Assembly: GCA_965223855.1 (NCBI GenBank)
Contig: CBDCXM010000009.1
Span: forward strand, 2,848,001-2,912,000
Length of the DNA: 64,000 nt
Source of the DNA: Candidatus Multivoradales bacterium
Lineage (GTDB): Bacteria; Acidobacteriota; Thermoanaerobaculia; Multivoradales; JAHEKO01
Direction: 5' to 3'
Shown here: in pieces, positions 1 through 64,000 of the stretch
Numbering within the stretch: position 1 is the first letter of the stretch
Layout of the letters: every line of letters begins with the position of its first letter
Made by a program: the position numbers and the translations under genes
The notes under the pieces: generated by a model
Told to the model about the DNA's origin: nothing
The model's input: only the letters and a program-made list of their open reading frames with translations
Databases searched by the model: none

Positions 1-615
1 GGCACCGACACCACGCAGTTCCTCTTCCAGTACGACTACTTCCACGAGGCTCGCGCCATGGGTGACGGGCTCGTGGGCTGGTACATCCTGCGGGTCGAGG
101 ACCCGGAACGCGCCGTCGAGGTCGCCAACGCCATCGACCAGGAGTTCGCGAACTCTCCCGCCGAGACGCGGACCGAAACCGAGATGGCGTTTCTCCAGGG
201 GTTCGCCAACCAGGTCGGCAACGTCGGGAAGATCCTGATGGCGGTGCTCGCCGCCGTCTTCTTCACGATCCTGCTGGTGGCGGGCAACACGATGGCTCAG
301 GCGGTGCGCGAGCGCACCGAAGAGATCGGGGTGCTCAAGGCGATGGGCTATCGCAACGGCCAGGTGCTCGGCCTGGTGCTCGGCGAATCCCTGCTGCTGG
401 CTCTGCTCGGCGGAGGGCTCGGTCTGGTGCTGGCCTGGTTCTTCATCACCACGGGTGGAGATCCGACCGGTGGTGCGCTGCCGATCTTCTACCTGCCGCG
501 AGGGAAGGTGATCGTCGGGCTCTGCCTGATCCTCGGGCTGGGGGTGGTGACCGGACTGCTGCCGGCGCTCCAGGCGATGCGTCTCAACGTCTCCGACGCG
601 CTGAGGAGGGGGTAA
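1..615 (+). CDS. ABC transporter permease, MacB/FtsX family (5' partial)
   Basis: Frame is open from base 1. FtsX-type C-terminus (VRERTEEIGVLKAMG...VLGESLLL) with TM helices. Confidence 0.9.
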   Translation, partial: GTDTTQFLFQYDYFHEARAMGDGLVGWYILRVEDPERAVEVANAIDQEFANSPAETRTETEMAFLQGFANQVGNVGKILMAVLAAVFFTILLVAGNTMAQAVRERTEEIGVLKAMGYRNGQVLGLVLGESLLLALLGGGLGLVLAWFFITTGGDPTGGALPIFYLPRGKVIVGLCLILGLGVVTGLLPALQAMRLNVSDALRRG

Positions 616-618
616 CCG

Positions 619-1815
619 ATGGCGATCCTGCGCTGGCTGCGACAGGTTCTGTCGGTGACGCGGTACAGCTTCACCACCATCCCTCAGCGCTGGGGCTCGT
701 CGCTCTCTTCGGCGTTCGGCATCGCCGGTGTGGTCGCGGTCCTCGTCGGGGTGCTGTCGATCGCTCAGGGGGTGCGTTCGACGATGCAGCAGTCGGCGTC
801 GCAGGACACCGCGATCGTGCTGCGCGACGGTTCCAACTCGGAGATGATGAGCATTCTCGGTCGCGACGGCGCGCGGGCGATTGCCGATACCGCGGGCGTG
901 CGGCACGACGGTGACGGACCCATGTCGTCCGCCGAGCTGTTCGTCATCATCGACCTCCCGAAGCGCTCGACCGGCACGGACGCCAACGTGCCGCTGCGGG
1001 GCGTCGAGGCTGCGGCCTTCAAGGTGCGCGACAACCTGAGGATCGTCGAGGGGCGGAGTTTCGAGTGGGGGCGCAACGAGGTCATCGTCGGCGTCGGCGC
1101 GGCCCGCGAGTTCGCCGGTCTCGACCTGGGGGGAGAGCTCCCGGTCGGCGGTGACGGCTGGAAGATCGTCGGCCTGTTCGAGGCCGGCGGAGGCATCGCC
1201 GAGTCGGAGGTGTGGACGGATGCCAGCATCCTGCAGGCCGCCTATCAGCGTGGCGAGTCGTTTCAGGCGGTCTACACCCGCCTCGAGAGCCCGGAGGCGT
1301 TCGCGGCCTTCAAGGATGCGCTTCAGAGCGACCCACGGGTCAGCGTCGATGTCTTCCGCCAGGAGGAGTACTACGAGGAGCAGTCGGCGATCCTCACCGG
1401 GTTGATCACAGGCCTCGGTCTTCTGATCACGTTGCTGATGGCGATCGGAGCGGTGTTCGGCGCGCTCAACACGATGTACACCGCCGTCTCCGCACGCACC
1501 CGGGAGATCGCGACCTTGCGGGCCGTGGGTTTTCGCAGCGGGCCCGTGGTGCTGTCGGTTCTGGCCGAGTCGCTGCTGCTGGCGCTCGCCGGTGGGACGG
1601 TGGGCGGCCTCGCCGCCTACTTCGCCTTCGACGGCTTTCGTGCGGCGACGATCAACTGGCAGTCGTTCAGCCAGGTCGCCTTCAGCTTCGACGTCACGCC
1701 GGGGTTGGTGATCGCCGGGATCGTCTGCGCCGGCGTGATCGGCTTCTTCGGCGGCCTGTTCCCGGCGGTTCGCGCGGCTCGCATGCCGATCGCGACCGCG
1801 CTGCGCGAGAGCTGA
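619..1815 (+). CDS. ABC transporter permease, MacB/FtsX family
   Basis: N-terminal TM, periplasmic domain, RTREIATLRAVGF motif, three C-terminal TMs. Preceded by a GGAGG RBS. Confidence 0.9.
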   Translation: MAILRWLRQVLSVTRYSFTTIPQRWGSSLSSAFGIAGVVAVLVGVLSIAQGVRSTMQQSASQDTAIVLRDGSNSEMMSILGRDGARAIADTAGVRHDGDGPMSSAELFVIIDLPKRSTGTDANVPLRGVEAAAFKVRDNLRIVEGRSFEWGRNEVIVGVGAAREFAGLDLGGELPVGGDGWKIVGLFEAGGGIAESEVWTDASILQAAYQRGESFQAVYTRLESPEAFAAFKDALQSDPRVSVDVFRQEEYYEEQSAILTGLITGLGLLITLLMAIGAVFGALNTMYTAVSARTREIATLRAVGFRSGPVVLSVLAESLLLALAGGTVGGLAAYFAFDGFRAATINWQSFSQVAFSFDVTPGLVIAGIVCAGVIGFFGGLFPAVRAARMPIATALRES

Positions 1816-1835
1816 AGGAAGGGCCGAGCGGGATC

Positions 1836-2906
1836 GTGCAGGGGAGAGCCATCGACTGGGGACGGCACTTCCTGATCGGCCTGCAGAAGTCGCCGACTCT
1901 CACCGAGCACGACCGCAGGCTTCTGGCCGAGCTCCGGCCGGCGGGAGTGGTGCTGTTCCGTGACAACTTCGATCACGAACCGCCGTATCCGGACTGGCTC
2001 GATCCGCTGAGGGCGCTGCTCGACCAGGCGCGCGAGGCGATCGGTCGCGACCGCATCGTTGTCGCCGTCGATCACGAAGGCGGGCAGGTGATCCGTACCC
2101 CGGCTCCGGTGACCGACTTCGGCGAGGCGGCGTCGTGGGCCTCGCAGGCCGCGCAGGTGGGGAGCGGGATGGGTCGCGAGCTGGCCTCCCTCGGCATCAA
2201 CGTCAACTTCGCGCCCGTCGTCGACGTGCACTCGAACCCGGCGAATCCGGTGATCGGCAGCCGCGCGCTGGGAACGGATCCGCGCTCGGTGATCCGCGCC
2301 GCCCGGAGTTTCCTGCGGGCGCAGCAGGCGGAGGGGGTTCTCGGCTGCCTCAAGCACTATCCCGGGCACGGCGACACCGCGGTCGATTCGCACGAGGCTC
2401 TGCCGGTAGTCGATCGCTCGCTCGAGAGCCTTCGTCGTCGGGAACTGGCGCCGTTCCTCGAGCTTCTCGACGAGACCGTCGAGCTGGTGATGACGGCCCA
2501 CGTCCACTATCCGCAGTGGGATCCGGAGTGGCCGGCGACCCTGTCACGACGCATCGTCGAGGAGACGCTGCGCCATCGGGCGGGCTACGAAGGAGTCGTC
2601 ACGACGGACGACCTCGGGATGCGCGCCATTTCGGAGCGGTTCGACGAACCGGGGATCCCCGCGCGCGCTCTGACCGCGGGGTGCGACTGGCTCACCGTCT
2701 GCGCTCACCTCACCGACACCGGACGGGCCCTCGGAATGGCACGATCCCTGGCGCGCAGCCACGCGGAGGGCGAACTTGCGGACGAAGTCGTCCGCCGCTC
2801 CAGGCGTCGCATCGAGCGCCTCCTCGCCTCCTTGCCGCAGCACCCGGTGAGAGAGCTGCCGCCGGAGACCTTCGCCGAGCACCGGCTCGGCGCCCAGGCA
2901 GGCTAG
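1836..2906 (+). CDS. nagZ: Beta-N-acetylhexosaminidase, GH3
   Basis: [13 protein letters not shown] and [14 protein letters not shown] (NagZ KH[FY]PGHG..DxH) motifs. Start reassigned to the GTG at 1836 inside the 1212..2906 ORF. Confidence 0.85.
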
Positions 2907-3424
2907 CTCAGCTCGCCGCTGTCTTCGATCACCACGGCACTGGACGTGGCGCCGCTCGGACTGCCGGCCGCTTCCATCGCCGCCAGCACGTCCTCTCCCT
3001 CGACGAGTCGGCCGAAGACCACATGCTTGCCGTCGAGCCACGACGTCTGAGCCGTACAGATGAAGAACTGGCTGCCGTTGGTGTTCGGGCCGGCGTTGGC
3101 CATCGACAGCGTGCCGCTGCCCTCGTGACGCAGTTCGAAGTTCTCGTCGTCGAAGCGGCCGCCGTAGATCGACTCCCCGCCGGTGCCGTTGCCGGCCGTG
3201 AAATCGCCCCCCTGGCACATGAAGCCGGGGATGATGCGGTGGAAGGCGCTCCCCTTGAAATGAAGCGCCTTGCCCGACCCTCCGGTTCCCTTCTCACCGG
3301 TGCACAGGGCACGGAAGTTCTCGGCTGTGCGGGGGACGACATCGGCGGCGAGCTCGAACGTAAGGCGACCGCGCGGGGCGCCGCCGATCGAGATGTCGAA
3401 GTAGACGCGGGGATTGGAAGACAT
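2903..3424 (-). CDS. Cyclophilin-type peptidyl-prolyl cis-trans isomerase
   Basis: [59 protein letters not shown]. Confidence 0.97.
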
Positions 3425-3622
3425 GAGGGTTCCTTTCTCGATCGGGAGATCGTCGGGGGTGTAGGCCGGCCATACGGCGTCGCGCCCCGGGGTGCTTCCC
3501 GGCTCGGTCGCCGACGGCCGCCGATGGTGACAGATTCGCCGGCGAGTTGCTCGGCCGCCTCCCGTTTGCGGTCGGGAGAGGCCGTCCTATACTGCCCACT
3601 CCTCCCGGAGGAGACCCCCGCG

Positions 3623-4936
3623 ATGACCGCTGCCTCGCTGACCACGACCGTTCTGATCGTCGACGACGAACCCGGCATTCTCGCCACCTTGTCCGGCGTC
3701 CTCGCCGACGAGGGCTACGCGACGCTGACCGCCGAGAGCGGGGAGCGCGCGATCGAGCTGTACGCTCGGGAGTCGCCCGATGTTGTCTTCCTCGACGTCT
3801 GGTTGCCCGACAAGGACGGTCTCGAGATCCTGCAGGCGCTGCGCGAGCAGGATCCGGCGGCGGCGGTGATCATGATGTCGGGGCACGGCACCGCCTCGAC
3901 GGCGGTCAAGGCGATCAAGATGGGGGCGTTCGAGTACGTCGAGAAGCCGCTGTCCTACAACGAGGCTGTCGATGCCGTCGCAGGCGCCCTCCAGTATCGG
4001 GAGTCGGTGAGCCGCGACAGCGACCTGCTTTCGACGCTCGAGAAGACCAAGACCCGCCTCGAGGAGAGTCCGCGGCTGCAGCCGCCGCCGCCACTGCCGC
4101 TCCTCCAGGTGACCGACGAGCCGCAGCGCACGCTCGCTGCCGGGACGGTCCTCTACGGTCTCGGTCTCCACTCCGGCAACCGGACCGGCATGACGCTCCA
4201 GCCGCTGCCGGTCGACACCGGGATTCACTTCGTCTCGCTACCGACGAATACGGTGCTGCCGGCTCACATCTCGTCGGTGGCCGAGACCGACTACGCGACG
4301 ACCCTGTCGCGCGACGGCCAGGACATCAAGACGGTCGAACACCTCCTCTCTGCCTTGCGTGCAGCGGGAGTGACGAACCTGCTCATCAAGGTGCACGGCG
4401 AGATTCCGGTGCTCGACGGTTCCGCGCTCGAGTTCTGCGAGGCGCTCGAGCGGGTCGGCGTCGTCGAGCAGTCGGCGCCGCGCCGGGAGATCGTCATCGA
4501 CCGTCGCTACGAGGTGAGCGGCGAAGGGGGCAAGCAGCTCAGCATCGAGCCTGCTGAGACCTTCTCGGCACGCTACGAGCTCAGCTACCCGCCGCCGGTC
4601 GGGGATCAGGTGTGTGAGTTCGAACTCACCGACTACGACTCCTATCGCGATGCGATCGCGCCCGCCCGGACATTCGGTTTCATGAAGGACCTCGGCATGA
4701 TGCAGGAACTCGGGCTCGGCACCGGCGGCCGGCTCGACAACTGCATCCTCGTCGGCGAAGACAACGTCATCAACACCCGCCTGCGCTTCTCTGACGAGTT
4801 TGCCCGTCACAAGGTGCTCGACATCATCGGCGACCTCTACCTTCTCGGCTACCCGATTCGTGGGCGGGTCGTCGGCCGTCTGACCGGTCACAAGATGAAC
4901 ATCGCCCTGCTGCGCGAGATCGCGGCGACGGCCTGA
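3623..4936 (+). CDS. lpxC: Response-regulator receiver fused to UDP-3-O-acyl-GlcNAc deacetylase (REC-LpxC)
   Basis: ATG at 3623 after GGAGGAG. Receiver motifs VLIVDDE, FLDVWLP, MSGHG, EKP. LpxC motifs QRTL..GLGLHSG, TVEHLLSAL, EIPVLDGSA, ARTFGF, RHKVLDIIGDL, GHKMN. Confidence 0.92.
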   Translation: MTAASLTTTVLIVDDEPGILATLSGVLADEGYATLTAESGERAIELYARESPDVVFLDVWLPDKDGLEILQALREQDPAAAVIMMSGHGTASTAVKAIKMGAFEYVEKPLSYNEAVDAVAGALQYRESVSRDSDLLSTLEKTKTRLEESPRLQPPPPLPLLQVTDEPQRTLAAGTVLYGLGLHSGNRTGMTLQPLPVDTGIHFVSLPTNTVLPAHISSVAETDYATTLSRDGQDIKTVEHLLSALRAAGVTNLLIKVHGEIPVLDGSALEFCEALERVGVVEQSAPRREIVIDRRYEVSGEGGKQLSIEPAETFSARYELSYPPPVGDQVCEFELTDYDSYRDAIAPARTFGFMKDLGMMQELGLGTGGRLDNCILVGEDNVINTRLRFSDEFARHKVLDIIGDLYLLGYPIRGRVVGRLTGHKMNIALLREIAATA

Positions 4937-4941
4937 ATTCC

Positions 4942-5895
4942 TTGTTTCGCGCCTTCACCAGCGAGCGGTGCCAGCTCCACAGGCCCCCGGCCGGCGCACC
5001 CGAGCGGCCGGAGCGGCTCGAGGCCGTGCGGCAGGGGGTCGTCGATGCGGGCTGGGACCTCGAAGACGTGAACGAGGGGAGATACCGGGAGGAAGAGGTT
5101 CGCGAGGCGATCCACGCTTCGCACAGCGCGGCCTATGTCGAGCGCTTCGAGCGTGCCGTCCGGCGGGGTGACGGGCTGATCGACTCGGCCGACAACCCTT
5201 TGTCTCCGGGGACGTTCGCGGGCTCGCTGGCCGCGGTCGAGGTGGCGCTGGCAGCGACCGACGCGGTCGGCTCGGGCGAACTGAGGCAGTCCTTCGCTGC
5301 GGTGCGGCCTCCCGGGCACCACGCCGAGCGCGACGAGGCGATGGGGTTCTGCTACTTCGCCAACGCCGCGATCGCCGCCGAGCGGCTGCTCGGCCGCCAC
5401 GACCTCGAGAAGGTCGCGGTGGTCGACTTCGACGTCCACCATGGCAACGGCACGCAGCATCTGTTCGAGGAACGGGCCGACGTCTTCTTCGCCAGCCTCC
5501 ATCAGCACCCGTTCTATCCCGGCACCGGGCTCGCCTCGGAGCAGGGGCGGGGCGAGGGCCTCGGAGCCACCCTCAACCTCCCGCTCCCGGCAGGTCTTTC
5601 GAGTGCCGAGTTCGAGAGCGTGATCGACGAGCGGCTGCTGCCGGCGTTGAGGGAGTTCGCGCCGCAGGCGATCGTCGTCTCGGCGGGCTTCGACGGCTGG
5701 GTCGATGACCCGCTGGGGGGATGGCGGGTCGAAACCGAGAGCTACCGGTGGGTGGGGGAGCGCCTGGTCGCGGCGGCGGAGGCGAGCTCGAAAGGCCGGC
5801 TGGTGGCCCTCCTCGAGGGTGGGTACAGCCTCGAGGGGTTGCGCCATGCGACTGCGGCCTTCCTCTCCGGAGTGGCGCGCCGGCCGCCGGTATAA
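4942..5895 (+). CDS. Histone deacetylase family (AcuC/AphA-like) amidohydrolase
   Basis: RPPGHHAE, MGFCYFAN, DFDVHHGNGTQ, YPGTG, SAGFD, LEGGY. Confidence 0.95.
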   Translation: MFRAFTSERCQLHRPPAGAPERPERLEAVRQGVVDAGWDLEDVNEGRYREEEVREAIHASHSAAYVERFERAVRRGDGLIDSADNPLSPGTFAGSLAAVEVALAATDAVGSGELRQSFAAVRPPGHHAERDEAMGFCYFANAAIAAERLLGRHDLEKVAVVDFDVHHGNGTQHLFEERADVFFASLHQHPFYPGTGLASEQGRGEGLGATLNLPLPAGLSSAEFESVIDERLLPALREFAPQAIVVSAGFDGWVDDPLGGWRVETESYRWVGERLVAAAEASSKGRLVALLEGGYSLEGLRHATAAFLSGVARRPPV

Positions 5896-5969
5896 TGCCG
5901 CCACCGGAAGGCCCGCCTCCGGCATCCGATGCTCCCGCCGGCTCGCCCTCGAGGCGAGCCGTTTCGACC

Positions 5970-8429
5970 ATGGCAATCGACACTCCGCCCCAGCAAGGCT
6001 CCGCCGAACCCCGACCCCAGCGTGCAGGCTCGGGTCGCGTCGGACTGACGAAAGACGGCGTTCTCGCCGACTATCGAATCGGCTACGAGAGCCGCCAGGC
6101 GAGCCTGATCGGGAGGCGCGAAGTGCTGACCGGCAAGGGCAAGTTCGGCATCTTCGGTGACGGCAAGGAGGTCGCCCAACTGGCCATGGCGCGCGCCTTT
6201 TCTCCGGGCGACGTGCGCGCCGGCTACTACCGCGACCAGACCGTGATGCTCGCCCTCGGCCTGACGACCGTCGAGGAGCTCTTCAGTCAGCTCTACGCCG
6301 ATCCCGATCCGGCTCACGAGGTCTCTTCGGCCGGTCGCCAGATGAACGCCCACTTCGCCACCCGCTTCCTGGCGGAGGACGGCTCGTGGCTCCCGATCGC
6401 CGAGCTATACAACAGCTCGGCGGATCTGTCGCCGACCGGTTCCCAGATGCCCCGACTCGCCGGCCTGGCCCAGGCCTCGAAGCTCTATCGCGAACTCGAG
6501 ATTCCGGGCGCCGAGCGCTTCTCGACGAACGGCAACGAGATCGCCTGGGGGACGATCGGCAACGCGAGTAGTGCCGAGGGGCTGTTCTGGGAAACGGTCA
6601 ACGCCGTGGGGGTCCTCAAGGCGCCGATGCTGCTGTCGATCTGGGATGACGGCTACGGAATCTCGGTGCCGAACGAGTACCAGGTCACCAAGGGCGACCT
6701 GTCGAAGATCCTCGCCGGCTTCGGGCGCGCGGAAGGTAGCGATGCCGGCTACGATCTCTATCGTGTCCGCGGCTGGGACTACCCGGCGCTGTGCGAAACC
6801 TACGCCGAGGCGGCGGAGCGGGTCCGAGAGACTCATGTGCCCGCGATCGTCCACGTCGTCGAGCTCACCCAGCCGCAGGGGCACTCGACCTCCGGGAGCC
6901 ACGAGCGCTACAAGAGCCCGGAGCGGCTTCAGTTCGAAAGCGATTTCGACGGTCTCGTTCGAATGCGGCGGTGGATGCTCGATGAGGGTGTCGCCTCCGA
7001 GGAGCTTCTCGACGAGCTCGAGAGCAAGTCGCTCGACAGGGTGCGCCGGCAGCAGCGCTCGGCATGGGAGCGCTTCCGCAACCCGATCGAGGTCGCCCGT
7101 CTCGAGCTCTCGGGGCTGTTGGCCGATCTGCTGGCCGAGACGGACGACGAGGAGACCTCCAGAGAATTGGCGTCCCAGGCGCAGCGCCTGGAGCGGATGC
7201 CGACGCCAGGGCGGCGCGATCTGGTGGCGACGGCCCACGACGCGCGCCTCGCTTCGGCGGCGATGTCGGGAACGGCGCGACAGAAGCTCCTGAGCTGGCT
7301 TGAGAGGGAGCGCGAGGCGCTGGCATCGACCTACAGCTCGCACCTGACGAGCGATGGCCCGAAGGCGGCTTCGGCCGTGCCGGAGGTCGCCGCTGTCTAC
7401 GCCGACGAGCCGGAGATGCTGCGGGGCTTCGAGATCCTCAACGCCGGCTTCGATGCCGCGCTGGCTCGTGATCCGAGGGTGCTCGCCTTCGGCGAGGATC
7501 TCGGGTATCTCGGCGACGTCAATCAGGGATTCTCCGGGCTGCAGGCGAAGTACGGCCCGATCCGCGTTTCCGACACCGGGATCCGCGAGGCGACCATCGT
7601 CGGGCAGGCGATCGGCCTTGCTCTACGCGGGCTGAGGCCGATTGCGGAGATCCAGTACCTCGACTACCTGCTCTACGCCCTGCAGATCATCTCCGACGAC
7701 CTCGCGACCCTGCGCTGGCGCAGCGCCGGAGGTCAGAAGGCTCCCGTCATCCTGCGTACCCGCGGCCACCGGCTCGAAGGGGTGTGGCACTCCGGCTCGC
7801 CGATGGCGGGTCTCATCCATCTTGTGCGCGGGGTTCACGTCTGCGTGCCGCGTGACATGACGCAGGCGGTCGGCTTCTACAACACGCTGCTCCAGTCCGA
7901 CGATCCGGGCCTGGTGATCGAGGTGCTCAACGGCTACCGGCTCAAGGAGCCGAAGCCGGACAATCTCGAAGCGTTCACCGTGCCGCTCGGCGTTCCTGAG
8001 GTGATTCGGCAGGGCGAGGACGTCACGCTCGTGACCTACGGCGCTCTGTGCCGCATCGCGCTCGAAGCGTGCGAGCAGCTCGAGCGGGTGGGAGTGGACG
8101 TCGAGGTGATCGACGTCCGCACCCTGCTGCCGTTCGATCGCCACGCTCTGATCCGCAACTCCCTCGAGAAGACCAACCGGATCGTCTTCCTCGACGAGGA
8201 CGTGCCGGGAGGCGGCACCGCCTACATGATGCAGCAGGTGCTCGACGCCCAGGGGGGCTACGAGTGGCTCGACGCCGAACCGGTGACGCTGTGCGCGGCG
8301 CCGCATCGCCCCGCCTACGGGTCCGACGGCGACTACGCCTCGAAGCCGAACCGGGAGTCGATCTTCGACACCGTCTACGCTCTGATGAGGCGCTGCGACC
8401 CCGCTCGCTACCCGTCGCTCGACGGCTGA
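5970..8429 (+). CDS. 2-oxoacid dehydrogenase E1, fused alpha/beta (TPP-dependent)
   Basis: GKFGIFGDGKE, YYRDQT, GHSTSG, DTGIREATIVG, EIQYLDY and transketolase C-terminal domain. ATG at 5970 chosen because earlier starts overlap the deacetylase gene. Confidence 0.9.
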   Translation: MAIDTPPQQGSAEPRPQRAGSGRVGLTKDGVLADYRIGYESRQASLIGRREVLTGKGKFGIFGDGKEVAQLAMARAFSPGDVRAGYYRDQTVMLALGLTTVEELFSQLYADPDPAHEVSSAGRQMNAHFATRFLAEDGSWLPIAELYNSSADLSPTGSQMPRLAGLAQASKLYRELEIPGAERFSTNGNEIAWGTIGNASSAEGLFWETVNAVGVLKAPMLLSIWDDGYGISVPNEYQVTKGDLSKILAGFGRAEGSDAGYDLYRVRGWDYPALCETYAEAAERVRETHVPAIVHVVELTQPQGHSTSGSHERYKSPERLQFESDFDGLVRMRRWMLDEGVASEELLDELESKSLDRVRRQQRSAWERFRNPIEVARLELSGLLADLLAETDDEETSRELASQAQRLERMPTPGRRDLVATAHDARLASAAMSGTARQKLLSWLEREREALASTYSSHLTSDGPKAASAVPEVAAVYADEPEMLRGFEILNAGFDAALARDPRVLAFGEDLGYLGDVNQGFSGLQAKYGPIRVSDTGIREATIVGQAIGLALRGLRPIAEIQYLDYLLYALQIISDDLATLRWRSAGGQKAPVILRTRGHRLEGVWHSGSPMAGLIHLVRGVHVCVPRDMTQAVGFYNTLLQSDDPGLVIEVLNGYRLKEPKPDNLEAFTVPLGVPEVIRQGEDVTLVTYGALCRIALEACEQLERVGVDVEVIDVRTLLPFDRHALIRNSLEKTNRIVFLDEDVPGGGTAYMMQQVLDAQGGYEWLDAEPVTLCAAPHRPAYGSDGDYASKPNRESIFDTVYALMRRCDPARYPSLDG

Positions 8430-8462
8430 GACGGCGGGACGCGGGGCCTTGCGAAGTTCAGC

Positions 8463-8996
8463 CTAGAGAAACCCGAGCTGGAGCCGTGCGGCCTCCGACA
8501 TCATGTTCTGATTCCAGGGCGGATCGAAGACGACGTCGACCCGAGCGTCCTTGACGCCGGCGAGGCCCTCGACTCGCCGCTTCACGTCCTCGGCGAGCAC
8601 CGGACCCATGCCGCAGCCGGGGGCGGTGAGGGTCATCGTGATGTCGATCACCGCCTCGCCTTCGCCTTCCTCGATCTCGCAGTTGTAGACCAACCCGAGG
8701 TCGACGATGTTGACCGGGATCTCGGGGTCGTAGCACTTCTTCATCTGGTCCCAGACCCGTTCCTCGAGAGAGCCGGAACCTTCGTCGCTCTCGGCGACCA
8801 CTTCCTTGCCGAGGGCGTCTGCATTGCGCTCGTCGATCCGGTACATGGCGCCGCGATCGGTCATCACGGTGAAGCTGCCACCGAGCTGCTGTGTGATGAG
8901 GAGCGGAGTGCCCTCCTCGAGCATCACGGAGACGCCGTCGGGGATCATGATGGCGCCGACGTCGCGCGCGAGCTGGACCTCTTCTCGTTCGTACAT
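8463..8996 (-). CDS. sufT: Fe-S cluster assembly protein SufT (long DUF59 form)
   Basis: DPEIPVNIVDLGLVY, MTLTAPGCGMG, PPWNQNMMSEAARLQLG, plus the N-terminal ITQQLGGSFTV extension. Confidence 0.9.
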   Translation of the reverse strand: MYEREEVQLARDVGAIMIPDGVSVMLEEGTPLLITQQLGGSFTVMTDRGAMYRIDERNADALGKEVVAESDEGSGSLEERVWDQMKKCYDPEIPVNIVDLGLVYNCEIEEGEGEAVIDITMTLTAPGCGMGPVLAEDVKRRVEGLAGVKDARVDVVFDPPWNQNMMSEAARLQLGFL

Positions 8997-9072
8997 GGTG
9001 AGAGTCTAACCTCTCACCAGCTTCCCGTTGCAGGACCGTATCGCGCTGATCCAGCCCGAGAGGGAAGTTGTT

Positions 9073-10284
9073 TCAGCTCTCGGCGAGCCGTTCGACCCCT
9101 GCGTAGCCACCCTCTTCGAGTGACGCAAGCAGGCGTTCACCGTGCTCCGGATCCCGGGTCTCGAGGGTGAGGTCGACCGATGCGGACCAGAAGTCGGCTC
9201 CGGCGAAGTTGCGATCGTGCTCGACCCTGCGGACGTTGGCCCCCTCGCGCGCGACGGCGTCGAGCAGGCCTGCGAGCGCACCCGGGCGATCGCTGAGTCG
9301 GACCCGCAGGCGGATGAGGCGCCGCCGACGCACGAGCGATCGCTCGACCACCCGCGCGAGGACGCCGGGGTCGATGTTGCCGCCACTGATCACCACGACG
9401 ACCTTGCGGCCGGCGAACCGTCTATCCGGGGCGAGAAGCGGGGCGCATGCAGCGGCACCGGCCCCCTCGACGACGAGCTTCGAGCCGTCGAGCAGCTCGT
9501 AGATCGCCTCTTCGATCTCGCGCTCCGAAACGGTCCGGATCGCCTCTACAGTGCTGCTGACGATCGAGAACGTGAGCTCACCCGGCAGGCGCACGCTCAG
9601 CCCTTCCGCGAGAGTGGGCCCGACGAGGTGGCTACTGCGCTCGCCGCTGTCGAAGCTGAGTTTCATCGCCGGCGCGGCCTCGCTCTGAACTCCGAGCACC
9701 CGCGTCGGTGCCGTCGCCAGCGCCGACCCGATGCCGGAGATCAGGCCGCCGCCGCCGATGCCGACGAGCACATCGTCGGCGTCGGGGACCTGCTCGGCGA
9801 TCTCGAGTCCGACCGTCCCCTGGCCCGCGATCACGTCGGGGTGATCGAACGGAGGGACGAGGGTGCGCCCCTCCCTCCCGGCGATCTCGATCGCATGCTC
9901 CTGAGCCTCGTCGAAGACGCTGCCCGCCAGAACGACCTCCGCCCCCAATGCGCGGGTCCGCTCGATCTTCACCAGCGGTGTCGGTTCCGGCATGACGATG
10001 AGGGCGGAGACCCCCAGATGGCGGGCACCGAAGGCGACTCCCTGCGCGTGATTGCCCGCCGATGCGGCGACGACGCCGCGAGCGCGCTCGTCCTCCGGGA
10101 GACGAAGCATCCGATGAGTGGCGCCACGAACCTTGAAGGAGCCGGTGTGCTGGAGACTCTCCAGCTTGAGCCAGACCTCGGCTCCCGACGTCTCGCAAAG
10201 ACGCGCGTCCCGGATCACCGGCGTCACCGGCAGATAGGGCGCGAGGCGTTCGCGGGCGGCCTCAATTGCGGAAAGGTCGATCAT
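9073..10284 (-). CDS. ilvA: Threonine ammonia-lyase with C-terminal ACT domain
   Basis: KLESLQHTGSFKVRGA (PLP lysine), SAGNHAQG, GGGGL, SGGNID, ACT motif LSDRPGAL. An alternative TTG start lies at 10314. Confidence 0.92.
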   Translation of the reverse strand: MIDLSAIEAARERLAPYLPVTPVIRDARLCETSGAEVWLKLESLQHTGSFKVRGATHRMLRLPEDERARGVVAASAGNHAQGVAFGARHLGVSALIVMPEPTPLVKIERTRALGAEVVLAGSVFDEAQEHAIEIAGREGRTLVPPFDHPDVIAGQGTVGLEIAEQVPDADDVLVGIGGGGLISGIGSALATAPTRVLGVQSEAAPAMKLSFDSGERSSHLVGPTLAEGLSVRLPGELTFSIVSSTVEAIRTVSEREIEEAIYELLDGSKLVVEGAGAAACAPLLAPDRRFAGRKVVVVISGGNIDPGVLARVVERSLVRRRRLIRLRVRLSDRPGALAGLLDAVAREGANVRRVEHDRNFAGADFWSASVDLTLETRDPEHGERLLASLEEGGYAGVERLAES

Positions 10285-10388
10285 CGACTGCGCACGCGGC
10301 GACGGCTCGGTCAAGATATCAGAGGGTCGGGGGCTTCCGGCCCGACACTCGACCGCCGGGAGGGATTCGACTAGGCTCCCGTTTTCAC

Positions 10389-11603
10389 ATGCTCGATCTG
10401 CTCAGCCCCCTCGCTTTCGTCGCGGCCGGCCTTCTGGTGCTCGTGCTGCTTCTGACCTGGTTGCTCTACCGGGTCTCGAGGCGGGTGCGGGCCTTCGAGC
10501 GCGACGTCGCGACCCTGAGGTCGGCGGCAAACCAGGCGAGTCGCGCCGAGGCGCAGGAGGCCTCGCTCGATCGGCTGCTGGTCGATCTGACACGTCTGAC
10601 GGAGCGTCTGCGCGATGCTCGCGACGCCCGCGAGATTCCGCAACTCGTCGTCCACATCGTTCAGCGCACCTTCGATGCGGATCAGGTCGTGGTCCTCTTT
10701 GCACGACGCCCGGCGGAGACGCAGGGCAAGTCGCCGACCCTGGTGGTGGCCGCATCGTCGTCCGGCTCGCTCGAGCGGGCGCTCAACCGCGAGATCGGCT
10801 TCGGCGAGGGAGAGCTGGGGCTGGTCGCCGATCTGCAGGAGGCCGTCGACCGCCAGGATCTCGACGGCCGCCGCATCCCGGGGCACACGACGGTGCCGGG
10901 ACTGCGATCGTTCCGCACCGACCTCGCCGTGCCGATGGTGGTCGCAGGGCAGACCTTCGGGGTCGTCGCCGTGTCGGGCCTCGGACGGCACTACCGGCGC
11001 GAGAAGACGATGCTGTCGCTGATCGCCCAGACCGCCGGCTTCGGCCTGCAGAGCGCGGCGTCCTATTCCGCGCTCAAGGCGAAGGCCGATCTCGACGGGC
11101 TGACCCGCATTCTCAACCGGCGCGCCGTCGACTACCGCCTCGGTGAACTGGTCTTCGAGGCAGAGCGGTCCGGGCGTGAGGTCGGAGTCGTGCTGCTCGA
11201 CGTCGATCACTTCAAGCCCTACAACGACAACAACGGACATGCGGCCGGCGATCGGGCGCTCCAGGATCTGGCGGCTCTCGTCAACGAGTCCCTGCGCGCG
11301 GAGGATGTCTTCGGCCGCTTCGGTGGAGAGGAGTTCGTCGTCGTCGCGCCGAATCAGTCGGTGGCCTCGACCTACGGCCTGGCGGAGAAGCTGCGGTCGA
11401 AGATCGAGGCTCACGACTTCGAGTACGCGGTCGACCAGCCGCTGGGTCGGGTCACCGTGAGCGGCGGCATCGCCGTCTTCCCGCACCACGGCCGCGACAG
11501 CACGGACCTGCTGCAGAGCGCGGACCAGGCGCTCTACAAGGCGAAGCAGGCAGGGCGGAACCGGATCGAGATCAGCCCGGCTCAGGCGGCGGGGGGATCG
11601 TGA
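10389..11603 (+). CDS. Membrane-anchored GAF-GGDEF diguanylate cyclase
   Basis: N-terminal TM, GAF-like middle, DGLTRILNRR, DVDHFKPYND..GH..GD, RFGGEEF. Confidence 0.92.
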   Translation: MLDLLSPLAFVAAGLLVLVLLLTWLLYRVSRRVRAFERDVATLRSAANQASRAEAQEASLDRLLVDLTRLTERLRDARDAREIPQLVVHIVQRTFDADQVVVLFARRPAETQGKSPTLVVAASSSGSLERALNREIGFGEGELGLVADLQEAVDRQDLDGRRIPGHTTVPGLRSFRTDLAVPMVVAGQTFGVVAVSGLGRHYRREKTMLSLIAQTAGFGLQSAASYSALKAKADLDGLTRILNRRAVDYRLGELVFEAERSGREVGVVLLDVDHFKPYNDNNGHAAGDRALQDLAALVNESLRAEDVFGRFGGEEFVVVAPNQSVASTYGLAEKLRSKIEAHDFEYAVDQPLGRVTVSGGIAVFPHHGRDSTDLLQSADQALYKAKQAGRNRIEISPAQAAGGS

Positions 11604-12634
11604 CCGCGGCCGGGCCGCCGCTCGACGTGCTGGTCGTTGGGTCGGGACCGACCGGGGTCGCGGTCGGCGCCGAGGCGAAGCAGGCCGGGCTCTCCGTGGC
11701 TCTCTTCGACGCGGGCCCCTTGCAGGCGAACCTGCTCGGGTTCCCGACCTACATGACCTGGTTCACCACCCGGGATCGGATGGAGATCGGCGGTGTGCCC
11801 TTTTCGATTCCCGAGGACAAGGCCGATCGGCGTCAGGCGCTCGCGTACTACCGCTCGGTGGTGGCCCACCACGATCTCGAAGTACGGACGCACTCGAAAG
11901 TGGTTCGGATCCGGCCCTCGCAGCAAGGTCTCCTCGCGGAGATCGCTCCGCGAGAGGGGGGGAGCTACTTGCAGCCTGCCCGCACGGTGGTGGTCGCGAC
12001 CGGTTACTTCGGTGCGCCCCGTCGGCTTGCGGTGCCGGGGGCCGATCTCCCCTGGGTGCACACCCGCTACCTCGAACCGTATCGCCACTACGGTGAGCAC
12101 GTCGTGCTCGTAGGCGCGGGCAACTCGGCGGCGGAGGCCGCGCTCGAGATATGGCGTGCCGGCATCGAGGTCAGCCTCGTCCACCGCGGTCGGGAGATCA
12201 AGCCGACCGTCAAGTATTGGGTGCGACCCGATGTCGAGAACCGCATCGCCGAGGGCTCGATCGGTGCTCACTTCGAGCGCACGGTGGAGGCCTTTGAAGT
12301 GCGTGACGGCCGTCGGGGTCTGGTTCTTGCCGGTGGGGAGGATCATGAGTTCCTGCCGGCCGATGCCGTGTACGTACTGATCGGCTACGACATCGACGCC
12401 TCGCTGCTGGAGGCTTCGGGGGTCGTCGTCGATGCGGTCGAGAAGATCCCGGCGTTCGACGAGGAAAGCGGCGAGACCGATGTCCCCGGACTCTACGTTG
12501 CGGGAGCGGTGCGTTCGGGCATCCACACGAACCGGATCTTCATCGACAACTCGCGCGACCACGCGAGCCGAATCGTGGAGCACATCGCCGGTCGTCTTCG
12601 TGGCCGCGCCGTCGCGGCGGGCGGCAGCGCTTAG
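11600..12634 (+). CDS. ypdA: YpdA-family putative bacillithiol disulfide reductase
   Basis: GSGPTG FAD motif, FPTYMTWF, ALAYYR, GAGNSA, VKYWVRPDVENRI, FIDNSRDH. No CxxC, as in YpdA/Bdr. Confidence 0.85.
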   Translation: MTAAGPPLDVLVVGSGPTGVAVGAEAKQAGLSVALFDAGPLQANLLGFPTYMTWFTTRDRMEIGGVPFSIPEDKADRRQALAYYRSVVAHHDLEVRTHSKVVRIRPSQQGLLAEIAPREGGSYLQPARTVVVATGYFGAPRRLAVPGADLPWVHTRYLEPYRHYGEHVVLVGAGNSAAEAALEIWRAGIEVSLVHRGREIKPTVKYWVRPDVENRIAEGSIGAHFERTVEAFEVRDGRRGLVLAGGEDHEFLPADAVYVLIGYDIDASLLEASGVVVDAVEKIPAFDEESGETDVPGLYVAGAVRSGIHTNRIFIDNSRDHASRIVEHIAGRLRGRAVAAGGSA

Positions 12635-12954
12635 CCGGCGGCGATCAGGGCGGTCACCGAGTCGAGATCCAGGCCGACGACCAGCGTGTCGCCGAGGTGC
12701 ACCAGCGGCGCTCGTACGTTGCCGGTCGGCCCCAGCAGGTCCTTCGGCTCGACCTCCGACGCTTTCAGCTCACCGCGGTTGCGCCCCCGGGCGATGACGA
12801 CGCGCTCGACCTTCCCGAGGAGGTCGCGAACCTCCTGCTCGCCAAGCGGCTCCTTGCCGGTCGATCGCTCGGGAACCTCGACCCCGGCCTGCTCGAGCAC
12901 CTCACGGGTGCGCTTGCAGCTCGTTCAGCCGGGGCGGAAGTAGAAGAGGCTCAT
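12631..12954 (-). CDS. ArsC/Spx-like thioredoxin-fold selenoprotein (UxxC)
   Basis: ATG at 12954 overlaps the DinB stop (ATGA). Reads MSLFYFRPG-TGA-TSCKRTREVLE...LLGPTGNVRAPLVHLGDTLVVG, with the in-frame TGA at 12925-12927 at the first Cys position of CxxC. Confidence 0.85.
12889..12919 (-). promoter_or_regulatory. Bacterial SECIS-like hairpin
   Basis: CUGC-AAGC-GCACC-[CGUGA]-GGUGC-UCGA-GCAG. The apical loop starts 18 nt after the UGA and has G at loop position 2. Confidence 0.7.
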
Positions 12955-13478
12955 CCCGACTCCGGAACCGGCAGATAGCGTTCTTCGAGGATCGCTCGGT
13001 GGTGGAGCTCGTGACCGGCGACGATGTGGACCAGCGCCCGCACCGTGAACTCGAAGCCGCTGGCAGTGCCGCGACGCTCGAGCGCGTCTTCGTCGAACGA
13101 CCGGAAGAGGGCTACGTTCCCCGATCGCAGAGTGCGGAACTCCTCGAGCAGTGCCGAGAGTGGCCGGGTGCCGGCATTCGAAGAGGCGCTCCAGACGTCC
13201 TGGTCCATTCCCGGCAGCGCCGCTGCGTCGCCGCGTGCCATGTGGAGGGCACGAAAGGCGAACACCCTCTCGGTGTCGAGAATGTGGCCGAGAACCTCGC
13301 GGATCGTCCACTTGCCGTCGGCATAGCGATAGCTCTCCTCCTCCGCACCGAGCCCCGAGAGCAGCGCCTCGAGCGCCGTCGGCGCCCCCGCCAGCTCGTC
13401 CCACACCGCTCCCGGCGTGACCCGGTCGATGTAGGTGGAGTAGTAGGCGTCGTGCTCGTCCTTGCCCGGGAATCGCAC
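12951..13478 (-). CDS. DinB family protein (possible thiol S-transferase)
   Basis: YADGKWTIREVLGHILDTERVF...LPGMDQD...IVAGHELHH metal-binding His pattern. Confidence 0.88.
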   Translation of the reverse strand: MRFPGKDEHDAYYSTYIDRVTPGAVWDELAGAPTALEALLSGLGAEEESYRYADGKWTIREVLGHILDTERVFAFRALHMARGDAAALPGMDQDVWSASSNAGTRPLSALLEEFRTLRSGNVALFRSFDEDALERRGTASGFEFTVRALVHIVAGHELHHRAILEERYLPVPESG

Positions 13479-13481
13479 GCT

Positions 13482-13958
13482 CTACATCTCCAGCTGTCGG
13501 TCGAGGTGGGCCTTGGCCTGGAAGAGGAGCTCGTCGATCCGATCGCTCCTGCGGTTGAAGGCACTCGCGTAGTCCCTGCCGCTGGTCACCGCGCGTTCGA
13601 TGCTGGCAACCAGCGCTGCCATCTCCTCCAGGGCGGTGGAGGACGTCTCGCAGACCGGATTCGTGCAACCGCAGGTCGCGCGCGCGTCCTCGATCATCGC
13701 GCCGATCTCGTGCTCGGCGTCGCCCCATTCCTCGGCCTGCTCGGCGGGGGAGATCGTACCCAACTCGCTGCGAATGAAGCGGAAGGTGTCGTCCGCCGCT
13801 CCCAGGCACTGTCCCACCCGTCCGGCGCCCCGGTGCTCGGTACCGACGAGCTTGTCCTCGGAGATGCCTTCGACTCTCTCGATCACCCAGGGAAACCCCT
13901 TGGAGACGGCGAAGTAGCCGAGTGCGAGGACGATCAGTAGCTGAAGGGGGCGCTTCAC
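13482..13958 (-). CDS. Hypothetical membrane-anchored protein
   Basis: N-terminal hydrophobic segment and Cys residues. Tightly packed with downstream genes. Confidence 0.65.
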   Translation of the reverse strand: MKRPLQLLIVLALGYFAVSKGFPWVIERVEGISEDKLVGTEHRGAGRVGQCLGAADDTFRFIRSELGTISPAEQAEEWGDAEHEIGAMIEDARATCGCTNPVCETSSTALEEMAALVASIERAVTSGRDYASAFNRRSDRIDELLFQAKAHLDRQLEM

Positions 13959-13985
13959 GCGGGGAGTCTACCAGCGCTTCGGACG

Positions 13986-14016
13986 AAAAACGCCGGTGCC
14001 CGAGGGGGCACCGGCG
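13986..14016 (-). terminator. Rho-independent terminator after ahcY
   Basis: Minus strand CGCCGGTGCCC-CCTC-GGGCACCGGCG followed by TTTTT. Confidence 0.85.
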
Positions 14017-14055
14017 TGAGAAGTTCAGGCTGGTGAGCCTGCCTCGTCGGGGAGA

Positions 14056-15534
14056 TCAATACCGGTAGTGGTCGGGCTTGTAGGGACCCTCGACCGGCAC
14101 GCCGATGTAGGCGGCCTGCTTCTCGGTCAGCGTGGTCAGCTGGACCCCGAGCTGCTCGAGGTGAAGCCTGGCGACCTCTTCGTCGAGCTTCTTGGGCAGC
14201 ATCGTGACCGTCTTCTCGTAGGAGCCGCGGTGAGCCCACAGATCCATCTGGGCGAGCACCTGATTCGTGAAGGAGGCGGACATCACGAAGCTCGGGTGGC
14301 CGGTCGCGCAACCGAGATTCATCAGGCGCCCTTCGGCGAGGATCAGCACGCTGCGGCCGGTCGGGAAGCGCCACTCGTCGTACTGCGGCTTGATGTTGAC
14401 GCACTCGACGCCGTCCATCCGCTTGAGGCCGGCGATGTCGATCTCGTTGTCGAAATGGCCGATGTTGGCGACGATCGCTTTGTCCTTCATGCGCGCCATG
14501 TCCTCAGCCTTGAGGATGTCGAAGTTGCCGGTCGTGGTGATGAAGATGTCGGCGGTCTCGACGACCTCCTCGAGGGTCGTCACCTCGTAGCCCTCCATCG
14601 CCGCCTGCAGCGCGCAGATCGGGTCGATCTCGGTGACGATCACCCGCGCCCCCTGGCCGCGGAGCGCCTGGGCACATCCCTTGCCGACTTCGCCGAAGCC
14701 GAAAACCACCGCGACCTTGCCGCCGATCATGACGTCGGTGGCGCGGTTGAGCCCGTCGAGCACCGAGTGGCGGCAACCGTAGACGTTGTCGAACTTCGAC
14801 TTGGTCACCGAGTCGTTGACGTTGATGGCGGGGAAGAGGAGCGTTCCGGCACGCTCCATCTCGTAGAGGCGGTGCACTCCGGTCGTGGTCTCCTCGGAGA
14901 CGCCCTGGATCGCCTCGGCGATCTTCGTCCAGCGACCGGGATGCTCGGCGAGCTCGGTGCGGATGGTCTCGAGGATGACGCTCCATTCCTCGGGATCCTC
15001 GTCCGTGGCAGTCGGCACTTCACCGGCGAGCTCGAACTCGCGCGCCTTGTGGACCAGCAGCGTGGCGTCGCCACCGTCATCGACGATCAGGTCGGGACCC
15101 GAGCCGTCGGGCCAGACCAGCGCCTCGCGGGTGCACCACCAGTACTCCTCGAGAGTCTCGCCCTTCCAGGCGAAGACTGCGATCCCCTGCGGGTTCTCGA
15201 CGGTGCCCTCGCGACCGACCGCAACCGCGGCGGCGGCGGAGTCCTGGGTCGAGAAGATGTTGCACGACACCCAGCGGACGTCGGCGCCGAGGTCGACGAG
15301 GGTTTCGATCAGCACGGCGGTCTGCACCGTCATGTGCAGGCTGCCCATGATCTTGGCGCCGGCGAGCGGCTTGGTCTCGGCGTAGCGTGCCCGCAGCGCC
15401 ATGAGGCCGGGCATCTCGTGCTCGGCGAGGTTGATCTCGCGACGGCCGAGGTCGGCCAGCGAGAGGTCGGCGACCTTGTACGGCAGCCGTGTGGTGGCGG
15501 CTCCGGTCGAATGAGAGTCGGTGAGAACGGTCAT
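14056..15534 (-). CDS. ahcY: Adenosylhomocysteinase
   Basis: [60 protein letters not shown]. Confidence 0.98.
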
Positions 15535-15582
15535 GGGGATCTCCGTAGGTGGGTCGGCGGGCGTGCCGCCGGGGGTTTCGAG

Positions 15583-16638
15583 TCAGGCTTGGTGTCGAGG
15601 GGAGGGAAGTGGGTTCGAAGGCGGCTCGGTCGGCGTCGTCGACGCAGGTGGTGCCGGGTCGGACGGTACTTCCGGTCGGGTGAAACGAACCACATAGAGG
15701 CCGGGGCCCTTGGCGGCGGGATCCGGAGAGAGCGAGACGGCAGGCTCCGCTCGGAGCCCGGCGCGGGTTGCCCACTGAGCGAGCTGATCGGGCTCGAAGC
15801 CGAGCCAGACGTGGCCCATCGCCTGCCGGTAGTCGTCGCGCTCGTGCTGGTGCATCTCGAGGACGACGAGACGGCCACCGGGAGCGAGCGCCCGGGCCGC
15901 CTCGGCGATCACCGCTTCGGGCTCGGCGAGATGGTGGAGGACGAGGCCGAGGAAGGCGACGTCGAGGGAACGGTCGGGGATCGGCAACTGCTCGAGCCGG
16001 CCGCGGCGCAGTTCCACATTGTCGAACCCGGAGAGCCGCTCGGCCGCCGTCTCGAGCATCGCCTCGGAGGCGTCGACGGCGATCACTCTGTGGACGAACG
16101 GTGCGAGCGTGGCGGCGATCTCGCCGCTACCGGTGCCGAGGTCGCCGACCACGAGGTCGGGAGAGAGCAGGGCGACCAGCGCTTCGAGATCGAAACGGCC
16201 GCCGAAGAGCTCGCGGCGCATCTGGGACCACTCGCCGGCGGACGAGGAGAAGAACTCCTCCGACCCGCTGCGACGCTCGGCCAGCACCGCTTCCAGCCTG
16301 CGAGCGTCATCGACCGCCGCCGGGCTCGCGACGACCTCGGGACGCAGCAGAGACCACAACCCGGCCGTGCGCTCCGCCTCCACCGCCGACCCCGCCGAGT
16401 AGAGCCGCCGCGTCCCTTCCGGCCGCACCCGCACCCAGCCATCCTCCGCCAGCGCCTTGAGATGCCGGCTGGCGGTCGACTGCGGCAACTGGAGGACGTC
16501 GCAAAGCTCCGAAACCGTCAGTTCCGCCCCTTCCAGCACGAGCAACGCCCGACACCGCACCGGCTCACCCAGAACCGCGAGGCTGTCGAACAAAGAGATC
16601 GGCGGAAGGCCCGCCGCGAACTGATTCAATCCGTCCAT
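15583..16638 (-). CDS. ArsR HTH-SAM methyltransferase fusion regulator (SahR-like)
   Basis: ELTVSELCDVLQLPQSTASRHLKAL HTH plus VGDLGTGSG methyltransferase motif, directly upstream of ahcY. ATG at 16638 chosen. Confidence 0.88.
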   Translation of the reverse strand: MDGLNQFAAGLPPISLFDSLAVLGEPVRCRALLVLEGAELTVSELCDVLQLPQSTASRHLKALAEDGWVRVRPEGTRRLYSAGSAVEAERTAGLWSLLRPEVVASPAAVDDARRLEAVLAERRSGSEEFFSSSAGEWSQMRRELFGGRFDLEALVALLSPDLVVGDLGTGSGEIAATLAPFVHRVIAVDASEAMLETAAERLSGFDNVELRRGRLEQLPIPDRSLDVAFLGLVLHHLAEPEAVIAEAARALAPGGRLVVLEMHQHERDDYRQAMGHVWLGFEPDQLAQWATRAGLRAEPAVSLSPDPAAKGPGLYVVRFTRPEVPSDPAPPASTTPTEPPSNPLPSPRHQA

Positions 16639-16676
16639 CCGGATCGTAGGATACATCCTCCCCCTACCAACCGCAA
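16629..16676 (-). promoter_or_regulatory. Sigma70-type promoter and palindromic operator for the sahR-like/ahcY operon
   Basis: TTGCGG (16676-16671), 17 nt spacer, TATCCT (16653-16648). Palindrome ATCCG-N6-CGGAT at 16629-16644. Confidence 0.6.
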
Positions 16677-16752
16677 CCCCTACCTGCCGATCCACCGAGG
16701 AGCCAGTCACCCATTGACCTCTTCCCCCATCAACCACTCTCCGCCTTCCATC

Positions 16753-16896
16753 AGGTGCCAGGTGAATGTCCAAGATCTCATCCAGGGGCCAGGCGAATGG
16801 AGGCGAAGTGATCTCATCCAGGTGCCAGGTGAATGGTGGTGGATCCAAGTGCCAGGTGAGTGGTGGTGGGGTTCTGACGAGGTGCCAGGTATTTGG
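16753..16896. repeat. Five degenerate direct repeats, consensus AGGTGCCAGGTGAATGG
   Basis: Units start at 16753, 16784, 16820, 16847 and 16880 (spacing 27-36 nt). Confidence 0.8.
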
Positions 16897-16964
16897 AGCC
16901 GGGCGGGTGGGTGGGGGCGTAGTAGTCTCCGCATTCGCCTTCGGGCGATGGAAAGAGGACTCTG

Positions 16965-18674
<1,710 letters not shown>

Positions 18675-18695
18675 GCGGCAGCGATCGTAGGGGCG

Positions 18696-20294
18696 TCAGG
18701 GCACGGTTGCCGACCACGCCGCAGTGTCGCCGCTCTCGAAACCGTCGGCGAACACCAGCGGATCGCCGCCGATCTCGACGCATTCGCTCGCCGGCCCGAA
18801 GCACGACGGTCCGGAAGCCCCGATCGGAATCACGACGTACCCGTACCGTCGCCCTTCGAGGACCTCGGGATCGCTGAAGGCGGTGGCGCTCGTCGCACCG
18901 ATGAGGATCCTGCCGAGGTCGCACCCGAGAGGCCCGTCGGTGCGGTAGACCGAGTACGAGGCGGCTCCCGCGACGCCGGTCCAGGCGAGGTCGATGGCCC
19001 CCGCATTCGTGGAGGCCGTCAGGGCCGGAGCCTCGGCGGGTCCGCCGAGGCAGCCGCCGTCGATGACCACCGGCCCGCCGTTCGCCGGCGTACAGCCGAT
19101 CTCGTGGCGGTCGAAAGCGGCGGCGATGGCGCTCATGTTGGGAGTGCCGTTGGCGAGGTTGCCGTCGTCGTCGTCAGCCGCCAGCAACTGAAGATACGCC
19201 TGGCCGGCGCCGCAGCCGGCCGCCCCGGGCGGAGGACCGGCGAGATCGAACCAGCCGGAAGCGTTGCCGCCGCCGACATAGGTGAGGCGCGTCGTGACTT
19301 CCTGCGCGGTCCCCGAGTCGAAGCCACGCTCCGCACCAAGATCGCGAACGTAGAGGTCCCAGATCGCCTCGGAGTAGGCGGCGCCGACGCACTGCACGGT
19401 GCCGCCGCAGTTCGCGCGCACCCAGGTCAACGTGTGCGGCGAACCGGAGACCCGGTCCTCCCAGTCGATCGTCCGAATCCCGTCGCAGGTGACGCACGGA
19501 TCCCCGTAGCCGCTGCAGGTCGAGCCGGACAGCAGGAGCCCGCGGCCGATGCAGGCGTCGGCCAACCGCAGGGCGGAGTAGACGTCGGCGATCCCTTCAC
19601 CGCCCCCCTGGCCCGAAGTCACGATCGCACCGCTGGCGTCGTTCTGGTCCATCCCGTGGCCCCACTCGTGGTCGAGCACGCTCGCGATCTGCCCGGGGTT
19701 GGCACACGGCCCCATCTCCTGTGAGGTGCGCACCCGGGTACCGTCCCAGAAGGCGAAGCAGCTCGCGATGTCGAGATTGACCTCGGCCTCCACCTGCCCG
19801 CCGAGCCAGCCGTTCGCGGGCAGGTAGCCCCGCGCCTGCTGAGCGATCCTGTTGAGCTCGTAGAAGGCGGTTCGGGAGGCCGCGGTGTTCCCCGGCGAGG
19901 CCCCGGCCGGGATGTCGCAATCGACGTCTCCGTCGCTGCCGCCCAGAGCAATGTCGCCGTCACCTCCCTCGCTCAGGGCGCCGCACTGGTCCGTGATCGT
20001 CACATGGCGACCGGAGAGCGTCGTCGTCCTCGTGCCGGTCGCGGTGAAGCCGCCGCTGCTGTCGGTGAAGCTGCCGTCGCCGAGGTCCGCGTACGGCATC
20101 GGCGCCTCGAGATCCATGACCCCGCCGGGAGCGGCTCCGCCGTAGGTCAGCGGGTAGACCCCCCCGGTGAGGCTGCGAGCCATCCCCTCGCCCTGCGCAC
20201 CGCCTCCCGCGGGCGCGCTCGCTCGCGCCCCGCTGTCCGGCATTGCAGCGAGGGCGTACAGCAGGCCCGCCAGCAGCGCTCCCGCGGGCATCAC
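18696..20294 (-). CDS. Secreted M4/M36-like zinc metallopeptidase with C-terminal FADGFESGD motif
   Basis: Signal-like N-terminus, HEWGH plus downstream GEGIAD third ligand, FnIII-like region, ends LVFADGFESGDTAAWSATVP. Confidence 0.75.
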   Translation of the reverse strand: MMPAGALLAGLLYALAAMPDSGARASAPAGGGAQGEGMARSLTGGVYPLTYGGAAPGGVMDLEAPMPYADLGDGSFTDSSGGFTATGTRTTTLSGRHVTITDQCGALSEGGDGDIALGGSDGDVDCDIPAGASPGNTAASRTAFYELNRIAQQARGYLPANGWLGGQVEAEVNLDIASCFAFWDGTRVRTSQEMGPCANPGQIASVLDHEWGHGMDQNDASGAIVTSGQGGGEGIADVYSALRLADACIGRGLLLSGSTCSGYGDPCVTCDGIRTIDWEDRVSGSPHTLTWVRANCGGTVQCVGAAYSEAIWDLYVRDLGAERGFDSGTAQEVTTRLTYVGGGNASGWFDLAGPPPGAAGCGAGQAYLQLLAADDDDGNLANGTPNMSAIAAAFDRHEIGCTPANGGPVVIDGGCLGGPAEAPALTASTNAGAIDLAWTGVAGAASYSVYRTDGPLGCDLGRILIGATSATAFSDPEVLEGRRYGYVVIPIGASGPSCFGPASECVEIGGDPLVFADGFESGDTAAWSATVP

Positions 20295-20298
20295 GCCA

Positions 20299-20736
20299 TC
20301 AGCCGGAGTGCGAGATCAGGGCGCCGAGAATCGCTCCACCGATCGCCCCGTTGATCATCGCCGCACCGCCCTGGCACCACGCCAGGTAGTACGGGAAGTC
20401 GGCGATCACGATCGGGTCGTAGAGATTGCCGAATGTGGCGACCAGCCCCATCAGTACACCGAAGACGATGCCGCCGACCGGCCCGGCCGCCCACGCGCCA
20501 CGGGTGCGATGAAACAGGTAGGCGAGCAGCAGGTAGGTCGCGAGCGAGATGGCGAGAAACGAAAACGGGCTCGACTGGGTCTGAGAGAAGACCGTGTCCA
20601 GCCGGGCGTAGGTATCTCCGAGCATCATGCCGTGGAGCACGAAGTCGACGAGCCAGCCGACGATACCGGCGACGATGCCGGCGATCGCCCAGCGCCCGGT
20701 CGAGGCACTACTGTTGACGGGAGTGGGGAAGGGCAT
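20299..20736 (-). CDS. Hypothetical integral membrane protein (about 4 TM)
   Basis: Four hydrophobic segments and a GGAG RBS upstream. Confidence 0.75.
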   Translation of the reverse strand: MPFPTPVNSSASTGRWAIAGIVAGIVGWLVDFVLHGMMLGDTYARLDTVFSQTQSSPFSFLAISLATYLLLAYLFHRTRGAWAAGPVGGIVFGVLMGLVATFGNLYDPIVIADFPYYLAWCQGGAAMINGAIGGAILGALISHSG

Positions 20737-20871
20737 TGAGCGTCTCCTTTCCGAGCGCCACGGACAGGCCCCCTGCCGGGCAGCTTCGAGGATGGGAAGG
20801 ATTGTGAGTGACCGGAGTCTAGCGCGTGGAGACCCTGTCGCCGGGTCATCGTTCCTCGCCCGTCCGCCCGG

Positions 20872-23538
20872 TCAGGGCAGCGCCAGCCCCGAGAGCTTGA
20901 ACCATCGCCCCTCACGGAACGCCGGTCCCAACTCCCCCTGGGCCGACAGCGCACTGTGGAAGGAGATTCCGGCCACCCCCTCGCTCTGCACCCAGCGGGT
21001 CAGCCCCTGATAGAAGCTCACCGGATAGGTCCAGTCGTCGGAGAAGTAGAACGACACCAGTGGAGCCGAGCCCGTGAGGGCAGTGGCGTCCTGAATTGCC
21101 TGGACCCAGTACGGGCTCGTGCTGGGGACCCAGTAGTCCCCGAGCATGACCAGCAGCAGGTGATCCGACAGCGCCGCCAGATCTGCGAGATTCTGGTGCC
21201 CGAGCTCGCCGGACGCGAGGTTGACCGGTGTACTTGTTCTCGCGTGCCGAGCGGAGAGACGGCCGACCGACTGTGGTGATCCCCGGTCTTTCCTGCCTGG
21301 CCTCGGTGAAGAGAGTCTGCGCAAGCTGGGTGATCTGAGCTTCCGGCCAATCCTGGGGTGACGTCGGGCAGCTCGAGTGGCCCACGGTGTCGTCCGACGG
21401 ATAGGACGGAAGCTGTGAAAAGTAGTGATGCGTCAGGAGGATCCCGTCGATCGGATGGGAAGCGGCCAACTCGGTCATTCGTGCGGAGATCTCGGAGCGG
21501 TACTGCGGGACGCACGGCGAGATGAAGAGATTGGGATGGGAGCTGCCTCCGTTAGTCGGTCTTGCCCATGCAACCGCTGCGTCCACTCGGGGTGCTCGGA
21601 ACCGGTCTGACGGTCTGCAAGGGTCGAGAAGGCCGCCCATACCTCCAGCCCGGAGTTGTGTGCCGCGGCGACCAGCGGCCCGAGAGCGTCGCCACGGAAG
21701 CGGGAAGCCTCCGCGGTCGGGTAGTAGAGGAAGCCCCGAGCCGACTTGACGGTCAGAATCAGCGTGTCGAACCCGGCCTCCAGCGAGCGCTCGACCACGA
21801 AGTCCGCCCCGTGCTCGAGGACGTCCGATGGGTTGAGAAAGACCGCCTTGGTCCCCATCAGCGCCGCCCCTCCCTGCTGCCGGATGGCCTGCACTCGGGG
21901 GTGGACGTCGTGCGCGAACGAGGGCGGCGGAGCGTTGTTCGTGGGCGGCTGCGTGGGGCTGTCGTAGTAGAAGGGGTTCTGCGTGAGGTCGCTGCCGAAG
22001 CCCCGGTGGTTCTCCATGTTGACCCAGCCGGAGCCGGCGAACCAGACCGCCCCCGACGGTGACGAGGGAATGCCGAGCGCGCGCAGATAGAGACTCATGG
22101 GCCAGCGGGGGAAGCCGCTGGTGAACCCGAAGTGCTGCGCCAGCTCGGCGATGTTGCCTCCCCCGAATCCCTCGAACTGGGACTGTCCGCTGGTGTAGAG
22201 GACGTCGTTCTGCCATCGATCGATCACCCAGGTGAAGATCGACTGTGCCGCGGCCTGCCGATCCGTCGCGCCACCTACGATCTCTCTCGCCTGGAGGAAC
22301 GCCTCGGGGCGATGCGCCGGCATGGCGTAGTAGGAGCGAGAGCGGTTGGCCTGCTGGAGGCTGGCGGAGGTAGAGGTCAGCACCGACGTGTACTCGGAGA
22401 GTGCATCGGGCGCCGTCCAGCCTCCCAGGCCCTGAGGGGCGATGATCGACTTGTCGAGTCTCTCCGGCCACTCGTCGAAGAACTCCAGAGCCCGCACCAG
22501 GGAAGCCGCGTAGTAGAGCGCTTCGGGGAAGCGAACGGCGTGTCCGTCCACCTGGAAGGTGTCGGGAGCGGCGCCGCTATCCGGCAGCTGCGCGGCCAGC
22601 TCGCCGAGGACCGAGGGGTACTGGTCGCTGGTCCATGGAGTGAGCTGAAACTCGGGGACGAGCGTGATCGTCGGGTAGGGCGAAGCCGGGTCCGCAGCCG
22701 AACCTGCTCGCACCGTCGCCGTCGTGCCGGCCGGTGTTCGAAGGTGCTCGATCGCTGCGAACAGAAACTGTGCCGAGCTCAGCGAGAATCCGCCGACCTC
22801 CACCTCGGACGGCAGCCGCCGATGCGTTTCCAGGAAGGCCGCCAGATCTGCCGCTGCCGCCATCAGCTCCCCGCGCTCGAGGCGGATTTCGGGTCGCCGG
22901 ATGGGAACCACCGGCGAGCTGCCGTTGGTGACCCCCAGCGCCGCCTCGCCCTCGCTGGCGCCGCCCTCGGAGGCGAGGCCGAGGAAGAAGGTGCTCTGGC
23001 CCGGACACAACGCCGGCCGGAAGCCGACGACGAGATGGGCCCCGGCTCGCAGTGCACCCCCCAGGCCGACGGTCCCGATCCCTCCGCCGGTCACGACGAA
23101 GAGATCCTCCTTCGCTCCGTCGCCGTCGAAGTCGAGAGGGACGTGCGGCCCGACGTTGCGCAGGACGAGGTTGTTGATGCAGGCGGGGGCTTCGAGCGGA
23201 TCCTGATCGAGGCCGCTCAGATCCACCCGGTACAGGTAGGCGGTGAGGCCCTGGCCCGTCGTCCCCCGCTGACCGGGCGGCCAGACTCTGCTCTGCACGA
23301 ATCCCTGTCCCGACGTCCCCATCAGCGCGAGCGGCGAGGTCGAATCGGAGACGGTGACCCGGCAGTCCACATCGAAGACGCAATTGATCGCCGGCGCCGA
23401 TACCTCGACGATGTCGAGACCCGCGAGAGGCAGGGCGGCCAGGACACCGGCGACGACCCAGAGTGCGGCCGGACGCCCCGTGCCGGGGAGGCTCTTTGTG
23501 TCTGCCGCCGGTGTGCGCAAGGGTGCGAATCCGAACAT
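20872..23538 (-). CDS. Large secreted multidomain protein (unknown domain, pseudomurein-binding-repeat-like, transglutaminase-like, GHL10-like glycosidase), interrupted by two compensating frameshifts
   Basis: ATG at 23538 after GGAG. Coding sense runs through ORF 21475..24279, then the frame of 20912..22471 from about 21565 to about 21240, then 20872..21324 (same frame as the first part). Confidence 0.65.
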
Positions 23539-23639
23539 GGTGTCTTCTCCTCTCGGGTAGGTGTTCCTGCTCGCCGCGCGAGCCCACACTCGCGCGGCAG
23601 AGGGCCTCGGACCAGGTTCAGGGCCAGGACGTTGCGTCT

Positions 23640-24212
23640 CTAGGCCGAACTCTCGAACCGCAGAATCTCGATCTCGTAGAGGCTCCAGTCGGGGCACTCG
23701 ATCCGCAGCAGGCCGAGACCGCCGTCGCCCGAGTCGAAGTCGAGGAAGAGCTCGTCGAAGCCGCCCGAGATCTGGAAGTCCTGGTGTGCCAGGCCGGTAC
23801 CGAGGGTGACCGCGCGGACGTCGAAGGTGACGGAACTCGGCGCGCCGACGGAGATGCGCGCCAGGTAGCTGCTGTCGGGCTCCAGACCATGGAGCCAGGC
23901 ATCGGCGCGACCGGTAGGCTGCCCGGCCTCCGGCACGAAGCCGATGTTCGGGCCGTCCGGAAACACGCTGCGTGGATTGAGCAGATCGAGGTAGCCCCGG
24001 TCCTCGACCCAGGGCACCTGAGCCGAGAGGACGACGTGCGTCGTCAGTTCGATGTGGTGGTTGGTCGGCACGATCCGGGCGTCGACCAGAGCCGACAGGA
24101 ATGCCGCTTTGTCCAGTCTGGTGAACGTCCGGGGTTCGATCCGTTGCGCGTTCCCCTTGCGATCGAGAACGCCGGCGATTCGGGACGGCCTGCTGCCCTT
24201 CCTGCTCATCAC
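23640..24212 (-). CDS. Hypothetical protein
   Basis: 190-aa ORF with a GGGAG RBS and globular beta-rich composition, co-oriented with neighbours. Confidence 0.6.
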   Translation of the reverse strand: MMSRKGSRPSRIAGVLDRKGNAQRIEPRTFTRLDKAAFLSALVDARIVPTNHHIELTTHVVLSAQVPWVEDRGYLDLLNPRSVFPDGPNIGFVPEAGQPTGRADAWLHGLEPDSSYLARISVGAPSSVTFDVRAVTLGTGLAHQDFQISGGFDELFLDFDSGDGGLGLLRIECPDWSLYEIEILRFESSA

Positions 24213-24345
24213 TCACTCCCTTCTGGGAGCGATCGGCTCCCGGCTGGACCACGTCTTCACGGGCGCGCGAGCGCGCCACCTCGTTACCGAGCTGCCGACG
24301 GTGTCCTCGCGGATCCTACGTCGATCCGGGAGTCGGGGGGGAGTT

Positions 24346-27300
24346 CTAGGCGGTGGCGCGCCGGTCGGGCTCACCCTCGGACCACTGCCGGCGGGACGCC
24401 TTGTAGCGCGCGATCCACGACGAGAGCGTCGTGTACGTCGTCGGAATCAGCAGCAGGGTCACCAGGGTCGAGGCCAGCAGGCCGCCGATCACCACCCGCG
24501 CCAGCGCCGCCTGGATCTCGCCGCCGACGCCGAAGCCGATCGCCAGCGGGCACAGCCCCAGCACGGTGGTGGCGGTCGTCATGAGAATCGGCCGCAAACG
24601 CAGGCGGCACGCCTCGATCACCGCATCGACCGCCCCCATCCGCTTCTCGCGCCGCAGCAGGTTGATGGCATCGACCAGCACGATCGCGTTGTTGACGACG
24701 ATGCCGATCAGCATCACCAGCCCCATGACGCTCTGGATGTTGAGGGTCGTGCCGGTGAGGAGGAGCGTCGGCACGACGCCGATGAGCGCCACCGGCACCG
24801 CGAGCATCACGATCAGCGGGTCAAGGAAGCGCTCGAACTGCGCCGCCATCACCATGTACACCAGCACCAGTGCCATGAGGATGGCGATCGCGAAGTCGCG
24901 CTGCGCCTTGAGCTGCTCTTCGTACTGGCCGCCGTAGAGCACCGTGAAGCCGCCCGGCAGCTCGAGATCAGCGAGCGCGCTCTGGACGTCGACCACCGCG
25001 TCTCCCAGCGCTACGCCGCTCTCGAGATTGGCGGTGATGTAGGTCACCCGCTGGCCGTTGACGCGGTTGATCTCGACCGGCCCGCGGCCGCGCTCACGCA
25101 GGACCAGGTTCGACAGCGCGATCGGCTCGCCGCCCGCCGAGCGCACGGTGACTCCGTCGAGATCACTCGCGGTCAGCCGGTGGTCGCGCTGGAGGCGCAC
25201 CGTGATCGGGTATTCGTAGCCGCCCTCGCGGAACCGCCCCGCCTCGAGACCGGCGACGTTGGCCAGAAGCGTGCGCCCGACTTCGCGCACCGAGAGCCCC
25301 ACTTCGGCGATCCGCTCACGGTCGAGCAGCAGTCGCTCCTCCGGACGTCCCTCACGGCGGCTCGATCGCACGTCGGTGACGCCCGGCACCGCCTGCATCC
25401 GCCGCCGCGCCTCCTCGACGATCGCATCGGCGCGTTCGAGGTCGTAGCCGCGCAGCTCGATCTCGATCGCATCGCTACCGCCGCCCGAGCTGAACACCCG
25501 GTTGAGCATCCACAGGCCCTGCTGCGCCTCGACGTCGAGCACCCCACCCGGAACCCGCCCGTCGACCTCGGAGCGCACCAGGTCGGCGAGCTCGGCGGCG
25601 CGCATCGTCCGCTCCTGCTGCGGCGCGAGCTTCAACTCGACCGCGGCGTTGTCGCCCCGGATCTCGGTGGAGAAGAGGCGCACGTCCGCGGCCGGCACGA
25701 CCGCTCGCACCCGGTCCTCGAGCTCGTCGGTGTAGGCACGCGCCACGGCGATGTTGGTGCCGCGCGCCAGCTCCAGCTGGATGTCGATCTCGTCGGCGTC
25801 GGTCTGCGGGGCGAGCTCGACGGGAATCAGCGGCCACGCCAGCAGCGAGAAGGCGAGCATCAGCCCCGTGACACCGAAGACCAGCTTGCGCCGCTGGATC
25901 GCGGTGCGCAGCCGCGCCGTGTACCAAGCCTCGACGCGGCGCTGGATCTTCCACTGTGCCGTCGCTTCGAGCTCCTTGCGGCTCGGCAGCCGCAGGAAGC
26001 GCGACGCCAGCATCGGCACCAGGGTCAGCGCGACGAACAGTGCGCACAGAAGGGCGAACACGACCACCAGGGCGAGCGCCTGGAAGAGCGCACCGGTAGT
26101 GGTGCGGACGAACACCACCGGCAGGAAGATGACGCAGGTGGTCAGCGTCGAAGCGACGATCGCTCCCGCGACGTCACGGGTGCCGAGTCGCGCCGCCTCG
26201 TGGGCCGACAGGTCCTCCTCCTCGCGCTTGCGCACGATGCTCTCGAGCACCACGATGGCGCTGTCGACGATCAGTCCGACGCCCAGCGCGAGGCCACCGA
26301 AGGTCATCTGATTGAGCGTCATGCCGCCGAAGTAGAGGAGGGCGAAGGTCGCGATCACCGAGATCGGGATCGCCATCGTGATGATGGAGGTGCTCGAGCG
26401 ATTGCGCAGGAACAGATAGAGCACCACCACCGCGAGCAGCGAGCCCCACAGCGCGGAGTTCTGGACGTTCGAGATCGACTGCTGGATGAACTCGCTCTGA
26501 TCGACGACGACCGTCAGCTCGATGTCGTCGCGCTCGGCGTTGATGCGCTCCGCTTCGCGCCGCACGGCGCGGGCCACCTCCACGGTGTTGCCGCCGCTCT
26601 GTTTCTGGATGCCGAGGCTGATCGCCGGCACGCCGTTCATCTCGACGAGATAGCGAGCGTCCTCGAAGCCGTCGCGCACCGCTCCCAGGTCGCCGACCCG
26701 GATCGGCCTTCCGCCGGGCGTCGCGACGACGGTGCGCTCGATCTCCGAGAGCGTCCGGTACTCGCCGAGACTGCGCACATACAGGTCGTCGAGACCGTTC
26801 TTGACCGTGCCGGTGGGTAGGGTGACGTTCTCGCTGCGCAGCGCCGCCTCGACGTCGAGCGCGGTCAGGCCGGCGGCCCGCAGTCGCTCGCGATCGAGCT
26901 CGACTCGGACCTCGCGGTAGACGCCGCCTCGCAGGTCGATGGCGCCGACGCCGGGGATCTGCTCGAAGCGCTGCGCCAGATCGTCCTCGAGCAGCCGGGT
27001 CGCCTCTTCGAGCTCGAGCGTCGAGGTGACGGCCAGACTCACGACCTCGATGCGGTCGAGGTCGAGCTTGAAGACCCGCGGCGTGTCGGCCTCGAGCGGC
27101 AGCTCGTCGCGGATCTGGTCGAGCGCCGAGCGCAGATCGTTGGCCGCTTCGTCGATGTCGGTACCGCGCGCGAACTCGAGGCGCACCCGCGACTCACCCT
27201 CCTCGGAGCGCGAGGTCACCCGCTCGAGGTTGGGGAGGCCGGCGACCGCGTTCTCGACCGGGTCGGTGATGATCTGCTCGATCTCCTCGGGTCCGACGTT

Positions 27301-27456
27301 GGGATAGTTCACCCGCACCGTGAGCTGGGTGAACTCGACCTGCGGCAGCAGATCGATCGGCAGGCTGCGGAACGAGACGATCCCGAGGATGAGCAGGATC
27401 AGGTACACCATCGTCGTGGCGACGGGGCGGCGGATCGAGACTTCGGTCAGCGGCAT
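24346..27456 (-). CDS. RND efflux transporter permease (AcrB/AcrD/AcrF family)
   Basis: SIRRPVAT, GLIVDSAIVVLE, GIVVNNAIVLVD, RLRPILMT. 1036 aa. Confidence 0.96.
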   Translation of the reverse strand: MPLTEVSIRRPVATTMVYLILLILGIVSFRSLPIDLLPQVEFTQLTVRVNYPNVGPEEIEQIITDPVENAVAGLPNLERVTSRSEEGESRVRLEFARGTDIDEAANDLRSALDQIRDELPLEADTPRVFKLDLDRIEVVSLAVTSTLELEEATRLLEDDLAQRFEQIPGVGAIDLRGGVYREVRVELDRERLRAAGLTALDVEAALRSENVTLPTGTVKNGLDDLYVRSLGEYRTLSEIERTVVATPGGRPIRVGDLGAVRDGFEDARYLVEMNGVPAISLGIQKQSGGNTVEVARAVRREAERINAERDDIELTVVVDQSEFIQQSISNVQNSALWGSLLAVVVLYLFLRNRSSTSIITMAIPISVIATFALLYFGGMTLNQMTFGGLALGVGLIVDSAIVVLESIVRKREEEDLSAHEAARLGTRDVAGAIVASTLTTCVIFLPVVFVRTTTGALFQALALVVVFALLCALFVALTLVPMLASRFLRLPSRKELEATAQWKIQRRVEAWYTARLRTAIQRRKLVFGVTGLMLAFSLLAWPLIPVELAPQTDADEIDIQLELARGTNIAVARAYTDELEDRVRAVVPAADVRLFSTEIRGDNAAVELKLAPQQERTMRAAELADLVRSEVDGRVPGGVLDVEAQQGLWMLNRVFSSGGGSDAIEIELRGYDLERADAIVEEARRRMQAVPGVTDVRSSRREGRPEERLLLDRERIAEVGLSVREVGRTLLANVAGLEAGRFREGGYEYPITVRLQRDHRLTASDLDGVTVRSAGGEPIALSNLVLRERGRGPVEINRVNGQRVTYITANLESGVALGDAVVDVQSALADLELPGGFTVLYGGQYEEQLKAQRDFAIAILMALVLVYMVMAAQFERFLDPLIVMLAVPVALIGVVPTLLLTGTTLNIQSVMGLVMLIGIVVNNAIVLVDAINLLRREKRMGAVDAVIEACRLRLRPILMTTATTVLGLCPLAIGFGVGGEIQAALARVVIGGLLASTLVTLLLIPTTYTTLSSWIARYKASRRQWSEGEPDRRATA

Positions 27457-27457
27457 G

Positions 27458-28816
27458 TCACTCGCCTCCGGGCGTGTCGTCGCCGGCCGCGGCCTGCATC
27501 ACCCGGTCGACCTCGTCTTCGCTCGCGGGGATCTCGGCGCCGAGCGCCGCCGCCACCTTGCGCTGCTTGTCGAGGAATCCTTCGAGCAGGTCCTCGTCCT
27601 GCAGCGACTGGAGGGCGGTGACGCGACTCCAGGCGACCGGCCGCACCCGGGCACCCGAGCCCTCCGCGGACTCGACGTCGAGCAGGTGCTGGCCGATCGT
27701 CACAACCCAGGATCCTTCCTCGATGCCGCGCACCCCGGCGGCCCCGGAGCCGTCCGCGACGACGTCGACAGGCCGGAACTCGATCCTGCGCACGGTCTCG
27801 TCGGCCTCGCCGGTGGTGCCCTCCGGGGTCTCGAGGTCGGAGGCCTCGGTGACCAGAAACACCCCCTGTGCGTCGGAGGAGTCGTCGTTCCACACGGCCG
27901 CCAGCGGCACCAGCACCGCCTCACTGCTCTCACCGACCAGGATGCGTACGTTGACGAACATCCCGGGTCGCAAACCCGTCGCTCCCTCGTCGAGCTCGAT
28001 CTCGGCGGAAGAGGTGAAACTGCGCTCGTCGAGGAAGGGCGAGATGCGCGTCAGAGCGGCGCGTACCGGCTCGGCACTGCCGCTGCGCGGCTCGATCAGC
28101 ACCGTCATCCCCTCGGCGACCGCGGCGAGCATCGACTCGGGCAGGGTCACCTCCACCAGCAGTCGATCGAGATCCCCGGCGACGAAGAGCGGCGTCGAAG
28201 GATCGACCAGCATCCCCTCTTCGACCCGCCGATCGCCGATCCGGCCGGCGACGGGGGAGCGCACCACCGTCTTGGCGAGCTCCGAGCGTCGCTCTTCCGC
28301 GGTCGCCCGTGCCTGCTCGACGCCAGCCGCTTCCTCGGCGGCGCCCGCCTCGAGCGCGCGCAGCTGCGCCTCGAGCACTTCGAGCTCCTGCTCGCTGATC
28401 AGCTCCTCGCCGGCGAGCGCGCGGCTGCGCACCACGCGCGCCTCGTGCTCCGCCACCCGGGCGCGGGCGGCAGCCTCCGCCGCTTCCGCCAGCCGGACGT
28501 TCGCCTCCGCCTGCCGCAATCGCTCCTGCGGCTCCGTCGCTTCGAGGCGCACGAGTTCCTGCCCCTGCCGGACCGTCTCGCCTCCTCGCACCAGGACCCT
28601 CTCGACACGGGCGCTGATCTGCGGCCGGATTGTCACCTGGTTGCGCGCCCGAACCACGCCCGCCACCGTCTCGGCCCGCGGCAGAGCGCCGAAACGCGCC
28701 TGCACCGCTTCGACTAGGGGCGGCGGCGGTCCGGTCGCGGCGGGCTCCGAGCCGCCACAGGCCGCGAGCAGGCCGCCGAGGGCAGCGGTCAGAAAGAGCG
28801 AGCTGGGAAGGCGCAT
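27458..28816 (-). CDS. RND efflux periplasmic adaptor (MFP), lipoprotein
   Basis: Lipobox LAAC, lipoyl/hairpin region, VRSPVAG, LRPGMFV. Confidence 0.93.
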   Translation of the reverse strand: MRLPSSLFLTAALGGLLAACGGSEPAATGPPPPLVEAVQARFGALPRAETVAGVVRARNQVTIRPQISARVERVLVRGGETVRQGQELVRLEATEPQERLRQAEANVRLAEAAEAAARARVAEHEARVVRSRALAGEELISEQELEVLEAQLRALEAGAAEEAAGVEQARATAEERRSELAKTVVRSPVAGRIGDRRVEEGMLVDPSTPLFVAGDLDRLLVEVTLPESMLAAVAEGMTVLIEPRSGSAEPVRAALTRISPFLDERSFTSSAEIELDEGATGLRPGMFVNVRILVGESSEAVLVPLAAVWNDDSSDAQGVFLVTEASDLETPEGTTGEADETVRRIEFRPVDVVADGSGAAGVRGIEEGSWVVTIGQHLLDVESAEGSGARVRPVAWSRVTALQSLQDEDLLEGFLDKQRKVAAALGAEIPASEDEVDRVMQAAAGDDTPGGE

Positions 28817-29001
28817 TGGCGGTGTTCCTCCTCCGCCGCGACCGACGGTCTCGACGGGGTCAGAGTCTAGCGAATCGCGATGACGAGACCGTGGCGCTGC
28901 GCGCGGGTCGGTCCGATCGACCGGCTATGCAAACTTCTTCGCGGAAGCTCGGCGAACGGTTGCAGGGAAGTGAGGCGATCAGGAGGGGCTAGGATTCCGC
29001 C

Positions 29002-29523
29002 ATGGAGATCCACGCCATCGAGCCCTTCCTCGCCTACGCGGCGAGCGTGCGGCGCCGCACCCTGACCGTCGCCGACTGCATCCCGGCAGAGGCGATCGAA
29101 TGGACCTATCGCGACGGCAAGTTCACCTTCGGCGACATCCTGAGACACCTCGGCGCCCTCGAGCGCTACATGTTCGCCGAGAACGCGCTGGGCCGCCCCA
29201 GCAGCTACCCCGGCCACGGCGAAGAGCTGGCGAGCGGCTACGAGGAGGTCCGCGCCTACCTCGACCGCATGCGCGCAGAGACCGTCGAGCTCCTCGCCAC
29301 GCTGATGGCTGACGACCTCCGGCGCAGGTGCCGCACCCCGGCCGGCGCCGAGATCACCGTCTGGAAGTGGCTCCGCGCGATGATCGAGCACGAGGTGCAC
29401 CACCGCGGCCAGCTCTTCCTGTACCTCGCTTTGCTGGGGGAGTCGGCACCCCCGCTCTATGGGCTGACGGAGGAGGAGGTGGCGGCTAGAAGTTCACCTC
29501 CACGAGAGCCGAGAGGCCGATGA
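29002..29523 (+). CDS. DinB family protein
   Basis: FTFGDILRHL...WKWLRAMIEHEVHHRGQL. Confidence 0.9.
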   Translation: MEIHAIEPFLAYAASVRRRTLTVADCIPAEAIEWTYRDGKFTFGDILRHLGALERYMFAENALGRPSSYPGHGEELASGYEEVRAYLDRMRAETVELLATLMADDLRRRCRTPAGAEITVWKWLRAMIEHEVHHRGQLFLYLALLGESAPPLYGLTEEEVAARSSPPREPRGR

Positions 29524-30499
29524 AGGTGATCGAGCTCTCGTAGACGGCGTCGATGTCCGCGCTCGGGCGCACGCCGGGCGGCACCGAGACCCCGGCCCAG
29601 TGCGAGGCCGCGGCACCCAGCCCGAGCGACAGGCTGCGGCTTGCCTCGACCACCCACCGCAGCCGCAGGTCGGTGATCGGGATCGACACCGTCTCGCTGC
29701 GGGAGAAGGTCCTCTGAGTGAGGAAGTTCTGGTTCTCGTCGATGAACTCGCCCTCGAAGCCGGACTGGACCATCAGCAGGTCGGCATCGCCGAAGACGAT
29801 CGACTGGGCGATCTGCCCCTCGAAGCGCTGTCTGCCGCGAGTGGTCTCGACGGTTAGGCCGACCAGCGGCCCGTGCATCCGGCCGTAGTTGGAGAAGGCG
29901 TCGAAGAAGGTGCCGCCGACACCCTGGACTCCCACCGCCGCGTGGTAGTCGCTGTCGAAGTCGGCGCTGCGCACACCGAGCAGCCAGTGGCCCTTGCGGT
30001 CGCCGCTCGCGAATGCATCCCGCAGCGCGTAGAAGTCGAGCACCCAGGCGTTCATGTCGGTGTCGGGCTGCCGCTCGTAGTAGAGAACTTCGCCCGGGCC
30101 GGTCGAGCTGAACTCCGCTCCGGGCACGCGGTAGGTCACGACGTCCCCAGCGCCGGTCGCCACGTCGGTCCGAGCCCGGTTCTGCGCCCCCGTGAACCAG
30201 AAGAAGTCGACACCCCAGCCCCAGCGGCTGGAGCTGCGGTTGCGGCGGAAGTGCGCCTGATGTCCGACCCCGGAGTCGGTCTCGAGCGACACGGCGGTGG
30301 TGCCGCCGCTACCCGTGACGTCCAGCACGTGCGGGTCGTGCCCTCCGGCATCGATGAAGGTCGGCTCGATGCGGATGCGCCACGCTCGGTCCTCGGACGA
30401 GGTCTCGTCGTCCGAAGACACCACGAGGGGCGAGGCAAAGAGAATCACGAACAGGAAGGCGGTGCGGGTACCGGAACCGGGGCGGAACGGCGGGCGCAT
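29486..30499 (-). CDS. Putative outer-membrane beta-barrel protein
   Basis: Signal peptide, alternating aromatic beta-strands, C-terminal Phe (LVEVNF). Confidence 0.65.
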   Translation of the reverse strand: MRPPFRPGSGTRTAFLFVILFASPLVVSSDDETSSEDRAWRIRIEPTFIDAGGHDPHVLDVTGSGGTTAVSLETDSGVGHQAHFRRNRSSSRWGWGVDFFWFTGAQNRARTDVATGAGDVVTYRVPGAEFSSTGPGEVLYYERQPDTDMNAWVLDFYALRDAFASGDRKGHWLLGVRSADFDSDYHAAVGVQGVGGTFFDAFSNYGRMHGPLVGLTVETTRGRQRFEGQIAQSIVFGDADLLMVQSGFEGEFIDENQNFLTQRTFSRSETVSIPITDLRLRWVVEASRSLSLGLGAAASHWAGVSVPPGVRPSADIDAVYESSITFIGLSALVEVNF

Positions 30500-30630
30500 G
30501 GAAATCTCCTTTCGAGAGTTGGATCTTTGGGAGGAGCCGTCCCGCAGATCGCGGGACGAGCGACCCTCTAAAGGAGTAGATGGCGCAGCAGGGTGAATCC
30601 TTCGCGCAAGGAATCGCTGCCGACCGCCGT

Positions 30631-31251
30631 TCAGGAGAGCAGCAGGTCGTTCCAGTCGCCGGCGCTGCCGGCGAAGAAGTCGAGATCGACGTCACCGGAG
30701 ACGCCGTCCACCCGACCCGACTGCGAGTGCTGCCAGAACGTCCACCGCTCCCACTCGCCCGGCGCCGAGGGCTCCGCATCCGTGTACTCGGCCAGCCACA
30801 GCGGATAGCGCGCGAGCCCGGTCGGCAGGTCGGCGGTGACGAATGCCTTGCCGCTGTAGAGGATCGGGGCTGCCCCGACCGCCTTCTCGACCGCGTCGAG
30901 CCACACCTGGACGTCACCTGTCAACGCCGCCGGGTCGACCCCCTCGGCGATCTCGACATCGAGCACCGGGGGAAGGTCGCCTGCCCCGGGCGTGACCACC
31001 GAAAGGAAGTGAGCCGCCTGGGCCGCGGCGTCCTCGTCCGGATGAAAGAAGTGATAGGCGCCCCGCACCACTCCCGCCGCCTTCATCTGCTGCCAGTTGG
31101 TGGCGAACTGTGTATCGACCGTGCGCAGTCCTTCAGTCGCCTTGGCGAACGCGAAGGTCACGCCGCTCGCCTTCACCTTCGGCCAATCCACCACGCCCTG
31201 GAAGTGGGAGACGTCGATACCGGAGAGGCGGGAGTCGTTGCTCGTCATCAT
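30631..31251 (-). CDS. GH25 lysozyme/muramidase
   Basis: GIDVSHFQG, AKATEG, GAYHFF, LPPVLDVE (DxE), WTFWQHS, VDLD. Confidence 0.93.
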   Translation of the reverse strand: MMTSNDSRLSGIDVSHFQGVVDWPKVKASGVTFAFAKATEGLRTVDTQFATNWQQMKAAGVVRGAYHFFHPDEDAAAQAAHFLSVVTPGAGDLPPVLDVEIAEGVDPAALTGDVQVWLDAVEKAVGAAPILYSGKAFVTADLPTGLARYPLWLAEYTDAEPSAPGEWERWTFWQHSQSGRVDGVSGDVDLDFFAGSAGDWNDLLLS

Positions 31252-31301
31252 GATTCTCCAGCGAGGTAGGAACCAGGGGAGTGGAGGTCTGAGGGTTGAG
31301 A

Positions 31302-32246
31302 CTACCGTTGCGGAGCGGAGCCATGGCTCCAGGAGTCTCCTGTGCCGGCGATCCGCCGTTCGTTGCCTCCAAGGTCGTGCACCGCCAGATAGGGCACCGC
31401 ACCGAGCGCCTGCTCGAGTGCCTCGATGAAGCCCTCGAGATCGATGGCGAAGCGCCGGGCGGTTTCGCCCGGCTCTCCCGAGAGGTCGACCACCAGCGAC
31501 TCACCCAATCGCATCCGATCGACCACCTCCGAGCAACCCCAGCGCCCCGGACCCGCGAGCTCGAGCGGCGGCAGCGCATCGACCCGCACGGTCAGGGCCC
31601 GCTGCTGCACGTCGGCCAGAGACCGGCCGTCCCAGTAGACGACCAGGTTGCAGCCGCCCGGATCGAAGATCAGCGAGAAGGAGACGAGATCGGCGGCGAC
31701 CTGGCCATCGATGATCTCGGCAGCCGGCCCCACGATGCTGACCCGAAGCGAGCCGGAGGTCTCATCGATCATCGAACGCACCGCCCACGCCCCGATCGCG
31801 CTCTCAGCCGCCTGGATCAGCTGGTCGAGGGCGGCTTCCATGCCGCCGGCACGCACCGCGGCACGATCGATCGTCGAAAGGAGCGCCAGCGCCTCGTCCC
31901 TCTGCCCGGCGTTGAGCAGCAGCACCCCCAGCAGCAGCGCAGAGGAAGACGACTCGGGAGCGAGCTCGTGAGCCCTCCTGGCGTGTACCAGCGCCTCGTC
32001 CGCCCTCCCGACCGCCCCCAGCGACCTCGCCAGCGCTTCGTGCGCCCAGGCGTTGGCGGGGGAGAGCTCGAGGTACTCCTCGAAACCGGCGATCGCCCCT
32101 TGGTAGTCCCCGGCCGCGTAAGCCGCCCGCGCCTCCGCCCACACGGCTTCCAATCGGTTGGGGGGTGCCTGTGCGAGACCTGCGCTCGAAGTGAGAAGGA
32201 GAGCAGCAGCTACGAGAGGAGCGGTCCCTCGTTGAGTACGGATCAT
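31302..32246 (-). CDS. Secreted TPR-repeat protein
   Basis: Signal peptide followed by TPR-like helices (GDYQGAIAGFEEYLELSPANAWA). Confidence 0.7.
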   Translation of the reverse strand: MIRTQRGTAPLVAAALLLTSSAGLAQAPPNRLEAVWAEARAAYAAGDYQGAIAGFEEYLELSPANAWAHEALARSLGAVGRADEALVHARRAHELAPESSSSALLLGVLLLNAGQRDEALALLSTIDRAAVRAGGMEAALDQLIQAAESAIGAWAVRSMIDETSGSLRVSIVGPAAEIIDGQVAADLVSFSLIFDPGGCNLVVYWDGRSLADVQQRALTVRVDALPPLELAGPGRWGCSEVVDRMRLGESLVVDLSGEPGETARRFAIDLEGFIEALEQALGAVPYLAVHDLGGNERRIAGTGDSWSHGSAPQR

Positions 32247-32304
32247 GCCGCGATCTTGTCACTCTGCTCGGATTCGAGCTCTCGGAAAGACACGCGCGTC
32301 TGAG

Positions 32305-32338
32305 TTGCGATGTACGTCATGTGTAGGTACGCTGTACA
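32305..32338 (+). promoter_or_regulatory. brnTA promoter with GTAC-containing operator repeats
   Basis: TTGCGA, 17 nt spacer, TACGCT. TGTAC (32311) and GTACA (32334) form an inverted pair. Confidence 0.5.
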
Positions 32339-32343
32339 GCCGC

Positions 32344-32634
32344 ATGATCGAGTTCGAGTGGGATCAGTCGAAGGCTGAGATCAATCTTGCAAAGCACGGC
32401 ATCGACTTCCGCGAGGCGGCGTCGGTTTTCTACGACGACCGAGCGCTCTTCATGGCAGACCCCAGTCACTCCGATACTGAGGATCGACTGCTGCTCCTTG
32501 GCCTGAGCACCCTCCTGCGCCTGCTGCTCGTGGTGCACACCTATCGAAAGGACAGCCAGACCATTCGGATCATCTCCGCCCGCCGGGCGAGCCGGAGCGA
32601 GCGCAGGCAGTACAGCGAGAGGCAAAGACGATGA
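32344..32634 (+). CDS. brnT: BrnT family toxin
   Basis: FEWDQSKAEINLAKHGIDFREA...EDR...RIISARRA. ATG at 32344. Confidence 0.92.
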   Translation: MIEFEWDQSKAEINLAKHGIDFREAASVFYDDRALFMADPSHSDTEDRLLLLGLSTLLRLLLVVHTYRKDSQTIRIISARRASRSERRQYSERQRR

Positions 32635-32849
32635 AAGACAGCTACGACTTCACCGACGCGCAGCGCAACCCCTACACCGAGGCGCTGAAACAGCCGGTCA
32701 CCATCCGTCTCGATGTGCCGACCGTTCAGTACTTCAAGGAGCTAGCCGGCGATCTGGGGATGCCCTACCAGACGCTCATCAACCTCTACCTGCGCGAGTG
32801 CGTGATGGAGAGGAAGCGGCCCTCCCTGGATTGGGTGGCGGAGGGGTGA
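32631..32849 (+). CDS. brnA: BrnA family antitoxin
   Basis: KQPVTIRLD...YFK...MPYQTLINLYL. ATGA overlap with the toxin. Confidence 0.9.
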   Translation: MKDSYDFTDAQRNPYTEALKQPVTIRLDVPTVQYFKELAGDLGMPYQTLINLYLRECVMERKRPSLDWVAEG

Positions 32850-32877
32850 GAGAGACCGGCACAGATCGAGGTCAACC

Positions 32878-33594
32878 CTAGTCCAGCAGCAACCGGTTCT
32901 CCTTGAACCACCGCCGCCGATCCCGGTAGTCGGGTAGCAGCGACTCCACCAGCTCCCAGAACGCCGGCCCATGGTGGTGCTCCCTCAGATGGCAGAGCTC
33001 GTGGACCGCCACGTACTCGTAGACCGCCTTCGGCACCGCAATCAGCCGCCAGTTGAGAGAGATCGCCCCGCTCACCGAGCAGCTTCCCCAACGTGTCCGT
33101 TGCTGCCGCAGCGTGATCCGTGTCGGCATCACTCCGAGCTGCGCTCCGTAGCGCCGGGACCAGCCGACGGCGTCCTCCATCGCCCGCTCGTGCAGCCAGG
33201 CGACGACCAGCTCCCGTGCCGCCGTCTCACCTTCGGCCTCGGACAAGCCCCGGGGTACGCGCACATGGAAGCGGTTGGCGAACGCGAGTCGTGGTGTCTC
33301 GACCGCTGCCACCTCGATCTCGAGTCGGAGCAGGCGCCCGCGAAAGCGAACGCGAGCGCCGGACTCGAAGCGCTCGGGCAGGATCCGAAGCCCACCCGCT
33401 CCGAGGCGCTCGAGCCGATCGCGAATCCACCCTTCCTTGCCGGCCACGAACGCCTCGATCTCCGACTTGCGCACGAACCACGGCGCCGTGACTCGCACCC
33501 GCCCCGGCCGTACCGTGATCCGAACCCTCTTCGCCCGTCGTGTGCGGTGAAGTTCGAAGGGGATCGGGGCGCGATCCAGCTCTGGATCCGACAC
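32878..33594 (-). CDS. YgjP/DUF45 (M48/SprT-like) metallohydrolase
   Basis: RAKRVRITV, RTRWGSCS, LNWRL, YVAVHELCH..HH..FW. The GTG start at 33594 is approximate. Confidence 0.85.
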   Translation of the reverse strand: MSDPELDRAPIPFELHRTRRAKRVRITVRPGRVRVTAPWFVRKSEIEAFVAGKEGWIRDRLERLGAGGLRILPERFESGARVRFRGRLLRLEIEVAAVETPRLAFANRFHVRVPRGLSEAEGETAARELVVAWLHERAMEDAVGWSRRYGAQLGVMPTRITLRQQRTRWGSCSVSGAISLNWRLIAVPKAVYEYVAVHELCHLREHHHGPAFWELVESLLPDYRDRRRWFKENRLLLD

Positions 33595-33830
33595 AGCGAG
33601 TTGGACTGAATTCCTGCTCAAGGCTTCGATGCCGTTGTGGGGCCCATGTTCAGGCGAGGCGCCGATCGTCCGGAGCGAGCTTCCTCGACGGTCTGCCCCT
33701 GCGCGCAAACCAGCGGAACGACTCCACCACAGTCCAAATCCGCCGCGGCCAATCTTGACCATGGTCCAAATCTGCCGTCCACCGTTGGGCACCGGAAGCG
33801 GGCTCTAGACTTAGTGCGGAGGACCGCCCC

Positions 33831-34316
33831 CTGCAATCGATCACCGTCAAGTACTGCTCCCGCTGCGAAGGCGAGTTCCAGGACTGGGTCGAGACGTGCC
33901 CGGACTGCGAGGTTGCCCTCGAGTCGCGATTCGACTCCGACCTGGTGCCGGGAACCGCCGGGATCGGGTCGCGAGCGCCTCAGCCCTCCCTTCAGGAAGA
34001 AGCCTACCTTCGCGAAGCCGAGCCGGAGTGGGCCTACCGCCTCGCCGAAGCGCTGGCCGCCGCCGGGCTTCCTCACGTGGTCCGCCCGCCGGCGGAGGTC
34101 AGGGAGGGCAAGAGAGTCACGCTGACCCTCTACGTCGAGGCGTCCGATCTCGAGCGCGCCAGGGTCATCGACCTCGAGATCCTCAGGGACGAGGTGCCGG
34201 ACACCGACGACCTCGTCTACGAGTTCGAGTCCGACACCTGCCCGTCCTGCGGCGCCCACGTCGTGCCTCAGGCCGCGCGCTGTGGCGAGTGTGAGCTGGA
34301 GTTTCCGGAGTACTAG
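33831..34316 (+). CDS. Double zinc-ribbon protein with DUF2007-like core
   Basis: Frame extends upstream of ORF 33945 through KYCSRC...TCPDC. C-terminus CPSC...CGEC. Probable CTG start 8 nt after GGAGG. Confidence 0.65.
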   Translation: MQSITVKYCSRCEGEFQDWVETCPDCEVALESRFDSDLVPGTAGIGSRAPQPSLQEEAYLREAEPEWAYRLAEALAAAGLPHVVRPPAEVREGKRVTLTLYVEASDLERARVIDLEILRDEVPDTDDLVYEFESDTCPSCGAHVVPQAARCGECELEFPEY

Positions 34317-34379
34317 TCCCCGGTCACGTCAGAACTGAGTCCAGTAGGAAGCGATGGCAAGGCAGCTCCTCAACCAGTC

Positions 34380-34661
34380 TCAGTAGGCCGACCCTCGATG
34401 TGCCGCCGCGATGAGGAAGACGATCCGGTCCTCCTCGTCGAGTTCGTAGAAGAACCGCCAGGCACCAATTCGATAGCGCCAGGAGGGAGGCTCGTACCCC
34501 TTCAGTCGCCGGATGTGAGGCCCGAAGTGTGGCTTCGCTCGCAGCTGAGGGTAGACGGTGCTGCGGAGCTTGCGAATCAGGTCGTCGCGCCCGGACCGGG
34601 CCAGCAGAGCGAGATCCTTGTCGAACTGCTCGGTCTCGAAGATCCGGTACGGGGCCGACAA
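34380..34661 (-). CDS. RelE/ParE family toxin
   Basis: YRIFETEQFDKDL...IRRLKG...WRYRIGAWRFFY...HRGSAY. Confidence 0.88.
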   Translation of the reverse strand: MSAPYRIFETEQFDKDLALLARSGRDDLIRKLRSTVYPQLRAKPHFGPHIRRLKGYEPPSWRYRIGAWRFFYELDEEDRIVFLIAAAHRGSAY

Positions 34662-34670
34662 GACCGAGAC

Positions 34671-34913
34671 TCAGTCCACGAAGGCGCCGCGTCGAGCCGC
34701 AGCGTCCGCAGAGCCCGCGCGAAGCCGCTTCTGGAGTGCCTCGTTCGATCGGATCTCCGCCATTTCACCGTCGTCGAGGAACTGAGCTTCCCTGATCCTC
34801 ACCAGCGCAGCCGATTCGATCAGGTTGGCAATCGAGCGATGCTCGGCTGTCGCCGCCTCGCGGAACTCCTCGTAGACGGCGTCGTCCAGTCGCAGGGTGA
34901 TGGTCTTGGGCAT
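34671..34913 (-). CDS. CopG/RHH antitoxin
   Basis: MPKTITLRLDD...AEHRSIANLIE, immediately upstream of the toxin. Confidence 0.85.
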   Translation of the reverse strand: MPKTITLRLDDAVYEEFREAATAEHRSIANLIESAALVRIREAQFLDDGEMAEIRSNEALQKRLRAGSADAAARRGAFVD

Positions 34914-34924
34914 GAGAAGGCTCC

Positions 34925-34956
34925 GAATGCGTTCGTTTCGCTTCTTTTGCATTCTA
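34925..34956 (-). promoter_or_regulatory. Inverted-repeat operator overlapping the -10 of the RHH-RelE operon
   Basis: GAATGC-N18-GCATTC. TAGAAT on the minus strand at 34956-34951. Confidence 0.5.
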
Positions 34957-34981
34957 CCTGATGCCTCTCCCTGAGACGAGA

Positions 34982-35362
34982 TCAGCCGTTCGCCGCCGCA
35001 AGCGGCGGCCAGGCCTCGACCACGCTCAGATCCTCGATCCCGTGAACCTCCCGGAAGATCGCCCGCACCAGCTCGGCGATCGAGTCGGCGTTCTGCCCGA
35101 CGTCGCACTGCCAGCTGCCGCCGGAGTCGAACAGCTCGAGCCCGTTCCACGGCTCGCGCGACAGGAGCTCGAGCAGGCGCTTGTTGGCGTCGGCCGGCAG
35201 GATCTCGAACGGCAGATCGAGGATCAGCGAACCGCGGTGGTTCTTCTGGAACTGCACGAAGAGCCTGGTCGGCGGGTGGTCGAGGATCAGAACCTCGCCC
35301 AGCGGGCCGTTGTTGAGGATGTCGGTGAGGGAGGGCAGGATGGCGTCATGGGTTTCGCTCAT
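34982..35362 (-). CDS. Hypothetical protein
   Basis: ORF with host-like codon usage filling the intergenic space. Start 35362 or 35371. Confidence 0.6.
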   Translation of the reverse strand: MSETHDAILPSLTDILNNGPLGEVLILDHPPTRLFVQFQKNHRGSLILDLPFEILPADANKRLLELLSREPWNGLELFDSGGSWQCDVGQNADSIAELVRAIFREVHGIEDLSVVEAWPPLAAANG

Positions 35363-35490
35363 GCCCTTCAAGACGGCTTCGGGATCGTTTTCCTTGCACG
35401 GTCACCTGGCCTGTCTGTCCGGTCGCCCCGTAAGGTCCACTCTTCGCGATTCGCCCGGCAGCCCCCGTGCTAGCTTGACGCGCCAACCCG

Positions 35491-36081
35491 ATGACCGTCT
35501 TCTCAGCAGCCCTGCTCCTCTTCCTGGTGATGGACCCGTTCGGGAACATCCCGCTCTTCATCTCGGCGCTCAAGCCGGTGGAGGAGTCGCGCCGCACCCG
35601 AGTGATCCTGCGCGAGCTGCTGATCGCCCTGGCCGTCCTCGTCACCTTTCTCTTCGCCGGCCAGCACTTGCTGCGGGCGCTCGGCATCTCCGGCCCGGCG
35701 CTCACCGTCGCCGGCGGCACGGTGCTGTTCCTCATCGCCGTCAAGATGATCTTCCCGCCGGCGAAGGGCGGAGGGAGCGAGCACATCAGCGGCGAGCCGT
35801 TCATCGTCCCGCTCGCCGTCCCCTACGTCGCCGGCCCCTCGGCGATGGCGTCGCTGCTGCTGATCATGAACCGCGAGCCGAGCCGCTCGATGGAATGGCT
35901 CCTCGCCGTCGTCGCCGCCTGGTTCGTCACCGGCCTCATCCTGTCGCTCTCCGGCGTCTTCGCTCGCCTCCTGGGCGAGAAGGTGCTGATCGCCATCGAG
36001 CGCCTCATGGGCATGCTGCTGGTGGCGATCGCCATGCAGATGGTGATGACCGGGGTGGCGGAGTTTGCGGCGGCGTTGTAG
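35491..36081 (+). CDS. MarC family integral membrane protein
   Basis: MDPFGNIPLF, VAGGTVLF, IVPLAVPYVAGP, ERLMGMLL. Confidence 0.93.
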   Translation: MTVFSAALLLFLVMDPFGNIPLFISALKPVEESRRTRVILRELLIALAVLVTFLFAGQHLLRALGISGPALTVAGGTVLFLIAVKMIFPPAKGGGSEHISGEPFIVPLAVPYVAGPSAMASLLLIMNREPSRSMEWLLAVVAAWFVTGLILSLSGVFARLLGEKVLIAIERLMGMLLVAIAMQMVMTGVAEFAAAL

Positions 36082-36154
36082 CCGCGAACCCCGTCCACGG
36101 GGGTGAGCGGCGGAAGTCCCCATCGACCTGTCAACGAACGGAGGCCCACCTACC

Positions 36155-39100
36155 GTGACAACCTACGCAAGAGTCCTGATCCGGCTATGGCTGATCGCCA
36201 TGGCCGTCACCATCGCCGGGGCCATCGCCGGGGCTCCTGCCTCGTCCGCGCAGACCACCTCCTCGGGGGTGAAGCAGAACGTCGAATTCAGGATCGTCGG
36301 CCCGAGCCGCGTGCGCGAGGGGCGACCGGCCCACTGGACGGTGGTAGCCGTCCGCCGGAGCGTGGCGAACACAGCCGAGGGCTACGCGCCTCGCGTGCGC
36401 GCTCACGCTGGTGGGGAGCTGCCGACCAAGTGGGTGCCGCCGGCGGAGTTCAGTTGGGACTTCGGCGACGGCACCGGGGTCAAGTCGACCGGCGATCATC
36501 CCGTGGCGACGCATGTCTACGAGCAGGACTCGAGTGACGCCCAGGACGGCGTCTTCACGCTGATCGCCTACGGACGAGACGAGCACGGCTGGTTGGTGGA
36601 GGCGACCAGGAAGATCGAGGTGACGAACCAGAAACCGCGGATCCCCCGCATCCGGGCCGTTGAGATCGACCCGACCACGAACCGGTTCGAGTTGACGGCG
36701 CGTGCCTTCGATGCCGAAGCGGACATGAACGAGCTCGTCTACGACTGGGACTTCGGCGACGAGACCCTCCTCGACGGCGGCTGGAAGGTGGAGCGTTCGT
36801 TCAAGTCCGCAGGGACGGCAACGGTGAAGCTGACGATCCGGGACGACGATGGCGAGGAGCTGAAGGCGGAGCGGGACATCAACGTCCGCGGCGCCTCTGC
36901 CGGAGCCTCGACGGCGGCCCCGATGCCGATGGACCCCGACGAGCGGCCGGACGCCATCTCTACCGGCCTCGTGGCGGAGCTCTTCGGCGACATGGGCACG
37001 ATCGACCTCGACGCCGAGATCCTGCCCTACACCGGCCTCTACCTCGTCAAGTCGGATGCATGCCGCTACCGCTTCCTGTGGACGGCGTGGGACGACGACA
37101 ACCTGGCCTCACTGATCTTCATCGCCGATCTCAACGGCCTTCCCGACGCGAAGGGCGGCGTCTACGAGCTGCAGCCGAACACGGCGCAACTGACCTTCCA
37201 CGCCGAGGGCGAGGACTGGATGAAGAGCTACGAGCGGGGGCGCATGGGCCTCGGCCTCGCGCGGCTCGGGTTCTCTCAGCCGCAGGTGGGTGAGTACATC
37301 GACGAGGGCGGCGACGATCCGGAGGAGATCCGCGGGGAGGTGAACCAGGAACTCGATGCTCTCGGAATCGGCCTCGCGGTAGGCCCGGGGGAACAGCGGA
37401 CTCCACCCCAGCCGCCCAGCCGTTCCCCTCTCGGTCTGAGTGAAGACGTCTGGTTCGCAATGGCCGGTGGCACCGTGCGCCTCACCCTCGTGCCGGGGCA
37501 GTACGCGCTCGCCGAACTGGATGGAGTCGTGCTGGCGACCGAGAATGACGAGGGGCCGGTGCAATCGGTCCGGTTCGGCAGCGAGAGCACCTTCCTGCTC
37601 GACCTGGCCACGGCGCGCCAGGACGGCATCGTCCAGGATCGGGAGGTGGGCATCCTGGCGCAGCAGGGGCCCGCGAACTGCGCACCGCCGCCGACACCGC
37701 TGAAAGTCGACAGCACGTACCCGAATGCCGACGAGGAATACGTCCGGCCGATCACCAGGATCAGCGTCGACTTCGATCAGCCCTACGACCTGAGCACGCT
37801 CGACGATCACTCCTTCCAGCTCACCTATCCGGAAGCCGGCTCGGGCGAGCTGGTGGTGGTCGACACCAAACTGCTGCGGGACCGCGACGCCGCGGACCTC
37901 GTGCCGCTCGAGCCGCTGTGGGGAGGCGTGACCTACACCGTGCGCGTCAAGGCGGGGGAGGAGGGGGTCAAGGGACTCGGCGGCACCGAGCTCGAGGGCG
38001 ACAGCGGCGACGGCTGGTACAAGTGGAAGTTCACCACCAGAGTCGATTTCTCGGCCACCGCAGACGGCGAGACGGGACTCTCCTGCCACACCATGCAGTC
38101 GGTCCGTGACGTGCCGCTGATCTGGGGCAAGCCGGCCGTGGCCCGGGTCTACGCGGAGTGGAAGCCACGGCCCGAAGTCGCCGAGGCCGCCCAGGTCAAG
38201 TCGTTCGCCGCCAAGCTCGTCATGAAGTCCGGTACCCAGGAGGTGGGATCGACAACCGCCAACTTCGTGCGCCAGGACCTCCTGGAGGCCTGGGGTGTCG
38301 ACAAGGCCGAGGCCCAGCACACCGCCAACATCTTCTGGACCCCTCGGGAGAGCCAGAACCCGGTGTCGTGGGTACAGGTCTCGATCCCGGGCGTCGACGA
38401 TCCGACCGTCTACTCGACGAGCTGCCCGACCCCGATGTGGACCGAAGCACCCAAGCTCGTGGTGCACCAGTACGTGCTCGGCCTCGGCGAGGCCGAGGAC
38501 GACGAGGGGCTGCGAATGGAGATGGCGTTCCAGGTCGATCAGATGCGCTACGAGATCGTCAGATACGCCGAGCAACTGCTCCCTTTCCAGGAGGTTCAGG
38601 TCGCTCCCGCACGCATCCTGGCGCTCGAGGAGGGTGAGGAGCTACCGCCCTGCACTCGACCGCGAAAGTGCCCGGCGATCTTCATGAGCCGCAAGGCGGG
38701 GACGGGGGGCCACATCCTCATCGGCTGGAAGCCGGGCGCCGCGGAAGGGGGGAAGCAGCAGAAGGTGGGGGAGATCGTCCAGGTGGATGGCCAGGTGCTG
38801 TTCCCGGGCGCCGGCGATCGCGGCCTGATCACCCTCGACCTGCCCTTGGCGGGGGAGATCCCCGAAGACCGGCTGATCTTCGCCGCCGTGCACGAGATCG
38901 GGCATGCGCTCCATCTCGAGCACCTGCCCTTCTTTCATGAGGACGAAGAGCGCGATGCCATGATCGTCCAGCGCGATCTCGGATTCGAGAATGCCCTCGA
39001 CGAGCCGGTGCACGAGCACAAGGGGATCGAAGGCTTCCGCATCGACGCCTCGGGCACGGAGGGGATCAACAAGTCCTCGACCGAGGGGAACGGCGAGTCG

Positions 39101-39223
39101 AGATGGCTGGTGCCGCTGATGTTTCCGGCGGGGATGTTCCGGCGCGATGCGTTCATCGCGCCACACCACTACTTGGATGTGCAGGAACTCATTGAAGAGA
39201 GTGCGGGGAGGTTCGGGGGGTAG
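36155..39223 (+). CDS. Large secreted protein: two PKD domains, Ig-like (Big_5) domain and C-terminal metzincin-like peptidase
   Basis: Signal peptide, FSWDFGDG and YDWDFGD, Big_5-like VDSTYP...YTVRV...WKFTT, HEIGHALHLEH with PLMFP Met-turn. Confidence 0.8.
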   Translation: MTTYARVLIRLWLIAMAVTIAGAIAGAPASSAQTTSSGVKQNVEFRIVGPSRVREGRPAHWTVVAVRRSVANTAEGYAPRVRAHAGGELPTKWVPPAEFSWDFGDGTGVKSTGDHPVATHVYEQDSSDAQDGVFTLIAYGRDEHGWLVEATRKIEVTNQKPRIPRIRAVEIDPTTNRFELTARAFDAEADMNELVYDWDFGDETLLDGGWKVERSFKSAGTATVKLTIRDDDGEELKAERDINVRGASAGASTAAPMPMDPDERPDAISTGLVAELFGDMGTIDLDAEILPYTGLYLVKSDACRYRFLWTAWDDDNLASLIFIADLNGLPDAKGGVYELQPNTAQLTFHAEGEDWMKSYERGRMGLGLARLGFSQPQVGEYIDEGGDDPEEIRGEVNQELDALGIGLAVGPGEQRTPPQPPSRSPLGLSEDVWFAMAGGTVRLTLVPGQYALAELDGVVLATENDEGPVQSVRFGSESTFLLDLATARQDGIVQDREVGILAQQGPANCAPPPTPLKVDSTYPNADEEYVRPITRISVDFDQPYDLSTLDDHSFQLTYPEAGSGELVVVDTKLLRDRDAADLVPLEPLWGGVTYTVRVKAGEEGVKGLGGTELEGDSGDGWYKWKFTTRVDFSATADGETGLSCHTMQSVRDVPLIWGKPAVARVYAEWKPRPEVAEAAQVKSFAAKLVMKSGTQEVGSTTANFVRQDLLEAWGVDKAEAQHTANIFWTPRESQNPVSWVQVSIPGVDDPTVYSTSCPTPMWTEAPKLVVHQYVLGLGEAEDDEGLRMEMAFQVDQMRYEIVRYAEQLLPFQEVQVAPARILALEEGEELPPCTRPRKCPAIFMSRKAGTGGHILIGWKPGAAEGGKQQKVGEIVQVDGQVLFPGAGDRGLITLDLPLAGEIPEDRLIFAAVHEIGHALHLEHLPFFHEDEERDAMIVQRDLGFENALDEPVHEHKGIEGFRIDASGTEGINKSSTEGNGESRWLVPLMFPAGMFRRDAFIAPHHYLDVQELIEESAGRFGG

Positions 39224-39378
39224 TGATCAGGGGCCTGAAGCTAGCAGTTGATCTGGCGCCGAGCCGAGCTGCTCCCTTCCCGGCCATTCACCTGGTACCG
39301 CCCTGTCTGGCGTCGCGCGGAGGGTCTGGCCGCATTGCGCAGCTACCTCAAGTCGCCCGGCTTCAGACCGAGAGGGCT

Positions 39379-40455
39379 CTACGGACGTTCGTCGTGAGCT
39401 CTCGACGCTCGCTTCCAAGCCTCGATAACAGATTCGAGAAGTGCTCCAAGTGGATTCCTGAGCGATGCCCAGTTCTTCGCCGTGATCTCCACCTCCAGGC
39501 ACGCCCAGGACTTTTCGATCCGGCGAGCCTGCGGGATCGCGGCGCAAAGGACCGTGATCGCATCCTCCGCGAGGTCTGAGACCCGGGGAGGGAGGTTGAG
39601 CAGGAGCGTGCTTCGTCTCTTCGTGTCGAGGTACAAGGTCGCATAGGAGCGGAGCGAGGGGCGTCCTTCCGAGGTCTGTTCCTGCAGGCTGAACGTGAAG
39701 GCGGTCTTCCCCGGCCAGCGATAGGCGGACGCCATGCGCGACTCGATGAAGTCAGCGACCTCGAGCAGGAGATCCCTGCTCCCGAGAGCTTCCGCGGACT
39801 CCAGCAGGACCCTGAGGTTGCCCGCCTTCGACTCGCTCTTGTTACGGGCGGCTCCCTGCTGCTGGGGCGGTGTCGTTTCGACTTGCTTTGCCAGCAGGGT
39901 TTGTCCCGCGACCTCGAAACCCTGGAAAGTAAGAAGTTGGATATCGATCGCCGACGCGGCGAGGAAGTTGACGATTCGCTTGGCCCGGTCATCGACGCCG
40001 AGCCCGACCAGCACCAGCCTGGGTGGCTCGGCCAGAGGTTCGTCGTTGTCTGGATAGGTCCGGTCGTACCAATCGACGAAGTCGTCGATACGTGGGATTC
40101 CATTCCTTCCCGAAGAGGCCTCGATCAAGCCGGCGAGTCGCTCGGTCGAGGCGTCTGCGAGGTCGGATCCGTAGTCCAGAATCTGCGCGACCGCCTCACG
40201 AGTGAGCATTCCCTTCTTGAGTTCGAAGATCACCACCCGGCCGTCGCCGTCGATCCCGAGTAGGTCGAGGGGGCCGCCCTCCGTCGGCACCTGGCGTCCG
40301 ACGAGAGTGAGGTCGCTCATCAGGAGATCCGGAGACTCCACGAGCAAGTCTTCCAGCACCGCCTCGGTTTCCGATGAGTCGACCATGGGCGCCGGAGCTG
40401 CAGCCACCGACCCGGAAGAGCCGGGGGAAACCGTCCAGACTTGGATTCTCTTCAC
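39379..40455 (-). CDS. NucS/EndoMS-like PD-(D/E)XK endonuclease domain protein
   Basis: EAVLEDLL...GRQV...PLDLLGIDGDGRVVIFELKK...AVAQILDY. Confidence 0.82.
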   Translation of the reverse strand: MKRIQVWTVSPGSSGSVAAAPAPMVDSSETEAVLEDLLVESPDLLMSDLTLVGRQVPTEGGPLDLLGIDGDGRVVIFELKKGMLTREAVAQILDYGSDLADASTERLAGLIEASSGRNGIPRIDDFVDWYDRTYPDNDEPLAEPPRLVLVGLGVDDRAKRIVNFLAASAIDIQLLTFQGFEVAGQTLLAKQVETTPPQQQGAARNKSESKAGNLRVLLESAEALGSRDLLLEVADFIESRMASAYRWPGKTAFTFSLQEQTSEGRPSLRSYATLYLDTKRRSTLLLNLPPRVSDLAEDAITVLCAAIPQARRIEKSWACLEVEITAKNWASLRNPLGALLESVIEAWKRASRAHDERP

Positions 40456-40697
40456 CGGCGAGAAGGTATCAGTTGGATTTCCTAGAGGGCTGGGAGTTGC
40501 CGCACCGCCATCGCCCGGAGGCTCCAGGCTTGGAGCCAGCGTAGACTTGGCCAGACCTTGGCAGAATAAGCGTCAGGAGATGCTCGCGCCGGCGGGTTTG
40601 TAGCTCGACCCACTCATCTGCTCTGAGCAGCTACCAAGTCTCCCGGCACCAACGCAGCCCCGAGCGGCCTTCACTTCAGATTGCAACTACCGACGCA

Positions 40698-41615
40698 ATG
40701 AAAGCCTATGTGGGAGTCACCGACTACGACTGGTTCCGATTCCTCAAGTCGGGCGATGTCGAGGAGGTCAACTTCTGGCAGCCGAGCGGGAGCAACCACT
40801 TCCGAGCGCTCGACCAAGGTGAGTTGTTCCTCTTCAAGCTCCATAGCCCGAGGAACTTCATCGTCGGCGGCGGCTTCTTCGCCCACTTCTCGATCATCCC
40901 GCACCGAACGGCTTGGGAGTTCTTCGGTGTCGCCAACGGCGCTGGGTCTTTCCAGGAGATGGAGACGAGGATCGGAAAGTACCGTCGAGTGGTCCCCGAC
41001 GCTCGGTCGAGCTTCGACATCGGCTGCATCCTCCTGGCCCAACCATTCTTTCTCGATGAAGAGCTTTGGATCCCGGTGCCGGAGGATTGGAAGCCGAACA
41101 TCGTTCGGGGGAAGACCTACGACCTGACCGACGGGCTAGGACGGGAGCTCTATGCTCAGCTTCAAGTAGCTCTGGCCGGGAATGTGGCTGAGTCGGAAGC
41201 CGTGGAGCCCAGCAGTCTCTACGGTGATCCGGTTCTCGTTCGCCCTCGCATCGGACAGGGCACCTTCAAGTCCCTCGTCGCCGACATCTATCAGCGGCGT
41301 TGCGCCGTTTCAGGAGAAAAGGCACTGCCAGCTCTCGACGCGGCGCATGTCCGTGCCGTCGCGAGCGGCGGTACTCACTCCGTAGACAACGGCATCCTGC
41401 TCAGATCGGACATTCACAGGCTGTTCGACGCCGGCTACGTCGGCATCACACCCGACTACCGCTTCATGGTCAGTCGTCGTCTCAAGGACGACTTCGACAA
41501 TGGAGAGCCCTACTATCCCTTGGCGGATCGTGAGATCTGGCTTCCCGCCGATCCCAGGAATCACCCGAATCGCGAGTACCTCGAAGAGCACTGCGACACG
41601 AGATTCCGTTACTGA
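40698..41615 (+). CDS. HNH endonuclease with N-terminal putative recognition domain
   Basis: RIGQGTFK...YQRRCAVSG...LDAAHV...NGILLRSDIHRLFD (HNH_2 type). Confidence 0.9.
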   Translation: MKAYVGVTDYDWFRFLKSGDVEEVNFWQPSGSNHFRALDQGELFLFKLHSPRNFIVGGGFFAHFSIIPHRTAWEFFGVANGAGSFQEMETRIGKYRRVVPDARSSFDIGCILLAQPFFLDEELWIPVPEDWKPNIVRGKTYDLTDGLGRELYAQLQVALAGNVAESEAVEPSSLYGDPVLVRPRIGQGTFKSLVADIYQRRCAVSGEKALPALDAAHVRAVASGGTHSVDNGILLRSDIHRLFDAGYVGITPDYRFMVSRRLKDDFDNGEPYYPLADREIWLPADPRNHPNREYLEEHCDTRFRY

Positions 41616-41641
41616 GCCAACAACCCGACGGATTGGACCTG

Positions 41642-41989
41642 ATGAACCTGACCGACCTTCGAGATCTACTCCGGGAGTTCGCCCGCGATCGTGACTGGGA
41701 TCAGTTCCATTCACCGAAGAACCTGGCGATGGCACTCAGCGTAGAGGCTGCCGAGCTTCTCGAGCAATTCCAGTGGCTGACCGAGGGCGAGTCGAGGGAG
41801 CTGGACAAGCAGCAACTCGAGAGCGCGGCCGAGGAGATCGCGGACATCCAGATCTACCTCGTCCGGCTCGCGGACAAACTGGGGATAGACATCCTCGAAG
41901 CAGCCAGCACCAAGATGCGCGCCAATGCCGAGAAGTACCCGGCCGAGTCTGTCCGCGGCAGCGCGAAGAAGTACAGCGAGTACGAGTAG
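41642..41989 (+). CDS. MazG-like nucleotide pyrophosphohydrolase
   Basis: RDWDQFHSPKNLAMALSVEAAELLEQFQW...EEIADI...KYP. Confidence 0.92.
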   Translation: MNLTDLRDLLREFARDRDWDQFHSPKNLAMALSVEAAELLEQFQWLTEGESRELDKQQLESAAEEIADIQIYLVRLADKLGIDILEAASTKMRANAEKYPAESVRGSAKKYSEYE

Positions 41990-41998
41990 GCCGTCCTG

Positions 41999-44395
41999 AT
42001 GCTGGTCTACACGGCCACCAAGAGCGAGTTCGTCGCCGACGTTCAGTCGAATCGCATCGAGGCGAAGATCCTCGCCGAGTTCCAGTCGCGACTCGGCTTT
42101 TCGACCGGCGCGAGCGAGATCGCTGCCTGGCGGAACTCGATGCAGTACATGCAGAACGTCCTACTCGACGACGGCATCCCGGACGACAGCGGGGTAGCGA
42201 TCGAGTACCGCATTCCGATGACCGCGAAGAGGATCGACTTCATCCTGACGGGCCGGGACGGAAGCGATCGTGAGTCCGTGGTGATCATCGAACTGAAGCA
42301 ATGGTCAGAGGCGACATCGACGCCGCTCGATGCCATCGTTGAGACCTTCGTCGGAGGAGGCATGCGCGAGGTCGCTCATCCTTCGTACCAGGCGTGGACC
42401 TACGCGGCACTCCTGGACGATTTCAATCAGGAGGTGCAGAACTCCGATCTCAGGCTCGCTCCCTGCGCCTACCTACACAACCTCGAAGACGGTTCGTCTT
42501 TGCGAGAGGAGCACTATCGCGAGCATCTCGACCGGGCACCACTCTTCATCCGTTCAGATGTCGACCGACTGGCCCGTTTCATCAAGAACTATGTTCGCAA
42601 GGGCGACAGAGACGACCTGCTGTACAGGATCGATCAGGGGCGGATCCGCCCCTCGAAGAACTTGGCGGACAGCCTCAGTTCGCTGCTCGAGGGGAACACC
42701 GAGTTCCACATGATCGACGACCAGAAGGTCGTCTACGAGAAAGCGTTGGAGCTGGCAGCGAAGGCGGCGGAGGGGGAGAAACAGGTCCTGATCGTGGAGG
42801 GCGGACCGGGAACCGGGAAATCGGTGGTGGCCATCAACCTTCTGGTGGAACTCACTCGGAGACTGAAGACCACGCAGTACGTGACTCGAAACGCTGCTCC
42901 CCGCGCCGTGTACAAGAGCAAGCTCACAGGGACGATGACGGGGACTCGCTTCGACAACCTGTTCCGCAGCTCTGGCGGCTTCATGGAATCAGAACCGGAC
43001 GTCTTCGACTGTCTCATCGTCGACGAAGCCCACCGTCTCAACGAGAAGTCGGGGCTCTACCAGAACCTGGGCGTCAACCAGGTCAAGGAACTCATCGACG
43101 CCTCCAGATCGACCGTCTTCTTCGTCGACGATCGACAACGGGTCACCCTGAAGGACATCGGCACGGCATCGGAGATCCGGCATTGGGCCGCCATCGCAGG
43201 AGCTGAAGTGACCGAGCTGAAGCTGGCTTCCCAGTTCCGGTGCAACGGATCCGACGGCTATCTCGCCTGGCTCGACAACGCCCTTCAGATCGAGTCCACG
43301 GCCGTCGAGACACTCGAGGGCATCGATTTCGATTTCCGCGTGGTCGACTCGGCAGCTGAACTCCGCGATCTGATCCTCGACCGCAATGTCGCCGACAACA
43401 AGGCGAGGTTGGTGGCCGGCTACTGCTGGCCGTGGGCGAGCAAGAAGAATCCCGCAGCGATGGACATCGAGCTTGAGGACGGTGCGTTCCGGATGCAGTG
43501 GAACCTGACCAGGGACGGAGGGAACTGGATCATGATGCCGGACTCCGTCGAGCAGGTGGGGTGCATTCACACCTGTCAGGGGCTTGAGCTCGACTACGTC
43601 GGCGTCATCCTCGGGCCGGATCTGGTCGTGCGAAACGGCGAGGTGGTGACGGATGCGACCGAGCGCGCCAGCCAGGATCGCTCCGTGTTCGGCTACAAAA
43701 AGCGGAGCAGAGAAGACCCCGTGGGGATGGCGAGACTGGCAGCCGAGATCATCAAGAACACGTATCGCACCTTGATGACGCGAGGACAGAAGGGGTGCTA
43801 CGTGCATTCTGTCGATCCTGAGACGAACGCCTACCTCAAGGATGCGATTGGATCTCGAGTTCTTGGAAACGCCGAGTCGGAGGTGGAGCCGCTTCACCCC
43901 TTCCCTGTCGTCTCCGGAGAAGAGCTGCGGCCCTGGGAGAATGCCGTTCCGCTCTACGACCTCCAAGTGGCTGCTGGCGCCCTCAGCGAGGCGACCGAGC
44001 CCGAGGTTCTCGATTGGGTGGCGCTCCCGGAGCACTATCGAATCAGCGAGGGGCTCTTCGTCGCGCGTGTTGTTGGGGAATCGATGAACCGACGTGTCGC
44101 GAACGGTTCCTGGTGCCTCTTCAAGGCTCACCCGACCGGGAGTCGGGCTGGAAGAGTAGTGCTGGCGCAGCACCGAGAGATTTCCGATCCGGAGCTCGGC
44201 GGGCAATACACCCTCAAGCTCTACGAAGGCGGGCCGGCACTGGACGAGAGCGGCAGCCGAAGCGGTAGCGTCATCCTTAGACCGATGTCCACCGATTCAC
44301 GGTTTCAGCCCCTGGTTCTGTCTCAAGAAGTCGCCGAGGGACTGTCGGTGCTGGCTGAGCTGCTGGGAGTGCTCCTTCCCGGCTCGTCGCGTTAG
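41999..44395 (+). CDS. DUF2075 (Schlafen group 3-like) SF1 helicase with N-terminal nuclease-like and C-terminal S24 peptidase domains
   Basis: RIDF...[44 protein letters not shown]-terminal [11 protein letters not shown]...VVGESM...YTLK. Confidence 0.88.
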
Positions 44396-44441
44396 TCGAT
44401 CGCGAGAAAGCCGCGCAGAATCGAGTGGCACCTCCAGAGGG

Positions 44442-44546
44442 GGTGAAGGGGAGGATGACGCGGCCGTACTGCGACTGTTTGAAGTCGCCGCGCAGGAGGT
44501 CGGCGACGGACCAGATGAAGGAGACCTTTTCGGAGAAGCGGTTCAT
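44442..44546 (-). pseudogene. hsdM: 5' fragment (35 codons) of a type I RM methyltransferase
   Basis: [35 protein letters not shown] is a typical HsdM N-terminus. Similarity ends abruptly after ILPFT. Confidence 0.85.
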
Positions 44547-44568
44547 GGCGTGCCTCGGGGAGCGCTTT

Positions 44569-45705
44569 CTATTGGAGTGCGCCGCTCTTGTGGGTTTCGA
44601 GGAACCAATCGAGGACTACCAGGAAGTCGTTCATCCTGGATTCTTCGGCCAGCAGTGCGATGGGTATCGACGGCCGCTTGCGGAGGCGATCGCGGGGGAG
44701 TTCGATCCCGTCGATGGAGGTGAAGCGCTCGAACAGCTCTTCGAGGACGGCGTCGTCGTCGAAGGGGGCGCGACGCAGAAGGTGTTGAAACTGGAACTCG
44801 ACGCCGCCTCCGGTCCACAACGCGATCACACTCGACCAGACGCCATTGACGGTCAGGCCAGGGAAGAAGGACCCGGACTGGGCACCCTCGCCCCAGTAGA
44901 ACTCCGGCATCCGGTCTTTAGCCCAGGTGAAGAGCCTGCGGGCCGGAGCTACGGCCGCCGGATCGTTCGCCTCGAGCTCGCGGAAGAACGACTCTTCGTC
45001 CCACTTCCTCTTGGTGGTACCCGATTTCCGTTGGGTCGCCGCCGTTTGGCCGAGGAGCCTGGGAACGAGTGTCTGCAAGCCGCGGCCCGAGAACTGCTTG
45101 ATCTCCACGGCGAGGACTTCGGTCGTTCCCATCTGCTCGTTGAGGAACTCGACGACTCTTCGAAGCTCTGAGGGTACCCAGTCGGCAACGAACAGGAGGC
45201 GAAGGCGCCCTGCCGAGAGGTTCGCGCCGACCCGGACCCAAAAGTCGTCGTAGTCGAGGTCCTCCGGTTCTTCTTCGAGGAGGTCGGCTACCCTGGCAGC
45301 GGCGGCCGCGGAGTCCTCGTGTCGCTCCTCGAAGCGGCGGCGCAGCTCCTGAACCGGCAGGTGGGCGACGAGATTGGCGGCGTAGTCGAGTACTTGCCCT
45401 ACAACCTCTCGTCGAATGCGAGGATCGTCCGCACGCTTGACCTCAACAAGAGTCGGTATAGCGTCCTGATCGACGAACAGGTGGTCGAGCGACCACCAGT
45501 TGCCGCCTTCGGGTTCGTTGGGAATACCGCACTCCCGGTCGATGAGAATCCACCGGCGGGGAGTATGCTCGTTGATCTGATCCCCACCGAGCAGGTCGGG
45601 GTAGTCCTCGAGGAGGGCCTGAAGAAGATCCTCGGAGTCGTAGTCGGTCTCGTCGAGGGGGCTCAGGGAGCCCTTCTGATCGAGGAGGAAGATGCGCCGA
45701 GGCAT
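44569..45705 (-). CDS. NucS-like PD-(D/E)XK endonuclease domain protein
   Basis: SEDLLQALL...[20 protein letters not shown]...[11 protein letters not shown]. Confidence 0.8.
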
Positions 45706-45898
45706 GTGGCTTTCATCGGAAGTAGGAGCGGTCCGATGCGGTTCTCTGCAAATCGGTGTGGCGAGTGCGGCGCACTATATCGACTTGGGGCCTCCGCCCC
45801 TTCTACTTGCACTAGCGGTTGCCGGTGACGCCTGGCTGGTGGCCTCGTGCTCTGACAACGTGAAGCCGGTACGTGAAGTGGGAGTCAGCGCTCCGAGG

Positions 45899-46240
45899 TC
45901 AGGAACGAGGAGCGGAGGATCCTGCGCTCTCTTCGAAGAAGCAAGCGCGCAGCTCGTGTTCGTAGTCGCCCATTCCAGCCTCCTCGAGGAGATTGGCGAC
46001 AATCTGCCGATGGAGCGGCCGAAGGCGCTCGTTGACGAGGGTGGTCTGAGAGTAGGCTGAACTCCCCTTGCTCTTGAGTCCCTGGATCAGCCGCTCACGA
46101 AAGTCGATCTCTCGATGGACTTGGTCGGAGAGGAGGGCAAGAGTGCCAACTCTCGACGTTCGGTTCATCTCTCTGCGCTGGAGCAACAGCGCACAGACGG
46201 CAATCAGGGTTCCACCGAACCCGATGAGAATCTCAATCAC
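45899..46240 (-). CDS. Small hypothetical membrane protein
   Basis: GTG after GGGAGG. N-terminal TM followed by a helical region. Confidence 0.55.
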   Translation of the reverse strand: MIEILIGFGGTLIAVCALLLQRREMNRTSRVGTLALLSDQVHREIDFRERLIQGLKSKGSSAYSQTTLVNERLRPLHRQIVANLLEEAGMGDYEHELRACFFEESAGSSAPRS

Positions 46241-46622
46241 ACTGCCTCCCCGTGTTGTCACCGCGGCGTTTCGCGGTGTGTTCAGGACGCAATCATAGTA
46301 CGCAATATGCAAGTTCTTGGTGGCTCACCTGGGGGGTGGAGAGGGTGTCTCGCACTCGACTCTCGAGAAGGAGGCGCAAGGATTGTCTGGGCGCCGCGAT
46401 TCACCTGCGTGGGGTGCAGTCGCGACGGAGGACAAAGAGGAGTCGTAGGGCGGGTGCCGTTGATGCTGTCCCAGACGGCTTCATCCCGCGTCAGCACTAT
46501 GTCGATGTGCAGACGCCCATCGACGAGAACTCGGCGAGGTTGGGCGAGGGCTGAGCACTGCGTTCGCGCAGCGAGCCGGTGACCGTTGGTTGCAGGAGCC
46601 TGTTGCCAGGCGCTGTCGGAGG

Positions 46623-46883
46623 TCAGGCTTCGTCGATCGCGGCCTTGAGCGGGAACCTCTCCGGGTGCTCGATGGACTCGACGGCGAGGTCCACATCGAG
46701 TTCTGGCCAGTAGAGGTGGTGGTTCTGCGGACGCTCCACGTTCAGGATCGCCTCGACCGATGCTCCCTTGAACCAGGGGAACTCCTCGAAGGGAAGGAAG
46801 AGTTCACGATCCCCAAGAAACACCCAGAAACCGTGCCGAGAGATGTTGGTGATCTCAGCCTCCGAAATGACGCTGCCAGGCAT
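46623..46883 (-). CDS. DUF2442 domain protein (putative antitoxin)
   Basis: HGFWV...LPFEEFPWF...LYWPELDVDLAVESI. Confidence 0.85.
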   Translation of the reverse strand: MPGSVISEAEITNISRHGFWVFLGDRELFLPFEEFPWFKGASVEAILNVERPQNHHLYWPELDVDLAVESIEHPERFPLKAAIDEA

Positions 46884-47094
46884 TCCAGATCTCCCGCTCG
46901 TGTTCCTCGATGAGTTTCTCTATCCGGCGAAGGTCCGGGCTTCCGAAGCCGTAGTTCCTGGCGAGCTCGATCTCGGGCTCGACCCAGAACTTCGCCTCAC
47001 CTTCTGCCGAGACGACATGGATGTGGATCCTGGGTTCCTCCCGCGAGAAAAAGAAGAAGCGGAACGGTCCCGCGCGGAAGACTGTCGGACTCAC
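46855..47094 (-). CDS. DUF4160 domain protein (putative toxin)
   Basis: PTVFRAGPFRFFFFSREEPRIHIHV...AKFW...AWQRHFG. Confidence 0.88.
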   Translation of the reverse strand: MSPTVFRAGPFRFFFFSREEPRIHIHVVSAEGEAKFWVEPEIELARNYGFGSPDLRRIEKLIEEHEREIWNAWQRHFGG

Positions 47095-47147
47095 CGGCCT
47101 ATTCTATCGCCCATCAGAGTCTGACCCCTCGTGCCGCCGAGGGGCCG

Positions 47148-47176
47148 TTGCCACTGCGCCCCCGATCCCCTATGAT
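47148..47176 (+). promoter_or_regulatory. Sigma70-type promoter for tRNA-Thr
   Basis: TTGCCA, 17 nt spacer, TATGAT. Confidence 0.7.
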
Positions 47177-47221
47177 CCCGTCGCTCAGACGGACTGGCCC
47201 GCCAGGCGCCGTCAACCAGAA

Positions 47222-47297
47222 GCCGATGTAGCTCAGCTGGTAGAGCAGCTGATTCGTAATCAGCAGGTCAGCGGTTCGAGTCCGCTCATCGGCTCCA
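47222..47297 (+). tRNA. tRNA-Thr(CGT)
   Basis: Acceptor GCCGATG/CATCGGC, D arm GCTC..GAGC, anticodon stem GCTGA-TTCGTAA-TCAGC, GGTTCGAG T loop, encoded CCA. 76 nt. Confidence 0.97.
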
Positions 47298-47357
47298 CAG
47301 TCAGCCTGGCACCCAGTTCACGCATCCACTCCGTTGCACGCGGGGTAGGATCGCCGC

Positions 47358-48767
47358 ATGTTCTCGATCGACACGTATGTCTCCCGCCGGCGTCGGCTGG
47401 CGGAACGGATGAGTGCGGCCGGAGCGAGCGGCCTTGTGCTGGTGATGGGCAACGACGAGGCGCCGCTCAACTACCGGGACAACCACTATCCGTTCCGGCA
47501 GGATTCCTCGTTTCTCTACTTCTTCGGCTTGAATGAGGCGAATCTGGCCGGGGTGATCGATCTCGACAGCGGGGCGGAGACGCTCTTCGGGCACGAGCCG
47601 ACGCTCGACGACATCGTCTGGACGGGGCCGTTGCCGTCGCTGGGGGAGCGGGCGGAGAGTGTCGGAGTCGGGGCGGCGATGGATATCGGCCACCTGGGAG
47701 AGACGGTGCAGCGGGCGCGCTCGGAGGGGCGCACGGTGCACGTGCTGCCGGCGTACCGCGGCGACGGCGTGTTGAAGCTCGCCGGGGTGCTGGGGATCGC
47801 TCCTTCGGAGGTCGAGGGGGCGGTGTCGGAGGCGCTGGTGCGCTCTGTGATCGCGTTGCGCTCGCCCAAGGAGGCACGGGAGGTCGCCGAGATCGAGAAG
47901 GCGCTCGAGGTGTCGTTCCACACGCATACGGCGGCGATGAAGGCGACGAGGCCGGGGCGCTACGAGTGGGAGGTGGTGCGGAAGGTCGAGGCGTGCCATG
48001 CCCGGCATGGCTCGCCGGTGTCGTTTCCGATCATCCTGAGCGTGCGCGGCGAGGTGCTCCACAACCATGCGCACGGCAACCGGATGGAGCCGGGGCAGCT
48101 GGTGGTGCACGACTCGGGGGCGACATCGCCGGAGGGGTACGCCTCGGACATCACGCGGACGTTTCCCGTGTCCGGGACGTTCGATACCCGGCAGCGAGAG
48201 ATCTACACGATCGTGCTGGAGGCGCTGGAGGAGGCGACGCGGGCGGTGAAGCCGGGGATGCCGTTCATCGACGTCTACAAGACGGCGGCGCGCTCGCAGA
48301 TGGAGGGGCTGAAGGCGCTCGGGCTGGTGCGGGGCGACACCCATGAAGCTGTGGAGCAGGGAGCGCATGCGGCGTTCCTGCAGTGCGGTACCGGGCACAT
48401 GATCGGGCTCGACGTCCACGACATGGAGGGGCTGGGCGAGGAGCTGGTGGGCTACGACGACACGATCCGGCGCTCGGAGCTCTTCGGGGTCTGCTACGTG
48501 CGGCTCGGGCGCGCGCTCGAGGCGGACTGGGTGGTGGCGGTGGAGCCGGGGATCTACTTCATCCCCGAGCTGATCGACCGCTGGTCGGCGGAGGGGAAGT
48601 ACGCCGACTTCATCGACTGGGAGAAGGTCGCGGCCTACCAGGACTTCGGCGGGGTGCGGATCGAGGACGACGTGCTGGTGACCGCCGACGGCCACCGGGT
48701 GCTGGGGCCGCCGATTCCGAAGACGGTGGCGGATGTCGAGGCGATCGTGGGGCAGGACGAGGAGTAG
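47358..48767 (+). CDS. Xaa-Pro aminopeptidase (aminopeptidase P family)
   Basis: FRQDSSFLYFFG, YASDITRTFP, GHMIGLDVHD, VEPGIYF, GVRIEDD. Confidence 0.93.
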   Translation: MFSIDTYVSRRRRLAERMSAAGASGLVLVMGNDEAPLNYRDNHYPFRQDSSFLYFFGLNEANLAGVIDLDSGAETLFGHEPTLDDIVWTGPLPSLGERAESVGVGAAMDIGHLGETVQRARSEGRTVHVLPAYRGDGVLKLAGVLGIAPSEVEGAVSEALVRSVIALRSPKEAREVAEIEKALEVSFHTHTAAMKATRPGRYEWEVVRKVEACHARHGSPVSFPIILSVRGEVLHNHAHGNRMEPGQLVVHDSGATSPEGYASDITRTFPVSGTFDTRQREIYTIVLEALEEATRAVKPGMPFIDVYKTAARSQMEGLKALGLVRGDTHEAVEQGAHAAFLQCGTGHMIGLDVHDMEGLGEELVGYDDTIRRSELFGVCYVRLGRALEADWVVAVEPGIYFIPELIDRWSAEGKYADFIDWEKVAAYQDFGGVRIEDDVLVTADGHRVLGPPIPKTVADVEAIVGQDEE

Positions 48768-48773
48768 GCCCGG

Positions 48774-48845
48774 CGGGAGCTTTTAACGAAAACCCGGCTT
48801 TCCGTTAAGTTCTCCCGAGGCTTTTTTAGGGCTCTTCAAAGCCTC
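48774..48845. terminator. Terminator hairpins between convergent genes
   Basis: CGGGAG..TTAACG / CGTTAA..CTCCCG followed by a T6 tract. Second inverted repeat GAGGCTTT / AAAGCCTC. Confidence 0.6.
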
Positions 48846-50078
48846 TCAACCGCCGTCACCATCGTCCCCGTCCTCCTGTTCCCCGTCGTCTTCTTCGCTG
48901 TCGTTGTTGTTCTGTTCTGCGCTGTTCTGGTTGTTGTCGCTGCCCCGACGGCCGAAGCGCCGGAAGAGCCGCCCCGGGCCGGTGTCGGACTCGCGCAGCT
49001 GCTGGAGGTACATCCGTCGCATGCTGCGGACGGGCTGGCTCATGTCCGGGAGCTCCTGGCTGGTGATTTCGAGGAGCTCGTAGTCGTCCGGCAGGTTGCC
49101 GCCGTGGATGTAGTCGAGGAAGCCGTCGTCGACCGGCAGCACCGCGGCGAGGACCACTTCGAAGGCACTGCCGGCGGGGAGCGGGATCGGGGCGGCTCGT
49201 GAGATGGTTCGTTGCGTCATCGCGCCCGCCAGGGGAAGCCCCTTGTGGGCGATAGCGGCGAAGTTGAGGGTCAGGCCACCCCCCATGAGGCCGAACCAGC
49301 CTGACTCCAGGACCGCGGCCGCAAAGTCGCGGTAGAAGGCGGCGAAGATCGGTGCCCCGCGGTGGTCGGGTGCCAGCCAGATCTCGCCGTCGGTCGTGAC
49401 CTCCGCCTTGAGCACCCCCGTGCCCGCGGAGACCTTGAAGTTGTACTTGTGTCGCTGCGCTCTGGTGTGGGCAATCTCCCGCCAGTCGTCGAAGTCATCG
49501 ATGTTGCCGATATTGGAGGCTCCGGTCGGGATGTGGGTGGCTACCAGGGGATGGTGGCGCATCACGCGCCGCAGCTCGTGATCGGCGAAGGCCATGGTCG
49601 GTGGCGAGCCGTTCTTCCACACCATCGACTGGCCCTGGACGTTCATGCGCACCGCGTTCGGGGTGACCAGCATGACGAAGCCCTGGCGGTTGTCGCGCTC
49701 GGACAACTCGTCGAGTGCCATCAGAAGCTGAGGCATGACTCCGGGGCTTGCCATGCCATTGCCCACGAGAAGCTGAGTCAGGGTCCGAGAATCCTGTACC
49801 TCGTCCGAACTGGCGATCGCGTTGAAGGTCCTCTCGAGCCCCTCTGGGGTAAGGCCCACCACCTCGGCCAGGTCCACGCCGCCGCCGTAGACCACCGCGC
49901 CGGCGAGGAGAACAGCGCGCTGAGAGTCCTCGTCGGTGGTGACGACGACCCCATCGGTTTCGTCGGGCTCCGCAGTGGCGGGAGTTTGAGCCGGAGCCGC
50001 GGAAGCGATGAGGGCGGCGGCCACCAGGAGGCCGCCGGCTCTCACGGCGTTCGAGAGAGGGGAGACGCGTGTCTGCAT
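48846..50078 (-). CDS. Hypothetical secreted protein with acidic low-complexity tail
   Basis: ATG at 50078 after GGAGG, Ala-rich signal peptide, D/E/N-rich C-terminus. Confidence 0.7.
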   Translation of the reverse strand: MQTRVSPLSNAVRAGGLLVAAALIASAAPAQTPATAEPDETDGVVVTTDEDSQRAVLLAGAVVYGGGVDLAEVVGLTPEGLERTFNAIASSDEVQDSRTLTQLLVGNGMASPGVMPQLLMALDELSERDNRQGFVMLVTPNAVRMNVQGQSMVWKNGSPPTMAFADHELRRVMRHHPLVATHIPTGASNIGNIDDFDDWREIAHTRAQRHKYNFKVSAGTGVLKAEVTTDGEIWLAPDHRGAPIFAAFYRDFAAAVLESGWFGLMGGGLTLNFAAIAHKGLPLAGAMTQRTISRAAPIPLPAGSAFEVVLAAVLPVDDGFLDYIHGGNLPDDYELLEITSQELPDMSQPVRSMRRMYLQQLRESDTGPGRLFRRFGRRGSDNNQNSAEQNNNDSEEDDGEQEDGDDGDGG

Positions 50079-50188
50079 GACTCTGTCCTCCGGTCGGGAC
50101 GCGCGGTGTAAGTGGCGGATGTCGAGGCTTGGAAGCGTACCAAGGACCCGAGAGCGGACTCGGCAGAGTCGTGGCGTGTCCGGGGTGG

Positions 50189-51160
50189 TCAGAGATCTAC
50201 CTTCGTGCCAAAGCCGCGATCCTCCGCGACCCTCAGTACGGCGCTGCCGGCGGCGAGGTCCTGGACGGCGAGGCCGACGGACTTGAAGAAGGTGAGGCCG
50301 GCGGGGTCGTGGGTGTAGCCGCCCTGTTCCTCCACGTTGCCGAGCTCGGTCCATTCGCTGGGATGGGTGACCCCGGCGGCGATCGCCTGGACGAGATCAC
50401 CCGGTTCCTGGGTGCAAGAGGCGACCGAGTCGACGTAGATGCGGGAACGGGCGACGGTGTCGAGATCGACCTCGCTGGCGTCGGGGGTGAAGCTGCCGAC
50501 GCCGGTGACGTGGGTGCCGGGGGTGAGGTCGATGCCGGCGAAGACCGGTTCGTTCGATGTCGTGGCCGCGGTGACGACCTGGGCGCGTTCGACTGCGGCC
50601 GTGGGGGAGTCCACGGCGACGAGTCGCGCGTCCACCTGGTCGCGATACCGATCGACGAACGCTTCCCGGGTCGCTGGCGTGCGGGCGTAGACCCGGATCT
50701 CTTCGAAGTCGCGCACCGCGTCCATGGCGAGGAGCTGCGTGACCGCCTGATCGCCGGCGCCGAAGAGGGCGCCGACCGAGGCATCGGGAGCGGCGAGGAG
50801 GTCGGTCGCGGCCCCTCCGGCCGCGCCGGTACGCCAGGCGGTGAGGAAGGTGCCGTCCAGAAGGGCGGTCGGGATGCCGGTGGCGAGATCGAGGAGTACG
50901 ACGAGGCCGGGGACGACGGGGAGGTCCCTCGAAGCATTGCCGGGGAAGACGGAGACAATCTTGGCTCCGAGCGCTCTACCCGGGAGATGGCCGGGTTTGA
51001 CGAGCACGGTGCCTTCCTCGCCGACCGGGAAGACCACCCTCTGAGGGATCTCGGCACGGCCGGCGGAGAAGTCGGCGAACGCCTGCTTCATCACCGCGAT
51101 GCAGTCGCGCATCGGCAGCGCCCGCCGGATGTCGTCGGCCGACAACAGGCGCAGCTTCAT
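50189..51160 (-). CDS. Ornithine cyclodeaminase/mu-crystallin family, probable Delta1-pyrroline-2-carboxylate reductase
   Basis: GAKIVSVFPGN, LTAWRTGA, GAGDQA, FKSVGLAVQD. Adjacent to the dehydratase gene. Confidence 0.85.
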   Translation of the reverse strand: MKLRLLSADDIRRALPMRDCIAVMKQAFADFSAGRAEIPQRVVFPVGEEGTVLVKPGHLPGRALGAKIVSVFPGNASRDLPVVPGLVVLLDLATGIPTALLDGTFLTAWRTGAAGGAATDLLAAPDASVGALFGAGDQAVTQLLAMDAVRDFEEIRVYARTPATREAFVDRYRDQVDARLVAVDSPTAAVERAQVVTAATTSNEPVFAGIDLTPGTHVTGVGSFTPDASEVDLDTVARSRIYVDSVASCTQEPGDLVQAIAAGVTHPSEWTELGNVEEQGGYTHDPAGLTFFKSVGLAVQDLAAGSAVLRVAEDRGFGTKVDL

Positions 51161-51170
51161 CGCTCGCCGG

Positions 51171-52211
51171 TCACTTGAGAAAGAAGCCGTGCGGGAAGAG
51201 GTCGTCGTCGGCCAGCAGGAACTCGTGGCGCCCGGTGATCGAGGCGCTGCCGGTGACCCGGGGGACGACGGCGGTGCGGTTGGCGACTTCGAGGGTCTCG
51301 ACGATCTCGACGCCGAAGGCGCTGCCGGTGACGCTCTCGATCTCGATCCTGGTGCCGGGCGCGAGTTCGCCGCGGGCCGCCAGCAGCGCCGCGCGGGCGC
51401 TCACCCCGGTGCCGGTGGGGGAGCGGTCGACCTCGCCGTCGGCGAAGACGCACAGGTGGCGGCTGTGGCGGCTCTCCTCGGCCGGAGACCCGGTGAAGAT
51501 GACGCCGTAGAGGAAGGCCAGCGACCTGTCGGTCGGATGCTCGAGGCTTTCGACGGCGGCGATCTCATGCTTGAGCGATCTTCCGAGAGCCGAAGCCTCG
51601 GCGGCGCTGAGCGAGTCGCAGTCGTGGCCGAGGGCTTCGATCGGCACGAAGGCATAGAAGGCACCGCCGAAGGCGAGGTCGTAGGGCATCGGGCCGCGGT
51701 CGGTGCAGACATCGCGGTCGAGGCCGACGGCCCAGGAGGGGACGTTGTCGAACGACGCCTCGGGAACGGTGCCACCCTCGAGGGCCGCGGTCGCGGTCAC
51801 CGGACCCGCCGGGGTGTCGATGCGCATCGTGCCGGGCGTCAGCGCTCCGGTCTCGACCAGCGCCGTCGTCAGCGCGAGGATGCCGTGGCCGCACATGGTG
51901 CTGAAGCCCTCGTTGTGGAGGAACAGCACCCCGAGGTCGGCGCCCTCGGTCACCGGTTCGGTGAGGATGCCGCCGTACATGTCGGCATGGCCGCGCGGCT
52001 CATGCATCAGCAGGCGCCGCAGCCCGTCGGCGTGCCGCGCGGCCCACAGCCGCTTGGCGACCATGGTGTCGCCCGGGATCGGCGGCGCATCGAGCAGGAT
52101 GCGGAACGGCTCTCCCCCGGTGTGGAGGTCGAGGGTGCGGAAGCGCCGCTGGCGACGGCCGGGCTCCCAGGCTCCGAGCGCCTGGAGGAGCGCCTCGGGT
52201 TGGAGGGTCAT
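51171..52211 (-). CDS. Proline racemase family, probable trans-3-hydroxy-L-proline dehydratase
   Basis: HTGGEP, EPRGHADMYG, MCGH and DRSPTGTG. The Cys/Thr dyad is dehydratase-type rather than Cys/Cys. Confidence 0.85.
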   Translation of the reverse strand: MTLQPEALLQALGAWEPGRRQRRFRTLDLHTGGEPFRILLDAPPIPGDTMVAKRLWAARHADGLRRLLMHEPRGHADMYGGILTEPVTEGADLGVLFLHNEGFSTMCGHGILALTTALVETGALTPGTMRIDTPAGPVTATAALEGGTVPEASFDNVPSWAVGLDRDVCTDRGPMPYDLAFGGAFYAFVPIEALGHDCDSLSAAEASALGRSLKHEIAAVESLEHPTDRSLAFLYGVIFTGSPAEESRHSRHLCVFADGEVDRSPTGTGVSARAALLAARGELAPGTRIEIESVTGSAFGVEIVETLEVANRTAVVPRVTGSASITGRHEFLLADDDLFPHGFFLK

Positions 52212-52265
52212 TGGGGTAACGATACCCCGTCCCGCGGCTGGGATGGCGGCCTGTGCGCTTCGTGG

Positions 52266-55200
52266 CTAGGCGGTGGCCAGCTCGGGCTCGCGCTCGCGCG
52301 GCTGCACGTCGTCGAGCTCGACGGCGACGAGCTTCGAGACGCCGCGCTCCTGCATGGTGACGCCGTAGAGCATCGACGCTGCCTCCATGGTGATCTTGTT
52401 GTGGGTGATCACCACGAACTGGGTCTCGGCGGCCATCTTCTGCACCAGCTGGACGAAGCGCACGGTGTTGACGTCGTCGAGCGGTGCGTCGACCTCGTCG
52501 AGGATGCAGAAGGGGGAGGGTTTGGTGCGGAAGAGGCCGAAGAGGAGCGCGATCGCGGTGAGCGCCTTCTCGCCGCCGGAGAGCAGCATCAGGTTCTGGA
52601 GCCGCTTGCCGGGCGGGCGCGCCATGATCTCGATGCCGCTGTCGAGCGGGTCGTCTTCGTCGAGCAGCCGCATCGACGCCTGGCCGCCGCGGAAGAGCTC
52701 CTGGAAGGTCTTCGCGAAGGTCTCGTTGACCTCCTCGAAGGTGGCGAGGAAGCGCTCGCTCGACTCGCGGTTGAGCTCGGCGATCGTCGCCTTGAGCTTG
52801 ACCACCGAGTCGGCGACATCGGCGCGCTGGGTGGTGAGGAACTCGTGGCGCTCGACCTGCTCCTCGTGCTCCTCGGCGGCCAGCAGGTTGACCGGACCGA
52901 GCCGCTCGAGAAGAGCCTCGCAGCGCTCGAAGTCGGTTTCGATCTCCGGCAGGTTGTCGGGTGCGGGCTCTGGAGTCTCCGGCAGGCTCTCGTCGAACTC
53001 GCGACGGAACTCGGCGTCGAGGTGCTCGCCGTCCTGGCTGTGGGTGGCGCGCTCGACCCTGAGGTCGGCGAGCTGCTCGCGCAGATCGTCGCGCTCGAGA
53101 CGCAGCTGGCCGAGGCGGGCTTCGAGCTCGCGCAGCTGTCGCCGGAGCGTTTCGAGGCGATCCTGCGCGGCGAGCAGCTTCTCCTGTGAGCCGGCACGCC
53201 CCTCGAGGGAGCTCTGGAGCTCGGTCTCGGCGCTCTCGATGGCGGCGCCGATCTCGCGGCCTCGTGCTTCCAAGGTCTCACGCTCGCTGCCCCAGGTCTC
53301 GACCGCATGCGCCAGGTCGGCGAGCTGGGCGGTGAGGCGGGCGATCTCGCTCTGGTGCGACTCGAGCCGCTGGGCGATCAGCTGGTGGCGGCCACGCCGG
53401 CTCGCCCCCTCGGTGGTCGTCTCTTCGCGCCGCTGGCGTGCCTCGCTCGCCTCCAGCTGGCGGCGGTCGAAGGTCTGCTCGAGTTCGGTGTGGCGGGTCT
53501 CGGCCATCCCGAACTCGGTCTCGAGCTGGCTGCGGCGCTCGGCGATCAATGCCAGCTCGCGGCGGGTCTCCTCGGCCTCGGTCTCGAGGTTCTCGAGCTC
53601 GACGCCGTAGCGCCGCAGTTGCAGCTCGAGGTCGTCGCGCCGCGCCTCGGCGACCGCGATCTCGCGCCCGAGCTCGGCGAGGCGCTCTTCGCGGGGGGCG
53701 ATCTTCTCGGTGAGCTCACGGGAACGTTCGGCGTTGTGGTCGAGCCGCGAAGCGGTCTCGGCGAGCCGTTCGCCGAACGGTGGGATGGTGGCGTCGAGGT
53801 GAGTGAGTTCCTCCTCGGCCGCCAGCAGGCCGGGGCGGCCGCTCCCCTCGGCGATCCGCAGCGTTCCCGCCTGCGCCCAGACGCCGTCCTGGCTGAGGAA
53901 CACCGCGCCCGGATGTTCGCGCGCCAGCCGCTCGGCGTCCGCCGAGCTGGCGGCGAGGTAGGCGGGCGGCAGGGCGGCCGCCAGCTCGCGGCCGAGGCCG
54001 AGCGCCTCGCCGGCGGTCGACAGCACGGCGGGGTCGTCGATCGTCGCTACCTGGTCGTCGCGGCCGCGGATGAGATAGCCGCCCGCCCCTTCGTCCTCGA
54101 GGAAGCGGGCAATGCGCAAGCCGTCTTCGTCGCTCGGCAGCACGGCGGCGTCAGTGAGCTCACCGAGGTAGAGATCGAGACTCTCCGCCCAGCCTTCGGG
54201 CACGGTGAGCTTCTCGGCGAGGAGCGTCACCTGCGGCATGCCTGCCGCCTCGAGGGCGTGGGTGAGCCCCTGTAACCGCTCGCGGCGCGCCGTGGCGAGC
54301 TTGGCGATCAGCTCGCGGCGACCTTCGAGCGTCACCAGCTCGTCCTTGAGGGCGACGCGCTCCTTCTCGAGGCGGCGCGACTGCCGGTCGAGCTCCTCGG
54401 CCTCGGTGCGCAGGCGCTCGAGCTCCGCCTCCTGCTCCGCGCTCTGCTCCCGGAGGGTGGCGAGCTGGCGGCTGGTGGAGTCGCGCGCCTCGGTGTCGCC
54501 GGCGCTTCGTTGCTCGGTCTCCTTGCGGGCAGAGGCGAGGTGCGACAGCTTGAGCTCGCCCTTCTCGCTCTCGACCTGCTCGCGGTGGAGGCGGTTGCGC
54601 AGGTCGTTGACGGTGTTGACCGACGTCAGGAGCGCCGCCCGGGTCGATTCGCGCCGTCCCTCCGCTTCGCTCACGAGGCGGGCGATGTCGGAGATGCGGC
54701 CTTCGTCGTCGGAGAGCGCCTCGGAAGCGACGCCGAGCTCCGCCTCGAGCTCCTGCTCGAGGCGCCGGGCGGCTTCGAGCTCGCGGTCGAGCTCGGTGCT
54801 GCGGCCGGCGCGGCGCTCGGCCTCGCGCTTGCCGGCGGCGAGACGCTCCTTGACCTCCACCGCTCTCTGGCGCGCCCCCTTGAGGAACTCCTGCTTGCCC
54901 TCGATGCGGGCGGCGATCTCGGTGTCGGAGCGGTGCTGCTCGGCGAGTTCGCGGGTGAACGACTCCTCCTGCTCGCGCCCCTCGGCCAGCTCGGCTTCTA
55001 GGCGGTGGAGCTCGGCGGTGACTTCGGCTTCGCGGTCGATCCGGCGGTCGATCTCGGCTCGCAGCTTCGCCAGTGCGGCGTGGACCCGCGACCAGCGGCC
55101 CAGCAACACCCCGCGCAACAGCTCGGCGCGCTGGCTCTGGGCGTCACGGTAGCGCTTGGCCGCGTTGGCCTGGCGCTTGAGCGAGCGCATCGCCCGCTGG

Positions 55201-55796
55201 ACCTCGGAGAGCACGTCGTCGAGCCGGGAGAGGTTGGCGCGCGCCTCCTCGAGCTTGACCTCGGCGATGCGGCGGCGGTCCTTGTAGCGGGTGATCCCGG
55301 CCGCCTCTTCGAGCAGCTTGCGCCGCTCCTGCGGCTTGCTCGACAGGATCATGCCGATCTGGCCCTGCTCGATCATCGAGTAGCCGCGCAGGCCGAGGCC
55401 GGTGTCCATCACCAGGCTCCGGACGTCCTTGAGGCGCACCGTCTTGTCGTTGAGGGTGTACTTGCTCTCGCCGGTGCGGAACACCCGGCGGCCGATCGAG
55501 AGTTTGCCGTCCTCGGAGGCGGGCAGCGTCGGGTCGGTGTCGAGCTCGAGCGTCACCTCGGCCATGCCGAGCGGCTTGCGGCCCTCGGAGCCGGCGAAGA
55601 TGACGTCCTCCATCGTGCCGCCGCGCAGGCTCTTGGCGCTGCGCTCGCCGAGGCTCCAGATCACGGCGTCGGCGATGTTCGACTTGCCGCAGCCGTTGGG
55701 GCCGACGATGGCGGTGAGACCTCCGGCGAAGTCGACCGTCGTCGGGTCGACGAACGACTTGAAACCGGAGAGGTGGAGGCGACGGATCTTCATCAT
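52266..55796 (-). CDS. smc: Chromosome segregation protein SMC
   Basis: GFKSF, GPNGCGKSN, long coiled coils with hinge, LSGGE, ILDEVDAPLD. Start 55796 or 55793. Confidence 0.96.
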   Translation of the reverse strand: MMKIRRLHLSGFKSFVDPTTVDFAGGLTAIVGPNGCGKSNIADAVIWSLGERSAKSLRGGTMEDVIFAGSEGRKPLGMAEVTLELDTDPTLPASEDGKLSIGRRVFRTGESKYTLNDKTVRLKDVRSLVMDTGLGLRGYSMIEQGQIGMILSSKPQERRKLLEEAAGITRYKDRRRIAEVKLEEARANLSRLDDVLSEVQRAMRSLKRQANAAKRYRDAQSQRAELLRGVLLGRWSRVHAALAKLRAEIDRRIDREAEVTAELHRLEAELAEGREQEESFTRELAEQHRSDTEIAARIEGKQEFLKGARQRAVEVKERLAAGKREAERRAGRSTELDRELEAARRLEQELEAELGVASEALSDDEGRISDIARLVSEAEGRRESTRAALLTSVNTVNDLRNRLHREQVESEKGELKLSHLASARKETEQRSAGDTEARDSTSRQLATLREQSAEQEAELERLRTEAEELDRQSRRLEKERVALKDELVTLEGRRELIAKLATARRERLQGLTHALEAAGMPQVTLLAEKLTVPEGWAESLDLYLGELTDAAVLPSDEDGLRIARFLEDEGAGGYLIRGRDDQVATIDDPAVLSTAGEALGLGRELAAALPPAYLAASSADAERLAREHPGAVFLSQDGVWAQAGTLRIAEGSGRPGLLAAEEELTHLDATIPPFGERLAETASRLDHNAERSRELTEKIAPREERLAELGREIAVAEARRDDLELQLRRYGVELENLETEAEETRRELALIAERRSQLETEFGMAETRHTELEQTFDRRQLEASEARQRREETTTEGASRRGRHQLIAQRLESHQSEIARLTAQLADLAHAVETWGSERETLEARGREIGAAIESAETELQSSLEGRAGSQEKLLAAQDRLETLRRQLRELEARLGQLRLERDDLREQLADLRVERATHSQDGEHLDAEFRREFDESLPETPEPAPDNLPEIETDFERCEALLERLGPVNLLAAEEHEEQVERHEFLTTQRADVADSVVKLKATIAELNRESSERFLATFEEVNETFAKTFQELFRGGQASMRLLDEDDPLDSGIEIMARPPGKRLQNLMLLSGGEKALTAIALLFGLFRTKPSPFCILDEVDAPLDDVNTVRFVQLVQKMAAETQFVVITHNKITMEAASMLYGVTMQERGVSKLVAVELDDVQPREREPELATA

Positions 55797-55809
55797 GCCG
55801 GCGCGGAGA

Positions 55810-55856
55810 ATAGCAAATCTTGGGGTGTTGCCAAGATAGGGCACAAGATGTTGTAG
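55810..55856. promoter_or_regulatory. Tandem NrdR-box-like sites upstream of smc
   Basis: GCACAAGATGTTGTAG (55841-55856) fits acaCwAtATaTwGtgt. A weaker copy lies 31 bp away (55810-55825). Confidence 0.55.
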
Positions 55857-55913
55857 CGCAAGGGGTTAGAGGGGGCGCTCCGTGAAGCTCCGGGCGCTTG
55901 CCGTGTGAGGCCG

Positions 55914-55942
55914 TTGACAGCCCCTGCCGGCCCCCTTAGGAT
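55914..55942 (+). promoter_or_regulatory. Sigma70-type promoter for the pyr operon
   Basis: TTGACA, 17 nt spacer, TAGGAT. Confidence 0.75.
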
Positions 55943-55969
55943 GCCGCGACTTCTGGAGCCAACCTTCCC

Positions 55970-56530
55970 GTGAACCGGCGCACGATTCTCGACGCGGACC
56001 AGATGCGTCGCGTCATTCGTCGGATGGCGGACGAGATCGCCGAAAAGGGCGCCGGAGCGAACCTGCTGCTCGTCGGCATCCGCACCCGCGGCGTGCCGCT
56101 GGCCGAACACCTCCAGCGCCACATCCTCGAGTCCGAGGGGATCGAGCTGCCGATGGGGGTGCTCGACATCAACCTCTATCGCGACGACCTGTCGACGGTG
56201 GCGCACTACCCGGTGGTGCGCGAGTCGCGCCTGCCGGGGCCGATCGACGACCTGACGGTGGTGCTGTGCGACGACGTGCTCTTCACCGGGCGCACCATCC
56301 GGGCGGCGCTCGACGCGCTGGTCGACTACGGCCGCCCGCACTCGGTGCGGCTGGTGGTGCTCGTCGACCGCGGCCACCGTGAGCTGCCGATCCAGGCCGA
56401 CATCGTCGGGCAGGTGGTGCCGACGGAGCACGACGAGCAGGTCGAGGTGCGCTTCGAGGAGACCGACGGCGATCTGGGGGTCGAGCTGGTGAGCGCTGGA
56501 GGTTCCGGGGAAGGCTCGGAGGAGGAGTGA
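55970..56530 (+). CDS. pyrR: Bifunctional pyr regulator / uracil phosphoribosyltransferase
   Basis: [46 protein letters not shown]. Confidence 0.96.
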
Positions 56531-56537
56531 CCGCGGG

Positions 56538-57482
56538 GTGACGGACGAGTTCCACTGGCAGCGCAAAGATCTTCTCGGCATCGCGGAGCTGTCGGCCGAG
56601 GAGATCACTGCCATTCTCGACACCGCCGAGTCGTTCCACGAGGTGTCGACGCGGCCGATCAAGAAAGTGCCGACCCTGCGGGGTCGTACGGTCGTCAACC
56701 TGTTCTTCGAGCCTTCGACCCGCACCCGCTCGAGCTTCGAGATCGCGCAGAAGCGGCTGTCGGCCGACGGGCTCAACTTTTCGGCCAAGACGTCGGCGCT
56801 GACCAAGGGGGAGTCGCTGGTCGACACGGCGCTCAACCTCGAGGCGATGCAGCCCGACCTGATCGTGATCCGGCACGCCTACCCGGGGGCACCGCAGATG
56901 CTGGCGCGGCGGCTCGATTCGGGGGTGATCAATGCCGGCGACGGCGCCCACGAGCACCCGACGCAGGCGCTGCTCGACGCCTACACGATCCGCGAGCGCA
57001 AGGGGCGGCTTGACGGGCTGAAGGTGGCGATCGTCGGCGACATCGAGCACAGCCGGGTGGTGCGCTCGAACATCCACCTGCTGACGAAGATGGGCTCCGA
57101 GGTTACGGTCGCCGGGCCGCGGACGATGATGCCGGTCGAGATCGACAAGCTCGGGGTGACGGTCTCCTACGACCTCGAGGAGGCGATCGCCGACGCCGAC
57201 GTGATCATGATGCTGCGCATCCAGCTCGAGCGGCAGTCGAAGCTGCTGTTCCCGTCGACGCGCGAATACTTCCGCCTCTTCGGCCTCACCCGTGACCGCT
57301 TGCGTGCGGCGAAGGACGACGTGATCGTGATGCACCCCGGGCCGATGAACCGCGGCGTCGAGATCGCCAGCGACGTCGCCGACGGCCCCGGGTCGGTGAT
57401 CCTCGAGCAGGTCTCGAACGGTGTGTCGGTGCGGATGGCGGTGCTCTACCTGCTGGCCGGTGCGCGCAAGGAGGCGGCATGA
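56538..57482 (+). CDS. pyrB: Aspartate carbamoyltransferase catalytic subunit
   Basis: [40 protein letters not shown]. Confidence 0.97.
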
Positions 57483-58753
57483 GCCTGCTCCTGCGCGGCG
57501 GCCGCGTCGTCGATCCGACGCAGGATCTCGACGCCGTGTGCGATGTGCGCCTCGAAGGCGGCACGGTCGCGGAGGTCGGCGCCGACCTCGCGAAGGGCGA
57601 CTCGCGCGAGCGGGACGTCTCCGGTCTGGTCGTGACCCCGGGGTGGATCGACATGCACATTCACCTGCGCGAGCCGGGGCAGGAGTACAAGGAGACCGTC
57701 GCCACCGGCACGCGCGCTGCCGCCGCCGGCGGCTTCACCGCGGTGGCCTGCATGGGCAACACCGAGCCGGTGAACGACAACCGCTCGGTGACCGAGCTGA
57801 TCCTCAAGGAGGCGGCCAAGGCGGGACTGGCGCGGGTCTATCCGATCGGCGCGGTCAGCAAGGGGCAGCGCGGCAAGGAGCTCGCCGAGGTCGCCGAGAT
57901 GGTCGATGCCGGCGTCGTGGCGATCTCCGACGACGGCCATCCGGTCGCCAACCCGGCGCTGATGCGCAGGGCGCTCGAGTACGCCCAGCACTTCGACATT
58001 CCGGTGATCCAGCACGCGCAGGACATGGAGCTCACCGCCGGAGGCGTGATGCACGAGGGGGAGTGGTCGACACGCCTCGGGCTGCCGGGTTGGCCCGGGG
58101 CGGCGGAGGACATCGTCGTGGCGCGCGACGTGATCCTCGCCGAGGACAGTGGCGGGCGCTACCACGTGGCGCACCTGTCGACGGCTCGGGCGCTCGATCT
58201 GGTGCGTCAGGCGAAGGCGCGGGGTCTGAGGGTGACCTGCGAGGTGACGCCTCACCATCTGCTGCTGACCGATCGGACGGTGGCGGAGAGCGCGTTCTCC
58301 CCCGACGCCAAGATGAACCCGCCGCTGCGCGCCGAGAGCGACCGCCAGGCGCTGCTGGCGGGGCTCGTCGACGGCACGGTGGACGCGATCGCCAGCGACC
58401 ACGCGCCGCACCACCCGGACGAGAAGGACGTCGAGTTCTCGCTGGCGCCGTTCGGCATCGTCGGCCTGGAGACGAATCTGGCGCTGTGCCACGACCGGCT
58501 GGTGCTCTCCGGGCACATGACGCTGACTCGCCTCGTCGAGCTGTTCTCGACCGGGCCGGCGCGGGTGCTCGGAGTGCCGGGCGGCTCGCTCGCTCCCGGC
58601 GCGCCCGCCGACGTGACGCTCTTCGACCCGGAAGCGGAGCTGACCGTCGAGGCGCGGAGCTTCCACAGCAGGTCGCGCAACACGCCGTTCGAGGGCTGGA
58701 CGCTCAAGGGCCGGGCGGTCGGCACGATCGTCGGCGGCCGCGAGATCGAGTAG
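57479..58753 (+). CDS. pyrC: Dihydroorotase
   Basis: [35 protein letters not shown]. Confidence 0.95.
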
Positions 58754-58763
58754 CGGTACCGCG

Positions 58764-59636
58764 ATGGCTCGCCTGCCGCTGGCGGAGATCGCTGTCGAGG
58801 CCGCGCGGGCCGGGGCGGCGGAGCTGGTGCCACGGTTCCGGCGTCCCGACCTCGAGGTGGCCGAGAAGGCACCGAACGACCTGGTGTCCGAGGCCGACCG
58901 GGCGAGCGAGGCGGCGGTGCTCGGGGTGCTGGGGGAGCGCGCGAGCGGACACGGCGTGCTGGCGGAGGAGGGCGGGATTCAGGCTCTCGGCGGCGGCACG
59001 ACGGGCGACCAGGACAGCCCGCTGTGGATCGTCGATCCTCTCGACGGCACCACCAACTTCGTGCGCGGACTGCCGATCTGGGGGGTTTCGGTCGCCTGTT
59101 GGCAGGAGGGCGCGGTGGTGGCGGGTGCCATCTTCGAGCCGCTGGCGGAGCGGATGTACGTGGCCCAGCGAGGGGAAGGGGCGTTCTGCAACGGCGAGCG
59201 GCTGCGGGTGAGCGGTCGCGAAGGGCTCGACGGTGCGTTTCTCGCCACCGGCTACCCGTTCAAGGCGCGCAAGGCGCTCGATGCCTATCTCGAGATCTTC
59301 CGCGCCCTGTTCAGCAGGGCCAAGGCGATCCGCCGCTGCGGCGCCGCGGTGCTCGACCTGGCGTACACCGCGGCCGGGAGCTTCGATGGCTTTTTCGAGT
59401 TCCGGCTGTCGCCCTGGGACCTGGCGGCGGGCACCCTGCTGATCGAGGAGGCGGGGGGTGTGGTGTCGGATCTCGACGGGGCGGGGAGGTACCTGCGCAG
59501 CGGCAATCTGCTGGCCGGAAGCCCGGCCGTGCACGCCGCGATGCGCGCCGAACTAGAAGGGCTCGTTTCCGAGGCACAGCTCGACGAGCTGGCCCCCGAC
59601 GAGGCTCTCAAGTCCTTGGACGTGCTAGGCTTGTGA
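58764..59636 (+). CDS. suhB: Inositol monophosphatase family
   Basis: LVSEAD, EEG, WIVDPLDGTTNF, PWDLAAG. Confidence 0.9.
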   Translation: MARLPLAEIAVEAARAGAAELVPRFRRPDLEVAEKAPNDLVSEADRASEAAVLGVLGERASGHGVLAEEGGIQALGGGTTGDQDSPLWIVDPLDGTTNFVRGLPIWGVSVACWQEGAVVAGAIFEPLAERMYVAQRGEGAFCNGERLRVSGREGLDGAFLATGYPFKARKALDAYLEIFRALFSRAKAIRRCGAAVLDLAYTAAGSFDGFFEFRLSPWDLAAGTLLIEEAGGVVSDLDGAGRYLRSGNLLAGSPAVHAAMRAELEGLVSEAQLDELAPDEALKSLDVLGL

Positions 59637-59642
59637 GCCAAG

Positions 59643-60707
59643 ATGCGGTCAGCTGCGCAATCGCCCTCCGAGGGCACCGTTCTGGAAATCCAGATCCATC
59701 CGAGCGACATTCGTCGCCGGGTCTGGTATTTCTTTCTCACCCGTCGACAGATCAACTGGTCGGTCGCCGGTGGGGTCGCGCTGGCCGCGTTCCTGGTGCT
59801 CAACGTCGTGCTCGCGCCGCGGGTCGTCGGTGATCTGCTGAGCCGCCACAAGTACGGCTCCCTGGTCGGCGAGCGCACCCTTCACGGCGAGAGGCTGCAG
59901 GAGCTGACCGAGCAGATGGCGTCTCTCGGGCGCGAGACCGAGGCGTTGCACCTCAAGATGAACCGCATCTACCTCACCTACGGGCTCGACAGCGATCGCA
60001 GCTCGGCCGGTGAGGGGTATCCGTTCCCGCCGCGCGACGTGCCCGACTCGATCTACTCGGGCGCGATTCGAAGAGGCAACCTCCTGGAGGCCCGGATCGC
60101 CGAACAGATGCGGGTGCTCGGCACTTTCGTCGAGGAGGTCGAGAGCTTCGAGGCGGCACATGGGGATCAGGTGGAGACGACACCGTCGACGAGCCCGCTC
60201 CATCGCAGCGAGTTCGTGCTGACGAGCCCGTTCGGCAACCGCCGGAGCCCGTTCACCAAGGAGCTCGATTTCCACCCCGGCCTCGACATGGCGGCCTCCA
60301 CAGGCACCGAGGTCTTCGCGCCCGCCGACGGCGTGGTGGTGTTCGCCGGGCGTTATCCGCTGAAACAGAGCGTCTCCTGGTGGCGCTACGGCAACCTGGT
60401 GGCGATGCGCCACGGAGACCGTTTCATCACCCTCTTCGGCCATCTCGACGAGACGACCGTGCAGAGCGGTCAGCAGGTGTCGCAGGGCGAGGTGATCGGC
60501 ACGGTCGGCAACACCGGCTGGAGCACCAATCCGCACCTTCACTACGAGGTCCGGCGGGCCAACGAAGAGGGCGAGTTCGAGCCCGTCGATCCACGCATCT
60601 ACATCCTGGACCATCGCTGGCGTGACGAGGAGCAGTTGCTCGTGCGTGCGCGGATGGCTCCCGACTTCCGAGACTACGAACCGCTGCCGCGCCTGATCGG
60701 CCGGTAG
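59643..60707 (+). CDS. Membrane-anchored M23 family peptidase
   Basis: TM plus coiled coil, HPGLD, YGN, HLD, STNPHLHYEV. Confidence 0.92.
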   Translation: MRSAAQSPSEGTVLEIQIHPSDIRRRVWYFFLTRRQINWSVAGGVALAAFLVLNVVLAPRVVGDLLSRHKYGSLVGERTLHGERLQELTEQMASLGRETEALHLKMNRIYLTYGLDSDRSSAGEGYPFPPRDVPDSIYSGAIRRGNLLEARIAEQMRVLGTFVEEVESFEAAHGDQVETTPSTSPLHRSEFVLTSPFGNRRSPFTKELDFHPGLDMAASTGTEVFAPADGVVVFAGRYPLKQSVSWWRYGNLVAMRHGDRFITLFGHLDETTVQSGQQVSQGEVIGTVGNTGWSTNPHLHYEVRRANEEGEFEPVDPRIYILDHRWRDEEQLLVRARMAPDFRDYEPLPRLIGR

Positions 60708-60758
60708 AGCACCCAAGGTCCGCCCGCGCAGCGAGGAGAGGCGGAGGGAGAGACGACT

Positions 60759-61655
60759 ATGCCCGGCGAAGCACCGACAATGATCATCCCGCAGGGGGCC
60801 GACATCCAGGTGGATGTCCACGGCCAGTTGTCGATCTCGACGCCCGGCAACCTGGTGATCCAGAACTCCGGCAACTACCGCAAGCTCGAGTCGCTCAACG
60901 GCTCGATCCGCATCGAGCCGATGGCCGAGGTCGAGGCGGTCGACGTGCTGTGCGCCAGCACCTGCTATGTCGAGGGCACCCTCACCGCCTGGAGGGTCGA
61001 GGCGGAGGCGATCCACCTCGAGGACTCGGCGCAGGCGAACATCGTGCTGCAGGAGACCCGCCGGCTCGACATCGGCAAGGACGCCCGACTGGTCGGCAAC
61101 TTCGCCAACGAGAAGGAGCTCTTCCTGCTGCTGTCGCGCTTCGCCCGCCAGCTGCGCTCGCTACCGCTCTTCGGTGAGCTCGCCAGCGCGGAATCCCCCA
61201 AGGAGCTGCCCCCGGACGCCTCGCCGGCCGCACTCGCCGCGACCCTCGAAGAGCTCGACGACCTCGAGCCGGGGCAGTTCGTCGGCACCCGCACCGAGCC
61301 GGCCGAAACCGCCGCCGAGGTCACGGAAGCCCCGGGTGAGGCCGCCGACAAGGCCGACGACGGTGGAGCGGCTGCCGAAGCGACGCCAGAGGCGCCCGAG
61401 GGGAACGGGGAGGACGACGCCTCCTCTGACCCGCTCTTCTTCGCCCTCGTGCTGCTCGAGCGCGAGTTCGCCCGCGCCACCTACGGCCCGACCTCACAGC
61501 GCGCGATCGAGCAGGTGGTCAAGCTCCTCCAGGAGGGCGACCACGACACCCTGCGCTCGACCTACCGGAGCCTCTTCAACCGCATCGTCGAGCCGGGTCA
61601 GGACGTTCGCCGAGCCTACGAGCTGATCGACCAGAACTTTCAGTCGGCAGGGTAG
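60759..61655 (+). CDS. Hypothetical protein with bactofilin-like beta-helix N-terminus
   Basis: Short V/I/G-rich beta repeats (CYVEGTLTAWRVEAEAIHL...LDIGKDARLVGN), acidic linker, helical C-terminus. GGAGGGAG RBS. Confidence 0.6.
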   Translation: MPGEAPTMIIPQGADIQVDVHGQLSISTPGNLVIQNSGNYRKLESLNGSIRIEPMAEVEAVDVLCASTCYVEGTLTAWRVEAEAIHLEDSAQANIVLQETRRLDIGKDARLVGNFANEKELFLLLSRFARQLRSLPLFGELASAESPKELPPDASPAALAATLEELDDLEPGQFVGTRTEPAETAAEVTEAPGEAADKADDGGAAAEATPEAPEGNGEDDASSDPLFFALVLLEREFARATYGPTSQRAIEQVVKLLQEGDHDTLRSTYRSLFNRIVEPGQDVRRAYELIDQNFQSAG

Positions 61656-61930
61656 GCACTCCGCAGGGTAGGCAGCCTCCGCGGTCGTCGGTCAGGAGGC
61701 CGTCAGGACGGGATCCGTCCGGCGGGTAGAGAGTCTTCGATAGCCGTGCTGCCTACCTGGCAGCCGGCTCGTCGCAAAGGACTCCAGGTACGGTCCCTTC
61801 CAACTTTCGGCAGCTTCCTGGTCGTACCTGGAGTCGTTCGCCGCGAGGATGCGACGCCGGCACCGTTGTTCCCAGTGGCGAAGCGGGTCGGACGCCAGGG
61901 AAGACCGTGGTCTCGCCCGCTCTGTCGCCG
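61647..61930. repeat. Nested inverted-repeat (structured) intergenic element
   Basis: GGTAGGCAGC/GCTGCCTACC, a perfect 13-bp GACTCCAGGTACG/CGTACCTGGAGTC, and further stems. Confidence 0.65.
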
Positions 61931-61956
61931 ACCTTCGAGTCCTCAGTGGGTCCGGA

Positions 61957-63721
61957 CTAGACCGTCGTCACCCTGACGATCTCTTCGAAGCTCGTGATCC
62001 CTTCGGCGAGCTTGCGTAGCGCGCTCTGACGCAGGGTCCGCATGCCGGCGTTGATGGCGTCGCGCTTGATGCGCGCCGAGTCGGCGCCGGCGAGGATGAG
62101 CGGCTTGATGGTGTCGTCGACCGGCAGCACCTCGAAGACGGCGGTGCGGCCGAGGAAGCCGGTGCCGCGGCATTCGAAGCATCCCTTCGCCGACCTTGAC
62201 GCGCACCCGTTTGCCGGGCGGCACGGAGAGCCGCAGGATCTCCACTTCGCGCTGCGAGAGGTGCGAGTCCTGGGTGCAGTGGGGGCAGACCTTCCTCACC
62301 AGTCGCTGGGCGACGGCGCCGGCGAGGGTCGAGGTGATGAGGAACGGCTCGATGCCGAGGTCGATCAGGCGGCCGATCGCCGATGGCGCGTCGTTGGTGT
62401 GGAGGGTCGAGAAGACGAGATGCCCGGTAAGCGCCGCCTGCACGGCGTACTCGGCGGTCTCCGGGTCACGGATCTCACCGACCATGATGATGTCGGGATC
62501 CTGGCGCAGGACGTGACGCAGCGCCTTGGCGAAGGTGATCCCCGCCCGCGGGTTGACCGCCACCTGGTTGAAGTCCTCGTAGACCATCTCGATCGGATCT
62601 TCGATGGTCGTGATGTTGAGCTCGCGCCCGGCGATCGTCTTGAGCGCCGAGTAGAGGGTGGTCGTCTTACCCGAACCTGTGGGGCCGGTCAGCAGCACGA
62701 TGCCGTGCGGCCGGGTGATGAAGTCGTTGAAGAGGTCGAGCTCGTCGGGATAGAAGCCGATGTCGGGCAGGTCCTGCATCAGCACCGTCGGATCGAAGAT
62801 GCGGATCACGAGCTTCTCGCCGAAGCCGACCGGCAGGGTCGAGACACGGAGCTCGACCTCTTCGCCGGCGCGGCTCGTCTTGACCCGGCCGTCCTGCGGG
62901 CGGCGCTTCTCGGCGATGTCGAGGCGCGCCATCGTCTTGATGCGGCTCACCACCGCGCGATGGACGACCATCGGCATCGTCTGGATGTCGTGCAGCACGC
63001 CGTCGATGCGGAAGCGGATGAGGCTGAACTCGCGTTTCGGCTCGACGTGGATGTCGCTCGCCCGGGTGTCGTAGCCGTGCTGGAGCATGAACTCGACCGC
63101 ATTGACGATGTGCTGGTCGCTGGACTCGATCTCCTTGGCGTCCTTGAGCTGAACCAGCGCTTCGAGGTTGCCGAGGTCGATGCCGCCGGATAGGTCCTTC
63201 TCGGCCCGCTTGACCGAGTGGCGCAGGCCGTAGAACTCGGTGATCGCGCGCAGGATGTCGGGCTCGGAGGCGACCACCAGCTCGAGCTCGCGTTCGGCGA
63301 TGCGCCGGAACGAGTCGATCCCCTCGATGTCGTTGGGGTCGGCGCAGGCGACGCGCAGCCGTCCGTTGGACAGCGCCAGCGGGATCATCCGGTGCCGGCG
63401 AGCGAACGGCCGCGACATCTTCGATTCGATGAGATCGGCGTCGAGGTCGATCGGATCGATGCGGGTGAAATCCAGCTCCGACTCGCGGGCGATGGCACGC
63501 GCGATCTCGAACTCGCGCAGCGGTTTCTTCGGGTTCTCCCGGCTGGGGAAGTTGCAGCGCTCGATGAGCTCGTAGGCGAGCGCCCGCTGCTCGAAGGCAC
63601 GCGGGTTGCGCACGCGAGCCGGCAACTGGCGCGCCTCCTTGTTGACCTCCTCGGCCTGCTCGTCCGTCAACACCCCCTGGCGGACGAGAATCTGCGCCAC
63701 GGCTTCGGGAGTGAGACTCAT
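61957..63721 (-). CDS. GspE/PulE/PilB family secretion or pilus ATPase, +1 frameshift near 62184
   Basis: GPTGSGKT, TIEDPIE, LRQDPDIIMVGEIRD, TGHLVFSTLHTN, CPHC. Removing one base restores GCFECRGTGFLGRTAVFE...GITSFEEIVRVTTV-stop (61957). Confidence 0.9.
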
Positions 63722-63843
63722 CGCGGTTCGGCCCGTTGGAGGCGAGGGCTGGCCCGTGTGGGCGGCCCCGGCGCGGCAGAGTGTAGCGGAAGCGGGCGTT
63801 TCGAAGGTGCGACGCCGGGCGCACGGCCGTAGAATCCGGCGCG

Positions 63844-64000
63844 ATGACGATTTCGCTCTTCTCGATCACGGTGGTCGTCGCCGCCGGAGCCGCCTACGCG
63901 GTTCTGGATCTGGTGCGCAAGCGGCTGATGGGCGGGCTGACGGCGCGGGCGCTCCTGGTGTGGCTGGCCCTGCTGCCGGTGCCGATTTTCTGGGCGGTCG
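63844..64000 (+). CDS. Membrane protein, possibly EamA/DMT transporter (3' partial)
   Basis: ATG at 63844, open to the window end, hydrophobic (MTISLFSITVVVAAGAAYAVLDLVRKRL...). Confidence 0.5.
   Translation, partial: MTISLFSITVVVAAGAAYAVLDLVRKRLMGGLTARALLVWLALLPVPIFWAV

Follow-up and report, generated by a model that had tools for sequence, protein, structure and literature searches.

Several response regulators, among them CheB, PleD and RpfG, carry an N-terminal receiver that governs a C-terminal catalytic domain within one polypeptide, and in CheB the active site is blocked by the unphosphorylated receiver. The protein analysed here, a receiver–LpxC fusion (REC-LpxC), shares this receiver–enzyme layout, while its output domain is unrelated to theirs. 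LpxC is where lipopolysaccharide synthesis is controlled and serves as a target for antibiotics; what is understood of its regulation comes mostly from a few proteobacteria and involves proteolysis or protein activators. [quoted passage not shown] Kinase-based control of lpxC is described, in the parts of the reports available to us, for Desulfovibrio, where a dedicated kinase (DVU2931/Dde_3000) and an NtrC-family sigma54 regulator (DVU2934/Dde_3003) have lpxC, with its sigma54 promoter, as their single target (PMC3333781, PMC4045070). The accessible text of further reports indicates that NtrYX affects lpxC transcription in the alphaproteobacteria R. sphaeroides and C. crescentus (PMC12444477, PMC7240162), and that a system of the NtrYX family has DUF4390/PlrP as a third component, located in the periplasm (PMC13001219). 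The words 'fused', 'fusion', 'receiver' and 'response regulator' do not occur in the available portion of a 2025 review of lipid A regulation, and the searchable literature, which leaves subscription-only papers and supplementary files out of reach, yielded neither a paper on a receiver–LpxC fusion nor a characterised regulator of this kind.

The fused gene lies at positions 3623..4936 (+) of the window, that is, the whole 64,000-nucleotide stretch of the Candidatus Multivoradales bacterium genome that was analysed. It translates without a stop into 437 aa and is preceded by a Shine-Dalgarno-like GGAGGAG (3607..3613, +), read directly 9 nt before the ATG; the frame upstream of the ATG is open back to position 2135, and a search for Pfam domains between 2135 and the ATG returned none. 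The initial annotation, made from the letters of the window, had described a single open reading frame, and this holds well beyond the source genome: a full-length, stop-free REC-LpxC frame is present in 33 of the 121 genomes of the source organism's class that formed our comparison set, and both domains are carried by 120 of the 120 best database matches, which come from several sources. Logan contigs of public runs, possibly derived from the source sample, show no indel where they cross from one domain to the other. Judged by these three sets, an assembly or frameshift artefact joining two genes has a virtually negligible probability. Read joints with sides of 20–30 letters, originating from short contigs, were taken as pieces of other organisms.

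The LpxC domain (aa 168–434; 4124..4924, +) matches PF03331 over profile positions 1–267 of 268 (283.5 bits against a cut-off of 27, E 2.3e-84) and the NCBIfam lpxC equivalog TIGR00325 (236.4 bits against 187.25), and its fold is that of A. aeolicus LpxC (Foldseek match 1yh8_A, E 1.5e-33, target-normalised TM 0.96, rmsd 1.3). Residues E239-H240, H396-K397-x-x-D400, D404 and H423 are invariant in 61 fused homologues, with T350 nearly so, and E239-H240, T350-F351, H396-K397-D400, D404 and H423 align with the corresponding motifs of P. aeruginosa LpxC chains of known structure. All catalytic and zinc residues are kept, including what we take to be the zinc ligands (His, His, Asp) and the catalytic Glu/His, Thr-Phe and Lys, in agreement with the original reading of a complete LpxC with EH and HKxLD ligands. 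A search for a second, stand-alone lpxC, suggested with that reading, found none in the genome, whose assembly is 92.5% complete; the fusion is the only LpxC found, and the missing part could hold a second lpxC or a regulator. As the sole LpxC beside lpxA, lpxB and lpxK, which are all present, the fusion is indirectly supported as a putative working UDP-3-O-acyl-GlcNAc deacetylase.

REC-LpxC shares its fold, catalytic residues and committed-step position with the stand-alone enzymes of E. coli, P. aeruginosa and A. aeolicus, but it carries a 167-aa N-terminal receiver plus linker and belongs to a separate LpxC clade of fused forms. It also stops where the chains in the E. coli and P. aeruginosa structures run on for ~20–28 residues, and therefore lacks the C-terminal tail. 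This bears on the possibility that the receiver sets the amount of LpxC and not its catalysis, phosphorylation exposing or hiding the protein for FtsH, Lon or Clp, possibly via a LapA/LapB-like protein, which would be the E. coli logic of FtsH/LapB/YejM control with a new input. Such control would be of the best-known kind, and the source genome encodes FtsH as well as a protein with LapA_dom and TPR that has a sub-cut-off LapB zinc-ribbon. However, the missing tail is the part that carries the degron according to the accessible literature, the LapB matches fall below curated cut-offs, and the zinc-ribbon family was also matched in 10 of 14 control genomes, Gram-positives included. We consider this explanation unlikely; as FtsH and the LapA/LapB-like TPR protein are present, proteolytic control may nonetheless coexist with another mode.

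The N-terminal part (aa 10–119; 3650..3979, +) is a Response_reg domain (PF00072, 101.9 bits, E 2.9e-29) for which NtrX is the best-matching receiver family in NCBIfam (NF051870, E 2.2e-30, residues 9–140) and whose best solved structures are the NtrC4, NtrX and NtrC1 receivers. The acidic pair D14 and D15, the predicted phospho-acceptor D58 (in FLDVW; codon 3794..3796, +), S86 and K108 are invariant in 61 of 61 fused homologues, down to 32% identity, and the receiver has a Trp at D+2 (W60) and SGHG; the DD pocket, phospho-Asp, Ser and Lys of an NtrX/NtrC-like receiver were thus correctly recognised in the initial annotation. The 48-aa linker that follows (aa 120–167; 3980..4123, +) was likewise described accurately as Pro-rich (PRLQPPPPLPLL), and consists of an extended helix alpha5, a second helix and an extended Pro-rich stretch. 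An AF2 monomer model (mean pLDDT 91.4, pTM 0.90) places the helices at residues 112–131 and 133–142, with pLDDT 75–91 in this block. NtrC/NtrX activators are defined by further modules, of which REC-LpxC gives no Pfam match to either the sigma54-interaction AAA+ domain (PF00158) or the Fis-type HTH (PF02954), and its linker, judged against longer relatives, contains no remnant of them.

As to taxonomic range, the fusion forms a large family found in several phyla: named members come from Acidobacteriota, Thermodesulfobacteriota, Binatota, Nitrospinota and Entotheonellia, and the ESM Atlas holds 17 fused-family clusters with at least 50 members. In trees obtained by quick searches, with no root inferred and with moderate support for the key deep branches (SH-aLRT 82–88), all fused forms fall on one side of the LpxC-domain tree (61 of 97 rows, SH-aLRT 88), and the fused receivers group with the receivers of lpxC-linked regulators (70 rows, SH-aLRT 82), apart from all 15 other receivers of the source genome. 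The fused genes of the class form one group (support 97), nested with REC-AAA-LpxC forms (support 95), and the stand-alone LpxCs of the same class lie on the opposite side. A signature, LD(I/V)WLP and SGHG, is common to fused and lpxC-linked receivers, and its Trp, at the W60 position, occurs in none of the 15 other receivers of the source genome.

The longer relatives indicate what was joined. By eye, a Fis-type HTH stands directly before the LpxC N-terminus in 9 of 15 REC-AAA-LpxC and in both REC-x-LpxC representatives, and one weak Pfam HTH match was obtained among the longer relatives (in P0146); GAFTGA and the Walker B DE are absent from all 15 REC-AAA-LpxC representatives, whose AAA+ module is decayed. 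At the level of sequence, these comparisons show that the multi-phylum fused clade descends from a whole NtrX-like regulator (REC-AAA-HTH) joined head-to-tail to the N-terminus of LpxC, and that the AAA+ module decayed and was then lost repeatedly within the clade. In the source protein, AAA and HTH have both been stripped away. One might suppose that the receiver, too, is a relic, a fixed dimerisation or folding module on a constitutive LpxC for which phosphorylation is irrelevant, given that the decay or loss of the AAA+ and HTH modules reveals how the ancestral regulator could do without some of its parts. The invariance of D14, D15, D58, S86 and K108 throughout the fused homologues is not expected of a pseudo-receiver, however, and makes this alternative very improbable.

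Within the class, we distinguish three genomic states, a comparison that is new here. Genomes without the fusion have an operon of lpxC, a PlrP-like DUF4390 gene, an NtrY-like kinase and a sigma54 regulator, seen at all 20 kinase loci, and 23 of 23 receiver-only matches in these genomes, among the matches listed, sit 3.1–4.2 kb from their own genome's lpxC. Genomes with both LpxC types keep the operon intact (six of six). Finally, at 22 kinase loci of fusion genomes (10 + 12), that of the source genome included, DUF4390 and the kinase are kept and both lpxC and the regulator are gone; the kinase is retained in 33 of 33 fusion genomes, and its H-box/DHp helix 1 is near-invariant in all three states. 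A sigma54 promoter precedes stand-alone lpxC in 12 of 12 cases (background 0.003–0.009 per 100 nt), but none of 29 fused genes, nor the source gene. The non-fusion relatives follow the same logic as Desulfovibrio, a sigma54 promoter before lpxC and a clustered kinase and sigma54 regulator. In Desulfovibrio, separate proteins exert transcriptional control, whereas REC-LpxC has its receiver covalently attached to the enzyme, retains neither AAA+ nor DNA-binding parts and is encoded by a gene with no sigma54 promoter. The distribution of the three states suggests that the fusion replaced both the older kinase-controlled regulator and its target lpxC. In one genome with the fusion, the old stand-alone lpxC is catalytically decayed; counting against replacement, another (G097), although it combines the fusion with an orphan kinase, still possesses a stand-alone lpxC at a different place.

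Around the source gene, about 10 kb contain no kinase and no other lpx gene, as had been noted from the outset, and no conserved partner adjoins the fused gene: the window's cyclophilin and its histone-deacetylase-family gene stand beside the fusion in none of 30 other loci, and an E1 dehydrogenase is found downstream in three of the 30, all in the same family. The candidate kinase lies outside the window, on a different contig (C8:564140-566326). It is NtrY/PlrS-like, and the regulator that once went with it is lost. Four TM-like segments and a loop of ~185 aa precede its HAMP-PAS-HisKA-HATPase part, the cytoplasmic portion, which contains His522, running from the HAMP domain on; a DUF4390 gene with a signal peptide lies before the kinase gene (the pair spans C8:563560-566326). 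A kinase with a periplasmic loop and an exported DUF4390 protein upstream are also described for plrP–plrS (PMC13001219, in its accessible part), and the receiver of REC-LpxC is NtrX-like; in contrast to NtrY/NtrX and PlrS/PlrR, no NtrX/PlrR-type regulator gene follows or otherwise adjoins the kinase on contig C8, and the output is an enzyme instead of a transcription factor. The lpxC-linked regulator is without an orthologue in the source genome; its best match there is a separate paralogue that has orthologues of its own in other genomes, an orphan sigma54 regulator at C9:3217964-3219298 whose receiver is without the W60/SGHG signature.

Because the kinase is on another contig, its pairing with REC-LpxC rests on co-loss, retention and family likeness. 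In the seven genomes with both fused receivers and lpxC-linked regulators, alpha1 identity between the two is 8.0/14 within and 7.98/14 across genomes; co-variation thus gives no sign that the two share a kinase, and this comparison shows the family signature only. Another kinase or acetyl phosphate might thus phosphorylate the receiver, the orphan kinase serving, for example, the sigma54 regulator on contig C9. The lack of a kinase adjoining the fused gene, the absence of within-genome co-variation at alpha1 and the very existence of that orphan regulator all favour such an arrangement. Nevertheless, orthologues of the C9 regulator occur side by side with the lpxC-linked regulator in other genomes, which makes it a separate system of older date, and its receiver lacks the signature residues; moreover, the joint loss of regulator and lpxC at the 22 kinase loci, together with the universal retention of the kinase in fusion genomes, is hard to explain otherwise. 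A different phosphodonor accordingly seems to have only a small chance of being the right answer.

REC-LpxC is best explained as a response regulator that would have the enzyme LpxC as its output domain. The direct two-component control proposed in the initial annotation is supported computationally by the invariant phospho-site, the sole LpxC, the conservation across phyla and the evolutionary tie to an lpxC-dedicated kinase/regulator operon, from which we infer phosphotransfer and an effect on catalysis. Our preferred reading as a whole, to which we assign a probability of roughly 0.6, is that the fusion took over an older circuit, that the orphan kinase phosphorylates REC-LpxC and that phosphorylation activates it. 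Judging from comparative genomics, the fused gene would have taken over from the sigma54-promoter lpxC–DUF4390–kinase–sigma54 regulator circuit; once it was present, the old lpxC and regulator may have been lost together, with the kinase and its periplasmic partner retained. The orphan, presumably periplasm-sensing C8 kinase would then phosphorylate Asp58, transcriptional control of LpxC giving way to post-translational control. Our guess is that phosphorylation would activate LpxC by relieving an inhibitory receiver–enzyme or receiver–receiver arrangement, as in CheB. Activation would keep the ancestral sign, in which the phosphorylated sigma54 activator presumably turned lpxC on. A kinase mutant of D. 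alaskensis shows raised lpxC, according to the accessible text (PMC4045070), so the sign of control is not simply readable. As to the order of events, we tentatively suggest, at somewhat less than even odds, that a ready-made REC-LpxC, born elsewhere by NtrX–lpxC read-through fusion, entered the lineage, connected to the PlrP/NtrY-type envelope sensor already present there thanks to a receiver of the same kind, and then left no need for either the sigma54 regulator or the lpxC that depended on sigma54.

If this scenario holds, REC-LpxC and its kinase would form a two-protein phosphorelay leading from the periplasm straight to the enzyme that commits the cell to making lipid A; it would do the work of the E. 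coli PbgA/LapB/FtsH feedback with unrelated parts. The receiver–LpxC fusion would then represent a third, direct mode of LpxC regulation, in which a kinase signal acts on the enzyme itself, and a documented case of the passage from transcriptional to post-translational control of the same enzyme. The three genomic states make up an unusually clear natural series in which a transcriptional circuit would have been short-circuited into a post-translational one, and a set of just three proteins, namely kinase, exported accessory protein and enzyme, offers a simple, testable system for asking which envelope signal sets lipid A flux in little-studied diderm phyla.

At window positions 3623–4936 (+), an uninterrupted frame of 437 codons encodes a receiver domain (residues 10–119; Pfam, E 2.9e-29) joined to a full LpxC domain (residues 168–434; Pfam profile positions 1–267 of 268, E 2.3e-84), and the protein scores 236.4 bits with the NCBI lpxC equivalog model, against a cut-off of 187.25. 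Its ATG start is preceded by GGAGGAG (3607–3613, +); in this G+C-rich DNA the frame stays open upstream as far as 2135, and a Pfam scan of the 496 extra residues returned no domain. Among the NCBI receiver families, NtrX is the top match. Across an alignment of 61 fused homologues, with identity down to 32%, the receiver residues D14, D15, D58, W60, S86 and K108 are invariant, as are E239, H240, H396, K397, D400, D404 and H423 of the LpxC part, which also matches the solved P. aeruginosa LpxC in the aligned TVEHLLSA, ARTFGFM, HKxLDxIGD and GH motifs. The domains, invariant residues and motifs wholly bear out the initial annotation, which had described a receiver and an LpxC in one ORF. An alignment-based AlphaFold2 model of the protein reached a mean pLDDT of 91.4 and a pTM of 0.90, the latter suggesting that receiver and enzyme are held in a fixed arrangement; its LpxC part superimposes on A. 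aeolicus LpxC with a TM of 0.96 and an rmsd of 1.3. That the receiver plays a fixed structural role is unlikely, given the invariance of the phospho-site.

Six nucleotides past the LpxC stop, a TTG is the tentative start of a histone-deacetylase-family (PF00850) gene (4942–5895, +); since such a gene adjoins the fused gene in none of 30 other loci, its presence here is probably unrelated to the fusion. Upstream of the fusion and on the same strand lie two FtsX/MacB-type permease genes and a glycoside hydrolase family 3 (NagZ-like) gene (58–2906, +), all envelope-related, with an opposite-strand cyclophilin gene intervening. The window also carries a GAF-GGDEF diguanylate cyclase gene (10266–11603, +) and two open frames of 965 and 532 aa (14068–16965, +; 18696–20294, −) with no Pfam match at E ≤ 1e-4, which may be unknown genes or spurious frames of G+C-rich DNA.

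An artefact as the origin of the fusion can be excluded. Both domains are present in all of the best 120 matches among 5.8 billion proteins (119 other proteins, 66–87% identical, 429–462 aa), which are named just LpxC at source and come from Acidobacteriota or Thermoanaerobaculia metagenome genomes; a six-frame search recovered a full-length, stop-free fusion in 33 of 121 genomes of the class Thermoanaerobaculia; and Logan contigs from public runs, the best holder of which may be the source sample, cover the domain junction with no indel. The stop or frameshift that the initial annotation had named as a refuting observation was thus looked for and not found, nor did its suggested search for a second, stand-alone lpxC yield one in this genome (4.52 Mb, 92.5% complete), where the fused gene is the single LpxC match. 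An intact receiver is joined to the intact, sole LpxC found in this genome, which also carries lpxA, lpxB and lpxK, and the fusion is predicted to be its working LpxC.

The fusion is a minority architecture, patchy even inside one order. Of the 33 class genomes encoding it, seven also have a stand-alone LpxC; a further 87 gave a stand-alone match only and one gave no match. Among 201 genomes of the phylum Acidobacteriota, 17 encode the fusion (11 outside the class, from three families in other classes), 172 have a stand-alone match only and 12 have none. The fusion is present in families f1, f2, f3, f5 and f6 and in none of the 18 genomes of family f4; G013 (94% complete) gave no LpxC-level match in the class search, and its three family relatives have the fusion. 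Unpublished genomes are counted in the class surveys of fusion and kinase (G004, G104) and in the phylum survey (G004, G166, G261), and locus L017 of G104 is one row in the LpxC tree and in the receiver tree and signature, sigma54 promoter and kinase H-box comparisons; without them, each count drops by one to three and the conclusions are the same.

A search of 1.84 billion representatives returned, besides short REC-LpxC proteins, a set of 650–736 aa in which Pfam places a receiver, a sigma54-type AAA+ module with lid, and LpxC in that order. The 26 proteins scanned comprised nine with REC+AAA+LpxC, five AAA+LpxC fragments and 12 with REC+LpxC. The members of these clusters that bear a name belong to 'Deltaproteobacteria bacterium' and Nitrospinota genomes, intermediate forms (491–505 aa) to Nitrospinota and Candidatus Entotheonellia, and the ESM Atlas holds 17 two-domain clusters of at least 50 members, with Thermodesulfobacteriota, Acidobacteriota and Candidatus Binatota as the commonest phyla; the architecture, whose range the initial annotation had wished to see charted, thus extends to other classes and phyla. 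We found no description of a receiver-LpxC fusion in the searchable full-text literature (supplements and subscription journals lying outside it) or in the accessible text of a 2025 review (PMC12444477).

The long forms indicate how the fusion arose. GAFTGA, the Walker B Asp-Glu and the arginine fingers are absent from all 15 long representatives, so that their AAA+ module is predicted neither to hydrolyse ATP nor to contact sigma54. A Fis-type helix-turn-helix (HTH) resembling the C-terminal one of true regulators stands immediately ahead of the LpxC N-terminal QRTL in nine of the 15 long and both of two intermediate forms. This position, directly before LpxC's own N-terminus, argues that the founding event was read-through of a whole NtrX-like regulator into a downstream lpxC; later forms appear to have shed the AAA+ module first and the HTH second, and the window's protein has neither. 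In a tree of the LpxC domain (97 rows, from a quick search), a single branch (SH-aLRT 88) sets apart every fused form, 61 rows in all; P0155 and P0174, two short 'alone' rows taken as fragments, are among them. The fused genes of the class form one group (support 97) within a 47-row set holding REC-AAA-LpxC forms (95), and on at least three occasions a short form has a long one as its neighbour (P0146 with P0148, for instance, support 100), a pattern suggesting that the AAA+ module was lost repeatedly. The stand-alone LpxCs of the class lie on the opposite side, among ordinary LpxCs, so that a recent origin of the fused LpxC from the resident gene seems unlikely.

In class genomes without the fusion, lpxC is followed by genes for a DUF4390 protein, an NtrY-like kinase (~725–750 aa; HAMP-PAS-HisKA-HATPase) and a sigma54 regulator (REC-AAA-lid-HTH_8), and every one of the 23 receiver-only matches listed for the fused receiver sits 3.1–4.2 kb from the lpxC of the same genome, on the same strand. 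At 12 of 12 stand-alone lpxC loci, the LpxC domain start is preceded, at a distance of 37–104 nt, by a sigma54-type promoter (matching TGGCAC-N5-xTGCx in 9 or more of 11 positions), against a background of 0.003–0.009 matches per 100 nt; none was found within 300 nt of 29 fused genes or at the window's gene. This arrangement resembles that of Desulfovibrio, in which lpxC, expressed from a sigma54 promoter, is the one target of a kinase and its partner, a sigma54 regulator (PMC3333781; PMC4045070). [quoted passage not shown]

Orthologues of the kinase occur in 116 of the 121 class genomes, among them every one of the 33 that encode the fusion, and the kinase loci fall into three states (fusion genomes other than G008, G018 and G023 were compared). 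Without the fusion (state A), the order lpxC-DUF4390-kinase-regulator is kept at 20 of 20 kinase loci; with both the fusion and a stand-alone lpxC (state B), the operon is intact at six of six; with the fusion only (state C), DUF4390-kinase is adjoined by neither lpxC nor regulator at 22 loci (10 + 12, from two surveys), two of which lie near a contig end, their lack of lpxC being taken from the genome-wide search. Thus, the sigma54 regulator and the sigma54-dependent lpxC disappear jointly wherever the fusion stands alone, and the kinase and its exported partner are retained in fusion genomes. Two genomes of one genus, G021 and G098, are between states. In G021 the regulator persists, and beside the kinase stands a relic of lpxC (L065:6251–7006, −) whose frame is still open; it matches PF03331 at 98 bits over profile positions 1–182 only, has the zinc-ligand His and Asp, the Lys, the Thr-Phe and the general-acid His replaced, and shows a 17-residue gap. 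G098 keeps the regulator, and its contig stops short of the lpxC position. G097, counted in state C, has the fusion, an orphan kinase and, on a different contig, a stand-alone lpxC (L088, G097:C95:20400–27200) with a sigma54-like motif 74 nt upstream and no DUF4390, kinase or regulator gene within ~3 kb. In genus g29 (G024, G032, G056, G084, G092), all five sampled genomes have a stand-alone LpxC and no NtrY-like kinase match at E ≤ 1e-60.

The window's genome is in state C. A genome search placed a DUF4390 protein with a signal peptide and the kinase on contig C8 (563560–566326), with a FadL-type porin gene upstream and an ABC transporter followed by selB downstream; in a state A relative, selB comes after the regulator. 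The kinase has four TM-like segments with a ~185-aa loop, then HAMP, PAS, a DHp domain with His522 and an ATPase domain. No orthologue of the lpxC-linked regulator was found in this genome: its best match, an orphan sigma54 regulator (C9:3217964–3219298, 49.7% identity), has orthologues of its own (55–68%) at other sites in five genomes of state A or B, in which the lpxC-linked regulator ranks second as a match to it (47–51%). Flanked by a PAS-GGDEF-EAL gene on one side and two acyl-CoA dehydrogenase genes on the other (L021:5965–7299, −), this orphan is a conserved paralogue of the lpxC-linked regulator.

A quick tree search with receiver domains (88 rows, 133 columns) united 50 fused receivers with 20 from lpxC-linked regulators in one set (SH-aLRT 82). 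Outside it fall all of the 15 further receivers of the window's genome, together with P0181, P0187 and P0190, three fused rows that are very distant. Common to fused and lpxC-linked receivers are ExGI..L..(I/V)L.DEG in helix 1, LD(I/V)WLP and SGHG, and the Trp of LD(I/V)WLP occurs in none of those 15; helix-1 identity between fused receiver and regulator is the same within genomes as between them. By comparison of sequences, the fusion descends from an NtrX-like regulator joined to LpxC. The H-box and DHp helix 1 of the kinase are near-invariant across the three states, which argues that selection continues to act on the receiver-contacting face of the orphan kinases. A different phosphodonor for the fused receiver seems improbable.

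How phosphorylation would act is a guess. The receiver of CheB, until it is phosphorylated, keeps the catalytic domain blocked; by this likeness, and considering that the sign of the sigma54 activator circuit would be kept, phosphorylation might activate REC-LpxC. Control of its stability rather than catalysis is doubtful: FtsH is present in this genome, as is a possible LapA/LapB-like protein of 461 aa (L095:283–1668, +, contig C9; with TPR repeats, a LapA domain near its cut-off and a LapB zinc ribbon below its cut-off), but the fusion protein has no C-terminal tail, E. coli and P. aeruginosa LpxC chains running ~20–28 residues beyond its end. In the direct control of the enzyme that we favour, the kinase would phosphorylate Asp58 of REC-LpxC, so that a periplasmic signal would act on LpxC itself.

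Follow-up and report, generated by a model that had tools for sequence, protein, structure and literature searches.

DigH (YddW) of E. coli is a GHL10 hydrolase that acts on peptidoglycan, at denuded glycan strands, and GHL6 is a family that I take to be linked to GH151. The autolysin Cwp19 of Clostridioides difficile (PDB 5oq2/5oq3), also of GHL10, is reported to degrade peptidoglycan (PMC5765458, PMC6016235), and the residues described for it are D195, D196 and Y197 after strand 4 and a Gly where strand 7 ends (PMC5765458). In the GH151 alpha-L-fucosidase ALfuk2 (PDB 6tvk), the nucleophile is given as D154, at the end of strand 4 (PMC10154630). A different architecture is found in PeiP (PDB 8z4f) and PeiW of the Methanothermobacter phages psiM2 and psiM100, where four pseudomurein-binding repeats (PMBR) are joined to a Peptidase_C71 domain whose triad is described as Cys-His-Asp (PMC2989375). 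The PMBR is described as a tandem motif of 30-35 aa, of which at least three are needed for wall binding (PMC2989375, PMC3210951), and its hallmark is a Pro that follows a helix, occupies motif position 28, is highly conserved and has hydrophobic flanks (PMC3210951).

The protein analysed here compares with these systems as follows. As in Pei, short repeats, about 150 aa in all and with a Pro after the helix, precede a transglutaminase- or papain-like domain; however, there is no significant sequence or profile similarity to Pei, Pei has no barrel, and Ser takes the place of Pei's Cys nucleophile. The same Ser sets the protein apart from the transglutaminase-like 'putative cysteine proteases' (3isr, 3kd4) and TgpA (6g49), where Cys is implied by the family name. 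Among solved structures, Cwp19 is the closest to the barrel in sequence, and it resembles the protein in being surface-located or secreted, with a barrel joined to wall-binding or wall-binding-like repeats. However, the repeats of Cwp19 are of the CWB2 type and it has no transglutaminase domain, while its D195, D196 and Y197 are not kept in the protein, which has D-E-W where Cwp19 has the strand-7 Gly. D154 of ALfuk2 aligns with a variable column that is Thr in the window. In the literature searched, I found no description of the three-part architecture of repeats, transglutaminase fold and barrel.

Gene structure and frameshift zones

The gene lies on the minus strand of the window, by which I mean the whole stretch of 64,000 nucleotides that was analysed, and has the following features.

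20872..23538, minus strand: whole gene, 885 aa in the short-read-contig version, in three frames in the window
23404..23538, minus strand: signal-peptide-like or anchor-like N-terminus, residues 1-45, read from the translation
22897..23403, minus strand: four-Cys N-domain (C53, C59, C120 and C178, each 86-89% conserved)
22669..22893, minus strand: repeat segment A, residues 216-290, units U1 and U2 (in the model, strand-helix-R..P-strand, then strand-helix)
22429..22653, minus strand: repeat segment B, residues 296-370, units U3 and U4, a duplicate of A
21928..22425, minus strand: transglutaminase-fold domain, residues 372-537
21871..21927, minus strand: Pro-rich linker, residues 538-556
20875..21870, minus strand: TIM barrel, residues 557-885 of the read-through, related to GHL6 and GHL10
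21554..21565, no strand: frameshift zone 1, where the window has two bases more than contigs X1, X2, X3 and both X4
21226..21268, no strand: frameshift zone 2, where the window has seven bases more than the contigs

When read as an open reading frame of the window, the gene starts with the ATG at 23538-23536 and stops at 20872-20874. It begins in minus-strand frame 0 at 23538, changes to frame 2 at about 21565 and returns at about 21227 to frame 0, in which it continues to 20875; the frame-0 ORF of the window itself ends early, at a stop at 21475, and encodes 687 aa. The three gene pieces are collinear with nine homologues in tblastn, and since a protein-library search with the protein returned 515 matches at E<=1e-3, 47 of them at E<=1e-30, the gene is far beyond chance. 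A GGAG-like motif is located immediately 5' of the ATG, and a promoter and terminator scan found none.

The frameshifts were compared with Logan contigs from four public runs (two samples from one study), which are assembled contigs and not raw reads. Every contig that crosses the zones is without the nine extra bases and none backs the window version; in zone 2, contigs X1 and X2 omit 4+1+1+1 bases, and X3 skips 79 with 72 letters between. Removal of the nine bases yields a single intact ORF of 885 aa, and the homologue in another genome (G093) is one ORF of 790 aa that reads through both zones. The gene is intact in the population according to the short-read contigs, and errors of assembly are the likeliest cause of the frameshifts in the window, which shows that a frameshift seen in this assembly can be spurious. 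Alternatively, the frameshifts could be real and the gene a pseudogene in this strain, with a protein that stops at residue 687 and has a third of the barrel, as the assembled window indeed has both shifts and the stop at 21475. I rejected this highly improbable alternative because the nine extra bases are absent from all zone-crossing contigs of the four runs. It also sits badly with the family-like sequence that profile search and tblastn still detect in the out-of-frame middle piece, and with the intact state of AcrB (1036 aa), GlnRS (569 aa) and SAHH (492 aa) nearby.

A preliminary description of this DNA had delimited the gene exactly from ATG to stop, and all of its peptide strings are found on the minus strand; the frameshifts that it mentioned are located in the two short zones, and the repair that it called for gives the 885-aa ORF. 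Its signal-like region and its Cys-containing N-terminal domain are likewise recovered. The N-terminus, as read from the translation, shows R8, K15 and R22 followed by a hydrophobic stretch at residues 24-41, a secreted-looking arrangement that would be signal-like or anchor-like. The N-domain with its four conserved Cys has no Pfam or NCBIfam match in the profile searches, yet many secreted proteins share it: it is present in 110 of the 149 non-self representatives listed, and in 93 of these 110 its start lies among the first 60 residues. In the ESM Atlas, its matches are bacterial clusters only. Its four Cys and the two of the barrel (C675 and C723) fit an extracellular protein.

The C-terminal module and its catalytic columns

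The repeats, the transglutaminase fold and the barrel constitute one module of about 670 aa, which is present end to end in 33 of 33 aligned homologues (from about position 10 to about 667 of the 671 in the profile). The mutual arrangement of the domains is confident, because the AF2 model of residues 215-687 has a pLDDT of 87.7 and a pTM of 0.84; a single-sequence AF2 model of the 687-aa ORF was uninformative (pLDDT 32). I count at least 39 representative clusters in the family among the 149 listed. Homologues carry a Por_Secre_tail (T9SS) in 9/34 and a dockerin in 6/34 cases, TSP3 repeats in some, and also Ig-like, PKD, cadherin-like and VWA domains. As these T9SS, dockerin or TSP3 tails show, the family is bacterial, and the export and anchoring tails agree with the 'bacterial secreted protein' of the preliminary description.

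Residues 372-537 have the transglutaminase core fold, with a score of 12-13 bits against the cut-off of 23 for Transglut_core (PF01841). The catalytic-Cys column corresponds to S474 (codon 22117-22119), and H511 (codon 22006-22008) and D517 occupy the other triad columns. In 34 sequences, the first of these columns is Ser in 32, Cys in one and Asp in one, the His column is His in 33, and the third is Asp in 18 and Glu in five; with Ser in the nucleophile column, the Cys-His-Asp triad is absent. The sole sequence with Cys there, P0043, is also the sole one that passes Transglut_core (27.3 vs 23), from which it follows that the S474 column is the catalytic one. What had been described as a transglutaminase-like segment without evident catalytic Cys is a genuine fold with Ser in that column. 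Peptidase_C71 (PF12386) gave no hmmscan match at E<=1, and hhalign of A1 against PeiP gave a probability of 0.1%.

In a profile search, the barrel matches Cwp19 over strands 1-5 (E 1.1e-12) and also 6tvk, the GH151 fucosidase (E 2.9e-8). GHL6 (PF14871) reaches 32.5-33.4 bits on the window against a cut-off of 35 and matches 25/34 members, with passes that include P0003 (38.9), P0027 (38.4), P0043 (47.9), P0089 (44.2) and P0101 (39.5). GHL10 (PF02638) reaches 16.8 bits on the middle piece of the window against a cut-off of 27.9 and matches 15/34 members at E<=1, with at least five passes (P0003 30.4, P0005 30.3, P0007 28.0, P0043 36.1 and P0089 29.9). The conserved residues of the barrel are N569, D572 (34/34), K598 (33/34), D642 (32/34), C675 (31/34), C723 (28/34), D789 and E832, the last position being Glu in 28/34 and Asp in three, and Asp in the window. 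The polar residues D572, K598, D642 and E832 sit at C-terminal strand ends; beyond residue 687 I infer the strand number.

The strand-4 columns that align with D195 and D196 of Cwp19 contain an acid in 2/34 (column 702) and 6/34 (column 703) sequences, and the window has Thr-His-His there; neither the Asp-Asp-Tyr nor the strand-7 Gly of GHL10 is found, the later strand end being D-E-W. Column 702, which aligns with the GH151 nucleophile, is Ser in nine, Thr in seven, Met in five, Ala in four, Asp in one and Glu in one of 34, and the window has Thr instead of the nucleophile Asp. Judged from its sequence, the barrel is GHL10-like by ancestry and not by catalytic site. The proposed GHL10-like glycosidase therefore stands as far as a TIM barrel akin to GHL10 and GHL6 is concerned, whereas the Asp-Asp of GHL10 is absent. 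The missing strand-4 acids leave catalysis by the barrel hypothetical, and it could instead serve for binding.

Repeat segments and their likeness to PMBR

The two repeat segments of the preliminary description are a true internal duplication, as hhalign of residues 216-290 against 296-370 gave a probability of 72% and an E of 3.3e-5 over 52 columns. In the AF2 model, their secondary structure is compatible with four strand-helix-strand units, each about 35 aa long, and the unit-to-unit comparison by hhalign is clear for U1-U3 only (probability 50%). R240 and P243 in segment A are each kept in 31/34 sequences; in segment B, P325 is kept in 27/34, and R336, R349 and P358 in 33/34 each.

The PMBR corresponds to Pfam PF09373, with a gathering cut-off of 24.9 bits. 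No match was found by hmmscan at E<=1 on the 687-aa ORF, nor, with the 152-aa repeat region as sole query, at E<=5. In a genome-wide six-frame scan, the best match falls on residues 220-246, at 13.2 bits (E 0.68) and below the cut-off, as against 133.9 bits for PeiP as a positive control, and 11 of 14 control genomes also match at E<=10. Weak matches occur in 6/34 family members, four on U1 and two on U4 in the same register, the best at 20.1 bits (E 6.4e-4), and none of the six reaches 24.9. In the window match and in the six family matches, position 28 of PF09373 is P243 or P358, in a register that assumes ungapped matches, and the hallmark Pro is present at both P243 (31/34) and P358 (33/34). 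The reference repeats (23, later 34) form a narrow set of Pei-type PMBR, with no S-layer-type PMBR of Methanobacteriales; hhalign against these 23-34 phage Pei repeats gave probabilities of at most 16%, and a Pei-only profile, aligned locally to the 671-column module, matches best at unit U3, in register. Searches directed at S-layer-type PMBR gave six records in a phage collection, six proteins in a protein search and seven loci in IMG/VR, and with PeiP as query the genome contigs yielded a single match, partial and located in a Nanoarchaeota MAG.

With the AF2 model of residues 215-687, Foldseek places PeiP (8z4f) at rank 4 (E 0.028, probability 0.63, 290/300 columns, rmsd 15.3), as the only non-barrel entry among the matches listed. 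PeiP is not in the best 50 of either VIA list; these are filled by barrels and transglutaminases and carry little weight. The ESM Atlas search with the repeats gave no usable match, and the BFVD fold search gave nothing relevant. PF09373 is above its cut-off in 4/401 genomes of the phylum, in single C-terminal motifs of Helicase_C proteins, which are helicase-like, cytoplasmic and not wall proteins; weak PF09373 matches therefore mean little, and matches to this family in bacteria need care. The PMBR likeness of the repeats is real, yet below threshold. Of the pseudomurein-binding repeats first claimed, the duplication and the PMBR-like character can be retained, but the profile scores (13.2 bits vs 24.9) and the hhalign probabilities fall short. 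Even true PMBR homology would not imply pseudomurein specificity.

Function and its alternatives

The likeliest function is that of a putative extracellular glycan-active enzyme, and I assign a probability of roughly 55% to this reading, in which a high-GC bacterium makes a multidomain protein of 885 aa that is secreted or placed on its surface and has a barrel of the GHL10/GHL6 lineage. The barrel would be the catalytic part and cut a polysaccharide outside the cell, most plausibly an amino-sugar polymer such as the glycan strands of peptidoglycan or an exopolysaccharide. In place of the strand-4 acids of Cwp19 or GH151, it would rely on the putative catalytic acids D572, D642 and E/D832, which lie where strands 1, 3 and 7 have their C-terminal ends. 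The polymer would be held or positioned by the repeats and the transglutaminase fold, which form one packed unit with the barrel. Counting against this reading are the missing strand-4 acids, the Asp of the window at 832, where 28/34 sequences have Glu, the scores of the window pieces below the gathering cut-offs of GHL6 and GHL10, the lack of a conserved operon and the frameshifts of the window assembly.

The loss of both the transglutaminase-fold Cys and the strand-4 acids of the barrel could also indicate that the two enzyme-like domains are catalytically dead and that a non-enzymatic adhesin or glycan-binding protein uses them to bind a polymer or surface, and the Ig-like, PKD, cadherin-like and VWA domains of homologues are typical of adhesins. 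I consider this improbable, as D572, K598, D642 and E832, on the catalytic face of the barrel, are invariant or nearly so and Ser and His are retained, a pattern that suggests selection for a site and not for a surface. This Ser (32/34) and His (33/34) could also belong to a bifunctional, Pei-like wall lysin, in which the repeats bind the wall, Ser474-His511-Asp517 cuts a peptide or amide, and the barrel cuts the glycan. That the Cys-bearing P0043 alone passes Transglut_core marks the column as catalytic, the order of repeats and transglutaminase fold is that of PeiP, which Foldseek also ranks fourth (E 0.028), and Cwp19, the relative of the barrel, degrades peptidoglycan. However, the third triad column is Asp in just 18/34 and Glu in five, and I know of no serine nucleophile on a transglutaminase fold, which leaves such a lysin doubtful. 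There is an outside chance that a Pei-type cassette of four PMBR-fold units and a transglutaminase fold is an old wall-targeting module that extends beyond methanogens and their viruses, and that bacteria fused it to a glycosidase barrel; the transglutaminase fold would then act as a serine hydrolase (Ser474-His511-Asp/Glu517), and the protein would be a two-headed lysin that cuts peptide as well as glycan in a bacterial or archaeal murein-type wall.

The preliminary description had seen the repeats as archaeal-type and inferred a possible enzyme that attaches to methanogen walls (here those of Methanobacteriales) or breaks them down, or else a cross-domain acquisition, which would be from archaea or from viruses of archaea. 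The best PF09373 match of the genome does fall on residues 220-246, the position-28 Pro is at P243 or P358 in the weak matches of 6/34 members, the Pei-only profile is best on U3 in register, and Foldseek matches PeiP; moreover, a metagenomic PMBR protein (P0156) likewise joins a DUF4015-like barrel, PMBR and a papain-like domain. However, all PF09373 scores are sub-threshold where 11/14 control genomes also match at E<=10, hhalign does not exceed 16%, PF09373 exceeds its cut-off on helicase-like proteins in 4/401 genomes of the phylum, and the homologues bear the bacterial T9SS, dockerin and TSP3 parts. Nothing ties the protein to methanogens, and I regard an archaeal connection as very unlikely. 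The GC of 0.68 and GC3 of 0.83 are like those of the neighbours, which together with the bacterial sorting tails speaks against cross-domain acquisition; on the same GC values a recent transfer from a low-GC methanogen is rejected, as they speak to recent and not to ancient transfer.

In this uncharacterised secreted bacterial family, the parts are each known and the module is fixed, but the catalytic signatures of the transglutaminase fold and of the barrel are changed. An active barrel would represent a catalytic variant new to the GHL10/GHL6 lineage; an active Ser-His pair would be new chemistry for the transglutaminase fold; and if the repeats are true relatives of PMBR, PF09373 is named too narrowly as 'pseudomurein-binding'. 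A two-headed serine lysin, if true, would provide this fold with its first serine nucleophile, and would be a bacterial candidate enzyme against the pseudomurein glycan, for which no glycosidase was known according to a 2011 review (PMC3210951).

The neighbour genes have no family by profile searches, and the neighbour of the homologue in G093 differs from that in the window, and there is thus no conserved operon. The AcrB/HlyD pair nearby suggests that the host is Gram-negative.

Continuity of the gene

The preliminary description placed a secreted protein, with pseudomurein-binding repeats (PMBR) joined to a GHL10-like glycosidase, at exactly the span of a minus-strand gene that runs from an ATG at 23538 to a stop at 20872-20874, in 64 kb of about 68% GC with zero N. 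The frame opened by this ATG reaches a stop at 21475 (687 aa) and contains the signal-like start, the Cys region, both segments flagged as repeats, the transglutaminase-like part and the opening motifs of the barrel. IDGILL is encoded in a different frame, and the C-terminal third returns to the first one and ends at 20872-20874, so that the frame changes twice, near 21560 and 21226. Nine homologues are collinear across all three pieces (tblastn).

In a search of sequencing runs, 51-96% of the sampled words were present in four runs (X1 to X4; two samples, one study). I compared the Logan contigs of these runs, which are not raw reads and may share their samples with the assembly, with positions 20800-23600. 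Over this interval the X3 and X4 contigs differ from the window by up to 40 substitutions in 1843 bases, and X1 by 2. In a first zone, two bases of the window are absent from every crossing contig (X1, X2, X3 and two from X4, one of them representing a diverged strain). In a second zone, seven bases are absent from every crossing contig; X1 and X2 omit 4+1+1+1, and X3 has 72 letters where 79 of the window are skipped. A single X1 contig spans 20976-23600; it lacks precisely the nine bases and otherwise departs from the window by 2 substitutions. The preliminary description had called for repair of the frameshifts, and scripted deletion of the nine bases gives one uninterrupted ORF of 885 aa, which across both zones resembles a homologue of 790 aa that is intact in a second genome of the phylum. 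The neighbouring AcrB, GlnRS and SAHH genes are whole. I conclude that the population carries an intact gene and that its shifts in the window are most likely local errors of the consensus, in a stretch that varies between strains; this heterogeneity may be their source.

The family and its module

HMMER, run exhaustively against 1.84 billion representatives, returned 515 proteins at E<=1e-3. Within the listed set of 149 non-self proteins, residues ~215-660 are matched in one stretch by 39, with 27-38% identity, and the remaining 110 match the N-terminal domain alone:

22897..23403, minus strand: four-Cys N-terminal domain, residues 46-214, widespread and without a name

This domain occurs in proteins of 121-1888 aa, starts within 60 residues of the N-terminus in 93 of the 110, and has its four Cys conserved at 86-89%. 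It matched no Pfam or NCBIfam model, and its nearest ESM Atlas clusters are bacterial hypothetical proteins of ~200 aa; it may be a sorting or anchoring domain that follows the signal peptide.

An alignment was made of 33 of the 39 module proteins, omitting P0007, P0008, P0080, P0119 and P0120 (each >1400 aa) and the barrel-only P0111. Aligned with the read-through, all 33 span the 671-aa module almost end to end (positions ~10 to ~667). Additional domains in the 34 aligned sequences, the window's included, are Por_Secre_tail (9), dockerin (6) and also TSP3, Ig-like, PKD or VWA; judged from sequence, the family is one of exported bacterial proteins. In the host lineage the module is rare, being found in none of 40 relatives (4 of which have the N-terminal domain only) and in one of 400 further genomes from the phylum, which also gave one weak barrel-only match. 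The gene has a GC content (0.68) and GC3 (0.83) similar to those of its neighbours (0.66-0.73 and 0.86-0.92).

Given the alignment of the module proteins as input, AlphaFold2 modelled residues 215-687 with a pLDDT of 87.7 and a pTM of 0.84. The nearest relatives of known structure, by sequence profile, are Cwp19 (E 1.1e-12) and 6tvk (E 2.9e-8). Two barrel positions just after the D-G-hydrophobic strand align with D195/D196 of Cwp19 (PMC5765458) and with the nucleophile D154 of GH151 (PMC10154630). Since both positions are variable and seldom acidic in the family, and other residues are conserved instead (N569, D572 in 34/34, K598, D642, D789, E832 and two Cys), the barrel is descended from the GHL10/GHL6 lineage as a canonical member of neither. 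Position 832 is Asp in the window, Glu being the family residue; within the modelled part, the conserved residues lie at C-terminal strand ends.

Ser occupies the transglutaminase Cys column in 32 of 34 sequences, and the lone Cys belongs to P0043, the only member above the Pfam Transglut_core cut-off. His511 is conserved in 33/34, and the third position of the triad has 18 Asp and 5 Glu. The most interesting rival reading is a two-headed lysin of the Pei type that would use a Ser-His site. The three parts of the module are passed on together, and the model predicts that they pack rigidly; my reading is therefore that the repeats and the altered transglutaminase domain would hold the substrate in a predicted secreted glycan-active enzyme. 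By analogy with Cwp19 and PgaB, the best guess for its substrate would be an amino-sugar polymer.

Likeness of the repeats to PMBR

The two repeat segments are a true duplication (hhalign probability 72%, E 3.3e-5), and their model units (U1-U4) are built as strand-helix-loop-strand, the Pro that follows the helix being conserved (P243 31/34, P325 27/34, P358 33/34). Residues 220-246 form the genome's best match to the PMBR model PF09373 (13.2 bits, E 0.68). Weak matches occur in 6 of 34 members, four on U1 and two on U4, with a best score of 20.1 bits against a cut-off of 24.9. In all six, Pro 28 of the model, its hallmark according to PMC3210951, falls on P243 or P358. With a profile of 34 Pei repeats the best local match in the module is U3, full length and in register, at hhalign probabilities of at most 16%. 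The phage pseudomurein endoisopeptidase PeiP (8z4f), which itself scores 133.9 bits with PF09373, ranks fourth in Foldseek (290 of 300 columns, E 0.028). The duplication, the Pro register and the PeiP rank speak for the PMBR resemblance noted in the preliminary description, but the scores with PF09373, with the Pei repeats and in Foldseek are all below threshold. I put true homology to PMBR at slightly under an even chance, and specificity for pseudomurein at much less.

A further point against homology is that Helicase_C proteins pass the PF09373 cut-off, so that what this model detects is a generic helix-Arg-x-Pro-strand motif. In five genomes of the phylum (G329, G152, G087, G401 and G251; loci L014-L018), proteins of ~700 aa with weak Helicase_C matches score 24.3-29.7 bits, above or near the gathering cut-off, through one helix-R-G-R-L/I-P motif near the C-terminus. 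Older reviews probably list these as 'bacterial PMBR proteins', and they are unlikely to bind walls. P0156, a 497-aa protein from a JGI metagenome, combines two strong PMBR repeats (48.7 bits) with a Peptidase_C39-like domain and a TIM-barrel region resembling DUF4015 (E 0.004). Its three kinds of part are those of the window's module, differently ordered; its source is presumably a methanogen or its virus.

Gene neighbourhood

18696..20294, minus strand: 532-aa ORF, two genes downstream
20299..20736, minus strand: 145-aa multi-pass membrane protein, weak DUF1761 match (E 0.0013)
23640..24212, minus strand: 190-aa protein without family

Neither flanking ORF is conserved next to the homologue in G093, a genome of the phylum (locus L023). 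The 532-aa ORF, with zero Pfam families at E<=5, contains an HExxH motif (H-E-W-G-H), and its C-terminus is Fn3-like (PDB 3mpc, E 0.065). It may encode a secreted metalloprotease belonging to a family that lacks a model. Further along, positions 40001-48000 have a GC content of 0.61-0.64, against 0.66-0.71 elsewhere in the window, and may be a foreign island.

Follow-up and report, generated by a model that had tools for sequence, protein, structure and literature searches.

The locus and its surroundings

The window is the whole stretch of DNA that was analysed, 64,000 nucleotides from Candidatus Multivoradales bacterium (GCA_965223855.1 CBDCXM010000009.1:2848001-2912000), with positions counted from its first letter. 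Its open reading frames give three genes on the + strand, 40698-41615 (305 aa), 41633 or 41642-41989, and 41999-44395 (798 aa), which we abbreviate as g1 (the HNH gene, 40698-41615), g2 (the MazG gene, 41642-41989) and g3 (the helicase gene, 41999-44395). The features of the region are as follows.

39379..40455, - strand: NucS_C-like nuclease, PADLOC candidate PDC-S11 (NucS_C E 6e-8; PDC-S11 E 5.3e-33)
40698..41615, + strand: g1, PUA-superfamily (ASCH/EVE-like) N-domain (aa 1-~165) and HNH_2 nuclease (aa ~178-305), from Pfam, AF2 and Foldseek
41642..41989, + strand: g2, DCTPP1/RS21-C6-like all-alpha MazG NTP pyrophosphatase (PF12643; PDB DCTPP1)
41999..44395, + strand: g3, 798-aa nuclease-helicase-autopeptidase (PF09848, SLFN-g3_helicase/DUF2075, E 1.7e-101)
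41999..42718, + strand: g3 N-domain (aa 1-240), probable NERD-type PD-(D/E)xK nuclease (invariant motif residues; sub-threshold NERD)
42779..43816, + strand: g3 DUF2075 / SLFN-group-3 SF1B helicase core, aa 261-606 (PF09848)
43949..44392, + strand: g3 LexA/UmuD-type S24 autopeptidase domain, aa 651-798 (PF00717; conserved cleavage site and dyad)
44442..44546, - strand: hsdM remnant, the homologous part of ORF 44277-44546 (HsdM_N E 1.3e-6, aa 9-35; MTase_I E 1.3e-11, aa 2-35)
44569..45705, - strand: second, distant PDC-S11-like gene (PDC-S11 E 1.3e-13)
47222..47297, + strand: tRNA-Thr (CGT), right edge of the low-GC island (ARAGORN; GC profile)

An earlier note, made from the sequence alone, had described three co-oriented, tightly spaced genes in an AT-richer stretch. 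The ORFs and their spacing agree with this (26 nt between g1 and g2, counted to the ATG at 41642, and 9 nt between g2 and g3), as does the GC profile, with 0.60-0.63 over about 39 to 47 kb and 0.66-0.70 on either side, and the calls of HNH, MazG-like, nuclease/DUF2075 helicase and S24 domains all hold. Full-length homologues of the three genes number in the thousands, which rules out chance ORFs. No terminator-like site was found between them in the window, and g1 is probably co-transcribed with g2 and g3 in this genome.

The same note had placed the genes between two NucS-like nuclease genes and a broken hsdM, and the setting is a defence island. The gene at 39379-40455 matches NucS_C and is a separate defence-island gene, with no relatives found in the 80 helicase loci compared below. 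The gene at 44569-45705 is recognised by the PDC-S11 model only, a Pfam search having matched no family, and at 33% identity over 91 aa the two products are distant paralogues. The hsdM remnant keeps only its first ~35 codons, and its homologous part ends about 47 nt past the g3 stop codon, marking a rearrangement boundary just 3' of g3. This stump is all that we find in the island in the way of a methyltransferase; no intact one was found there.

The HNH gene

The AF2 model of g1 (pLDDT 88.8) has its best fold matches in the PDB (Foldseek) with VcaM4I, an EVE-HNH enzyme (6yex, E 4e-9), and TagI, an SRA-HNH enzyme (6ghs, E 1.2e-5). Combining Foldseek, Pfam and the alignment, g1 follows the two-domain plan of these endonucleases, a PUA-superfamily reader with a C-terminal HNH domain (HNH_2, E 3.7e-11 in Pfam), and its HNH part also matches 6yex in sequence (E 6e-6). 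The catalytic His/Asn/His residues H217, N231 and H240 are invariant in 31 sequences. The identity to VcaM4I and TagI is only 13-15%, however, and the N-domain is nearest to ASCH structures (5y6b/5gus, TM(target) 0.63-0.65) rather than to EVE or SRA. Judging from the modelled fold, g1 is probably a stand-alone modification-dependent (type IV-like) restriction endonuclease, recognising and cutting DNA with modified bases, and the fold matches make plausible the earlier proposal of an HNH nuclease acting on modified DNA. The family is large, with 6564 homologues among the candidates scored. An assignment as a phosphorothioate-dependent ScoMcrA-type endonuclease (NF045808) was rejected, since the score is 56.2 bits where the cut-off is 180 and the HNH end alone aligns.

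The MazG-like gene

The product of g2 is 115 aa long from the ATG at 41642, or 118 aa from an alternative TTG at 41633. It matches PF12643 (E 1.4e-15; 57.8 bits, cut-off 27) and the structures of the eukaryotic dCTP pyrophosphatase 1, DCTPP1/RS21-C6 (2a3q/6sqw, E 1e-23). In the alignment the four acidic metal ligands E35, E38, E65 and D68 (E-x-x-E ... E-x-x-D) are invariant, as are W19 and W45; the family model and the ligands together place g2 in the DCTPP1 branch of MazG enzymes. The pocket can be mapped using the PDB DCTPP1 alignment and the residues named in the consulted part of PMC4491611. On this mapping, g2 keeps seven of the eight DCTPP1 pocket residues, including both tryptophans that contact the 5-substituent (Trp47, Trp73 and Tyr102 of DCTPP1 correspond to W19, W45 and Y72), while His38 has become Leu10, a point against the model given below.

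MazG/DCTPP1 enzymes are described as nucleotide-pool sanitisers in the available excerpts of PMC4491611, PMC3855555 and PMC10014863, and no bacterial defence role for the MazG clade of g2 was found in the literature searched. The idea of defending a cell by depleting or cleaning its dNTP pool is already known, and is common ground with the dCTP deaminase and dGTPase defences; g2 differs from these in being encoded beside a nuclease-helicase and not alone. Proteins 45-66% identical to g2 are also fused to unrelated domains (GGDEF, NUDIX, others), so the clade is not exclusive to the helicase pair.

The nuclease-helicase and its S24 tail

The AF2 model of g3 (pLDDT 78) matches RecD2, RecD, SLFN11, Dna2 and Dda in Foldseek. 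Its helicase part has the DUF2075 SF1B core of AbiO/Nhi-type proteins with the ATPase motifs intact, namely Walker A GGPGTGKS with K274 (42818-42820) and Walker B D342/E343, in invariant columns. For the N-terminal domain no Pfam match reaches threshold; among eight g3-family N-termini NERD is matched in six and Endonuc_Holl in two, all below threshold. The nuclease motif residues D80 (42236-42238), E98 (42290-42292) and K100 (42296-42298) are invariant in 24 sequences. The protein has more than 8000 homologues, and the ~795-aa forms are 55-60% identical across phyla, a conservation unusually high for a defence gene and one that speaks against a defence reading. The distribution is patchy, with at least 545 related stretches confirmed in 185,579 species genomes; the helicase tree mixes phyla, and the family also occurs on plasmids and in a single phage record.

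The S24 domain follows a low-confidence linker (aa ~617-650, with pLDDT 29 at aa 620-630 in AF2). Scanned as a whole, g3 gives 23.2 bits for Peptidase_S24, just under the cut-off of 23.3, while the C-terminus scanned alone gives 26.7 bits, and PF00717 is matched in all 23 family C-termini (best E 1.1e-13). The tail has the Ser-Lys dyad (Ser695, 44081-44083; Lys740, 44216-44218) and the upstream Ala/Cys-Gly site of S24 peptidases, with self-cleavage predicted at A659-G660 (43973-43978); the A-[A/C]-G motif, the serine of G-x-S-M and the lysine do not vary in any of the 23 C-termini aligned, which makes proteolytic control of the helicase, as proposed earlier, plausible. LexA, lambda CI and UmuD share these elements. 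The best PDB sequence matches to the tail are LexA chains (E 2e-3), whose cleavage site lines up with that of the g3-type family, AAG upon AAG. In contrast to LexA, CI and UmuD, g3 carries its S24 domain on a nuclease-helicase of 650 aa and not on a DNA-binding domain or a short tail.

The helicase tree requires ten or more gains or losses of the S24 tail, and in 32 of the 80 loci the helicase relatives lack it, so the tail appears dispensable for the core activity. We surveyed the S24 subfamily in its best 150 representatives, of which 67 have another recognisable domain. These partners are restriction or defence types in 60 of the 67 (DUF2075 26, type ISP/Eco57I-MmeI 11, DUF3427 7, HsdR-like 5, type II REases 5, others 6), and 3 of the 150 carry the Zn-binding domain that takes its name from the repair helicase MrfA. 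Restriction enzymes capped by the same subfamily include ones of type I, type ISP and type II as well as SauUSI-like ones. Constitutive restriction enzymes are among the proteins on which it sits.

The conserved unit

Do the three genes occur together elsewhere? We compare 80 loci related to g3. A MazG-like gene is present in 64 of them (tblastn) and absent in 16, so the helicase is apparently able to stand alone. In 61 loci the MazG-like gene shares the strand of the helicase gene and is no more than 200 nt from it, upstream in 53 and downstream in 8; all-vs-all clustering of the ORFs of the loci finds it to be the only recurrent real neighbour. The earlier note had proposed a system of three genes and had named conservation of their order in other genomes as a test. 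In just 3 of the 80 loci does a full-length relative of g1 adjoin the helicase, and with it the pair; neither the obligate trio nor its conserved order stands. From 61 loci against 3, the conserved unit is the pair, and the HNH gene is a recurrent, optional neighbour.

The two genes of the pair are also found as one. Helicase-MazG fusions make up 4 of 112 'longer' matches; P0335 and P0336 (735 aa) have helicase residues 1-617 followed by a C-terminal MazG-like domain, and P0333 and the fragment P0341 also join PF12643 with PF09848. The pairwise divergences of MazG and helicase correlate (Mantel r = 0.61, n = 55, none of 2000 permutations reaching this value), a correlation that can also stem from shared host history. 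On an archaeal plasmid, a gene annotated 'nucleotide pyrophosphohydrolase' precedes a DUF2075 gene by 5 nt. Combining this information, g2 and g3 form what their sequences indicate is a conserved, horizontally spread two-gene module, with genes that are co-inherited and sometimes fused.

The surroundings of the pair are rich in type IV restriction genes. In 31 of the 80 loci an immediate neighbour matches a PADLOC model at E <= 1e-25, and in 20 a type IV-like gene lies within ~3.5 kb (SauUSI-like 9, McrBC-like 4, GmrSD 1 and HNH_2 7, with one overlap). A match to a dGTPase model adjoins the helicase locus L067.

The closest known systems

PADLOC 2.0.0, dated 2023, gives no exact match of the three genes to a named system, in line with the earlier note, which had not recognised the trio; the g2-g3 module may already be named in other sources. 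The literature searched yielded no pairing of MazG with this helicase and no S24 fusion. The nearest relatives in build are Nhi of S. epidermidis (SERP2475), the protein of Millman et al. 2022 termed 'Nhi-like' and the lactococcal nuclease-helicase AbiO, all anti-phage according to the consulted sections of bioRxiv 10.1101/776245, bioRxiv 10.1101/2022.05.11.491447 and PMC13064643. In each, a single protein combines an N-terminal PD-(D/E)xK nuclease, which g3 probably has too, with a DUF2075/SLFN-group-3 SF1B helicase like that of g3. Unlike g2 and g3, they are described in those sections as single-gene systems, with mention neither of a MazG partner nor of an S24 tail. The 'Nhi-like' protein, which is compared by description only, could equal the S24-less form of the g3 family.

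Full-length membership of g3 in Nhi or AbiO was considered and rejected, because the PADLOC matches (Nhi, 34 bits, profile 185-331 of 470; AbiO, 35 bits, profile 176-329 of 468) cover the Walker A-B part only. Among 13 relatives of g3, the Nhi model scores 37-58 bits in all 13 and the AbiO model 39-66 bits in 12, with no full-length match. The best PADLOC match of g3 is PDC-S41, an unvalidated single-gene candidate (E 1.1e-18 over aa 4-288), whose profile length of 657 is close to the S24-less form of the g3 family. Membership was rejected here too, at 64.9 bits over profile positions 6-262 of 657 only; the relatives of g3 score 49-76 bits, again in part (N-terminal 6-262 or C-terminal ~420-630 of the profile). 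On these partial alignments PDC-S41 looks to be a cousin family of g3, not one to which it belongs.

A different parallel is SauUSI (type IV, PLD-helicase-DUF3427) with NUDIX, in which, as in g2 and g3, a nuclease-motor enzyme goes with a small nucleotide pyrophosphohydrolase. Xu et al. 2011 give at least 60 linkages of the SauUSI-NUDIX type (PMC3141236), and according to the relevant passage of Lutz et al. 2019, DUF3427 enzymes adjoin DUF2075 NTPases (PMC6765204). The nine SauUSI-like genes among our loci, often with NUDIX, adjoin the pair, and that of L031 bears the same S24 tail as g3. The components differ, however: PLD against a probable PD-(D/E)xK nuclease, SF2 against SF1B motor, NUDIX against all-alpha MazG, and a DUF3427 reader domain that g3 does not have.

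A model of the island and its alternatives

We think it probable that the island holds two units, g1 as a stand-alone gene, and g2 with g3 as a defence module of the AbiO/Nhi build with an obligate-looking MazG partner. The pair is likely a so far unnamed anti-phage module of bacteria and archaea. In this genome g1 may cooperate with it against cytosine-modified phages, yet it is not a required component.

The comparison finds conservation of the catalytic residues in the ATPase, in MazG and in the probable nuclease domain, together with the S24 dyad and cleavage site, and from these we infer a mechanism. The nuclease-helicase would load on and degrade invading (phage) DNA. The MazG protein would hydrolyse dCTP-type nucleotides, probably 5-modified, and so either starve those phages whose DNA is built with modified bases, or keep modified nucleotides freed by degradation out of the host DNA. 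The S24 tail would be a switch in the manner of LexA and CI, where self-cleavage at A659-G660, stimulated by RecA filaments, would split the enzyme body from the (probably dimerising) S24 domain and couple the activity of g3 to DNA damage. LexA and CI have a body, a cleavage site and a C-terminal S24 domain, and cleavage inactivates them. Because g3 has the same layout, with the cleavage site in the linker, we lean by analogy towards cleavage as an off-switch, that is, restriction alleviation during SOS.

Cleavage of this kind activates UmuD. The same pair could work with the opposite S24 logic, the tail keeping g3 inactive until self-cleavage, triggered by RecA filaments on phage replication intermediates or restriction-cut DNA, switches it on, whereupon MazG, as the effector, would deplete dCTP as in abortive infection. 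This would fit the nucleotide-depleting defences (dCTP deaminase, dGTPase) and the dGTPase match beside L067, as well as the S24-less relatives, and in the section of PMC13064643 consulted Hachiman is activated by DNA damage, as AbpAB, another nuclease-helicase defence, is also described to be in the accessible part of the literature. We nevertheless hold it unlikely: if any SOS event could switch g3 on, the host chromosome would be at risk, the S24 subfamily is carried by type I HsdR, type ISP, AlwI- and XhoI-type restriction enzymes, which work without being activated, and the layout is that of LexA and CI.

Somewhat less likely still is a damage-response or repair module on mobile DNA, not immunity, in which an SOS-linked repair nuclease-helicase would act with a pyrophosphatase that removes aberrant dCTP analogues. 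The LexA/UmuD-like S24 domain, the sanitising role of MazG/DCTPP1 enzymes in the excerpts cited above, the high conservation of the helicase across phyla and the three MrfA-named domains are all compatible with it. Against it, the family is patchily distributed, its helicase tree mixes phyla, it is carried on plasmids and in a phage record, defence models match the neighbours at 31 loci, the S24 subfamily occurs mostly on restriction enzymes, and AbiO and Nhi, the closest proteins of this build that have been characterised, are anti-phage in the parts of their reports consulted.

Returning to the two-unit model, we weigh it against the single obligate system of HNH, MazG and helicase of the earlier note, to which we give little credence. 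In the window the genes are co-oriented with short gaps and without a terminator-like site. Full-length g1 relatives adjoin the pair in L002, L036 and L072 in three different arrangements; L072 has the same HNH-MazG-helicase order (32-nt gap, ~50% identity), and in L002 the order is MazG-helicase-HNH. An HNH_2 gene abuts the helicase stop in L046, P0246 has the C-terminus of a g1-like HNH protein fused to a MazG-like domain, and the closest relatives of g1 and g3 (73% identical each) are both listed with a longest contig of 9022 nt, which is compatible with one shared contig, not proof of it. However, the L072 copy looks degraded or error-ridden, its MazG and helicase being split over frames. 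Another HNH_2 family adjoins the helicase in five more loci, which brings any HNH_2 to 8 of 80, with varying position and strand and three cases divergent. SauUSI-like, McrBC-like and GmrSD genes take the neighbouring place of g1 in other loci, and since full-length g1 relatives occur in so few helicase loci, most of the 6564 homologues are evidently elsewhere.

That three unrelated defence genes merely lie side by side, without a functional link even between MazG and helicase, is strongly disfavoured: defence genes do cluster, and this island also holds two PDC-S11-like genes and the hsdM remnant, but same-strand adjacency of MazG in 61 loci from many phyla and an archaeon, the fusion proteins and the correlated divergences all argue for a linked pair.

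The locus and its surroundings

The three genes under study, g1 (HNH), g2 (MazG-like) and g3 (nuclease-helicase-S24), all lie on the forward strand with intergenic gaps of 26 and 9 nt. They sit in a more AT-rich stretch, as had been noticed earlier, with a GC content of 0.60-0.63 over about 39-47 kb against 0.66-0.70 on either side. Pfam agrees with the domain calls of the earlier note (HNH, MazG-like, DUF2075 helicase, S24), the Peptidase_S24 match in g3 being borderline, and the flanks are indeed two NucS-like genes and a broken hsdM.

Features of the window around the three genes
36155-39223, + strand: 1022-aa protein at the left island edge, with PKD and Big_5 domains and, close to its C-terminal end, an HExxH-like motif; probably a secreted metalloprotease
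39379-40455, - strand: NucS_C-like gene, matching PADLOC PDC-S11
40698-41615, + strand: g1, ORF of 305 aa; Pfam HNH_2
41642-41989, + strand: g2, ORF of 115 aa, alternative start TTG at 41633; Pfam MazG-like PF12643
41999-44395, + strand: g3, ORF of 798 aa; Pfam SLFN-g3_helicase/DUF2075 and borderline Peptidase_S24
44442-44546, - strand: hsdM stump of about 35 codons, whose homologous part stops 47 nt past the g3 stop
44569-45705, - strand: second PDC-S11-like gene (PADLOC PDC-S11), very distant from the first
45899-46312: 137-aa ORF with no Pfam match
46623-46883, - strand: DUF2442 gene (Pfam E 6e-17), overlapping the DUF4160 gene
46855-47094, - strand: DUF4160 gene (Pfam E 1.5e-16), beside tRNA-Thr
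47222-47297: tRNA-Thr

The hsdM stump suggests that the block bearing g3 replaced or truncated a type I restriction-modification system. Between the PDC-S11-like/hsdM flank and tRNA-Thr lies the DUF4160/DUF2442 gene pair, a pairing that is frequent in mobile islands. No integrase is seen around the island, and the interval 38900-47500 holds no att-like pair of direct repeats, only short imperfect matches. Scans of 40300-44700 return no promoter-like site and a single terminator-like site, which lies within g3 on the other strand; both are uninformative in this high-GC genome.

The conserved unit

Homologues of g3 number more than 8000 by the helicase clusters scored, and proteins of its build, about 795 aa long, are found in many phyla at 55-60% identity. 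A scan of species genomes (one genome per species) matches at least 592 stretches, of which at least 545 are confirmed relatives; our neighbourhood counts refer to the best 80 of these. With the window proteins as tblastn queries, a MazG-like gene is present in 64 of the 80 loci and absent from 16. In 61 it shares the strand of the helicase gene and lies no more than 200 nt from it (53 upstream, 8 downstream), and in 3 it is farther off. All-against-all clustering of the ORFs in these loci leaves MazG as the sole real recurrent neighbour of the helicase. The pairwise divergences of the two proteins are correlated (Mantel r 0.61, with none of 2000 permutations as high) over 55 pairs, a set that excludes three loci whose MazG is distant as well as those lacking either ORF.

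The earlier note had proposed all three genes as one anti-phage system, and the related loci do not bear this out: whereas MazG adjoins the helicase in 61 of the 80 loci, a full-length g1 relative adjoins the pair in only three. In L002 it lies downstream in the same orientation, in L036 upstream and divergent, and L072 repeats the order of the window. The last was considered as a clean second trio, a reading weakened by its MazG and helicase being split across frames. A second HNH_2 family, of about 310 aa, stands beside the pair in L001, L036, L046, L061 and L062. Judged by gene order, then, the conserved unit is the pair of MazG and nuclease-helicase, not the trio.

The two partners also occur joined in one protein. 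A search with g2 against longer proteins finds P0335 and P0336, two proteins of 735 aa that share 99% identity and occur on three contigs. In both, a nuclease-helicase part with 49% identity to g3 across residues 1-617 is followed by a MazG-like domain in the position of g3's S24 tail. PF12643 and PF09848 are likewise combined in P0333 and in the fragment P0341, and P0246 (266 aa) joins a g1-like HNH end to MazG. On a haloarchaeal plasmid (L081, NC_014298.1 272434-274676) a gene annotated as a nucleotide pyrophosphohydrolase ends 5 nt before the DUF2075 gene, and a 22-kb database entry labelled as a Microcystis phage (L083, PP438423.1) has a 109-aa gene in the MazG position. Further relatives are carried by Methanosphaera and Hymenobacter plasmids. 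On these comparisons g2 and g3 are co-inherited and occasionally fused, and the pair is common and mobile across bacteria and archaea.

Anatomy of the three proteins

By sequence, g2 is closely related to the solved structures of dCTP pyrophosphatase 1/RS21-C6 (E 1e-23). The four acidic metal ligands E35, E38, E65 and D68, together with W19 and W45, are invariant in 36 aligned partners and kept in at least 95% of 61. DCTPP1 is reported to favour dCTP and its 5-methyl and 5-halo derivatives, two tryptophans of its pocket touching the 5-methyl group (PMC4491611). In alignment, g2 keeps seven of the eight pocket residues named in that report, both tryptophans included, while His38 is replaced by Leu. 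A PADLOC 'TnsB' match of g2 (E 0.007) is taken as chance.

Four parts make up g3: an N-terminal domain, an SF1B helicase core with intact Walker motifs, a low-confidence linker and the C-terminal S24 domain. The putative nuclease residues D80, E98 and K100 are invariant in the N-terminal domain, for which NERD matches are sub-threshold (six of eight N-termini of the family). The predicted fold of the helicase (pLDDT 78) resembles RecD2, RecD, Dda, Dna2 and SLFN11. A profile of the whole protein gives only weak PDB matches, to RecD and LexA (E 0.02-0.2), and is outperformed by a profile of S24 alone. As far as alignment can tell, the catalytic residues are conserved in every module.

The predicted fold of g1 is of high confidence (pLDDT 88.8) and has two domains. 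Structural comparison ranks VcaM4I and TagI, two modification-dependent enzymes, highest across both domains, and for the N-domain it points to ASCH proteins. The family is very large, with proteins of about 305 aa that some sources label putative restriction endonucleases; the closest listed relatives of g1 and g3 are both at 73% identity. A phosphorothioate-dependent enzyme of the ScoMcrA type is rejected for g1, whose score of 56 bits falls short of the cut-off of 180. We regard g1 as a type IV-like enzyme in its own right, operonic with the pair in this genome and a few others, and it may target the same kind of phage.

The S24 tail

We align 23 C-termini, from 22 helicases and one SauUSI-like protein. 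None of the 23 departs from the A-[A/C]-G site, the G-x-S-M serine or the lysine, and all pass Pfam Peptidase_S24. LexA chains are the top PDB matches of the domain, and the Ala-Gly cleavage site of LexA aligns with A659-G660, the predicted self-cleavage site of g3. The SauUSI-like protein, in L031, carries the same tail (10678-11184, - strand).

Of the best 80 loci, 39 have S24 and 32 lack it, the other nine being truncated by the end of a contig. MazG is adjacent in 33 of the loci with S24 and in 21 of those without. Phyla are intermingled on a FastTree of 79 helicase cores. On this tree the presence of S24 requires at least 10 changes, eight of them forced by well-supported branches, and that of MazG requires 13. 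Because of these repeated changes, both the tail and MazG are modular.

An S24-domain profile collects a subfamily of 543 cluster representatives at E <= 1e-30. The best 150 of these (P0353-P0502) were scanned with Pfam, 43 at E <= 1e-6 and 107 at E <= 1e-8.

Domains found besides S24 in the best 150 of 543 representatives
DUF2075: 26
Type ISP / Eco57I-MmeI type: 11
DUF3427: 7
HsdR-like: 5
Type II endonuclease (AlwI, XhoI, LlaJI, RE_endonuc): 5
MrfA-type Zn domain: 3
HTH: 3
ResIII/SNF2: 2
McrBC: 1
Type I specificity subunit (HsdS): 1
PLD: 1
Schlafen AlbA_2: 1
Topoisomerase-type Zn ribbon: 1
S24 only: 44 (many short, possibly fragments)
No domain found: 39 (many short, possibly fragments)

Among these 150, restriction or defence enzymes account for 60 of the 67 representatives with another domain. 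By this domain census, restriction enzymes of many classes share S24 as a general C-terminal addition, which suggests a simple and general way of tying restriction to DNA damage. If such a switch is confirmed, the understanding of restriction alleviation and of self-protection would change.

Defence neighbourhoods of the pair

Immediate neighbours are defined as proteins of at least 150 aa within 2.5 kb. Of 131 such proteins, 31 match PADLOC at E <= 1e-25, in 28 of the best 80 loci. Nine more had been set aside for size; seven of them were scanned separately by Pfam and/or PADLOC (five by PADLOC), which adds L009, L033 and L043 and brings the loci with a matching neighbour to 31 of 80, a count outside which HNH genes of the g1 type fall, being below that threshold. 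Type IV-like genes occur near the pair in 20 of the 80 loci, part of these assignments being cluster membership with an annotated representative. They comprise SauUSI-like PLD-helicase-DUF3427 genes in nine loci, which a small NUDIX gene often accompanies, pairs of the McrB/McrC type (4), GmrSD (1) and HNH_2 proteins (7). By these matches the surroundings of the pair are defence islands, rich in type IV-like genes.

MazG, SauUSI-like, NUDIX and DUF2075 genes form single arrays in Bacillota and in one Bacteroidota locus (L041:1007-8149, L049:3136-8962, L064:7001-12524, L033:7001-12765 and L066:6659-12081). L041, L049 and L064 are Bacillota loci, and in L033 the NUDIX gene occupies the usual place of MazG. 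The SauUSI-like enzyme of the arrays matches PADLOC mREase_IV with up to 1008 bits and the small NUDIX protein matches PDC-S07. Xu et al. (2011, PMC3141236) describe a conserved NUDIX gene that accompanies SauUSI at least 60 times and leave its role open, and DUF3427 nucleases are reported to adjoin DUF2075 NTPases (Lutz et al. 2019, PMC6765204).

Relation to known systems

The build of g3 is of a known kind: in AbiO, Nhi and 'Nhi-like', one protein that combines PD-(D/E)xK with DUF2075 makes up the defence, and g3 probably shares this plan. The Nhi, AbiO and PDC-S41 models of PADLOC 2.0.0 (2023) match g3 and 13 relatives with 34-76 bits over partial profiles, so that by sequence g3 is not a member of these three families. 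PADLOC 2.0.0 yields no exact match to a described system, only these partial ones, and g2 has no real match there. In the literature searched, supplementary files aside, we find no description of the MazG-DUF2075 pairing or of an S24-tailed defence helicase. Because of the partial matches and the lack of a description, the pair is a concrete candidate defence system.

A proposed mechanism

In the mechanism we consider most likely, g3 would act as a restriction-like nuclease-helicase that degrades invading DNA, an activity reported for Nhi (bioRxiv 10.1101/776245) and proposed for AbiO (PMC13064643). Its partner g2 would remove nucleotides of the dCTP type, probably 5-modified ones. This could deny modified nucleotides to phages with modified genomes, or it could prevent modified nucleotides, once salvaged, from making host DNA a target of the host's own type IV enzymes. 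The pair offers a possible explanation, open to test, for the association of small pyrophosphatases with type IV-like motor nucleases.

The S24 tail would couple g3 to RecA filaments, and cleavage could then work in either direction. That it switches the enzyme on is kept as a rival. We favour an off-switch, because the order of body, site and S24 is that of LexA and CI, in which cleavage parts the working domain from the dimerising domain, and because restriction enzymes that work without being activated carry the same tail.

We also put forward, as a speculation that we ourselves consider unlikely, that the pyrophosphatase partner and the plug-in S24 switch are two general and so far undescribed principles in the design of DNA-targeting immunity. 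Under the first, motor nucleases acting on modified DNA may be paired with a dedicated nucleotide pyrophosphatase, MazG with DUF2075 enzymes and NUDIX with SauUSI. The pyrophosphatase would destroy modified dCTP-type nucleotides, and would thereby either deprive phages with modified genomes of their building blocks or prevent nucleotides recycled from degraded phage DNA from entering the host chromosome, which the cell's own type IV enzymes would then leave intact. Under the second, the LexA-type tail may be a plug-in RecA-sensing switch that would tie type I, type ISP, type II, SauUSI-like and DUF2075 enzymes to the SOS state, amounting to a self-contained restriction alleviation.

Other neighbours

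The best 80 related loci yield no relative of either of the two PDC-S11-like genes that bracket the trio. A RhuM/Fic protein (PADLOC PDC-S23/PDC-S05) stands beside the pair in five of the 80 (L004, L008, L043, L056 and L068; for example L043:140-1123), and AbiEi/AbiEii pairs are recurrent in the Halomonas group.
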